A DNA stretch of 64,000 nt from Ylistrum balloti (Eukaryota): NCBI RefSeq assembly GCF_031769215.1, contig NW_026782650.1, positions 62,001 through 126,000 of the forward strand. The letters are read 5' to 3'. Under the pieces are notes generated by a model. The model ran no database searches and was not told where the DNA came from. It saw only the letters and a list, made by a program, of their open reading frames with translations. Positions 1 to 64,000 of the stretch are shown one piece after another (within the stretch, counting starts at the first letter, position 1; each line of letters opens with the position of its first letter). A program made the position numbers and the translations under genes.

Positions 1-418
1 TTTATCCAAATATTGCAAATGTACTTTTATTTGATATCCATTAATGATATGGTTTCTAAGAGACCATTTTCCAAGGTTATAAACGTCACAGTAAAAAATT
101 GCTATTAACTATTACAATTAAGTGTAGACAGCACTTCTGCAGTATAGAAAACATCCCGATCATTTCAAACAAAACCTCCAAAGATTACATCTGATATCTG
201 TACGTTACTGTAAGTAACATGAAACCATCAATTCACTTATATGAACATCACACAAGTATGACAAACATTGTTAGATGATGAAATGCTTTGAAACAGCATT
301 AAATACTTTGAGCAAATTGACACTGGAAGCTAAATAGATCTAAAGCTAACACAAAATGAAGTGAAAGATACAGAAATATTAGTCAGTTATGGTAAAGCAA
401 GTAAATGAGTAGTTTTTA

Positions 419-6807
<6,389 letters not shown>

Positions 6808-6950
6808 GTTCTCCTCCCGAACACATCCACAGGCATCTAAATCTGACGATAACTAACCAAAGGTTAGGAAATGAGTCGCCATTTTTGTGTTATTTTCGAC
6901 CATCGATCGCAACAGTTTCACGCGGAATATGGGCGGAGTAATATGTAGGT
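6808..6950. promoter_or_regulatory. Putative bidirectional promoter BRWD/DHDDS
   Basis: CpG-richer patch directly upstream of the BRWD ATG, with a YY1-like GTCGCCATTTTT (6875-6886), a GC box GGGCGGAG (6931-6938) and a plausible plus-strand donor GTAGGT at ~6945 for a non-coding DHDDS exon 1 (acceptor ACAG at 8381-8384). Confidence 0.55.
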
Positions 6951-8397
6951 CACTGACCTTCTTGAATTATGGCAGTTATGTGTGATATTAGTTTAATTTT
7001 AAGTAACGATTAAATACATTGTTAAAATATAAGGACGTTAAATACACAAGGTTCGAATTATAAGTTACTGTTACGAATTTGTGCGGTTCGATATGACCTA
7101 CTTTACTGCGCGGATGCGTAGTGCAAGCCTTTTCACCTATAGCGATACGTCACTACGTACACTTGTGCACCGTGAAAGCCATGCGGGTGTGTTTCCCTTG
7201 CGTACAGCTGATTCTTCATCGGGTGTGTCAGATTTCCTGGTTTTCATTTTCAGTCTTTTCCTAACATTTATAATATCACGATCGTTTAACAACACAAATG
7301 CCATTCATATTATGTATTTTTGACATTGCAAACATCAGGTTATCTGATGGAAGGATTCAGGGGTGTAAACGTAAACATTACACGCGTACATTTGAGACCA
7401 ACTCTTGAACATTTGGCCTCTATGAGGTTTGTGATACCAGGCTTAGGTCTACTCTGATCGAAGATTATATGTACACATTAACATGTCTTTTACTTGGAAA
7501 AACATTTGATTAATGTGACTGCATTTGATATCGAGGAGACACCATCAGTTGTGGTGAGGAGATTCAGTCATGCAGTTAGTCATCTTTCAATATTTATGAG
7601 TTGGAAGGAAAGCTTGAGAAATAATGTATGATAGGCTCTATCTCATGGTGTTAAACTATCTATTTGTCTTCTCTATTTCATTACAATTAATATTTTGCAC
7701 GTTCACATTTCCTTTGTATTACATTTCTAAGTTGGGCCTGTACGTTGATGATTAATTGGGTCAGTACAAAACGAAAATAAGGAAAATCATCAATTAAGAA
7801 ATGAAACTAATTTTGTTATTCACCTCCCTAACATCGGGTCTAATTTGATTAAATAGTAAAAGTTGTCATCTTTGCCATATCGTTTTAAAAAATCAGGTGG
7901 GCCATGTCTAATTAAGAAGGTTACCATTATTATATACATGCAATAGAGCTTAGGACTGATGAAGCATTTTGTATTTCTGTCCCCCCATTAATGATGTATT
8001 AAGGTTGATGAATTCGCTAAGAGTAGATTATGCATTCTGTACCAGATATATATGAGAGAAGGGTATATGGGCAGTTGGTCAAATTTACATAACATATTAC
8101 AGCTAGAAATGGGTCATTTAGATCATTCTGTTCAAATGAAAATTTTTAATGAGATGTGTGACTATTAGATGATACATGTACTATATGCATTAATAAATAC
8201 ACTGACACTTAGTCTATCACATACTTAACTCAATATCAATGTAATAATAAATGTATATTTAACATTACATTATGTTTAAAAACAGTTTTACTTTAATTTA
8301 AGCACAGAACTTATCTACTGGGGAGACTTTAAAAAGATACAAGGGTCAGTGTCAGTAACACTTCTTCATTTTTTTTTCTAACAGAAAAACTGACATC

Positions 8398-11300
8398 ATG
8401 TCCTGGTTTCCAGAGAAGAAGACAAGTAAATCATGGATACACCAGATGTGTACAAAGATCCTCAAAACTGGCCCTGTCCCCAAACATGTGGCCATCATCA
8501 TGGATGGAAATAGGCGTTTCGCAAAGAAAAACAGCATGGAGAGAGCAGAAGGACATTTGAAGGGATTTGATAAGCTTGCAGAAGTAGGTTATATCATTTT
8601 TGCAAAATTGTTTTGTGAGATGCATATGATGGTGTGCAGTGTTGTTGTTCAAAGCTTTCTGTGACTGTTTATTTATCTATTTTTTTAGCTTAGCTGATAC
8701 TTAGCCTCTGACCTGTTGCATGGTTTGTGCTAGTTTTTTTCAGTTGGTTTTGAAATTAATTTTCATTTTGATGTTGTGATGTGTCAAAGTATCATGTGGG
8801 CTTACATAACAACAAAAAAATACCAAAATGTCAACACAATCATGATCCAAAGTCTGATTAAAAGAAACTAGGGCAAATTACAAGACCATGTGTTCTGGAA
8901 GAGTAAGGATCATCTGCTTTATTGACAATACCCATCATGTATACTGCAGTCAAACTAAGTAAGTGATGTCATGTTCTCAAATCAGAACAAAGTATACAAC
9001 AGAACCAACAGGCAAACCAACAGGCAAACCAACGGTCATGAAATATTGCTCAATGGGATCACTATGATAGCCATAAAACTTTCCCTTGTTTTCATCAACC
9101 TGCATCTCTTGAGACCCTGTTGCAAGTTTGTCCATCAGTTGGTGATGATAATGTAGACATGTAAACACCATAGGTTGGGGATGCAGGTATGTTGCTATCC
9201 AGAATGGGAAATTCACAATGTTGAAATGAAATCATCACATCCTGTCCATGTTGATTCATGTAGAAGGAAAAGATTGAGATATACAGCTGATGTATAAGGG
9301 TCTTGTGTCCTTGATTTCCTATTCTGGTGGTATATGATGGCCATGGTCAATAATTCTCTTTTTATTTAAAGAAAAGAAGTCATCAGTATACTCAAAAGTG
9401 GAATTTGTGACTTTGCAGGGTCTTTGTGACCTGTTAGATAAGATCTTCAATAAATTGAGTCTTGTATGAAAACAGAAAAATGTCAGCAAACAGAAGAGCA
9501 CAGTAAGTTTCCTTAGGTATGCAAATAGTCTATAAGTCTATTGGAAGATCTTACCACCAAACTCAACAAAAATGTAGATAACCAGAAACTTTATGATTTT
9601 CTATATTTTTCAATGTATTTCTTCCTTGATTTGGATGTATTTTTCATGAAATGTGCTTCTGTCTAAGTCATGACCATATTTGTACCATCATTCATCTTTC
9701 TTGGAAGAGAAAACTTGTGTAACAAGAAAATGAAGACATTCTTTCTGTTTAGAATGGGGTATGGTGATGTGCAGAGTGGAAAAATAAAATATTCTGACAA
9801 AAGAAATGTTCGCTTTTCACAATTTTCAACCATTCTCTGAAAAACTTTCAAAGCATATTTTCCTATGGCAGTTTGATTTACCATATTCGATCCAATAAGC
9901 ACCCAGGGTGCTTAAAAAATTACAATTAAGGGGGGCGCTTATTAGAGACCATCTTAGATGTAAAAGAAACACATTCAGTGCTAAGAAATCTGCCTCCACC
10001 CGAAAATTTACGTCTCCTTTTTGAGGTGTTTTGTAAAGAGGTTTTCAATTCACTCTCTTTTTGTCTCCAATCTATACCGTACTGTTTTGATATTTCTCCA
10101 TTCCTTGGCAAGCTCCACAACTTCTAACTTGAAAGAAATTTCATACGACTTGATTCGGCCCCCTTTGTGACATTGTGATGTGTCTGTGGTCGCTATAATT
10201 TCAGTGTCAACCTCTGTAACAAGGTGCACTCTGTCATTATGTGCTCGTCAATAAATTGTTTCAGAACATCTTAATATGATGAGACGAAAGGGAATTTATT
10301 TATGTTAAAGATGTGAAATTCCATTAATACTTGCCTGTTTTAGCACAACTATTTTATTTGTCATTTGATATCTAACTGCTTCATTTCTTTCTGTCAAATA
10401 ATCTATCACACATGAAAATATCATTTCTTAATCTGCTGTATCAATGGCTATCTTAACTGTTAAGTAATGGATTATGCCTATTCAGTCGTCGTAACTGTGG
10501 CTGAGTGCACGACACCAAGGTGCACAAGGTAAAGGTCATGTACCACGTGGTTTTGGAATGTGTGAAAAAATTGTTTTTTATGTATGAATATTCGTCTGTG
10601 GTCAGGGGATATCATGTTTTTAGAGAGTGTTGAAAACCATTCATAGGACAGTGCCTTGATACAGTTATTGGGGATAATAATCTGTTTGACAAGTTTGCAA
10701 TCAGAATTATGAAAGAAGGGAAAACAGTGGGCCACATTCCAAGTGAACTGTCAAAAACAGGTGATTTTTTTTATCAGGCATAGTGGGAAAATAGTGGTAG
10801 TAGTTACAGAGGACACTTATTGACTTTCCTCTGTTACTGGTGGACTGGAGATAAACTGTTTTTTTGCGTTTTTCTGGAGCACATCTCCTTATAAACAGAC
10901 TTAAAACAATTCTTGATTGTGACTGATATGTAAGTAAATCTAGACTTTTAGGTATCTGAATTGGGAGGGGGAGCTTATAGGGACATGGGCGCTTATTTGG
11001 TTGAATACGGTAACTGTAATTGGAAGAATTATTCTTCTTGGCTTTTAATATTGGTTGGAGATCTCCTCTGTCAGGTTTCAATTAATAGTTTTTATAGCTT
11101 TATAACTAGAACATGAAATCTTATTTGTTGAAATAGTTTATTTAACATTTTTTTGGATAAGTATTGTCAATTTGTTTTCAGTATCTTAATATTGTTTAGA
11201 GTTTTTCAGTCCTTTGCTAATTTGTTTCCAGTATTTTATCTTGTTTGGAGGTTTTCAGTCCATTGTCCATTTGCGTTCAGTATTTAATATTGTTTCAAGG

Positions 11301-14300
11301 TTTTCGCCCACTTGTTTTCTGTATTTGATATGGTCCAGAAGTTTCCAGTCCTTTGCCCACTTGTTTTCTGTATTTGATATGGTCTAGAAGTCTCCAGTCC
11401 ATTGCCCATTTGTTTTCCTTATTTGGTATGGTCTAGAAGTTTCCAGTCCATTGCCCATTTGTTTTCTGTATTTGATATGGTCTAGAAGTCTCCAGTCCAT
11501 TGCCCATTTGTTTTCCTTATTTGGTATGGTCTAGAAGTTTCCAGTCCATTGCCCATTTGTTTTCTGTATTTGATATGGTCTAGAAGTTTCCAGTCCATTG
11601 CCCATTTGTTTTCCTTATTTGGTATGGTCTAGAAGTTTCCAGTCCATTGCCCATTTGTTTTCTGTATTTGATATGGTCCAGAAGTTTCCAGTCCATTGCC
11701 CATTTGTTTTCCTTATTTGATATGGTCTAGAAGTTTCCAGTCCATTCCCCATTTGTTTTCTGTATTTGATATGGTCCAGAAGTTTCCAGTCCATTGCCCA
11801 TTTGTTTTCCTTATTTGATATGGTCTAGAAGTTTCCAGTCCATTGCCCATTTGTTTTCTGTATTTGATATGGTCCAGAAGTTTCCAGTCCATTGCCCATT
11901 TGTTTTCTGTATTTGATATGGTCCAGAAGTTTCCAGTCCTTTTCCATAAAGGCTTTATCATCAAAACATTTCACACTGTTTTTCCCTGTGGTATTTAGTT
12001 TTTCTATTTCCATGTTTGTATTCATTTCAATACATGTCATTTAATTCTCTTGTGTATAGGACAAGCATATAATGTGTCATAGAAATTAACTTAGGATAAG
12101 AAACGTCTTTCAAAATGTAAATGTTTACAGCCTGTCAACTTTTATCAAAATTGTCCATTAAGGCAATGGAAAATAAGGATTATATCTTTGAGCATTAAAT
12201 TAAACATGTATACAAGGCTATTAATTCCCATATCTGTTTACAATTATATGCAGATGGGGGTATACTATAGGTTCTTAAACATTTTTAAATGACAAGATCA
12301 CATTTTTTTTGTTTTTTTTTTCATATATAATTGTCCAGGTCGCGGGATGAGTGTAATGTTACATGTTATTTAAAGGACAGTTAAGGGGGTTTCATATATA
12401 TAAACATCCTACAAAGTTTCAAGCTTCTATGTCAAAAACTCTAGGAGGAGTTGATGCTACAAAACTGGTACCCCTTTTCCCCCTAGCCGCCCGCCCAACA
12501 TTCACCATACCATAACCCGGATTTCCATTACATGCAACACGGCCAATAAATTATAAACATTATTAAAAGTTTTTTAATTCAAATTCCATTGCTTTTTATA
12601 TGTTTTCTAGAATTTGAATAATTAAGGTTCAATATTTTGTTGATGAGAAATTAGATATCGATGATTTTTTTCAGACTTTGGAATGGTGTCTTGATCTTGG
12701 CATAACAGAAGTAACAGTTTATGCCTTCAGTATTGAGAACTTCAAGCGTTCCAAAGAAGAGGTTGGGTGCCTCATGGAAATAGCAAGACAGAAGTTTGCT
12801 CGTCTAATGCAGGAACGGTAAGGAAATCAAGGCTTTTATTAGTACCCCACTGGAATCTAGAGAGACTATAGTTTTGCATTGTGTTAGTACTTCCACCAGT
12901 CCTATCTTGTCTGGGGTTTATCTCCTGCACTTCTTGTCTCTGGAACTTAATAGTTTTAGTATGGGTGACAATGTGTTGTGTACCTAAAATAGGTCACTCT
13001 GATGTCGCATTTGAACTACATATGAAAAATAGTTTGTCCAAGCTATGTCTCCTCCATTCCTAGTAACTACTTGATAAATGGATTTATGACTTGAATTGCA
13101 TGCTTTTGATATGGGTTCAACGTGGTGCAGCAGTGTGTGATGTATCAAAAGTTGACATTCGACAAATGTGAAAGAAAAGTTTGTGCAGACTTATCTCCTT
13201 CACTAGAACCCCTCATGGCGTGAGTTCACTTGTATGAAAATCTCTTCATTTAGTGTTCAGTCTTAGTAGTCTTTATATTTAAGGGAAATTGTTGGTTTAT
13301 TTAATGAAAGTTGAAGAGTTATCTCCCTTCAGTTTTTCAGCATTTGAAACTTGTTCAGAGATCTGTTTAAGTTTTTAGCCATTTAAGTAGCCTTTATTTA
13401 TAACAATAACATGAACTATTCCTGAATGTGATTTTGATGCAACAATATTTGGAGGAGTTATTGCTGCTTTTTTCAGCATTTTAATGTTGTCCAGAGATAT
13501 CTTTCAGTTTCTGATGGTGCCCTATCGATTTAAAACTTTAACTGCTAACTTGGTGTTCCCCATTACTTCTCATTGAGGGTACAAAACCCTACAGATTGAT
13601 GAAATTCAAGACTTTTACTCCCAGTTTTCAAGCCTCTCTTATGTGTAAATACATTGTTAAGGGGTACACTGTACCCCCAATTTCAAAAGGTAATTAGGAA
13701 CACTGCTAAGTCATCAAAAGTTATAGCACTTCCTTTTGTGGCTTTGTGACCAAACAAGCTTTGTAAAAGTTATGCTGGAAGGAATATGTAGAAAAATCAC
13801 ACTTAGGTGACCTCATACCTTCCACATTAAATAATCAAACCCTGGTCAGCAAAGTAAAAGTGTGTTAACAGTGTACCACCCAAACATTTAGTCCAGCTTA
13901 CGGTCTGATGTGTAGTGAAGTAGTCATATGTTTTATGCTGTAGTGAGCTGATTCAGAAGCATGAGGTTTGTGTGAGGGTTCTGGGTAATCTGTCTTTACT
14001 GCCTCCAGACATACAACAGGTGGTAGCAGAAGCTGTTGACTTCTCTAAGAACAACACTAGGTAAGACTTTTCTAAGTACATGTAGCTAGTTAATTAATAA
14101 ATATTAAGTCGTTGTGCCTTTACCTTGACTATGGTTTTGAAATTTGAGTTGAGTCATATGTTATAGATTGTTAACAACTATAGTGAGTTTGAGAAACAGC
14201 TGTACATGTATACAATTAACTTATATTCTAACCAATTGCAAATGACCAGAAAACTTCCAGATGCTGAAGACTTTGTTTCCAATCCTGATTTCTATGTGAA

Positions 14301-17300
14301 TAGTATGAACAGACTTAAACATGGTGGATACCTGGCTGAGGAATACTTATCTGTTGATAGCCAGGTATCTCAAACAAAAAGGATTTGCTGAATTGTTTCT
14401 TCGGATAATCAGATAAAAAACAATTACCATGAAATTTGTAGTTTGATACCCACATCAAGCTTGATAATTTAAAAAGTCCAGTAAGTAACTTTTCATTGAG
14501 TAAATACATGTATTTGTTCAGAATTGTGTATATACCATTTTTGATTGTAAACATGTATCCTTAGTCAAGATCATCAGATGGTTACAATATACTGGATATG
14601 AAAGTTTTAGTGGGAACATTCCAGAGATCACAAAATATAACTCATTTGCCCTCAAAGTCAGTTCCATTTTAAAAATACCAGGTGATACAATATCATTCTT
14701 CAATTACAAGTACTTGACTCAACAGAACAAAACTAATTGACAGTTTGTTGGTAATTTGCGTGTATTCAATATTGACGGTTAAGAGACAGTGACAATCTGT
14801 CTGCCTGGAGAAAACCCTACAATAAACGGGCAAAATTGTGAAATTAAGTGACATTATTGTCTCCCAACATCATCAGCCATTCTGTTGTTATTGTGAGATC
14901 TCTACTGAATTATGAATACTAACACTGTTACAGATATCAATATTGGATGATGTAATTCTTCTTATTTGTCAATTTTTTTAAAGCTTGCAATTATGTTAAA
15001 AATTATAAAAGGGAGGTCCAGGTACACCATTGGAGTCTAAGAACTATTGAAACTGTGGTAGTAACACACCAAATGAAACAGGGCAATGAGAACTGCATCC
15101 AACAGAATCGTACCTCCCAGCCTTACTTATTCTGTGATTCCCTTTTATACCAGACTTCTCATGATCTGTACTTTACCTAGGTATGCAGAAATTAACATAC
15201 TTTAAGCAATTCACTCAAACATTCAGTAATTCAAAGCTGCATACACAGGTTAAAAGTTTGTAAAAAGATTAGATCTTTAATCTTGAAGAATTAAGTAAAA
15301 CTCTTTTTGAATGGTTTTGTATTCTAAAATAAATATTTAATAAAAAAAAAAGAATCACTATAAATTATTTGGAATCTTTGCAAGATGAATAACTCTTACA
15401 GAGATGTAATGGTTGCTATTGAAGCGATTGTGTATAGGAATACCTATTATTAGAAACACACATGTTGTTTGTAACATGTGGGAACACAGCATGGTACCTG
15501 TGCATGCGTACTATATATATCATATACAGTTGGCAGGCTGTTGTGGGCACAGAATAAAACATAATTTCTATGTGGTCCCACTCTTCATCCAGCTTTAGAT
15601 ATTTCTGATAAAACAATTCAATTAAGTATTGGAATTCTGGACTGGATTTTTTTTTTTAACTTGATATATTATTTAAATATTTAATTTATTTAGCAAGGAA
15701 CTATCAATTGTTCATTTACATGTTCATTAATTTTGTTGTTTATATTTCTAAAAATGTGTTCCTACACTCTCTTTCATGAAAAAATATATATACCGGCATA
15801 TGATGATGAATATCAATAGGGAAGTCATCCTATGGAGTGATTCAGATCATTGGATTGCTTTTAAAAGGGTAAGGGAGATAACCCTTACTATCTGAAAGAT
15901 GATGGATGTGTAATGTCAGCTGACTGCTATTACATATATTTGTCCATTATCCATATTTATGATTTTTACCAACCTTTCGATTTGAATTGCATCACACTAC
16001 CAAATTTAGTATTATGTATATGTTGTCAAAATTTTAATTGATTTAATAATTATTTTATTGCAAAACTTTGTACAATTGGATTGGGCACAAGTTTTTCCAA
16101 CTTATTAAGCCCTCTCCATTACATGGATGGTAAAACAATACTTAACTACAAGCAATGTAACAATATATTGAATCATAATATTTTTCATTGAAACACAAAA
16201 TCTGCTATAATGGATGATCTGTGATGCTTTGATATGTGTGAATAGAGTGGTGATCTGGGGAAGGAGGCAGAGGAAATAAGTGATCACATTGTCTCTCCAT
16301 CCCATCATCTGCAACACAGTATTTTAAATCAAGTTCAATTCCCAATAAGAGTTTTGTGTTTGAAGTTAAAGATTACACTTGGTTACTTTTGAAATAATAT
16401 GCCTGCATGGTACCTCATAGTGACACACATATACCATTTTCTCTTCAGGAGAAGGGGGATATGTAAATGTTTGCCCTAGTTCACTTTGTTTACATTGACA
16501 TTAGGGAAAATAGAAATGTCTTGTCAACCAGAGTTTCCTCCATTGATAACATGATTGATGATGTTAACAAGTTTTATTTCTTCAGCTTCACATTACCAGG
16601 TCATGAAATTTGATTGTAGATCAGTCAATCAAATCTATGAAAAATGTAAGATTGTAAAAAAAAAACACCATATTCGGCTGTAAGAGATGCCAATATCTGT
16701 ATCATATATATGACATAAATGTGTTTACAAAGTACCTTCATACGTGTGTAATTTATAATTGACAGGGCAATATTAAATGTGTGCTTTGCATACACCTCCA
16801 GAGATGAAATTTGTGCTGGCATGCGAGAGCTGGCTGAGGGTGTCTCAAACGGACTCATAAGAACCAGGTAAATGAGTGTTATTGATATGTCGAGGAGGAT
16901 GGACTAAATTACTTCATACATATGCACTATTTATTATGTAAATTCTGTGAAGTCTTGTATTTTTGTTGGGGTTCAAATTTCATGGTTTTGCAAAATATGA
17001 ATTCTTGTCGTCATTTGATTTCGTACTAATATCCATATTAAGTTTTACCTGTTTACCATTTTATGGACCTATAAACTTGTGAACTAGGATTAACCAGGAA
17101 TCTGACAAAAAGAAAACTTCAACAGAAATAAAGGATTTTACAATGTAAGGAGAAGATAGCTTAGATCTTTTCATCATGGTAGCTAGCACTATTGACTAAT
17201 GATCAAAATATTCCCCACCTATCTAATAATCCATGCTAGGGTCACATTTGCAGAACAAAAAAGGAACTTTCTTAAAGTATGCACCACTTTCGTTGTTTTA

Positions 17301-20252
17301 CATTATTAGCAATGTTTATTTACATGGATTGAAAATGACACAGTTTGAAATTGAAAACTAAATATACAGGGATAATTGATATGATTGTCACAGTTTGTCT
17401 TTTACTAGAGTTAGCTCCCATTATGATATACGTAAGATATAGGTCTGTACAGCATTGTTTTTATATTTTATGTATGATGTATGTGTACTAATTGATCTTC
17501 TGAAGGATAGATATATTTGATCTGTATCCGTGTGATCCTTCACATTTTTGTAGCAATAGTCTGAAGTTTTCATTTGAGCAGGATAGGTCTGAAGTTGAGG
17601 GGGATTGTTGGACTCTTTAAATGTAAATTACATGTACTAGAACACATTATATTTCCTAACACATCTATTCCTTGTTCATGGCTATGTGTTGGCTACTACA
17701 TTCATTAGATTTGTAAAGATCTCCACTCTCTCTGTATAATTATTAGCAGGGTTTGAAATAAATGCCAAGGCTATGTGTTTCTACAATCTCAATACTAGTA
17801 TATAAACTGGTAGACACAAAGCAATATTGTCTTGACATAAGCATTATCTTAGATAAGTATACGCAAGTATAATGTACACTACATGTAATATTAAAACGTT
17901 TTACAGTAGCTGTGACATTGGTGACATGCGTTGCCTGTACTTAAAAGTGTTGTAAAGAAGTTGAACGAATATACTAGTCGAGGATGATAATCAGAGCTGA
18001 ACTCGGTCGGATTCCAGTTTTATGTTTGTAGTTTATACTTTTCTCATGTTAATTGAAAATATCTTTTTCCTTAATCAGTGATATATCAGAGGACCTCCTA
18101 GATAATTGTCTGTACACAAGGAAATCCAAAGATCCAGATCTTCTCATCCGAACATCAGGAGAGGTGCGACTCAGTGACTTCCTTCTATGGCAGGTAGGAA
18201 TATATCTAAAATATAGTGTGTTTGTTAATTTCAGCTAAGTCATGGGCATTTCAATAAAATGAAGTCACTCTATAACTTCTCGTTTTAGAATTTGCAGAGC
18301 ATGCCATTTTTACCAGTATTCATAACCCACTATTTTAGGTCATTATTCTCAAAATTTGTGAAAGTCACTGAAATGATAATGAAGATACAGCAGAAAGCTA
18401 TGAACTCTTCAATATTGTTTAATAAGAGCATAGTCAAACCATGTTATCTTCAAGTCTTGTAACTTAAAGGTCCCATTTAATTCAAAGTAATTCATCAGTC
18501 CCATCCAAACTTCATACCAAACATTCAAACTAAATTAACTCAGTACTCGGATAAGGTGAAGTTTCCCCATAGTCCTGCCACTTAAGATAACGAGGTTCAA
18601 CTCTATTTTCTTTAAACAAAAAAAGTACTGTGTGTCTTTGCAGACAGCATACAGCTGCCTTGCCTTTGTGAGTGTACTGTGGCCCGAGTTCAGCATTTGG
18701 CATCTGTATTCAGGTGTTCTACACTACCAGAAGAATTATCAGGCTCTCCAGGTAACATGACTTACCTCCCTTACTTCGCCTCTGAATTTCTATGAAATCA
18801 AATCCAAAGATTTTACAACAAACCTCTCTCTTCAAATAATTCAAAAAATTGTTTCAGTACTATGTAATGTACCAAAAATTATTTCCATATCAAGACAGAC
18901 TTGTTCTTTGTTTCTATAAATGTCACATTGGCCAGTAAAACAGTAAAAAGGGAACACACTTTCTGAAGGAAAACATAAAGTCAGTGTTAACATAGTGATA
19001 AAGTTTGTTTAGAGTCTGGACTTACTTGACAGAAATATCCATGCTAATTTCCACTGCCAATAGTTAATGATGGTACATGGTTACTTATAGATAATGACAG
19101 AACATAGTTACTTATAGATAATGTCAGTACATAGTTACTTATAGATAATGACAGAACATAGTTACTTATAGATAATGTCAGTACAAAGTTACTTATAGAT
19201 AATGATAGTACATTGTTACTTATAGATAATGATAGTACATTGTTACTTATAGATAATGACAGAACATAGTTACTTATAGATAATGACGGTACATAATTAT
19301 TTATAGATAATGTCGGTACATAATTACTTATAGATAATGACAGAACATAGTTACTTATAGATAATGACGGTACATAGTTACTTATAGATAATGTCGGTAC
19401 ATAATTACTTATAGATAATGTCAGTACATAGTTACTTATAGATAATGACAGAACATAGTTACTTATAGATAATGACAGAACATAGTTACTTATAGATAAT
19501 GACGGTACATAGTTACTTATAGATAATGACGGTACATAGTTACTTATAGATAATATCAGTACAAAGTTACTTATAGATAATGACAGAACATAGTTACTTA
19601 TAGATAATGACGGTACATAGTTACTTATAGATAATGACGGTACATAGTTACATATAGATAATGATGGTACATAGTTACTTAGAACTAGATAGAAATCATG
19701 GTTGTGTAGGAACCGTTGTATCCAAATTCACAAATTACCTCTAATGTTTGACACAGAAACTAAACAGTTGCTCACATGCAATGGTAGATTTTCAAACAAA
19801 GTATTTTAGATAGATACATGAAATGCCATTTTAGTAGTTTAAAATATTTTGGATATTTACTGTAAAGTTGACTTGTTTCAGCATAGTAATACACTTAGCT
19901 GAAGGTGATTACATGTACCAGTACAAAAATGTATACGGAGCAATAAATCATCTTTAAATGTTTTTTGTACTTTTCAATATGCTGTTTTCTTTTCTGACAG
20001 GATGCCAAGGAAAAGAATGATTCCGAGAAGGAGAGGAGACAGAGAGAAAGTGACTATGAGAATGTGCTGAAGGAGATTAAACAAAGTGGTGTGGATAGTA
20101 ATGAGGACATAGTTAGTTTACAGCATAGAGTACAACAATATGCAAAAGACAGGGAGACACGCATACGCAGATTTCTACTGCATCTTGATCACAAACATGA
20201 ACTGTTTTTCGAGAATATCCTTCACCAAAATCAAACACTTACAGCAAAATAA
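8398..20252 (+). CDS. DHDDS: Dehydrodolichyl diphosphate synthase catalytic subunit (cis-prenyltransferase), 340 aa
   Basis: Exons 8398-8583, 12675-12817, 13944-14060, 16766-16867, 18079-18193, 18644-18751, 20001-20252 (1023 nt, GT-AG, in frame). Motifs [51 protein letters not shown] and LWPEF are cis-prenyltransferase hallmarks. Confidence 0.96.
9975..10173 (-). pseudogene. Degenerate N-terminus of a pogo-like transposase (Brinker-type HTH DNA-binding region)
   Basis: Conceptual translation across frameshifts: [62 protein letters not shown]. This resembles the SY..FKL.V..A...+G+D...W...KRR..GGGR pattern of invertebrate pogo transposases. The catalytic domain is absent. Confidence 0.6.
10580..10926 (+). 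pseudogene. Degenerate HIRAN-domain ORF carried inside the pogo-like element
   Basis: Conceptual translation [108 protein letters not shown]. It has the S.VRGYHV, N..D..A, VGH+P and GGLEI.C motifs of HIRAN-like domains, with 2 stops and ~3 frameshifts. Confidence 0.65.
11306..11940. repeat. 49-bp tandem minisatellite, ~13 copies, with degenerate copies extending left to ~11168
   Basis: Unit CCATTGCCCATTTGTTTT(CTGT/CCTT)ATTTG(A/G)TATGGTC(T/C)AGAAGTTTCCAGT, in DHDDS intron 1. Confidence 0.95.
12329..12550 (-). mobile_element. Probable short Helentron-associated (HINE/Pearl-like) non-autonomous element
   Basis: Minus strand starts TTTATTGGCCGTGTT...AAATCCGGGTTATGG followed by a GGGCGGGCGG micro-repeat, a layout typical of bivalve HINE-type repeats. 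Recognised by resemblance only. Confidence 0.4.
19066..19681. repeat. 27-bp tandem minisatellite, ~23 copies
   Basis: Unit GAC(A/G)G(A/T)ACATAGTTACTTATAGATAAT, in DHDDS intron 6. Confidence 0.95.
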
Positions 20253-21048
20253 TGTTGAATATGTATTAATAAATCTAGATTTCAATCATGTAAATAATTT
20301 ACTATTTATAATTTTAATTTGTTATATCAGTGGCCCAGTAAATAGCAGTATTTTCCCCTATTTTTTTCCGCAGTCATTTTGCTAAGGAAACCTAAGGGTC
20401 GGGATGACCATCCTGTGCCATCTGCCTTACATAAATTGACATTCCCTTAAAAACTGATTGTCCAATTTTGATCTCATTGGCCACAAGCGTCCTTGGGGCA
20501 AGGCAGTTTCAAATGGCCAAAGTGTACCTTTTCAGTTTCAAAATTGTGAAATTTAGGGGCCTGGCTACACAATGAGTCTGGGTAGTAGCCTCCAAAGGGG
20601 TAAAATATTGAAAATTTGAACAATGTTTTCAACTACCAGAAATGTCATCCCTTTTCAAGTGATATTGACAAAACCATACAAATTACAGGAATTCAATATT
20701 TTCCTTAAAGTCCTTGGTTTACCTTCATGGGCAGTTGTCAGAGGGAAGATTACACATTTAGATGCTTCTTTTAAATAATTTATTGTAAACTAGTTAAAAT
20801 AATTAATGATACACTTCCTAAAAAAGTCTTAATGTTTTTGATGTTTTCATAATTGTTCCTGCTATCACAGTTACAATATGTATTTATGGTTAGTTAGATG
20901 ACTATCAAGACTAGGTTGGCAAGATTGGCATCTTGCTTAATAATCTGTTTTTCAAAAGATTGTTTAAAAACACTGTTGCAGAAAAAAAGTGCTGCTTTTT
21001 ACCCGTACTATAGTACATCTCATGGTAAATATTAAAGTGTTTTACGTA

Positions 21049-21947
21049 CTTTTAGGTCACCTAAGCCTCATGGTGACCTATTGCGATCACCTTTGTCCAG
21101 CGCCATGCATCCATAAACATTTTAACATCCCTGAACTGGTTTCAATGAAATTTTGCAAAAACCAATATAGTGAACACCAATATAGCTCCATAGGGACCTG
21201 AAGGATGGGGCCAAAAATTTATTCAAATTTTAATTTTAAATCTTCTCAACACCAAGATATGCAGAATCATATGCTCTTTATGACTACACCATTTAAAAGT
21301 GCTTTGTCAAAATTGTGAATTTCATGGACCCAGGGTCCATTTCTCTGTGGAGAGGATGTAAAGTTTACTGTAGTATATGGGGAAAATAGATTTTTGAGTA
21401 GAATTTTTTAAATTTCCATTGCAAATATTTCAAACTTGGTTAGAATAATGTATGAAGGATGATGGCTTGATGGTATGCCCTTGTTGATCCTGGCTGACCT
21501 CAAGGGGCTGTTGGACGGGTCAAAAGGGGTCAATTGACTCGGATTACAAAAATATTCTCTTAACACCCAGATATAATAGAATCAAAGTCCTTCATGGATG
21601 AAAGTGTCTTAAGGTGCTTTACCAAAATTGTGAATTCCCTGTGGGGTCTTCAGGTGCTTTAATTACGAAAATGGGTCTCACATTGTTTCCTGGGGAAAGA
21701 GGTTAATTTACTAAAATTTTTATAGAAAAATAGCATTTTTGAACATGTTTATTTCCAACTGGAAGTAACTTTGCAAGAATGATTAATATAGGATGACAGT
21801 TTTGATGGTATGCATATATTGCAACTGGTTAACCATCATCTATGTCACAATTTCCTTTTCATGGCAATTGAAAGCTACTTGCCCTTTAACCTTAATATTC
21901 AATATTGCATATCTCAGGTGACTGTCAAAGTTGCTAGGCCTCTTGTT
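21049..21947 (+). mobile_element. Helentron-associated interspersed element (HINE; CvA/Cg170-like)
   Basis: 5' T-run followed by the hairpin TAGGTCACC(21053-61)...GGTGACCTA(21072-80). The 3' end is CAGGTGAC...GGCCTCTTGTT (21915-21947). Internal repeated AAAATTGTGAA blocks. A related fragment lies at ~20389-20770. Confidence 0.65.
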
Positions 21948-22370
21948 GATACAAGAAATTCATTATATTCAAATGAAAGGAAAAGAGGTGTTAGCCATTG
22001 ATTAAAAGTGCAATGTCCTTTGTGACGACTTTTGTTGATGTTAGATTAAAGGTGCCATTACAGATGTTGGTTAAGTTTTTTGTAGGTGGCTGAATAGTGC
22101 AAGGCTATAAAATCATGTTATTTGGTAGCTCATTGTTCATGTGTCTGTTTTTATTTATGAAAAACATCTTTCTCATTATTGAAAGGAAGAGTTTTGTTGA
22201 CCTCAAAATAAATCAATAAATTAAATAAAATTAATTGAATAAAGCTTTGTTAATCTTTTGAATTCTTTGATTTATATGACAATGTATTATATAAAAGGAT
22301 TCCATGACAAAGAGCAATGGGTCATTCTTTTTGATGATTACCTTTTCCCTGTATTCCCACTTAGCCCACA

Positions 22371-23869
22371 TTCTATTTTACAGGTACAAAATGTGGGCTA
22401 GAAGGAACTGGTGTGTGTTTAAGAACAATGGATTTTAATTGCCCTAAAAGTATAGTCTCTTTCATAAAAATCAGTATAGTTTACATGATATATGTATATA
22501 AGGGTGAATTTATGATATTTTCTTATATATTGATATATTGTATTATATATATGCATTGCACAAATATTTCACCAAAATATGAATATTCTCAATTTAACAG
22601 CAGTTTTGAAATAAAAAGCACAGTAAAACAATATACAAAATGTTTATACTCATCCTTTTTATTTCAATATCAATATATATAAATTCATGATAAACAAAGT
22701 GTTTTTTACTCGTCTAATTTTAATTCAAATGTCATTCATTTTAAAAAAACAGCACTGAACATATACTAAAATTGAAATATACAACATTTTTAGTCATTTT
22801 ATTTAAAAAGTCATCACACATACAGCACTACAGAAATATTAATATACTATAATTTAAACATAACTGTACAATACAAACACTGTTTATTTCATTTTATTGT
22901 TGTATATGAAATACTAAAGCACATGAAAAAAGTAAACTTACAGAACTAAAATATCGCTACTATCAAATATCCATTGACAAACTTTTAAAACTATTTTTCA
23001 CATTTACTCCACATGAATAAGATGAGAGGCTGAATCTGCATACTGCACCACGTCCATCTGTCCGGCTCTGAATCTGTCCTTCAGTCGTTGTAACTGGGAA
23101 TCCAACTGCCGGTATTTCCTTCGCTCTGATCTTGGTTTTCCTCCTGCATTGATTTGAATAATCTTTGCTTTATTGGTTGCCTGCTCTTTCTGAAGCATCT
23201 GTACAAGAGCATACATGTTGGGATGGGGTTTTCTGCAGATCTTGTTAAGGCGGCTGTGTCATCCCTCCACATGGTTTGTTGTTCTTGCTCCGTCGTTGTC
23301 AAAATGGTTGAATTCTGTGCGATCAGTCTACACCCAGGTCTCTGTGACATAGTCAGTGAATCGGATGACTCCTGGTCGGTCGTCATTCAAGTTTTCTAGT
23401 GCTGCAAACCACACATCCTCAACTTGGTGCACGGGTACTAACCACACTGACGACACACCGCCATTAACACCTCTGGCCACGATGAGATTTCACAGAATTA
23501 CATTTGAATTAAAATTAGATGAGTAAAAAACTGTATGTTTATCATGAATTTATAAATTTTGATATTGAAATAAAAAGGATGAGTTTAAACATTTTGTATA
23601 TTGTTTTACTGTGCTTTTTATTTCAATATTGCTGTTAAAGTGAGAATATTTATATTTTTGTAAAAATATTTGTGCAATGCATATATATAATATAATATAT
23701 CAATATATCAATATATAAGAAAATGTCAGAAATTCACCCTTATATACATATATAATGTAAACTACTGATTTTTATGAAAGAGACTATACTTTTAGGGCAA
23801 TTAAAATCCATTGTTCTTAAACACACACCAGTTCCTTCTAGCCCACATTTTGTACCTGTAAATATAGAA
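22371..23869 (-). mobile_element. Internally deleted Mutator-like (MULE) DNA transposon with ~360-bp TIRs
   Basis: 22371-22732 is an imperfect reverse complement of 23500-23869. The interior encodes a MULE transposase C-terminal remnant. No TSD is recognisable. Confidence 0.8.
23004..23440 (-). pseudogene. MULE transposase C-terminal fragment
   Basis: LVPVHQVEDVWFAALENLNDDRPGVIRFTDYVTETWV*TDRTEFNHFDNDGARTTNHVEG*HSRLNKICRKPHPNMYALVQMLQKEQ... carries the RT(T)N..EGWH.+LN...HPN motif of MULE transposases. In-frame stops at 23330-23328 and 23261-23259. Confidence 0.8.
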
Positions 23870-24605
23870 GTAAACGGTCAGACATGATACGGCAACTGTT
23901 ACAAATATTGTATACACTATCAGGAAGAGAGCAGTCGGTCGTTGACTAGTCAAAACGCTGGTCACCTCAATTCCTCCTAAAAATGTGTTGCCGAGCCATA
24001 CCGAGCTCCTGATCCTCCTAGAAAGCTGCTCTGCGCTGAGCCCTGTGGCAATAGCGTCAGAGATACGTCTGCTAACCTCTGTCTCCAAGTCGCGGTGGTT
24101 ACCACAGTAAGCCAGCATTTGAATGCAGAACTCCTTGGCGAATTCTACACAATCGTCAAGAAGTGCGTTATACCGATGTGGAGCTGCTGTCCACACCTGC
24201 TGTCGAAAGCCTTGATGTTCACATCTGTGTAATGTCCTATGTAATACGATTTGGCGATTCTATGTTCAATGTTTTTGAACAAGTCCATCTTTTTCCTGAT
24301 TTTTTAAGTCCCAAGTTGTTCGTTTTCGAAACATAATTCTAACTCACTCACCATTAAAAGTGCCGGAATGTTAAACGGGTCTGTAGACAACATATCCGCG
24401 AAAAGCTCCCCATCGACCTTGTTCGCCAGTTCCTGTTAACACAAATGAAAACATCGTAGTTCGTCTTGTCGCCAGCTTGAAGAAGTTCTCTGATTTTGGA
24501 AGAGTCCTTGTCTCGATAGGCTTTCACAACGACTTGGTCGAAATCCAACACGTTGTTGACATGGTGTCTCATTGGATCATAGCTTCGCAATACCTTAGCG
24601 CTCAT
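23866..24605 (-). pseudogene. Inactivated duplicate of the nested 256-aa gene at 29751-30521
   Basis: Colinear and highly similar to 29760-30625 (homology 23866-~24725). Lesions: a 22-bp deletion at ~24427 (GCC microhomology) removing WHAFVLCA, a TAC>TAA nonsense at ~24305-24307, a net 1-bp frameshift at ~24190, and a 3' end replaced by the MULE TIR. Confidence 0.9.
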
Positions 24606-26119
24606 TATCACAAAATGCCAGCTCCCTATCTACAAGATGTCTGGTGAATGCTAAAATTGATACGTTTCCATTAGGAAGCAGGTAGGTTTTGTGTATATAT
24701 TTTACAGATCTAGAGCGATTAAGCCAAAAAAAGTTCTGTAGACAACATGTAACAAAACATCGACTAAAGATGGCCTCTAGGCCTGAAATCGAAAGCGAAC
24801 TGTGGTACTGATTTTAACTTTTAGAAATACATGCATATCCGCAGTTAAAGGTGTAATTATGTTTGTTGCTAGACTTACTACATGTATGTAGAGCGACTCG
24901 TGTGAAAAAAAAACAAACTCACAAAGGATCGTTCATTGAAGGACCAGAGAATCTTTTATGCTTAACTTACTTTAGACCAATGCACCTTACTTATCACACA
25001 AACATATGTCAGCTTTGCACAACGACGCACTTAACGCATGCACTGAATGAAGGAAAGTGAAATTCTTCAGACCATATGTACACCTCTTTCTAAATTTTTA
25101 ATGGGCTTTCTCATTTCTTAAATTGGAATATGCAGTGTACAATACACATGATTGTTGGTCATTTGTATATCGGTTGATTATTCTGATATTTTTTAAACGA
25201 CCGACGTTTACAGTTAGAACCCGAAAATAATATATACATAACAGAACAATTTGTAACATTGTATCATAATTATTAAGTAAAATCCTTTGAGAATAACTTA
25301 ATGTTTTATATGAAGAATTGGTTAATTGTTGCAATTGCTTGTGTCGATCTGCCATTATAAAACAGTGAGCTAGCGCAAATAACATTTAAGCAGAAAGGAA
25401 AGAAGTGACGTCAAATTGAAAGGAAAGACGATTCGAGGATCTGATGAAATTCGAGGAAATGAGTTAAATAGACACAAATGGAACAAAAAAAAAACGAAGG
25501 AGATTCGGAGACGAAAGGAAATCTTAAAAAAAACGAAAAAAAAACACCAAAGTATACGTGAGGATCACAGTGATATTCTGGTAATTTGTCGCATTTTGCA
25601 AGGAGACTAGTTGTATCTGGTGTACGTAAATACCTTCAGTAAGATTCTATTAAAATAAGTGATCGTCAGGCTGAAGCTATAGTTATCGTGATGTGTTACA
25701 GGTATATCATATTTATGTCAACAGTTCAGGGCCACATACCTCAGTTGATAGCACGGAGAGAAGACACCAGGTAGCGCGCAATAAAACCACAACGAGGTAA
25801 ATAACATATATTTTATATTCCTGTTTACCTAATGCGCTGTAAATAATGCAATGGCATATGAGTCAGCTCAGCCACAATATTTCAACGCACATATGTATGT
25901 TTAAACGGTGAATTTACAACAGTACTTCATGTTTTCCTGTCATAACATCCTGTTACCTTAAGTAGCCATTAAGATATTGCGTCCTCGTTGCAGCAGGTGA
26001 TAGGTCAAGTCAAAGAACGAAATACACTTCACTGGTGTGACTAATGATGATTTAAACTTTTTGTATTTTTATATTATAGTGTCTAGTCATCTTCACATTT
26101 TTCTGGTCTTGCAATAACT

Positions 26120-29100
26120 ATGGCGACTGATGTACCCCGAACAGTGGAGCTGGGAACACGTGTCGTAACGTTTCCTTCGGTAGAGCTCCAGCAACTGCAA
26201 GATTCCAATCATCTTCTGGGAAATACACAGGCATTACGGGACAAACTACACGAGCAAGGGTATATTTATATAGGATCAGCTACAACTATCAAATCAAGTC
26301 TTATTAGAATAGTTCATAGTAAAAGAAGTACACAACTGCATGCTATTTAATCGCGTGGATAGCAATAATTATAATATCGATTTTGAAATTTGGAGTTTAC
26401 TCTTTCGCCTCCTGAATTTTATCACTTAAACCAGGGCCTTTACATCAATGGCGAGTCATTGAAGGGCAGAACAACCCTATAATACGTGTTTATTCTTTAT
26501 TTGGCTACAGTGTATATAGTTCTAAATTGGTATAGAAAGATGCTATACTATATACACAAAACAGAGGAAGTGTGATTTATAGTATCATAATTGACATACA
26601 TGTGGCCATTATAACGTAATCGTTCTGAACATGGCGACTTCCACTTGACGGATTACACAGTTGACACCTCGTAATTTATTTCAGTTGATTTCTAGTTATA
26701 ATTGGTATAGGGTAATTCAAAGGATGTAAGTATAGGCATTGACCAGTGTTGTTTTTTTTATTTACGATCTTATTAATCAGAGATTTGCAGGAAAGTATAT
26801 ATAGCACTTAACAAGACCGCGTAATCCATACTGAACTGAAATACATAAACTATTAATGCTGTGATCAGACGGAAAATGTCAAAAAACTGTTTCGTAGTTC
26901 CTGTTGTAATAAAATGGAGCTGAATACATAAAGTAACGAACAGGTTAGCTTGTTGAATGTCGGTTTTTCCAGGTACCTCTTTCTTCGAGGATTTCACGAC
27001 AGAGAAGAGGTTCTACAAGCTCGAGAGGCAGTTATACGATATGTGGCTTCTGGGGGCAACGGAAAGATAATGGAACCCGCAACAAAAGGAGTGCTTGATT
27101 CCAGATGTGGTATTGGATGTATTCCCTTCATGGAGGTAGCGTCATGTGTCACACGTGTCGTTGTATTTATAAAACACAGGATATTCTGAATTAAAAAGAT
27201 GCTATTACATATAATAATACATTCACTCCACAAGACCTAGATATTCTTGTAGATTTGACAGGTTTTATAAATACTGTAGGATATATTTATCGTCTGTAAA
27301 TGCCATTGGGTATTGTTTACTAATGTGCCATTTTGTGTAGACATAATTATCAAACAGGTCACAATGTTATCCCTTTCCATCAGCTTTCATGCTCCTGTTA
27401 ATTTGAAATGATTCTGGATTTTAAAAAAAGCAGATTGTACATCGGTCTACATTTTGCAACACTAAAACTAATATTTACGTAGTCCACGACATAGGAAAAC
27501 CAAAAATGAAGCATTATGTATGGGTTTTCTTCTCGTTACAGTTGAGGTATTGGTTTAAGATTGCGGAACATTACAAAACCTCTCGTTTGATTCATATATA
27601 ATTCACTCTATCTTCATCTTGTCTTGCATGACGATAATTTAGCTGCAGTGTGTTATGGTCAAGATCCTGACATGGTGGTTCTTTTGTGATCTACATGAAT
27701 GTCGTTCTAGAGAGCTCTTGTGTTATTTCATTTCCATTGTAACTCAGCTAGTATGAATGTATGAAGGTATTTTATAACTTAAGGATCCCTTATTTTCAAG
27801 TTGGACATTTAAACTACATGTTGGTGTATATAAAACACACAATTCATTTGAATCTTTAATAATGGGATCAGCGACATCGAATAATGACCGTTAGCCTTAC
27901 AGCAGTTGGACAGGACATACCTATAGTGTGTTACAGACCAAACAGATTCTCAGGACGTTGCAATTGTAATCAATCACACGGAAGGCGAAATCAGAAAAAA
28001 ATAATAATGTGACCTACTCATAGTCTGTCACAATGTTAAAAGATTTTTAAGAAAGACAGAACTTCAGAAATAAGAGCACAAATAGCCACAGATGAAGAAG
28101 ATTTGTTTTAACCACACTTTTGCATTTACAGGGAAGAAATGACATCACACATACGGAAGAAGTAATACGGGTACTTGAAGGTCCAAGGCGTAAGTTAGTA
28201 TGTGTGGTTATAATATCAGAAAATCCATCTCTGTTATAAATTGTGTCCATACTGTACACCTTTAATATCAAATGTAGAAAAAGATGTTAAGGAAAGATAC
28301 CAATAACACAATAGAGGGTTAGAGGATAATACCACTAGGGCAATAGATGGCTAGGGGATGATACCACTAGGATAAAAGAGGATTAGAGGATGATACAACT
28401 AGGGCATTAGAGGGTTAGAGGATGATACAACTAGGGCAATAGAGGGCTAGAGGATGATACAACTAGGGCAATAGAGGGCTAGAGGATGATACCACTAGGG
28501 CAATAGAGGGTTAGAGGATGATACAACTAGGACGATAGAGGACAAGGGGATGATACAACTAGGGCAATGGAGGGTCAGGGGATGATACAACTAGGGCAAT
28601 GGAGGACAAGGGGATGATACAACTAGGGAAATAGAGGACAAGAGGATGATACAACTAGGGCAATAGAGGGTCAGGGGATGATACAACTAGGGCAATAGAG
28701 GGCAAGGGGGTGAAACAACTAGGACAATAGAGGCCAAGGGGATGATACCACTAGGGCAATAGAGTCTCCAGATGTTTCGGAAAGACGTGTATGTTGTATT
28801 ATAATACATGAATATTGGTATGGGTAATCAGTTTATCATCGATCAAAATAAAAAAAACGCAGAAATTTGTAAAGGATGAAGCCCATACAGTGATGCTAAA
28901 ATGTTATTACAGTGTTACAACATTCCATACGTATTTATTTTCTTCAGCCAAGAAATTCTTCAAAGAGCTGTTCGGTTCCGAAAGTATTACCTTTGACTAC
29001 AAATGGTTAAGGTAAGTCAGCGTCTCTAGACTGGATCTAATTTCGTTAAGATAACGGAACATAACCATGAACTGGAGGGTCAGTTGTTTGTTCAATGAAT

Positions 29101-32100
29101 ACAGGTAAACAAGACGATCAAACATAACTTATCTTGCAACTGACACTGACATTACCGGAATTAACGGAAGATCCTGACCGTATAAAAATTCTACTGCAAA
29201 GAATGATAATTTATAGAAAATTTGCTTAGGCAAAATGCAATGGGCAGGACCAGCGCTATAAGAATAGATAAGGCCATCAAGTTATGCAATTCATAAAGGG
29301 TGATAGCTTTTTTCGGAAATGTTGAATCAGGATGCCTGTGGGAAACACAATTTCTTAAAGTTATGAAAAATATTTTTTAAAAAAAACTGCAAATAGATGG
29401 ATAAAAAACGAGACTTAAAGTTTTATCAGTAAAATGCAACAGTTCCATACTTGAAATGAAGTTTTCAGAGAAAAAAATAGTTACAAATGTCATACCAAAC
29501 CATGTTCGCCTGCTTTCACTTGTTGTATAAACATACTGCAAACAACATTACAGAACATCAAGCGTACCTTTCCAGAATCTATGAGTCTTTGAAAACAAAA
29601 TGTTAGTTTTCCAATCTCTGATAAATTTTGTTGATAAAACATTATCATAAGCTGACACATTATGGCTATTATTGTGTCGTTGTGTGTTATTGATAACAGG
29701 CTACATTACATAGTTTGACAAAGTCAGGTTAACGGGAATACAGTCCCATATCATTTCAAGAAATAAACGGTCAGACATGATACGACAACTGCTACAAATA
29801 TTGTATACACGATCAGGAAGAGAGTAGTCGGCCGTTGACTAGTCAAAACGCTGGTCACCTCAATTCCTCCTAAAAATGTGTTGCCGAGCCATCCCGAGCT
29901 CCTGATCCTCCTAGAAAGCTGCTCTGCGCTGAGCCCTGTGGCAGTAGCCTCAGAGATACGTCTGTTAACCTCTGCCTCCAAGTCGCGGTGGTTACCACAG
30001 TAAGCCAACATTTGAATGCAGAACTCCTTGGCGAATTCTACACAATCGTCAAGCAGCGCTTTATACCGATGTGGAGCTGCTCTTAACGCTGCGAAGTCGA
30101 AAGCCTTGATGTTCACATCCGTGTAATGTCCTATGTAATACGATTTGGCGATTCTATGTTCAATGTTTTTGAACAAGTCCATCTTTTTCCTGATTTTGTA
30201 AGTCCCAAGTTGTTCGTTTTCGAAACATAATTCTAACTCACTCACCATTAAAAGTGCCGGAATGTCAAACGGGTCTGTAGACAACATATCCGCGAAAAGC
30301 TCCTCATCGACCTTGTTCGCCGCGCATAGAACGAATGCATGCCAGTTCCTGTTAACACAAATGAAAACATCGTAGTCCGTCTTGTCGCCAGCTTGAAGAA
30401 GTTCTCTGATTTTGGTAAAGTCCTTGTCTCGATAGGCTTTCACAATGGCTGGGTCGAAATCCGACACGTTGTTGACATAGTGTCTCATTGGATCATAGCT
30501 TCGCAATACCTTAGCACTCATTATCACAAATTGCCAGCTCCCTATCTACAGGATGTCTGCTGAGTGCACGTTTCCCATAGGTAGCATGTAGATTTTGTGT
30601 ATGTATTTTACAGAGTGATTAAGTCATGCATATATCTGTTAACTTGCTTTCCAGGTAATGGTGTACCGAAGCGGAATACACGCAATCAATCCAAAAATAC
30701 GCCTGTGAGAACAATGGCTTAAATATACCTACAGTAACACAACAGCTAACGTCAGCGAGGTGTCGTGTTGAATTTCTTTTATAAAACCCATACACATACA
30801 CAGTGCGCGATTGTACAGGCACTCGACGGTTCATTATATAATGATTCAGGCTTATTACATGTGTGTAATGGTTGTGTTTAATTTTTGTGCTGTGGTTGAA
30901 GAATGAAGAGCATGATATAATAAAATACAAACTAACATAGAGTCGTGTATTGAAGGACCTAACGTTTTTTGTTGATTGATGAGAATTCATAAAATCGCTG
31001 TTGTATCCGGTAAAGTTTGGAATTTATGCGTGGAACAATTATTTTGGCGTCCGTCATCAGGCAAAATTCGGCGTAACGTCAACGTAAAGTTGGCATAGAC
31101 CAAACAACAACACTGTTTAATTTTCACTACTCTGATTTACAGTCAATGTTGCGAGAAAATTGGAATACATAGCCAGTGTATTATAATACAGCCTATATTT
31201 TAAGACAATGACCATGCATTCTCTATACATCGATGCCCGTTTGATGACTAGAAGAGTTATACTGACAGATTAAAACAGTTAACGTTTGTATAAATAGAAT
31301 ATCTCTTTCAGAGGGATCCACCGTCGCGCGTTTACCGGAGCGCATGTGGATAACGTGTACATGGGTCGTGGCAGTCAGAATCTTGTGACGTTGTGGACAC
31401 CATTCGGTGACGTCAACGTGGAAATGGGCACGCTTTGCATGTGTGAGGGATCACACAAGCTCGAGGGGTGTGTAGTGTCTGATATGGTATATAAATACAT
31501 AAACTATAGGATTTTACATGAGTTTATATCTTATATGTGAATTTATGAAAAAAATCTAAAAATTTTCCACAAATGAGCCTTTGATGAGTTAAAATGAAAA
31601 AAAATCGTTACGAGTTCACAATCGTTAATCATATAACAATGAAATAAATTTAAGAACTTTAAATAACATGATTATTTAGGCAAATATTGTGGAAAATATT
31701 GGTTCGCCAAACTTCAAGTCATGTCCGCTCAACATATATGGTTTCCTGAGTTTTGTTACAGATTGACGTCACAATAAACTATATTACACGTGCAATACGC
31801 AAAAATATTACAAGAATATATGAGTTGAATAAGACAGTCATGTGATAAAAAAAAAACATGGCAAGCCACGGATAAAGCTGGGTTTTGAACGTTATTTCAT
31901 CTTCCAGTAGTTGAAGCAATAAATCAAGGTTAACTTTAGAACTCCTGTGTATACTAGACCTGCTGATGAAGCATATTGTACGAAATGGTACTACAAGTAT
32001 GTCAATCATATATAGATATACTGATCTGTTATACTTTCATTTGATTGCAGCTTCAAGCGATTTCAGGAAACATACGGTAGCTTAGATGTCGAAGCCGCCA

Positions 32101-34410
32101 ATCTTAAAGGTATGCATTATGAGGTATCAATAGTCATTGTCACATACATATCGTTATCTGTCTATTCAATGTTCCGCTGTGAAACAAAACAATCCTTGTT
32201 TTCTCGATACTTTTCTCAAAAAAATAGAAATAACACCAGTATACATTGTTTTACCAAATGGATTGTCTTCTAACAGTGAAAGGAAGATGACTAGACCGTA
32301 ACGTGACTATACTGTCATCAGTTGTTGTGGCCATCTGTAACGTGATTACTTTTCAAGCTATTTGAAAGACTTGAGTTTTTTGGTCTGAAAGGAGATTCAA
32401 AGACCAGAAATATTTGCGATTAAGTTGATAGTTGTATTTCTTAATCCAAAATTATTTATTTATCTCATTATTGAAAATACTCATTATTATCCCTGGAAAT
32501 TCACTTGAAGGGAGCGGCTGGTTCACACACGATCCTGATGAGATCAGTGCCAGGTTCGGCGGTCAATGGAAAACAACAGATTTCAAGGCTGGAGACGTCC
32601 TTCTGTTTACCATGAGGTGACGTCAGATATCATTTATATATCATCGTGTCCCAGCCTCCTTTTCGTAGTTACCTAACAGTTATTTCATGAACAATTTAGT
32701 CAATAACTAAATATGATTTAATGTATGGATCTGAATAATATGCATTTAAAATACTAATTGTGTGATGTTCCGTTAAGATCCGATTTTGATTATCGCTTCA
32801 TCACTTCCTTGACCAAAACACGAAGCAATGAGAGGGCGAAAACACGATGGGAAGGAAGCGAAATTAGTTTGTGTTTAAAACAAGGGAGAGGATTGATATA
32901 CGTAGTTTAGTATGAATAGTCATTTATTCGTTTGCCTTGCCTTGCAGAACTGTCCATATGTCGACCTCCAATTTGACAGATTTCATACGGATAAGCTGTG
33001 ACACACGGTATGCATAATAGGAGTTTTACTCCACCTTCAGATCAACATCGAAAGATGTATTGAGTTAGAAAAATCCATATGTTTTCTCATCTAAATCTTG
33101 CACGAGACTTTTAATTTCGCACACAATAGATTTGTACCTATACTGATTTTTTCTCTGATTATAACGGTTGGTTTCTTCTCTGTTTATAACGATTTCTTCA
33201 ATCAAACGATTTCTTCAGTCAATGTTTATAATGATTTCTTCTCTGTTTATAACGATTTCTTCAATCAATGTTTATAACGATTTCTTCCATGTTTATAATG
33301 ATTTCTTCTCTGTTTATAACGATTTCTGCAGTCAATGTTTATAATGATTTCTTCTCTGTTTATAACGATTTCTTCAATCAAAGTTTATAATGATTTCTTC
33401 TCTGTTTATAACGATTTCTTCAATCAATGTTTATAACGATTTCTTCCATGTTTATAATGATTTCTTCTCTGTTTATAACGATTTCTTCAATCAATGTTTA
33501 TAATGATTTCTTCTCTGTTTATAACGATTTCTTCAATCAATGTTTATAACGATTTCTTCCATGTTTATAATGATTTCTTCTCTGTTTATAACGATTTCTT
33601 CAATCAATGTTTATAATGATTTCTTCTCTGTTTATAACGATTTCTTCAATCAATGTTTATAACGATTTCTTCCATGTTTATAATGATTTCTTCTCTGTTT
33701 ATAACGATTTCTTCAATCAATGTTTATAATGATTTCTTCTCTGTTTATAACGATTTCTTCTCTGTTTATACTGATTTCTTCACTGTTTATACTGATTTCT
33801 TCTCTGTTTACACTGATTTCTTCTCTGTTTATAACGATTTCTTCAATCAATGTTTATAACGATTTCTTCTCTGTTTATAACGATTTCTTCAATCAATGTT
33901 TATAATGATTTCTTCTCTGTTTATAACGATTTCTTCAATGTTTATAATGATTTCTTCTCTGTTTATAACGATTTCTTCTCTGTTTATAACGATTTCTTCA
34001 ATCAATGTTTATAATGATTTCTTCTCTGTTTATAACGATTTCTTCAATCAATGTTTATAACGATTTCTTCCATGTTTATAATGATTTCTTCTCTGTTTAT
34101 AACGATTTCTTCAATCAATGTTTATTTCGATTTCTTTACTGTTTATAATGATTTCTACTCTGTTTATACTGATTTCTTCTCTGTTTATACTGATTTCTTC
34201 TCTGTTTATACTGATTTCTTCACTGTTTATAACGATTTCATCTATACCCTCTTCATTTGTAGATGGCAGCCTGCCTCTGAACCGGTTGACAGAAGGTTTA
34301 TGGGTCGTTTTGATTCTAAACACGATGTTCAGTATGGACTCTATGCAGACAGTGATAAAGTATTGGATTCAGTTACAATGGAAACATTACGCTATAAGTG
34401 GGGAATATAA
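26120..34410 (+). CDS. Phytanoyl-CoA dioxygenase (PhyH) family 2-oxoglutarate/Fe(II) dioxygenase, 317 aa
   Basis: Exons 26120-26259, 26973-27135, 28132-28189, 28948-29011, 31312-31467, 32051-32109, 32511-32616, 32948-33007, 34263-34410 (954 nt, GT-AG, in frame). HxD in TGAHVDNVYMGRG, TLWTPFGD, GSH, distal His in AGDVLLFTMRTVHMS, and RISCDTRWQP fit the PhyH jelly-roll fold. Confidence 0.88.
28309..28764. repeat. 32-bp purine-rich tandem minisatellite, ~14 copies
   Basis: Unit GGGCAATAGAGGGTTAGAGGATGATACAACTA with variants, in dioxygenase intron 3. Confidence 0.95.
29751..30521 (-). CDS. Uncharacterised 256-aa intronless tail-anchored protein; candidate permuted papain-like (PPPDE/LRAT-type) thiol enzyme; nested antisense in dioxygenase intron 4
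   Basis: Uninterrupted 771-nt ORF from ATG 30521 (ATAATGA context). A likely 5'UTR acceptor CCTGTAG sits ~25 nt upstream and is conserved in the duplicate. Motifs DVFICVNRNWH61AFV and YYIGH...RYKALLDDC160VEFAKEFC, then a C-terminal hydrophobic helix TLFLIVYTIFVAVVVSCLTVYF-LK. The existence of a decayed paralog supports a real gene. The enzyme call is inference. Confidence 0.8.
   Translation of the reverse strand: MSAKVLRSYDPMRHYVNNVSDFDPAIVKAYRDKDFTKIRELLQAGDKTDYDVFICVNRNWHAFVLCAANKVDEELFADMLSTDPFDIPALLMVSELELCFENEQLGTYKIRKKMDLFKNIEHRIAKSYYIGHYTDVNIKAFDFAALRAAPHRYKALLDDCVEFAKEFCIQMLAYCGNHRDLEAEVNRRISEATATGLSAEQLSRRIRSSGWLGNTFLGGIEVTSVLTSQRPTTLFLIVYTIFVAVVVSCLTVYFLK
33140..34240. repeat. Complex 20-25-bp pyrimidine-rich minisatellite (~1.1 kb)
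   Basis: Core TGTTTATAA(C/T)GATTTCTTC followed by TC, CA or AATCAA in higher-order patterns. Fills most of the last dioxygenase intron and runs into its acceptor. Confidence 0.95.
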
Positions 34411-36270
34411 CGTAGGTTAACACGATAAGAGTGTTTGTCTAGAGATGATGTGATGTGCTTGAATTATTTTATAACTTGAATCTTTAATATTAGTAAGTAT
34501 TAAGGTAATTCAACTAAATAATTTGATGAGTCAGGGCGTTGATGTCATTGTCACCGAGTGATATCAGGTGACTGAAATGATCCGACCAATTAGCATGTTT
34601 CCCACAGAATCAAACACTTAAAATTAAGACTTGTATCATATTCAAGTATATATATAGAGCACACAAGTGTGAGAGTGTGGGTGTATGTTTTTGTGTGGTT
34701 TCTCTTGTATATTGTGTATCGTGTAATATGTAAAAACATGTCAAAAAATAAAAGAATTACTAAAAAAAAGGACTTGTATCATCCCTTAACGAGCATTTGA
34801 TCTATTAAGCCTGAATATTTTATACAGGTCACCAATACAAATACCAACGGCTTTAAAGCCACAATATACCCAACTTTTACGACAAAAATGGAAAAGATTG
34901 TTTATATAGCTATAGTGAGAATTAACTAATCTGAGAAATACCGAAGACGATACCTTGGGTTTGTATTAATATAGATGTCGGGAAAACTTTAAACGTTTCC
35001 GTGAATGTTCCTAATCAGACTACACAGCAAGCAATATACCTGCATTCTACCTGTGATTGGACCATCACGAAAATCGTGCAACACCACACGTTTTCTATAA
35101 ATGCACCTACTACACCTGTAAATCCGAGTATGCAAATTAGTCGCGTTTTTTCTTCGAGGCGGAACTTCGTAAACCATCGGTTTATATTTTCATTGGGGAC
35201 CAGTTTTATTATTTTCGATTTGTTTCAATTAAGTGTTATGTATGTTTTAATATTGTCTTTGCATAATTTTTTTAATAGTTTCATATTTTTTTCAAGTAGA
35301 AGTTTTCTCAGAAACTTTCTGAATCTTGTGAATTTGCTAAATGACATGTAAATTGCGGATTTAAAGTCTTTTCATTCCACTTTCAAACATATCAATAATG
35401 TATTGTTTTGATAAGAAAATGAATAAAAACCTTTTACCATATGCACTTGAAACACTACATACTCTTCAACACCACTTGTTCCAGTGTAGATGATTTACTA
35501 CCAAGTCAATGTACAAAAGGTGTGTGCATCAATTCAATACAAGGATTAAACAACTCATCATAGCCCAAGTTGCTAAGGTATTTATTGGCAAAGAAAATAC
35601 CAGGATGACTAACTTCAGACCTCCATGCTATGGTATATATTTTAACTACCATCATATGGTGGACTTTTCAAATGACCCTATATCCATGGTCGGTTTGTCT
35701 GTAAATAATGTTATTGCTTTTTCCTGAGATATACTGAATGGATCTTTTTCAAATTTAATTTATAGCTGCACCTCCGTCCTTATGTATGTCAATTTTATGT
35801 TTGAATCAATAAAAAATAAAGATCCATAACATAACGTTTATGTGAAGATAGAAGACAACACTGCATATAACATTTAACATTTATTTCAAATCCAATTCAG
35901 CGCCCTAATAAAAAAGTGAAAATTGAGTGTGCTTCACTTATTATGTAATCAATGATAAACATGAATTAAATGAATCAAGATTTTACACAGAAATGTTACA
36001 TACTATTAACACTGAATTAGACATATATCAATCAGTAGTTAAGGAACACGTTATCTGGCTGTATAAAGTTTTTTTTCTGTTCATGTTACAGATTATTTCT
36101 TGATCCTTGCAGGATGTATATGTAATACCCACTGGTAGGAATACTACAGCTCCTTGATGTGATATCATTCATGATATACAGGAATAGTCATGTTTTCACA
36201 TTCACAACTAGAATCAAACGTGCTGTAGTGTCGCCTTTTCTATCAATATTTGTTGCCTTTATAGAGGCAG

Positions 36271-39200
36271 TCAGTTAAATTTACACTTGGAAAAGTCCAT
36301 TTCTGGATGCTGTGACATAAATCTGCAAAGAAAAAAAACCGTTTGTGATCATAGAGTCACAGGTATAGTTAATGGGTCTAACATAATTAAAGGTGTTTGA
36401 ATAATTCATCTACAATTTCATTTCTAAACGTCTGTAATTATAATTTCAACCTATTAAAAAGGCAGGCATTCTAATATATTTCCATTCTACTATCATTTTC
36501 CCCTGTAACTCTATGTTAACCAGATGGGAGTATATCAGGCTATACACGCCCATCTGGTCAAGTGTATGAATACACATTCTTAGACAGCTCCGTCTCAGAT
36601 TACGTTTCAGTCTAATACAGCGATGATGTCCACACCTGGCTTCTTCACAAACGCAACACTTCATGGTTGCACTATTAACTTTGGAAAGTGAGACAGAGAC
36701 ACATTTCTGAACGTTCAACAATATCCAACATGGCGGCATCGCCTCATGGTTTGACGCTTCACTACTGTTTACACCATATATTTGGTCGCATAGCTACTCG
36801 TCTTTTTTTTTATAGTTGTGTTTTATTACTTTAAATTAATTTAAATATAACAATAGCATTCCAAATAAAAGTCATCATCACAAAGGTTTTGTTTGTATGT
36901 GGTTTTTCTTCTTACTCCACATGGAACTATATTTTAAGGAACTATACCATTGCTCCTTCCGTTAACTGATCTGATGACGTCAACCCTATGATAAGCGGGA
37001 AATTCAAACGTTGTATTCCGTGTTTTCATTTCATTGATCGATATACATGTCTAAAAATGGAAATAGAAACAATAAACTGTTACCAGATGGGATAAACAGT
37101 GGATATGATGTTTATATGTACATATGTTAACTTACTTTTTCATAATGTCTGCTTTCTTCTGTTCTTCTGAGGTTGGCAGACCCATCTCCTTCTGTCGCTG
37201 ATCGTACATCATCTTCTCTACTAGTGATCTTGTGTCCCCGTCTAAATCAGACAACTGTTTGACAAACAGAAAGTAGTTTTTTGATTTTCAAAAATTACAT
37301 TGTAGTCCCAAGCATATCTTTGATACAAACTTGTCCAAGCAGATATGTTACAAAAGAAATAGCATAATGTATGATGTTACACTTTAGAAATAAGGAGCAA
37401 CACTTCATTTTGACAATCGACTGACCTACAAAAATCTAAAATGTCACAGAGTGTTAAAAAGAAAAAGATAATTTGTGGTTTGCAATTTTATTAAGAAATA
37501 AAGTGAATATTTTGAGGTAATGAACAGGTTTCAAAGCTGTAGGTTTACCTTGGAGTTTTCAGGCGAAACTTTCTTGGTATTAATTTCAGGATCTGTTGTG
37601 ACTATCCTACTCCACCACTCCATTTTGTTTATCTAGACAAGAGGACAGCAAGAATCAAAACCAGTTAGAATCAGGTTTAAAATAGATGGCATGTAATGCT
37701 GCATGTTTACTAGGCTGACTTAATAGTCTTTATGGGTACACAACTCTATGAGGACCACAGCTGTGATGTTGACGGAATTTTAGAAGTTGAAAGAGAAATT
37801 GAATGAGATGTCAACAGAGTTTTCTGTGTTGATTTTGATACAAACATATATGGTGTTGACTAGCTGTCAAAAAATGTCCACTTTACTATGTTTAATACAG
37901 GTGTATCAATATTTTCTATGATGTCTACAAAAACACTTTATGTTGTTCAAAATTTTGTATGTCGGCTTCAGAAACACTAAATCATAATATACTACACTGT
38001 TTTTTGTTGACTATAGAAACACCTCATGATATTAATGTTATGCTGTCAAACTTTTTTTTTTTTCATGTTGACTTTAAAAGCACTAAATGACAATTCACAA
38101 TGATATCTGACTTTTTCAATGTTGACTTAAGGAATACTAAACAATAATATACAATGCTGACTGACTTTTTCAATGTTGACTACCAGCTCCTTCTTATCCA
38201 AAATACACCATGTCGACTCCTCCACCTTAATGTCATTGTATGTTTCACCTTCGACCACAGGAGGATGTCCTTTCAGTCCCACCTTGATGTGCTACAACAG
38301 TACTGTCATCATTATACTTCCACAATCAATTAATGATTCTGACAATAACAGATACCTGTTTGAATATTTCTTTGTCTTTTTGTCATTGTAATTGGCAGTT
38401 CATTCATGATGATGGGCAGAAATGACAGTGAGAACATTGTCACAAATGATACAGAAGGGAAGTCCTTTTTGTTTACAGATTGTTGATGAGCAGATAAAGA
38501 TTTCTTTTCTACAATTATTCTGTTTATGTGTATATTTCAATAAAATCCAACTGTACTGTTCATAAGGTGATACACTTGATATATATATATATGCAATGAC
38601 AAACAAAATCTGTAAAATAAAATCGTTTTACTATGATACCACTGTAATCTTGGGGTGCATGTTAACTTTGGAATGTCAACCTTTACAGCAATTTGTAAAA
38701 CATTGTAATGGTATTTTCATTTCTAAAGTCACTACATGTCTAACTTTCAATCAGTAAACAAACAAAACGTTACAAGATATACTCAATTCAGAGTCAGAAA
38801 CTGGATACATTGGAGTGATACCAATATCCCTATCAGTAATCAAGAAGTTTGGAACTTTTTATTGTTATTTATTTTGTTGATGGGTGTTTTTAAATTCCCA
38901 CTGAATTTGGCAAGGCCCTTTAGTATTGGTCTTACCATTTTGATAAAGAAAGTTTAATCAAAATTTTTAAGTGGCTACAACTGTGGAAATAATCAACAAA
39001 CCATAACCAAATCAGATCTCTACCTCAAGATTACATGTATCAGGATACAACCAACAAACCAAGTTACAGTTTTATATCTGTAGAAAAGTAAATATGTGGA
39101 AACAATATTATGACGGAATGGTGGCCAAGGGTGAAAAAAAATGATGCTCCTACAATTCATGTGAATTTAAAGTATTTAAACTTGTTTAACACTGCTCTTA

Positions 39201-42200
39201 CAAAACTTACCCGTTTGTCAATCTGGACAACCATGTCTCTTCCTTTCAGAGGGAACGAAACATTAAAGGGTACTCTAAGCTGTTAAGATAACCAGAAAAT
39301 CAATACATGTTATTCCTAATCAATAATCCACTGTAATTTTTGTTATTCTCACAACAGAAACGTGTATCCTTTTCTGTCCATATCCTATTCTGGTGAAATC
39401 TATTTCATACTTCATGATAGTGATTATATAAACATCATCTTATATTTTGTCAGGGTAGGTCTGTTGTCCCCAATAACACTATTATATCATCCATGTTATT
39501 TCTCAGTTATGGAATAATACATGTAGATATGAATAAATCATTTAGGTACAAGATTTCGATGACTGTCACCCTGAGCAGACAAATGACCAGTAAAGCAAGC
39601 ACATTAAGAAACCAAATTTACAGAATGTATGACATGGCAATTAAATTGTAGTAAAATAAATGTAAATGGTTACATTTTATATGTACATTTACGCCAACAA
39701 TGAACATATTACCAAGGAACTTTGAATAATGCTATGTTTCGTAGACTTTACACTGAAAGGACCATATTTTTTAATTAGTCTGCTAAAGGTGATGGTGTAA
39801 TCGTTGTTACTGACAACCTATTCACCTATGTATATAACTGCCTAATTTCAGTGGTAATGTAAACTTTGTTATCTCAGTGTATATATCATGGTAATTACTT
39901 GCCTCAATTTCTTCAAGTGTCTGTGTCCATTTGTAATTAGGCAGGTCTGCTCCATTACCGGCATTAGGTTTTAATTTCCCCTTGTCCTTTTCATCTTCTT
40001 CATCATCTGACTGGAAAGGTTAATCGAACGGACCAGATATTTAAATAAATCAATTTAGTATAAATATATGTGATATTTGTTGAAGGAAATGTACTCTAGA
40101 CAAGGTACTACTTAAAACTAGCCCTACCTTCTGACAAAATCAAGTAATTTCCCTTTGAAAAAATCATAGATGATTACATATATAGTCTGTAAAAAAGATC
40201 AAACTATATCATTTTTTATATAGGAGGAGGATAACACAATTTCTCTAATTTTTTCTGTTCGTTTTATATATTTTAGATAAGTATATCATTCCAAGAACAT
40301 TCAAGTATTTTATTTTTTACCTTTTCACCATTTTCTGCCTTTGGAGCCTCTTCTGTTGGTGTTGGTTTTTCTCCAGATTTTTCCTATTAAAAGTAATCTT
40401 AACTTCAGAAAATTTAACAATTACTTGGAAAATCAGTCAAATCTTCTCTCATAAGACTTTTAATGAACAAATTGTCCAAAATAAATGCTAGTACCAACTA
40501 TTTTTCCACTTGGGATTATCAAAGGCTTTTACATAACAAATTAAAAATATTAGTGGATTATAAGTTGAAATTAATCAAAAAGTTTGGTTTGTTTTTTCCA
40601 CATTACACAATGTACAAGGGAATATTACAACAACTGTTGTCACAAGAAAGACCTCAGAATATAAAGAGAATGTATAACAATAATATACCATATCTAATTC
40701 ATTCTGAAGTTGTTCGGCCTCCTCTTCTGTAAGTTCCTTGATTTTGGGTTCCTCTTCTTTAGCTATTTTTTCTTGAGCTTTTTTCTCTGTCTCTGCCTTT
40801 TTCTTAGCAAGACGTTCTTTCCTCCGCATTTCTTCCTGTTCTCGTTCCTCTCTTAATTTTCGTTTTTCTTCTTCTGCACTTTTTTGGTACGTTTTGAATG
40901 CATCCATAACAATCTAATAAAGAAAGGAATCACATTCTAGCTTGTAAATGTAAAATCTCCAAAAAGCAATAGAATGTTTTAGACATTTGGTCACAATTTT
41001 GACTAAATTGCTATCTCTTATTCAAAAGTTATAAAACAAGGTCAAATATGCTTTCAATTTGTGTTCTTTCATTTCAAATCTTAAAATATGAAAGCATTTT
41101 CGTCGAAGAAAAATTTCACTTGCCAATCAATTAAAAAAATTTCAGTCAAGTGATGAAATAAAAAATACCTCTACATGCATACAAACTCTACATGCTAAAC
41201 TCATATTTTACAAGACATCATATTCATATAAAAATATGTTCAGTAACTTGAAATTCATGTGTATAAAAGTATCCATCATGAATTATCAGAGTAAGTACAG
41301 TTTTCACATTTTGGTTATTAAAAAGTTTTAATAATAACACTGATTAAAAAAACTCCTGCTACATTTTTGGAAATGTCTTGAGCACAAGAGTATGTGCTTA
41401 TCTTTCTGCATCACATCATAAATGTTTACTATTTCTATTTATTTTATTCTCTCTATGTGTATCTTACTTTTTCAGCTAAACCTTCCTTTCCACCAGTATA
41501 AAAGTCTGTCTTTCTTGATAAAAAACTGAAAACGCAATCCAGAATCTGAAACAGAAAATCAGTATTCATATCAAAGCTATATTTGCATAAATGAAGCAAA
41601 AATGGGATTAAACATTTTTCAAATTAAGACCACGATAAGGTTAATTAAAAGATTTTAATGCTTTAAGCATTTTATGTACACAAATGGTTTTAATAAAAAG
41701 CCTTTAGTCATCATGCTCACCTGCCATCTGAAGAAACAGTTAAAAAAAATACATAGATTATCAAAAGAATCTGGGCATTCTTCCAGATTTAATATGATGG
41801 TATATGATTGGATCATACACAAACTAAAAAGACAACAGGGATAGCATTTTTCATTTACTTTTTTTCTGACTTATTGTAAAGATAACAAGACTTGACATAA
41901 GCGATCGTCAAGAACAACATGAACAGAAGAGGTAGCTCAATATATTGAAGAGTCCTGTTTCCAGTATAAAAGTATCAATTTTCAAGAAAGAAAAATTTGG
42001 TGCTGAAGTTTGTTGTTATTACAGCCTTTACTCTAAATCTGAATCAAGGGCATTAACCAAGAGATCTCAAGGGTTCTCTGTGCATACTAATGTTTAATCT
42101 TCATTTCGTCTTTACAAGTTGGATCTTTCCACTTCTTTCCTCTTAATCATACATATACGAAATCTTAAAATTCCTCTCTCTCAAAAAAAACAGCAATAAT

Positions 42201-44975
42201 AATCTTACTATCAAATCAAAGATGGACGACTGTTTGCAGTTTTATTTTTCTTATCAGTCCCAAACTCAAGAGGGTGTAGCCTGGGACCATGGGGAACCTT
42301 CTCTAATTATCTCTAAGTGTGAACCTAGAGGGCAACCGTATCATTTACAAAATTCTCTCACACTTGTAATATTTCAAAGTTGAAACAATATCAAATTAAA
42401 TCAAATAAGGTTTAGTCCGCTGATTACACAGGAACACACTTAGTGATGTGATTAGCTTGTAGTGGAAATTGTAATTTTACTGTATCATAGACTATTAAAA
42501 ACTTCTTCTCCGTACATAAAAAGTCTTTTATATATACAATTGTTTATGTGTACCACGCAATAACAGTTAAAGATGTCTGAGCAGATCTCTATATTGTTAT
42601 TACCGGTATTTGGGAGATAATTCAATTCATAACAGGCCATGAAGCAACAATGAAAAAAAATCTTTCAGTAGTAGAAAGGCATTGAGCATAGGTGCTCTGC
42701 ACTTCCTGAAGCTTATCTTTATGAAAAAACTACAACAACATTTTTACTTTCCTGAAGTTGTTTAAGATACTTTAACTTTTTACTAAACATAAGTGTGATT
42801 TCACATAAATTAGAATTTTTTTTTTCTTTAAGTACAAGGTGTTTAACTGAAACCAAAATCATGAAGTCACAATATCGCAGTCATTCACTGTAGTGTTCCA
42901 ATTTCTCTTAATTTCTTTAGCCACTAACAAGTCAATCAACACTTCCTTGTGTTATATTTCCTGTGATACTGTCATCTACAGAACATCATTATGGCGTATA
43001 ACCTTCTCTCTTCCAGGTACTACCTGACTCATTATTGTTTTTAAGATCATTTAGACATGTACATGTGTTGGTTCCAACTATTGTACATCTCCAAAGGTGC
43101 ATTGTAAATTAAACTGGATGTGTTGTATGGGTAATAGTCCTGCATTTGAGGGAATATTACCACTTTAAGTAATCATTAAGTTCCCCAAATCCAGTATCAT
43201 TTGAAATAAAATTACATTAAGTTCTTTTATACAATTGCAACAAAAATGGGCATCATATTTTTGGATGTAGCCCATTAACCAATGCAATATTGTACATTTT
43301 TAAAGAAAAGCTGAATAATTTGATAGTTTCACTTTTGGTAAAGAACACAATCTTTATAATCTCCACTGCCTATAATGTGACCAAAGATAGAATACGTGTA
43401 AATTCATGCCCATCTATGACATTTACACTAATAGTTCCCAATTTCTATACACTATAGCAAATGAAGAACAAAATCAGTGATACAAATTCTCATTTTAGCA
43501 CAAAGTCAGATAACACAAATTAATTTTCTCATGCAAATATATACAATGTTGATGTCATGTTCAAAAGATGACGCCCTTTTTATGTTGCAAATACATGAAT
43601 GTAAAAGAACTTTTTGTGTTTCTATTTGAGATGAGCCTGCATTTGGGTAACTAATTTGATTACACAAAGCAGTGTAACAAAATGAGTAAAAAATGGATTT
43701 AATAGTAACTTTGGAAGGATGTGTATCGTAGAGAGCAGCATCTTAGTTTAAAGTACATCAGGTAAAAAGTCAGTCAATACTGGACCAAGGTAAAAATCCT
43801 GTGAGTGACAGGTAGTGATGCACGCCTGATAATGGGTGGGGTGTGTACCCCAGTGTGAAGCACTGTGGCAGAATCTAGCCAGTATGATTGATCATGACAG
43901 ATAGATGCTCTCTTTTGTATGTCTCGCGCTGGCGAATATATTTGTATGTAAACAAGATAAGAAACAATGTATTAGGTAGATCAAAGACGGGAAGTTGATA
44001 ACGGTACTCCTAGTCGCACGTGCCCTCATAATTAGATGCTCCGGGGGCTGTTGTCCAATTGGGACTAGGCTGAAATTAAGTATTTGGGTATTATTTATAC
44101 AAAGACAATAGCCAGCAGAAGTCTAGTCGAATCTGGGATCGAGTAGCTAGAGAGAGTTGGGAGTTGGACGTGGAGCGGGCAGAGTCCCATATGGGACCTG
44201 CCCCTGGCCAAGTTTGCCCATGGACATTTGTATGGAACTCTTTGATATGGACGGGCAAGTGTTTAGTTTTTGTCTGCCTTACACAGGTGGTTATTTTTGG
44301 TGCCACGACATGCTGCTGTATGTTGATTAGGAACTATCTTTTGTAATGAATATTAACGCGAAGTACTAACTATGGAAAACCACTATACGATGAAATAAAC
44401 GTTTCAGTCAACCCAAGTAAACACTGTGTTTAGTCATTGTGTTACAGCAGCAACTATCCCTCAAATGCAGACAACACAGCAGATCACTTGTATTACACAT
44501 GTGCTGTGTCATGCCCAGCCCCATTAACAGAAAACGGAACAAATTTTCAGTGTGCCTGCAATTTGCAATCAACATCTTGTTTAGATTATACTTTATTTAA
44601 CAAATAAATGCATATTGATCAATCGGTCAAATAAAAAGAATGATAACTTTTTATTAGAATCATGATCTGTTCACAGAAAAATCTAGAACATAGGTTATGG
44701 TTTCGTTTTCACAACTGAATAATTAGGTAGCAGTACACAGTCACATGTAATCTCTACTACTAATGTAATTATTATGTAGTTTGTAAATATATAGACATGT
44801 AGTGATGTATTTTTATATATAATCAAACTACTGTACTTGTATATCTCAAACATCACCAATAATTTCAGGAAAAATGCAAAGTAACTGTTCCCTGTTACCA
44901 TACCTCTTTCACTCCGCCTTCGCATTGCTGAGCCATTGCTAGCAACATTCCATCAAATCTTTCGGGATCGGCCAT
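36271..44975 (-). CDS. NUDC: Nuclear migration protein NudC, 331 aa
   Basis: Exons (minus): 44975-44904, 41545-41468, 40913-40689, 40383-40321, 40010-39903, 39279-39211, 38291-38166, 37632-37549, 37254-37136, 36322-36271 (996 nt). Motifs [100 protein letters not shown]. One intron is GC-AG. Confidence 0.97.
43673..44446 (+). mobile_element. Solo LTR (Ty3/Gypsy-like), 774 bp, in NUDC intron 1
   Basis: Begins TGTAACA and ends TGTTACA (perfect 7-bp inverted termini). Flanked by a GCAG direct repeat (43669-43672, 44447-44450). AATAAA at ~44394 near the 3' end. GC-richer than the surrounding intron. Confidence 0.8.
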
Positions 44976-45235
44976 GGTATCTGTGCTTCTGTTCCCTCAA
45001 TACGAACTCGGTTTTAATATACTTTTTCAGTTCTGATGAGTAAAGTAAGTCTTATTTTCCGTCCGTACCTCAGCACTATTGCACGCCTTTGCTATTTCCA
45101 CGTCTTTCATGTCCTTGTAACACAGGTCAAAACTTGTTATGGATTGAAGAGCACAGTCGACACAGATTATTGCTAAGAGAGGAAGTCTTAACACGCATGC
45201 GTTGTTTCTAATCACTTTCACTTCCGTAAACAAAT
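44976..45235. promoter_or_regulatory. Bidirectional promoter NUDC / uncharacterised gene
   Basis: Only 260 bp separate the divergent ATGs. Contains an NRF1-like palindrome ACGCATGCGT (45193-45202) and ETS-like GGAAGT (45181) and ACTTCCG (~45220). Confidence 0.7.
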
Positions 45236-48200
45236 ATGTCGACAGCAAGTTTCAGACGAAGTCCAGGCTTCAGGAATCCAGATGAAGATTTCGTCTTGCA
45301 TGGACGCTCTTCTTCCTTCTGGTAAATGAGGATTATGCATTCTTTAGTACTTTTTGCCAAAATATAAAAGGATCGATAGCAAAGAACGTTGCATTCTTGA
45401 ATGTCAAATTGTCATCTGCAGAATTCTGCAATTTCCCAATGATAGAAAAAAAAACTTAAAGAACTTTCTAATGCATTTTTTCCCGTGATATGAAACTGGA
45501 ATGTATGATTTGTTTGCTTTTTTTGTAGTTGTTGAATATCTTGCATCAGTCGATATGTTCGTCAGCTGATAATAACTTACCGGTATTTAACTATACTTAG
45601 AAAGGCGGGAAATTTAAGATATGTTAATGCTTGTTCAAACAAAAGAAGTATGTCTAAGCTAATCTAATTTTCTGGCAACAGACACAGAAGTTTCTATTAA
45701 GATATAACAGTCAATTTGCTAAATTTGAAACGCAGCGAAATATATAGTGTAAAAACCATAGACCTAACTTGTACAGTATCTTCAAAACATAAATGTTTGA
45801 CTTTCACAACACATTGGTGGTATCACTGCATCAGTTATTTATTCTTGATAAACTGTATGTGTTTTCCTAATAATACCAGAGATGTATATATCACGTCTCT
45901 GATAATACTAGCCATTGAAACAAACTATTTAAATTGTGAACATAAAGTTATCTTAATTTTTGCATTGTGTACATTCTACTCTATACACATTATACAGTTC
46001 TGTCTAAATATCAAGAAATCATTTGAAACTTCAGTTATAAATTTGTCACACAAATAAAGAGCTGCTACAAAACAAGTTACAACTCTCCTTTCCATTAGAT
46101 AAAAAAAGAGCTAGTATGGATTGTTTGATAAAAAATATTGTTTGCATGGTTCTAGTTACAAATTTAAGGATGTTGATACTGCTTTATACAGGTGTGCTTA
46201 AAATAAAAGGAAAAACAGAGAGAGAGAAGAAAAAAATGGAAAAGAACTTCAATAAGGTTCTATTTAATTTTTTTTCTTTGAAAAAATTTCCATTTCTTAT
46301 CTGAAACAAAATTCATTATACTGTTCTTTTCTGTGTACATTTGTGATATGTTTAGATGAGCGAATAATACATTACAACAATATTAAGCATTTCTTTTTCT
46401 AATTTCAGGGAAAAACCAGCTTATTTGACCAATTCCCAAATAACAAATTCTTCGACAAGGCTTACAAGTCAACACACAATGTTTAACCCAGCAAAATACA
46501 GTGACAGACACTATGTCAAATCCCTGGGAGATATAGCAAATAATTTAGGAAACCTCAGTGCAAATCTTGACAAAAGTGTCTCTTTCAGCAAAAAATTGCA
46601 ATCCAAAGAATTTAGCAATAAGTCTCTCACAAACTTCATTAACACTGAAGATGAATTATCCCAACTCCGCTCACAGAGTTCAGACTTGAGCTTTAGAGGT
46701 CAGCCATTAAGGGTAAATGAAAATGATTGGTTAAACAGATCAAACTCCTGGATGTCTCAAAACATAACCAACAAATACAAGACAAGTAATCCCTACAAAG
46801 GTGAGATGGATGAAGAGGAGGAATTTACAAAGCAGGAAAAGATAGAGTACCCTCTTAGTACCAATGACTCTCTGTCTCTCAGATTCTTCCCTGTCACTAT
46901 GTCTGCTCCTTATGAACTTTCTTATTTAGATATCAATGTTCCTTCCACAAAAAAACACAGCATACGACCTAAATCTGCTCCACGTTTTACAACTTCCAAG
47001 CCTAGTAAATCCCAGTCAAAAGTGGGCCCATTCACCAGGAGTGATGTAGACAAAATGTTTCTTATGTCATCTGAGGCCCCAGCTACAGGTAAAACATCTA
47101 CAAATACCATTTCTTAAAACTTAAAAAAGAAGTCACATATATATGCTTTGTTTACTGTATAGATACTTTGTGGGAAAAGAAATGTTTGTAATATAATATA
47201 ATCTGTTCAAATTAATGAAGTTTTAGGCTCTCTTTAGTTAACCCTAAATCAGTGAGAAACCTTAAACAAAAATGTACTAATTTGGGTATAATGACCTGTA
47301 TTTGAGAAAGTGATAGTGTAAAATGTTTGTAGTTATTATTTATTGAAGACGAACAAAAATTAAGATATACCATAGTAATGGAACTATAGTCATTTCCAAA
47401 ATCAAAATCAAATGCAAGTGAGAAATTATGGCTCTTTCCCCACAACACAGATTACAGATATAATTGTATTTTATGATAATTCTGTCACACATCCTATAGG
47501 TACCTTATTGCACTATTTTAATCTACTAAGCTGAAAAGAAGTAGGACAATTCTTATTTTCTTTGTTCTCTTAGATATAGATATCTGATACCCTTTCTTTA
47601 CATACTATGCTCTTTGTTTCTGTAGTATGCTGCTAATCATGGATCACTTCTTATATGAAATTTCCAAGAAATGTAATGATAAATGTTGTTAACAACAATA
47701 AACAGTAATCTGATTTGATAGAGACAATTGCCTCATCAGTATATCAATATCTATCACAGAATTTGACAATTGATAAGCAAACTGATTCCTTTGAAACAAG
47801 TTTATATCACTCTTAAACTCTGAGATTTTTGGAATGGTTTGTGTCCAAAATTAAATTTGTACTTTTTAAAATTTTACACTGCAATGAAATCATTTTATAT
47901 ATATATATATACATATATTTTGTTTTCACTCAAAACTGTCCATTTCTTTTTCAAAGCCTTGTCATCAAAAGTGATTACTTCCCCATACCAGCCAGAGATT
48001 GCCAGACTACGTATGGAACGTCTACGTATTGAGCAGGATAGGCTGCTGGAGATGAAACGCTTTGAAGAAATAGAACGGATTCGTGGACCAAACCCTAGAT
48101 GGTATTTTTTTTGTTGTTGTTTTTTTTCTCTCAGAAATGAAATTTTAACAAGAGACCAATTAAGTTTGTTATGCTGTATCAATTGGAAAAGTTAAAATTT

Positions 48201-49470
48201 AACATATCACATTGGCCATCTCACATTTGATAACTATTAGGCTTAGGTAGAGCTACGTCTTGAGGATGAGTGGTGGTGTGTGGTGGGGGTGGAGATCTTG
48301 AGGATGAGTGGTGGTGTGTGGTGGGGGTGGAGATCTTGAGGATGAGTGGTGGTGTGTGGTGGGGGTGGAGATCTTGAGGATGAGTGGTGGTGTGTGATGG
48401 GGGTGGAGATCTTGAGGATGAGTGGTGGTGTGTGTGTGTGTGGGGGGGGGGGTGGAGATCTTGAGGATGAGTGGTGGTGTGTGTGGTGTGTGTGGGGGGG
48501 GGGGGTGGAGATCTTGAGGATGAGTGGTGGTGTGTGATGGGGGTGGAGATCTTGAGGATGAGTGGTGGTGTGTGTGTGTGGGGGGGGGTGGAGATCTTGA
48601 GGATGAGTGGTGGTGTGTGGTGGGGGTGGAGATCTTGAGGATGAGTGGTGGTGTGTGATGGGGGTGGAGATCTTGAGGATGAGTGGTGTGTGTGTGTGTG
48701 TGTGGGGGGGGGGTGGAGATCTTGAGGATGAGTGGTGGTGTGTGGGGGGGGGTGGAGATCTTGAGGATGAGTGGTGGTGTGTGGTGGGGGTGGAGATCTT
48801 GAGGATGAGTGGTGGTGTGTGGGGGGGGGGGTGGATATCTTTAGGATGAGTGGTGGTGTGTGGTGTGTGGGGGGGGGGGGTGGAGATCTTGAGGATGAGT
48901 GGTGGTGTGTGTGGGGGGGGGGTGGAGATCTTGAGGAAGAGTGGTGGTGTGTGGTGGGGGTGGAGATCTTGAGGATGAGTGGTGGTGTGTGGTGTGTGAG
49001 TGGGGTGTGTGGGGGGGGGGGGTGGAGATCTTGAGGATGAGTGGTGGTGTGTGGTGGGGGTGGAGATCTTGAGGATGAGTGGTGGTGTGTGGTGGGGGTG
49101 GAGGGACATCTTACAGAGTATTATTTATAAAGATTGGTCTCCATTTTTCTTCTTCAGTCTCACGAATTTGTTCCAGGGGAGTGGACCATACCATTTAAAG
49201 TAACATTTAGTTTGTTGGCCCAGTGATGTTGTGCCCCAATTTTGTCATTATGAAAAACTAAGGTAAATTCAAAGATGAAGAGGTTCTTATTAATACATTC
49301 ATTCTTTACATTGCAGGTATGAGTCTAAAGGTCCAGACTTCCACTATGAGTGTAGTAAAAATACAGAATTGATGAAACATGAAAACCATTGGGATGAATT
49401 GGTGGATTATCGCAACAGTCTGTTAAAATCTTCAGATGATTTCAGGAAGTCATATGAAACATTTGCCTAA
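45236..49470 (+). CDS. Uncharacterised 354-aa protein (low-complexity S/N-rich middle, charged helical C-terminal domain)
   Basis: Exons 45236-45321, 46409-47088, 47957-48101, 49317-49470 (1065 nt) join in frame through GT-AG sites. C-terminus YQPEIARLRMERLRIEQDRLLEMKRFEEIERIRGPNPRWYESKGPDFHYEC... is not recognised. Confidence 0.8.
48258..49103. repeat. G/T-rich tandem repeat (~38-bp unit, ~20 copies) with variable (GT)n and G-run tract
   Basis: Constant GGTGGAGATCTTGAGGATGAGTGGTG separated by variable GT/G tracts, in intron 3 of the uncharacterised gene. Confidence 0.95.
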
Positions 49471-52236
49471 ATTGTCTGTGGTTCATACACTATGTAGTCC
49501 ATATTTTACCAGTCTACTTCACTTCAAGTTAATAAAGCAAACAAAGTATTATGACAAAGAAAATTCAGACAAAGTTGGTGGGTGACATATATGTTCTCTT
49601 CCTCAAAGAAAAGATTTCAGGTTGATGACAGGGAACTTGATTCTATGAGTTATCATAGAAAGGGTGAAGGAAATTTTTTTTTTCCATTATTCAAATAGAC
49701 AAAATATTCTATAAAAAACTTATTTAAGGAATATTTGATCCAAACAAGACTACAGGTATTTAATAATATGAAAGGATTTGTTTCTACTTGCTTTTACTGT
49801 GTACAATGGAAAGAAGAAATCTTTCAAATTCAGGTTTTTATCATAGCAGTATTGATATGTATAAACATTTCACATTGTAATTTATTTATAACATTATTCA
49901 ATTACACAAGTAATGATTATTGGTACATGTATATGTATAGAACAGAAATAAACTGGAAACTAACATTGACCAATGATGGAAAACATGAAATCACTTATTT
50001 GTTTCATCGGTTTTACAGCAGCAACATTAGGACATGTAGAAGATATATCATTTACCTATGTGAAAAGAAGCATTACATATTTTGAATTCTTTGTTGGTAG
50101 TTTTCCTGTTTTTACATTTTTTGCTTAAAGCTTTTCATTTTATTGTGTTACTATTCTTTTAATATGTTGTGTCCATAGAGATTTGATTGTTATAAATATG
50201 GAGCATTGATTCGGGTTTGTTATGTTAAAATCACAATAGTACAAAAAAGTACCTAGTATATGTGGAGTATTAGGTTCAATATTGAAAGTGAGTACCTGTT
50301 GTTTTTAAGTTAGATTGACATGTATTTTTGCAATATGTGTGAGACACACAATATAGCAAAGCTGTGATATAGACATTTTTTTAAATACATGGTTGGTTTG
50401 TTAAGTTTTAAAGTCTCTTCTGTGTGTTATATATATTACTTCATCATGTGAGAATGGGATGCTAGACTTATCAGATTGTCAAAAGTTCCTGTTTTGTTAT
50501 GGTAACTTGTACAGGCACCAGTGAAAATTTATATTTATCACACAATGTACAACCATAGGTCCCATTCCAACATGTCTCCTGGTTAACTGTGTAATGTGTA
50601 TGGAGCAGTGAAGGGTAAACAGTTTACATCTAAAACTATACTATGTACATATATACAGTATGTATTTTTTTGTTTACTTTTCAAAGGAGCTACTGCTAAT
50701 TTCAGTGTTATATTTATCTTTGTAAAACACCCATAATTGACTATACCAAGGCAGCAATATTGTTATCAGGGATATATACTAATATATCGCTCTACATCAC
50801 TGCTGTTACAGAGTTCAGGAATTTTAGTAATATGTGTCAAAAGTTGGATACTGGGTTGGATTTGACATGTACAAATTTCATACATGTATATTTTCAATTT
50901 GGAGAAATTTTTCTATCAATTAAGATTTCATCTTGTGGGTATTGTCTCCTGTGATACATTCTGTTTTAATAGTAGTGAGAGCTTCATTAAGTTTTTATTG
51001 GCACTGTCTGACAGATGCCTGTCACTGTAATCACCATCTTACATGTGGTGATTGTTGAATCTCATCATTGCAAAAAAACATATCATTGTTTTTACCCTGG
51101 ATGGAAAATAATTTTATTTGTTGAAGAATTTGTTACCCACATTAATAATATTGACTGTATGAGAAGGATGCAAGTTTTATAAAACTATAATAACTAATTT
51201 ATTCTTTCTATAAATAGACACATTAAAAACATTTGGTATTGTTTTCCTTGGTCAGATATAAGAAAAATCTAGTGTACTTAAAATGTAAGCATTACCTTAT
51301 TCTTTTAATTTTATTTTCAAATGATAACATGTCATATACCAGTACACATTCCAATTCATTAACATTTTTTAAAACTAATTCATCAATAATTTTCAATAAA
51401 TATAGAATTACATATATGTATAAGGAATGACATGATGAAGACAATATGAAATAAAATATTTCACTGCTGAAAGCCTCTATAAAGGCTGATGTGTTTTGCT
51501 CAAAAATCTGAAATAGAAAGTAATCACATCCTTTTGTACTGCATACATTTGTACCAACCACAGTTGGTGTTAAAGTATCTGTACACAGATTCATTTTAAC
51601 ATATCTTCTGTTGCCAGTTATAATTATCATCACTTGCTTACCTATGTATTATTGTTGTAGATTAAACAGAAAAAGAAATAAACAATTGCACATGATAATA
51701 TACATGTTGTTGTTTTCAAAACAGTTCCTTATTTATTCATACTTTAGGCAGACTCTTTCAAAAACAAAGGTAGTAGTTTTTCAATCCACTCCCACACTAT
51801 AATTGCCCAAAGCTTTTGTGTTTTCTATCTAATGTTTTGCTTCCCAACAACATTCAAAATGTATCATGACTGTCCACAGATATCCCAAAAGCTAATGTTG
51901 TAGGACAAGTTCAGACACAGGCATTGGGTAAACTGATAAGACATAAACATGAAATGATCAAGTACATTGCAATGTAGGATTATAAACTAATTCCTGACTA
52001 TTTTTGCATTTTGTGCAAGCATACATTATGACATTAGCCTGCAAAGCTGTGTCATTTTTAGCAACCATAAATGCCATATCAAGACATTACAATGTCACAT
52101 TCAATACTCATTAACCACTGTATACAATCCAGTTAATTACAAAGGTTCAACAACTACATCAAAGTGAGTAACAATATTGGAACACATCAGTAGTAAATGT
52201 AGATTGCAACTCTCATTTATTTCGGTCCTTCCTGTT

Positions 52237-54960
52237 TCAACATATCAAAATGTCCAGTCCAGCATGATGTAAGAGAGATCCAAAACACCTCTCTCGTTGC
52301 CCCTCATACGGCGTCAGCTCTGAGATAATGGGCTGTAAGAATTTGTCCTGTTCGTCCAGACTCTGACTGTCCACCTCCAGGTGTAAGGCCGACAATACTG
52401 CCAATCCATCACCAACCTTACATGTTATGGCCCCTAACGGCTGACCTTTGACCTCGGAAAAATGACAAAGAATATTCTCTACAGTTCCGCATTGTTTGTA
52501 ATTAAAGCTTTCATCTTGTTTTACTTCTGTTTTCGTTTCCAGTACACCCAACACGTCTGTCCTTGGCCTCTTGACGAATTTTGTCATCCTCACCACTAAG
52601 GTCTTGGTCGTAGCTTTCCGAGTCTCTAGTAATTTTACTACTGTTGAACAACTCCTGTGGCAGAAACATCCCGCCACCATTATAGTAACCAAGCAAGGAG
52701 ATGCTCTGTTTAGGGCTCCAGTAAGGGTCTGAGAATTCAACTGGAACTGCTCTGGCACTGATCTTGATATTGTAGTTGTAGGGGCCATGGACAGGGCCAA
52801 CACATACACCTGTAATTTATAAACCAATACTAACACTTGTTACATAAACCCAAACACACTCAGCTGTAATACATATCCAATACAACAAGGCTCTAATGTA
52901 TAGATAGAATGCTAGTGGAACTTGCCACCATATTGTACATGTAGTTGTATGGGTCATAGCACACAAAACAAACGCATGTTTACCTGTAATTTAAGCCCAC
53001 CTGCCCAGCATTAAATTCTCCCTTTAAACAACTTCTAAATCATTGAAAGGCCAGGTGTAATGATATTGGCTTGTAACATGCTGCATGAATGGCTACCAAG
53101 TTTATTCATATGAATGACCTTGATTAAATTTAAGATCAAGGGTACTCTGGTTTTCCCCCACAATAAGACCCCTCATGTGCATTTATCCCGGCCAACAAGA
53201 GTGATTAATATAAGCTGGAAAAACTTGTTTCGCAATTGTAAAATAAATGAAGTCTATTATTATTACATTGCTGTTGTAGTAACAAGACCAACATATTTGT
53301 CTTTAAAAGAGATAGTTTATACAACAGTTGATACTGTGTTAATCTTGACAAAGTATCAAGTCTACAACTTTGGTTTTAGAAGAATATATCAGCTAAGTAA
53401 ATCTACAAAATAGGAAATCGAAACAAAAACATTATTTCTTTATCACCTGACTAAGATTAAACATGGTCATTGTAGTCATGTCTGTAGGGTACCGCTAGTT
53501 ATTTACCACAATTTCTCAGTATGACTACTTTGTCATCATCAATATTGTTACTTGAATGTGGCTATTTTGTCAGAGTGGATATTTAATAATTCTGTGTTTC
53601 TTATGTCTTCAGTGTCACATCTTTGTTCATCATCATGTCCCCAGTGTGGTTATTTTGTCACTGTGTGTCTGCAGTGCTGTTGTTTACATGATATACGGGA
53701 ATAGGTTTCAGGGAAGTTGTTAGTTGTTCCAAGCTGGAAAATAATGAATTCTGAAAACTGAATACCATGAAAAACTTACCTGGGAAAAACTTAAGTATTC
53801 TGTCTCCACACACCTGCTGTGGGCCATCTTTGTCAAACTCTATGCTGTTACATGCAAAGTAAGCCCCAGCACAAATACCTAGATATCTGCCACCAGCCCG
53901 TACATAATCACGAATTTTCAGCGTACCCTCATCTCCAAGTGCTCTAATGAAACCCAGATCATACCCTCCTCCTATCACATATAAAGCTGTGGTTGATGTC
54001 CAAGCTCCTAAAATATTGAAATTACAGAAATTTAAGGAAATATAATGGAGGCTCCAAATTAGTAATACTTGAGTCATTGTTTGAACTGTGTTTTTTTAAA
54101 TGTAACCAATGTACATTTCATAATATAACATAAGCTAATTGGCTTTCTTAGCAATTCAGTGCCTTCCTTTTTAGGTCAATTTTGTGATTAATGGTTTGTA
54201 GTTATTTAACATCATTGACCTCTTTTTTCTCTAATGTTAGGCCATAATTGGGTTTAAACTCTTTACATCTAGTGTATAAGTTATTCTCAGGATGACAGTT
54301 CTAGTTCTAATGGCTGGTTAGATAGCTCTGTGAACAGCCAGGATTAATTTGAGGTTGGGTTTCCTGAAATAACAGGTGGCTACCTCGCTGAACATACAGT
54401 AGTCTTGTTGTATGGTATTCAGAGCAATAAGGGTAAATTGTCTTGTCCATGGACACAATCACAGTTGCACAGACCTGTCTCCTGAGAAACATAAACCAAT
54501 TTGGGTAGGTATGTAATGCTTAGTCATGCACCTTGGATCTTCAGCTGCAGTTGGGCAAACATTGGAGAACTTTTCTTCTCTGTATGAATCATATTACATC
54601 ATAATACAAATGAGATGGGATAGGGAACTTGTCAAGTCTCCGTACAATCTGTAGGTTAGACATTTAATCTTTGTCAAGCTCAATGACAATTCAAAATACC
54701 TCACCACAAATACGTTTTCTTTCCAACAAAATTTTTTTACCCAAAAATTTGAACATTATAAACAGTATCAAATTACTTTCAAGGAATGAAATAATTGAAT
54801 CTATACCTTGTTTGGTTTCTTCAGCAGAAATGGTCCTGACTTTGTACTTATCTGGTGATACATATTTTGATATTTGTTTCAACAGTTGCTCAACATTTTC
54901 CTCTTTAGCACCCTCTCCTCTGTATATCAGCACATTCTTTAGACATGCACTGGACGACAT
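52237..54960 (-). CDS. Stand-alone biotin-protein-ligase N-terminal (BPL_N, class I glutamine amidotransferase-like) domain protein; last exon has a +1 frame discontinuity
   Basis: Exons 54960-54807, 54007-53780, 52809-52237. Motifs NVLIYRGEG, LYVIGGGYDLGF, IRDYVRAGGRYLGICAGAYFA, LKFFPG, YYNGGG, and in the +1 frame CKVGDGLAVLSALHLE. The 955 nt total (3n+1) means the simple model is broken; see findings. Confidence 0.75.
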
Positions 54961-56057
54961 GTTACGAAACGTTACTTTTCTACCAGCCTGCAAAGAAAAA
55001 TAACTGAAAGTAAATGCCAAATTATAACAAATACTGTTATATAAATACAAGATATTTTGTCAGAAATTCTCTAAGATGGGTAAGGAGTGATTTTTTATTA
55101 CATGTACAAATGTAGAGGTATGCAATGTATGATGTATACTGTCAGGTTGATTACATAAAATACTTTTAAAACATAGAAGTCAATCACAACAGGTGAAGAG
55201 GCATGGTTTCTAAATTTATTGTTGTCCACCAGTTCGCCCTCTTGGGCCCTTTTTCAGGGCACAATTTTACCCCTAAGGTACTAAAAATGAGGAGACATAT
55301 CCATCGTTAAATTGTGACGTATATAACATCCTTCAATCACGTTGTATACCTCCGTGTATCCAGACAAAGGATGTATATTGTGATGGTAACAAGCAGCTAT
55401 GCATAAAATACTTGGTACATGTGTGTAACACAGACGCGTAATTAAAGTTAACTGTTTCTATATTTTAAGGGGTTTCGCCATTCGAACTATACGACCCACA
55501 ACAGATTACGTGAGTCCGACGTTCTGCCGATAAGGATGTACGATAATAGCTCAAAAATAGCCCGTGGGTTATTTCGGCGATTATCATATGTTCTAAAGGA
55601 TCGAACGACGGACTCCTGTGAACATTATTAACAGATTAATATAGCAGTCGATTATTGTGTGGTTTGTTATTTTTAAATGTTATTGGAATTGAGTCTACAA
55701 TTACATGTTTTATCAGTGTATTCATGTACAATCGTTGTGATTCTGTTTGTGTACAGACTTAGCATTGCGCTAAGTATTCATGACATGCAACCTTGATGTC
55801 GAAAAGTTCCAGTTAACTTTAAAACACATACACGTAATAACCTTGGGAGATGTGTGCTCCACATGTATGTACGTCTTCCGGTACAGCGGTAAGACAAATC
55901 GAAAGTAGTTATCAAACGGAAGTTGATGAATGTTACACGGATCACGGATTTATTTCAAGCTCGTTCCGATCTCGCGCGGTGTTACTTCAATTCATTTTCT
56001 TCCATCAAAAGCTTGGTCAAGCTCAACGTTAACGTCCAAGCCGAAATCAGAGATTCC

Positions 56058-56061
<4 letters not shown>

Positions 56062-56110
<49 letters not shown>
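56062..56110. repeat. (CT)24 microsatellite
   Basis: Perfect CT dinucleotide run. Confidence 0.98.
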
Positions 56111-56118
<8 letters not shown>

Positions 56119-56539
56119 CATCATCAATTATTTATCAATGTTATCCAGGTAACAAACTAGCGCACGCAATGTTTTTGTCCGTAAAGTTGTGTTACTCATT
56201 ATTTCATTACATAGAACAATAGATGTAAAGACAACAGCACACGATTGTTTAATTCTAATGATATGGAGAAGCGGAGACTAGATAAACAGCAGATTCATTG
56301 GCTAAACCATAAACGAATCTGAAGTACTTGTGCACAGTGCATGGAAAGAGGCTAATGTAACAGCAATACACACTATTTTCAGTAGCATTCCATGAAAAAG
56401 TTGGTCTGATACAGGAAATATGGAAGCATTGAATGGAATATAACGATATAGGAAGATTAAACCAAAAAATGTGATTAGTAACGTTAATTAATAAGAAAAA
56501 ATAGTTTCGCATGCACTAGCTAATAGATAAAGATTATAC

Positions 56540-56850
56540 ATAAAACGATGCAGACAGAACAAAACGGGCACATAAAATAGATTTACAGGAATAACGATAT
56601 AAAAATTGGCGCTTTATTTTAAGATTTCAAACGGGCTTTTCAATTAATTAGGACTTTTGATCGGAAAACAACAACTGGTTGACCGGAAACCACCACCGAT
56701 GAAATGTTAAAAGATCTGGGGAAAAAAAGAAACTTAACCACGATTAGAAAATCTTTGGTAATAAATTCTTCAGCTATCCAAATAATAAGAAAAGAAACAT
56801 ATCTGAAAGTGTACTAATTTGGGGTTAAGCAAACGAAGGTCTTGTTTGAA
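56540..56850 (+). mobile_element. Possible highly decayed LINE reverse-transcriptase remnant
   Basis: IGALF*DFKRAF (56605-56640) resembles the RT GxxFxDFxKAF motif, and GVKQTKVL (~56822) resembles GVPQGSVL. Otherwise unrecognisable. Confidence 0.3.
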
Positions 56851-58143
56851 CAGACACTGAATCACTTGTAGAAATGTTGAATATTGGTTGGAGGAAAAAC
56901 CTGGTGGATAGATGCAAAGCGAACTAGAAAATAATTCCGAGGGAAATTCTGAACAAGTTTAAACTCAATCTACTTATTTTCAAAATCAACATAGAAAAGT
57001 AAGAAAACCTTACTAAAGAGGATTGTAGTAAAAAATAACCATAAATAAAATATAGATATACATACATGTTAGTTTAATAATTTATTCAGTTATCAGCAAT
57101 TTGACAGATAATTTTATGGGATAGGAAAACCCCCACCCCCCCCAAAAAAAAAAACAAAAAAAAAAAAAACAAAAAAAAAACAAATGCACATGTGGTGAAT
57201 AGAATAACAAAATGCAATTCCTAACATAAGTAGTGACGCCTTAACTTACTGGTCTGTAAAAAAATGGTTACCTTTTAGAGCTACTTTCTAATCTATGTAA
57301 CAATACATGATGTACAGTTTAATAAATAGAACAATGTATATAGAATATACATGTTACATAGGCTGTATACTAAACAAAAGCAATGAAATAGATTAAATAA
57401 AAAATCTTCATTTTTTTACAACGCTTTAACTAAAACACAATTAAACTCATAAATCGAATTCAATGGCTACAGCACCATTTAATGACATCAAAATGTACAA
57501 CCTCAGAACACCACATGTTAACCAAGTATTCCGCCAGGGAAATCCTTGACCAAACATTGTTATAAACAGAATTTTCAAAAAATGTAGCTAACGTATACGT
57601 ATATTGAAACTACATAGAGGGGAGCATTTCTTAATAAATTATTTCACGGTTGTTTATCATTGCAAAAAAAAACAAACAAACAAACAAACAAACCAACACT
57701 GAAAAGCCTCCAAGGGCTTTACAGTCTATAGGTTTACGCACATACACTTACATACATATTTGCAGAGCGATCTCCCACTTGCAGGTGTTTATAGACCCTA
57801 TGATATTGGCTTCCTGACGAAAAAATCCACTGAAAGCTACAAGTAAATATTAGAGAAAAACCTGTCAGTCATTTTTCAGGGGAAATCGAGAGAGCACAAA
57901 CGTTTTGTGGAAGAACGGCAGGCCTTGACTACGAACAATGAAAGAAGGGCAATTCGAAAGGCCCAACAAAGATATATAAAAGGATAATTGGAATTGTCTA
58001 TTTGTTTGGGCAGCACTCACATGTAACGAAATTTTGCTTGATTGTTGATATTTGTCGCAACAAAATAACGATGACTACATATTGCCACTTTAAACACCGC
58101 CTTTCGCAGTAACATAACGAAATGAGAGAAAAAAGAAACTTAC

Positions 58144-58288
58144 GTGAAATAGCAACAACAGGAAGTAGCTGTTATTTCGCGTCAAGGAGCAACAGAAGGA
58201 CAGTGCTTAACAATATATAATGTGTTGCTATTTAGAGTTGCTGTTAAGCAGTATTTTGTTGTGGTGTTAATCGGAGCAACGCGACAGC
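58144..58288. promoter_or_regulatory. Inferred bidirectional promoter with two divergent non-coding first exons (BPL_N gene / BHMT)
   Basis: Minus-strand donor CAC|GTAAGT at 58144/58143 and plus-strand donor AGC|GTAAGT at 58288/58289 flank a CpG-containing patch with an ETS-like CAGGAAGT (58159-58166). Confidence 0.45.
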
Positions 58289-59190
58289 GTAAGTAACGAA
58301 ATGGCAGATGTTAGTCACCATGCATTTGAAATGAAGTAAAACCTCGCCGTAGTGTGTCCGTGCATAAGACCGATCCTTACTGTTCATGCTGTAAACATTT
58401 ATCATACATCTATTTTTTTTATCTGAACTTGCTGCAACTTTACACAATTTCAAAAAAATAACAAAACTGAAATTTTAAGAAATTAATGCTTCCTCACATA
58501 TAGATTTCAATATATGTATGAGTATACATACACAGTTTATTTTTAAGAACTATTCTCTTCATATTACAAATACAAACAGAGCAGATACCGGACAAAAAGC
58601 CAGTTGCTCTCTGACCTTGAAGAGTTTGCATGTGCATATTACTTGCACCAAAACCCGCTCTCACACATTTGGCAAAGCGGTTACCACATATAAAGATATT
58701 CAGCCAAACAAACTTTATTCACCAGTCCTATTATATCTCACAGGGATTAACTTTGCAAACATTAGTTGATTGTTTATTATTAATTAGACTATACAAATTC
58801 GTGTCATAAACTCTTAGGATAACAAAATTGCAATTTAAAAAGTAGTCCGCTAGTGTAAGCCCTAGCAACACTATTGACAAATTAATATACAGTCTAATAG
58901 TATGCAACACTAATATATATATTACATGATAGTACAGTACAATGAGTAATTCTATGCATGATCGCCTTGTCATGCCTGAAATAAAAAAAAAAAAAAAGAC
59001 ACTGTGATAATTTACATGAAAGTCACAAATCAGTTGTACAATACATTTGAAGTTCTATTTATTGATCAAGAGGTATTTGACGTTGGGGGCATGGTCAGTT
59101 GATCATAGCGTGTTGTGTTTATTGTAGGTGATCATCGAACACGTTTTAACCCACTTTATCAAGTGCTGTCTGATACCGACATAATTGGAT

Positions 59191-62173
59191 ATGAGTAAAA
59201 AAGGTAAGTACAACTTCGGTATGGGCTGGTATTACAGCACGGTGTAACCTTATTGGGGGAACTAAGGAAAATCCAAAGTGATCGAAAGAAATGTCAAAAT
59301 TTACATGAGGAGGTGAATTAGCCCCATAATTTATCAGTTTTGTAATATGTTTACGATAGATGCAAGTTATATATAAATATTGGAGTTTGAATATATTAAT
59401 TTCAGAAAAAACGCCAAGAAAATTCGTATATTGTGAGCCGTGTCACAATTCGATTGAAAGTAAACGTAGAATGCAAATTACTTTACCACCTGTAATCTCG
59501 AAGAATACACAGAAGACACAGTTCATTTTCATCCAAATTTAGAATCAGATGAAGAAGAACTAAGCAATAAATCAAATTGCACCATACAGCTGTTTCGTCC
59601 TTCTAGGACTTGTCAGCGATGCTAAGGACCTAGATTTGTTATGCTCTGCGAAATTGCAGAGAACAATCCTTTGAACTATATACTGCAATGTCAATTTCGG
59701 TGAGTTGATAAAGCGTATTTTACACATCTTTGATACCAAGGTTTGTTGGAACGTCTACAAAATGGTGGACACGTCTTGGTAGCAGAGGGATATGTAATGG
59801 AAATAGAGAGAAGAGGATACCTACAATCGGGAGGATTTGTGCCGGAAGTTGTTTTAGAACACCCGGAAGTAGTTCAGGGATTACACCAAGAATTCATTCA
59901 CGCTGGTACTGACGTGGTGGAAGCATTAATGGTAATGTTTGATACGCTGCCATTTTTATATTTTATATTTTTTCTTTATCATTAGGGAATCAGACATGAC
60001 ACGACTTTTGAATATTCTATTTTTGTTGACATTTGGCGAGCAAAAATGGAAAATACTACAAAAATGTCATCAATGTCTTCATATCAGGTTCTGTTCATCA
60101 TATGACCTATAATTTTATCTAAATCTGAGGTACCTGACCAAGGTTTGCTTGTGCTATGCGTCTTTGGCCGCATTTTTAAAGCTACTAGTAGTACGCGTAG
60201 GGAAATATACCCCAAACCATTCTAAACATAGACAAGATCCGAACGGAAATATCCTCTCTACAATGTCGTCATTCATATTTCAGTATTTTGGACACAGGGA
60301 AAAACTTGCATCAATCGGTCGAGAAGATGACCTTGAAATGCTCAATAGAAAGGCTCTCAAAATCGCCCGACAGTTGGCTAACGAGACCGACACTCTGATG
60401 GCTGGTGGACTTTGTTGTACCACTGTATATGAAGCAGATGTCGCGGAAACACATGACAAAGTCAGGTCCATTTTCAAGGTACGTTGTTCTAGTGCGATAT
60501 TTTTATTTTAGAGGAAAACGCAACTAACATCAAAGTGTTATTGGATAGTGTAAGATATCTTTTCCGGTGGTAACGTTCTGGTTACTGTCTTCAATTGAAG
60601 TAGCGACCATGTGGACTAGGCCTATATCATCTGAACAATCACTGTCATTCAAGAAAGTCAAACGCTGAAATAATTTCCGTTGGACAAGAAATATGCTAAA
60701 ACTTATCCTGTTTAGTTCTTATTTTACAGGAACAGGTAGAGTGGGCAGTTGAGGAGGGGGCGGACTATATGATAGCGGAGACGATACACTCTTACGGGGA
60801 AGCGAAGCTAGCTCTCGAGACAATTAAGGAACACGGGAAAGGTACACATAATGTTATCATAACCACAAAAATGTATTGTTAAATGCAATTGAAAAAAAAA
60901 ATTTGATGAATATGGATCTGAGAGTTAATCAGAAAAACTATTTTCCTTAATCTATTTCTAATTGTAATACAGGAATTCCTGCTGTAATAACTCTCACGTG
61001 TTTAATTCCGGACGAGACGACTGATGGTGTGCCAATAGCAGAGGCTTGCCGTAGACTAGAGGAAGCTGGAGCGGCAGTAGTGGGCCTCAACTGTGGGCGT
61101 GGCCCAAGAACCATGCTTCCGGCCCTAAAAGAAATTAGAAAGTTATGCAAGGTGAGTAGGTAAATGAAGGGAACATTCGTCTTATTTAATCTATTTTTAT
61201 GCCCTTGTCTTCCAGAACGGTAGTAATATGTACATAACGCCAGTATTAATCTTGTTCTCAAGTTATTGTTATCAATCTAAAATGACTGTTAAGAATTCTT
61301 ACTGTTTTTTCAGGGTCCAATTGCTGCTCTTCCCGTGGTTTACAGGACGAGGGAGGATTGCCGTACTTGGCACTCGCTGAAGGATCCAGAAACCGGTGTG
61401 TACATACTATTTGATAAGTTATGCCAAGCCACAGCGCTTGTTATACTATTCTTTATTTGATAGAAATGACACAGGAAAGCAATTCATTGTCAATAGTCTT
61501 ACAAACAGTATTTGTTGCATTTGAGAGGAGGGAAGCGATCTTCTAGCTTAACACTATTCTCTATTGAATGGTAATCACTTCTCCATAAAAACGTTGTAAA
61601 AGCTTTAGCTCTGGTAGTTTGACGATTTCATTTTGATCCCTACATTTAATCAAACTTTAACTTTGCTGGAATAGAAGTTGTAATTCTGTAAAAAAAAAAA
61701 AAAAAAAACCAATTCATTTATGTTATCAAATATTTTAAAGGATAGGATGTTCTTCACGTTGAGATTTCATATAGTAATAGCATTCCCGATTTTCAATGCT
61801 CTTCTTTTGACAGGTGGAATATTTAGCTTTTTGTGCCTTGTCATTTCCAATATCATACGCTAAAAGTATATTGAATTTGAAGGAATTTGCTTATTCTTTG
61901 ATAGGAAAACATATTTATCCGAAAAACCTGGCTTGTGTAATGAGTAGCCGAGATGACATTCGCGAATTTGCGGAGGAGGCAAAGGCAATCGGAGTGAACT
62001 ACATTGGGCTTTGCTGCGGGAATGCCCCATTTTACTTTAGGGAGTTGGCAGAAGTTTACGAGCGAAAACCAGAAGCTTGCAAATATTCACCAGATCTTTC
62101 ACAAAGCGTGCTGTTGGAGAGTACCAACGCATCTTTCCAAAAGTTGAGGGAATATGCGTTTGGAAAGAATTAA
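59191..62173 (+). CDS. BHMT: Betaine-homocysteine S-methyltransferase-like (homocysteine S-methyltransferase family), 346 aa
   Basis: Exons 59191-59203, 59741-59931, 60284-60478, 60730-60841, 60973-61151, 61314-61395, 61905-62173 (1041 nt, GT-AG, in frame). Motifs [45 protein letters not shown] and YIGLCCGN; the last two hold the Zn-ligand Cys equivalents of human C217/C299/C300. Confidence 0.92.
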
Positions 62174-62609
62174 AAAGTAAAGATTGCTTCTTCATTAAAA
62201 TAATATCAGACTACAATTCGAATGTTTTCCTTTTAATATGATAAATACATTTAGCACAAAACAGCCTGTTCTGACATGCAATATACCGATGTCGTGACTT
62301 TCGTTAGAAACCACTTGTAATTACTCTAATATGATCAAAGGCGCCAAAATATTATTGACAGTAAAAAATGTCCTGTTCGGCTTGAAGTTTGTAACATAAT
62401 ATGTAAGCGATTTTATATTTTTGTTTATTTGCCCTTGGAAATCATCAATATAATCTTCAACCTGTGTTTATATCATGTTCGTTGTATCAGACTCATTCAA
62501 AACTTTAATACAACACACGTGTATACCACATCATAACCCGTTGGTTTGAATGTCCACTCAAGGTATATACATTTATTTGAATTGTAAATCATGTGATTGA
62601 GAAGTAATC

Positions 62610-64000
62610 CAAGCTCTTTATTTCAATAATATTCTCTATTCATCGTATACTTATACAGTTCATTGATACAACATTTGTATTAAGAATGATTACATTTTTC
62701 AGGTAATTCCATTATTTTCTATTAAATAATTATGTCGGCTTAATTTGATTTCGCAAGGTATAAATTTTCCTTAATCATATAGTTCTTTTATGTTAGAAGA
62801 TGATAAAAAAATAACTAATTTAATTACAGGAGGACTCGAACGATAGTGAAACTTGCTATAAGTTTATCTCAGATCATTGTAGAAAGGACAGGGTGAATTT
62901 AAAGGATATTCGTTGTCGAAATAATGACGACATACAGAACAATTACGTAGTTGGCGAGGATCATTCCTTTGTCTGCCAGATTCGATGAGAAGACAATGCA
63001 AAGATAAACGTATTTTTACGGTAACATTTTATAATTAATATTGATAGGGTTTGAAAGATAGGTTTACAATGTTTAACGATTTACAACGTGCTTATATTTA
63101 ATACATTTAGGAGACGAGGCAAAAACTTATTCCACACTATTGCTTGAAAATGTCCTTCAAATGTTGTTTTACAATAGTCCCAAGATCGTGTTTGACTTTC
63201 GCAACCCAGTTTTTACAATACGGGTTAGTCCTACATTCGCCGTACATGAACTCGTAATATCCTCTTAAAATACAATTATTGGTAGAGATTATCTCACACC
63301 AATTCTTAAATATTATTTATTTACGAAAAAGAAACTACGGAACTCTCTCAAGTTTTAAGTATACTATAAAGTTTGGTGTGGTCGACCGTTTAACCCCAAG
63401 AATGTTTTCACAAAAATCTGATTGTGTCTTCTCTAAATCGGGGGCGGTATCGAATCCCCATACGTAGCTACTGTAACTAGCAACCCTTCTAAATATGTGT
63501 CAAAGGGACTTATTGATGTGGAGAAATTCCAGTACATAGGTACACAAATCTTTTGCCGTGCGAATAATGCTTTCCTACTTTGAGATGCTAACTGTTTTTG
63601 CGATGCATTAAAGTTACCGTTCGATGTAGCAGCAAGCTAAGGTAACAAATACTATTTACATTTTCAAGCAACTGATCATTGAAGTACCATTGTGATAATC
63701 GTCCTGACTAACGAGAAACCACAATTTTGGTTTCAGATACATTAACAGCCAGACACCACTTTTCATTGTAGTTATCATGTTTGTCCAGCATAGCCTGTAA
63801 ACCATGTATACTTTCAGAAAATAAAACCATATCATCTGCGTACAATAATAAATATAGTGACAAGTCTTGTAATTCAAGCGACTGTATACCGGCGTGTAAG
63901 AGTTCAGATTCACAATCGTTAACAGTTAAGATAACAGAATTGGTGATATAACCTCCGTTTGTAAAACCCCGGTCCTGTTATTTCCTTTTAAAATAAGATA
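62610..64000 (-). mobile_element. Decayed non-LTR retrotransposon (LINE), 3' part of ORF2; extends beyond window end
   Basis: LYLLLYADDMVLFSESIHGLQAMLD...KWCLAVNVSETKIVV (YADD at 63842-63831). Then ...VWGFDTAPDLEK...ILGVKRST... and a C-terminal ESGRQRNDPRQLRNCSVC...CPFYNDLR cysteine-rich motif. Multiple stops and frameshifts. AATAAA-like tail near 62615. Confidence 0.88.

Follow-up and report, generated by a model that had tools for sequence, protein, structure and literature searches.

Within the 64,000-nucleotide stretch of Ylistrum balloti DNA analysed here (the window), the plus strand carries a gene for a PhyH-like dioxygenase, whose exons show 81-92% amino acid identity to the Mizuhopecten yessoensis PhyH gene (PF05721). 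Intron 4 of this gene occupies the interval between the end of exon 4 (29012) and the start of exon 5 (31312). An open reading frame on the opposite strand is nested antisense in this intron (Table 1), and the splice sites at 29012/29013 and 31311/31312 bear out the original prediction on this point. The minus-strand frame is open without interruption from 29751 to 30527; with the ATG at 30521 as eukaryotic start, it gives the intact, single-exon ORF of 256 aa that had been proposed (29751-30521). His61 and Cys160, which had been singled out as a candidate catalytic dyad, are exactly where they were claimed to be, within DVFICVNRNWHAFV (30339-30341) and YKALLDDCVEFAKEFC (30042-30044), respectively. 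The GC content is 0.44-0.48 in the ORF versus 0.31-0.38 in both flanks, and comparison with the Mizuhopecten orthologue gives a dN/dS of 0.156 at a dS of 0.94. Judged by sequence comparison, the 256-aa ORF is a real gene under purifying selection.

A second, broken copy of the gene lies at 23866-24708 and was overlooked in the original prediction. The 648-Mb genome contains one intact copy (the ORF in the intron) and one broken copy, and no others.

Table 1. Positions of the features at the locus, numbered from the first nucleotide of the window.
Feature	Position	Strand	Remarks
Inverted-repeat element	22377-23865 (roughly 1.5 kb)		Inverted repeats of about 360 bp; adjoins the 3' breakpoint of the pseudogene
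Pseudogene copy	23866-24708	minus	Position syntenic with the Mizuhopecten gene, upstream of PhyH
Host exon 4	28944-29012	plus	Followed by donor GTAAGT
Host intron 4	29013-31311 (2299 bp)	plus	GTAAGT donor, TTTCAG acceptor; tblastx against the Mizuhopecten locus
Intact single-exon gene	CDS 29754-30521 (256 aa); stop codon 29751-29753	minus	Homologues, dN/dS
Segment common to both copies	29759-30614	minus	5' flank (93 bp) and the CDS except for its final 2 codons
Transmembrane anchor	29760-29828	minus	Residues about 232-254 of 256, then LK; Kyte-Doolittle 2.74
Juxtamembrane module	29862-29948	minus	Residues 192-220, ATATGLSxExLSRxxxSSGxxGNxxLGG, between catalytic domain and transmembrane segment
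Asp159-Cys160 codons	30042-30047	minus	Putative nucleophile, close to the N-terminal end of the core helix (156-174)
Tyr108 codon	30198-30200	minus	Nearly invariant Tyr, strand beta4; paired by hhalign with the Y of the LRAT-domain 'YrI'
Glu97 codon	30231-30233	minus	Strand beta3; candidate third catalytic residue that would orient His61
His61 codon	30339-30341	minus	Putative general base where strand beta2 begins (DSSP strand 62-68)
Host exon 5	31312-31474	plus	Follows TTTCAG; weak PF05721 (PhyH) match

The nesting, whose conservation across molluscs the original prediction had suggested checking, turned out to be lineage-specific. In Mizuhopecten, the orthologue and PhyH are divergently oriented, with the orthologue 2.9 kb upstream of the first PhyH exon, and intron 4 of the Mizuhopecten PhyH gene is about 740 bp long and empty. 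Conserved nesting or PhyH linkage beyond scallops was likewise rejected, as the genes that flank the orthologues in Mercenaria, Patiria and Stylophora are unrelated ones.

A word-indexed search returned 132 homologues with 42-75% identity over the full length, nearly all of 250-270 aa; in all, full-length homologues in this identity range number about 135. An exhaustive phmmer search added more distant family members at 22-40% identity. Homologues are present in bivalves (Mizuhopecten, Mercenaria, Sinanodonta, Potamilus and Mytilus), a gastropod (Lottia), echinoderms (Patiria, Acanthaster, Antedon, Anneissia and Amphiura), corals (Cnidaria; Stylophora and Oculina) and a sponge (Ephydatia), while no vertebrate, arthropod or nematode names occur among the 135 hits. 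The CDS is also single-exon in the Mizuhopecten, Mercenaria, Patiria and Stylophora orthologues, as their gene lengths of 3 x aa + 3 show. When 5.8 billion proteins were searched with a profile from a 40-sequence alignment, only the same family was recovered, with no Pfam-annotated bridge to any other. Three unionid orthologues carry the automatic UniProt name 'LRAT domain-containing protein', and a literature search with the orthologue gene identifiers found nothing, including no biochemistry for any family member. The ORF is an old, conserved animal gene that is so far unstudied.

Residue conservation was counted over 156 aligned family sequences of at least 200 aa each. His61 is kept in 147 and Cys160 in 144 of them, and both occur together in 142, so that the dyad passes the check on orthologues that had been proposed for it. 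Phe163 (153 sequences), Asp159 and Cys168 (151 each), and Tyr108 and Pro150 (149 each) are also kept. The sequences without the His61-Cys160 pair are fragments and members of four small divergent clades. The two clades in which His61 has become Arg have both also changed Cys160 (to Glu or Ala), and this joint loss is what would be expected if His61 and Cys160 work together. Position 97 is Glu in 138 of the 156 sequences; a further 10 have Asp there, 4 have His and 1 has Gln. This is the range of residues described for the third position of papain-like triads (PMC10318531, PMC3142127); in CLN5, this third catalytic role is played by Glu183 (PMC9012467).

The hydrophobic C-terminus ending in LK was also described correctly: it has a mean Kyte-Doolittle value of 2.74 over 19 aa, after which come 4 residues with LK as the final two. 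In each of the 40 aligned members, one strongly hydrophobic segment lies at most 13 residues from the C-terminus (median Kyte-Doolittle 2.9), and the tail beyond it has a median length of 6 residues in these 40 homologues. P0163 alone is hydrophobic at the N-terminus too, in addition to its C-terminal segment. Tail-anchored proteins are defined by a lone transmembrane segment that lies no more than about 30 residues from the C-terminus and by the lack of a signal peptide, and the family fits this definition. For P0163, the 19-aa scan ranked the N-terminal segment top, and the C-terminal segment scores 2.45. A Tyr-Pro pair within the transmembrane segment is conserved in the family and is Tyr-Thr in Y. 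balloti. In the juxtamembrane module, residues G196, E200, S203, R204, N214 and G219 are nearly invariant, and homologue P0122 has the module four times over. It has low pLDDT in the AF2 model, and an atlas feature search with residues 176-256 gave no usable match and no relatives of the module.

The AF2 model obtained with the family alignment has a pLDDT of 80.9 at full length, and of 84.6 with a pTM of 0.81 for residues 1-200. According to DSSP, the predicted fold comprises strands beta1 (47-57), beta2 (62-68, with His61 just before it), beta3 (92-102, containing Glu97), beta4 (107-116, containing Tyr108) and beta5 (124-137), followed by a helix and the core helix (156-174, containing Cys160). 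A variable insert separates beta2 and beta3, and pLDDT exceeds 90 in the blocks of strand 62-68 and helix 156-174. In enzymes of the permuted papain-like superfamily, the catalytic His lies on a beta-strand and precedes the catalytic Cys, which sits at the beginning of the core helix, and the strand that follows the His bears a third polar residue (E/D/H/N/Q). The modelled domain shows the same arrangement, with position 97 on beta3 as the third residue.

The original prediction had looked to Foldseek with an AlphaFold-type model for confirmation, which was not obtained: full-length and domain models gave no match in the PDB at an E value of 0.001 or better, nor did the domain model in BFVD. 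VIA-align of the domain model against 48,161 representative chains drew 7 of the 10 best chains from one small superfamily: CLN5 (6r99; VIA-align values 6.5, 137, 4.8), TseH (6v98; 6.3, 117, 3.8), DeSI-1 (2wp7; 5.6, 107, 3.9), Aichivirus 2A (7zv6; 3.9, 94, 3.6), PLAAT4 (7zot; 3.6, 89, 4.5), YiiX (2if6; 3.1, 104, 4.5) and BcPPNE (3kw0; 3.0, 99, 4.4). The aligned ranges (for PLAAT4, 12-123 against 53-170 of the model) are consistent with His61 and Cys160 being adjacent in the modelled structure. Language-model features, which use sequence only, independently pick the PPPDE, LRAT, CLN5, TseH and IcsB_M clusters, and a shape search of the ESM atlas returned fungal PPPDE-like DUF6540 models (TM 0.54/0.72, 129 residues at 2.8 Å).

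Conventional sequence searches gave no link to a named family. For the ORF protein and 30 homologues, hmmscan against Pfam yielded nothing relevant, and phmmer and two profile searches of PDB sequences yielded noise only. PF04970 (LRAT) gave no match at E values up to 10, the gathering score of the family HMM not being reached, and a genome-wide search with PF04970 found 17 places, the ORF not among them. Genome-wide searches with the PF15014 and PF05903 HMMs found the canonical CLN5 and PPPDE genes and not the ORF. The ORF protein had no PF05903 match and stayed below the gathering score; two distant family members matched PF05903 below threshold, at 12-15 bits versus a cutoff of 29.2, at the motif RY..LL..C..F.

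Profile-profile comparison went further. The best score (25.1, P 0.002) was reached when hhalign compared the family profile with five LRAT domains of the same genome, each encoded by a single exon, and this alignment puts Cys160 on the catalytic Cys and Tyr108 on a conserved Tyr. As controls, 100 column-shuffled alignments scored at most 20.6 and the reversed alignment 11.7. Against PPPDE exons, the alignment is in register at RY..LL..C..F (P 0.02-0.04), with Cys160 again on the catalytic Cys; against the CLN5 exons of the same genome, the D-C motifs were not aligned. The original prediction had described the family as having D-C instead of N-C. This description holds for the family, in which Asp159 and Cys160 are both highly conserved, but D-C is not peculiar to it: human CLN5 has the dipeptide Asp279-Cys280 (PMC9012467), and CLN5 of the same genome has FDC.

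The likeness to LRAT and PLAAT proteins consists in the permuted order of His, then Cys; the C-terminal membrane anchor; a short beta1-turn-His-beta2 hairpin, with WHA in the ORF versus WHH in the LRAT domains of the same genome; and the motif Y..(I/L)(I/L).D(N/D)C..FA..FC, although the Cys motif itself is DCVEF rather than the NCE(H/S)F of LRAT. CLN5 is secreted, lysosomal and glycosylated, whereas the ORF family has no signal peptide and is tail-anchored; moreover, the ORF has no match to the PF15014 HMM and a canonical CLN5 gene is present elsewhere in the same genome. The PPPDE proteins DeSI-1 and DeSI-2 (PF05903, Peptidase_C97) differ in having a long loop before the His, N-C and no membrane anchor. 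TseH (PF25218), a bacterial T6SS effector, and the H-box/NC 2A proteins of picornaviruses, which are viral accessory proteins, have no sequence relationship to the ORF and a different architecture and biology. As had been claimed, this is not a known named gene: it has no Pfam match and lies outside the LRAT, PPPDE and CLN5 HMM thresholds. Through the resemblance of the modelled fold, the His/Cys conservation and the anchor, the proposal of a divergent, membrane-anchored family of permuted papain-like thiol enzymes is largely supported, and so is the placement of the ORF product in the permuted NlpC/P60 superfamily but in none of its named families.

By analogy with these relatives, the product is probably a tail-anchored thiol enzyme with its domain facing the cytosol. 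A domain of roughly 230 residues would be held at the membrane by the C-terminal anchor, and residues 45-175 would take the circularly permuted papain-like (NlpC/P60) fold. In the triad that we infer, Glu97 on beta3 would orient His61 at the start of beta2, and His61 would activate Cys160 in the N-terminal part of the core helix. As in LRAT/PLAAT, PPPDE and CLN5, Cys160 could then attack an ester, thioester or amide carbonyl to form a covalent acyl-enzyme, from which the acyl group would pass to water or to an acceptor. PLAAT and LRAT proteins transfer phospholipid acyl groups, PPPDE proteins and CLN5 are palmitoyl thioesterases, and CLN5 also carries out transacylation. Since the enzyme would sit at the membrane surface, lipid acyl chains, in phospholipids or S-acylated proteins, appear the likeliest substrates, and membrane tethering together with the nearest relatives favours a lipid or lipidated protein over ubiquitin-like modifiers. 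That the substrates are acyl groups of lipids or lipidated proteins has, on this analogy, about an even chance of being correct.

With the same fold and dyad, the protein could instead be a membrane-tethered isopeptidase of the PPPDE/DeSI type (a deubiquitinase or deSUMOylase) directed at proteins of the membrane or organelle surface. We consider this unlikely, because even the PPPDE proteins are strong palmitoyl thioesterases and weak deubiquitinases or deSUMOylases (PMC9012467), and the other top structural matches (CLN5, TseH, PLAAT4, YiiX and BcPPNE) are not proteases of ubiquitin-like proteins. The best profile-profile score with LRAT domains and the PLAAT-like architecture given by the tail anchor also speak for acyl chemistry on lipids or lipidated proteins.

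More improbable still is that the papain-like resemblance is topological only and that the protein is a non-catalytic, tail-anchored adaptor or structural factor, in which the conserved His and Cys, together with Cys55 and Cys168, would be needed for folding, metal binding or lipidation. Such a protein would hardly be expected to match a single superfamily with 7 of the 10 best of 48,161 chains, in the same families that the language-model features select, nor to reproduce the order and spacing of this superfamily, with a His at the start of a strand, a following strand that bears an acidic or polar residue, and a Cys near a helix N-terminus. Moreover, the His and the Cys are lost together, and the hhalign alignment that places Cys on Cys beats all 100 shuffles.

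The history of the locus bears on whether the intron copy is functional. The two copies are 95.05% identical over 829 aligned positions. The upstream copy has a 22-bp deletion that takes out codons 60-67, including His61, a TAA in place of Tyr108 (24304-24306) and a net -1 frameshift near codon 142, and it has lost its 3' end with the last codons. Differences between the copies fall 9/11/11 on the three codon positions, with 22 nonsynonymous and 8 synonymous changes; at the 22 replacements, Mizuhopecten agrees with the intron copy in 17 cases and with the upstream copy in 3. Since the replacements lie mostly on the upstream copy, this copy is the decayed parent and the intron copy the constrained functional survivor. 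As read from the two sequences and the Mizuhopecten locus, a recent duplication placed a copy of the gene, whose ancestral position is upstream of PhyH, in intron 4, after which the parent decayed. An origin of the intron copy by retrocopying found no support, as there is no poly(A) tract and no shared 3' UTR; the lack of introns is uninformative here because the gene is intronless everywhere.

The outermost 100 nt of the repeats of the element next to the pseudogene are 100% complementary. Elsewhere in the genome, the element has 71 matches, of which the longest, about 20, show 80-92% identity. A search beyond the element for the 3' end of the parent gene found no recognisable continuation, so that a simple insertion is not proven. 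Among the sequencing runs searched for the stretch, only the short-read DNA run X1 was found; its contigs bridge both gene/intron junctions and, being DNA, show neither transcription nor strand. X1 has two distinct copies at equal depth over 30388-30509, and its sole contig over codon 61 has the 22-bp deletion while otherwise being close to the intron copy, which looks like an assembly mosaic of both copies. The orthologue contigs in Logan and ENA come from metagenomes or have no poly(A), and they give no evidence of expression. That the intron copy is itself a young, possibly silent duplicate still free of disabling mutations, in a lineage that is losing the gene altogether, is very improbable: although it is recent, shares just 93 bp of 5' flank with its twin and turned up in no RNA run searched, and the codon-61 contig of X1 carries the deletion in mosaic-looking form, 17 of the amino acid changes since the duplication lie on the other copy against 3 on this one, the family-invariant residues are all intact, X1 resolves both copies, and no other intact copy exists in the genome.

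Taken together, the ORF is likely the sole functional copy of an ancient metazoan single-exon gene, encoding a tail-anchored, permuted papain-like enzyme with a Cys160-His61-Glu97 triad. More tentatively, and with rather less confidence, it may found a pan-metazoan family, ranging from sponge to echinoderm, that is uncharacterised and has no Pfam entry. The members of such a family would be tail-anchored acyl-hydrolases or transferases with a Cys-His-Glu triad that face the cytosol, and on that side of the membrane they would be the counterpart of lysosomal CLN5 and the PLAATs. The second module (ATGLSxExLSR...GNxxLGG, multiplied in some homologues) and the transmembrane segment with its Tyr-Pro pair would then link catalysis to one particular membrane partner or lipid.

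The locus itself is a clean, datable case of gene relocation, with a copy placed in the intron of a neighbour and the parent lost through deletion, stop codon, frameshift and transposon. It illustrates that nested antisense pairs can arise without a functional link to the host gene, here PhyH. Permuted NlpC/P60 enzymes such as the PLAATs, LRAT, CLN5 and DeSI act in phospholipid remodelling, vitamin A storage, organelle degradation, lysosomal lipid synthesis and protein de-acylation. If our reading is correct, early-branching and marine animals would have a further, unstudied family of membrane-anchored enzymes that is absent from the usual model organisms and would be new to both Pfam and MEROPS.

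The gene encoding the 256-aa ORF, nested antisense within PhyH, has a broken paralogue in the same window. In this copy, the region of His61, one half of the proposed catalytic pair, has been removed by a 22-bp deletion, the codon for the conserved Tyr108 has become TAA, and a frameshift is present in addition to the missing 3′ end. The 3′ breakpoint directly adjoins an element bounded by terminal inverted repeats, the outermost 100 nt of which are 100% complementary. A genome search returned 71 further matches to this element, of which the approximately 20 longest have 80-92% identity, and it is probably a foldback or MITE-like transposon that inserted recently.

Other repeats occupy the PhyH host gene and its downstream flank. 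For the dispersed repeat in intron 4, searching the genome yielded 691 candidates, the matches being 74-80% identical; the depth of run X1, a short-read DNA contig data set, is approximately 1000x over the repeat versus approximately 10x in its flanks. The purine-rich minisatellite, which has higher-order periods of 64 and 96 bp, accounts for the pronounced GC and AT skew at this position. The AT-rich tandem array, which has periods of 46, 67, and 113 bp, gives rise to many overlapping spurious ORFs.

Paralogue and repeat features of the window
Feature	Position	Strand	Setting
Element, ~1.5 kb, terminal inverted repeats ~360 bp	22377-23865		
Broken paralogue of the 256-aa ORF gene	23866-24708	-	Site syntenic with the Mizuhopecten orthologue
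Minisatellite, purine-rich 32-bp unit, 14 copies	28309-28764		PhyH intron 3
Dispersed high-copy repeat, ~230-260 bp	about 30970-31226		PhyH intron 4, immediately 5′ of the nested gene
AT-rich tandem array, ~1.1 kb	33139-34243		Immediately downstream of the last PhyH exon recognised

Single-exon ORFs with an LRAT domain, 413-567 aa long, are also numerous in the Y. balloti genome, where they lie on several contigs, including 3 in tandem on contig C36 (1075264-1096051); these constitute an expanded canonical LRAT-like family that is separate from the 256-aa ORF gene. In the starfish Patiria miniata, the orthologue, within L007:1-20813, is flanked by two receptor-tyrosine-phosphatase-like gene models on the opposite strand, and it may be nested as well, in a host gene different from PhyH.

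More distantly, a 13-kb contig of GCA_020063875.1 (GC 0.36) carries 3 neighbouring divergent paralogues of 215-257 aa (L025:2542-5208), all with the C-terminal TMD; in this distant lineage the family has thus expanded locally in tandem. A Nucleocytoviricota cluster was also hinted at by atlas features (score 0.85). The 379-aa homologue P0122 has four copies of the conserved juxtamembrane module (A-x-G-F-x-x-E/K-L-S-R...G-N) ahead of the TMD, a fourfold repeat suggesting that the module is an independent, modular unit. Finally, His61 and/or Cys160 are absent from small divergent clades (P0155/P0174/P0175, P0156/P0176/P0177, P0140/P0178/P0179, and P0138), in which the residue pairs at these positions are R and E, R and A, H and G, or Q and S. 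These clades probably represent pseudoenzymes that branched off within the family.
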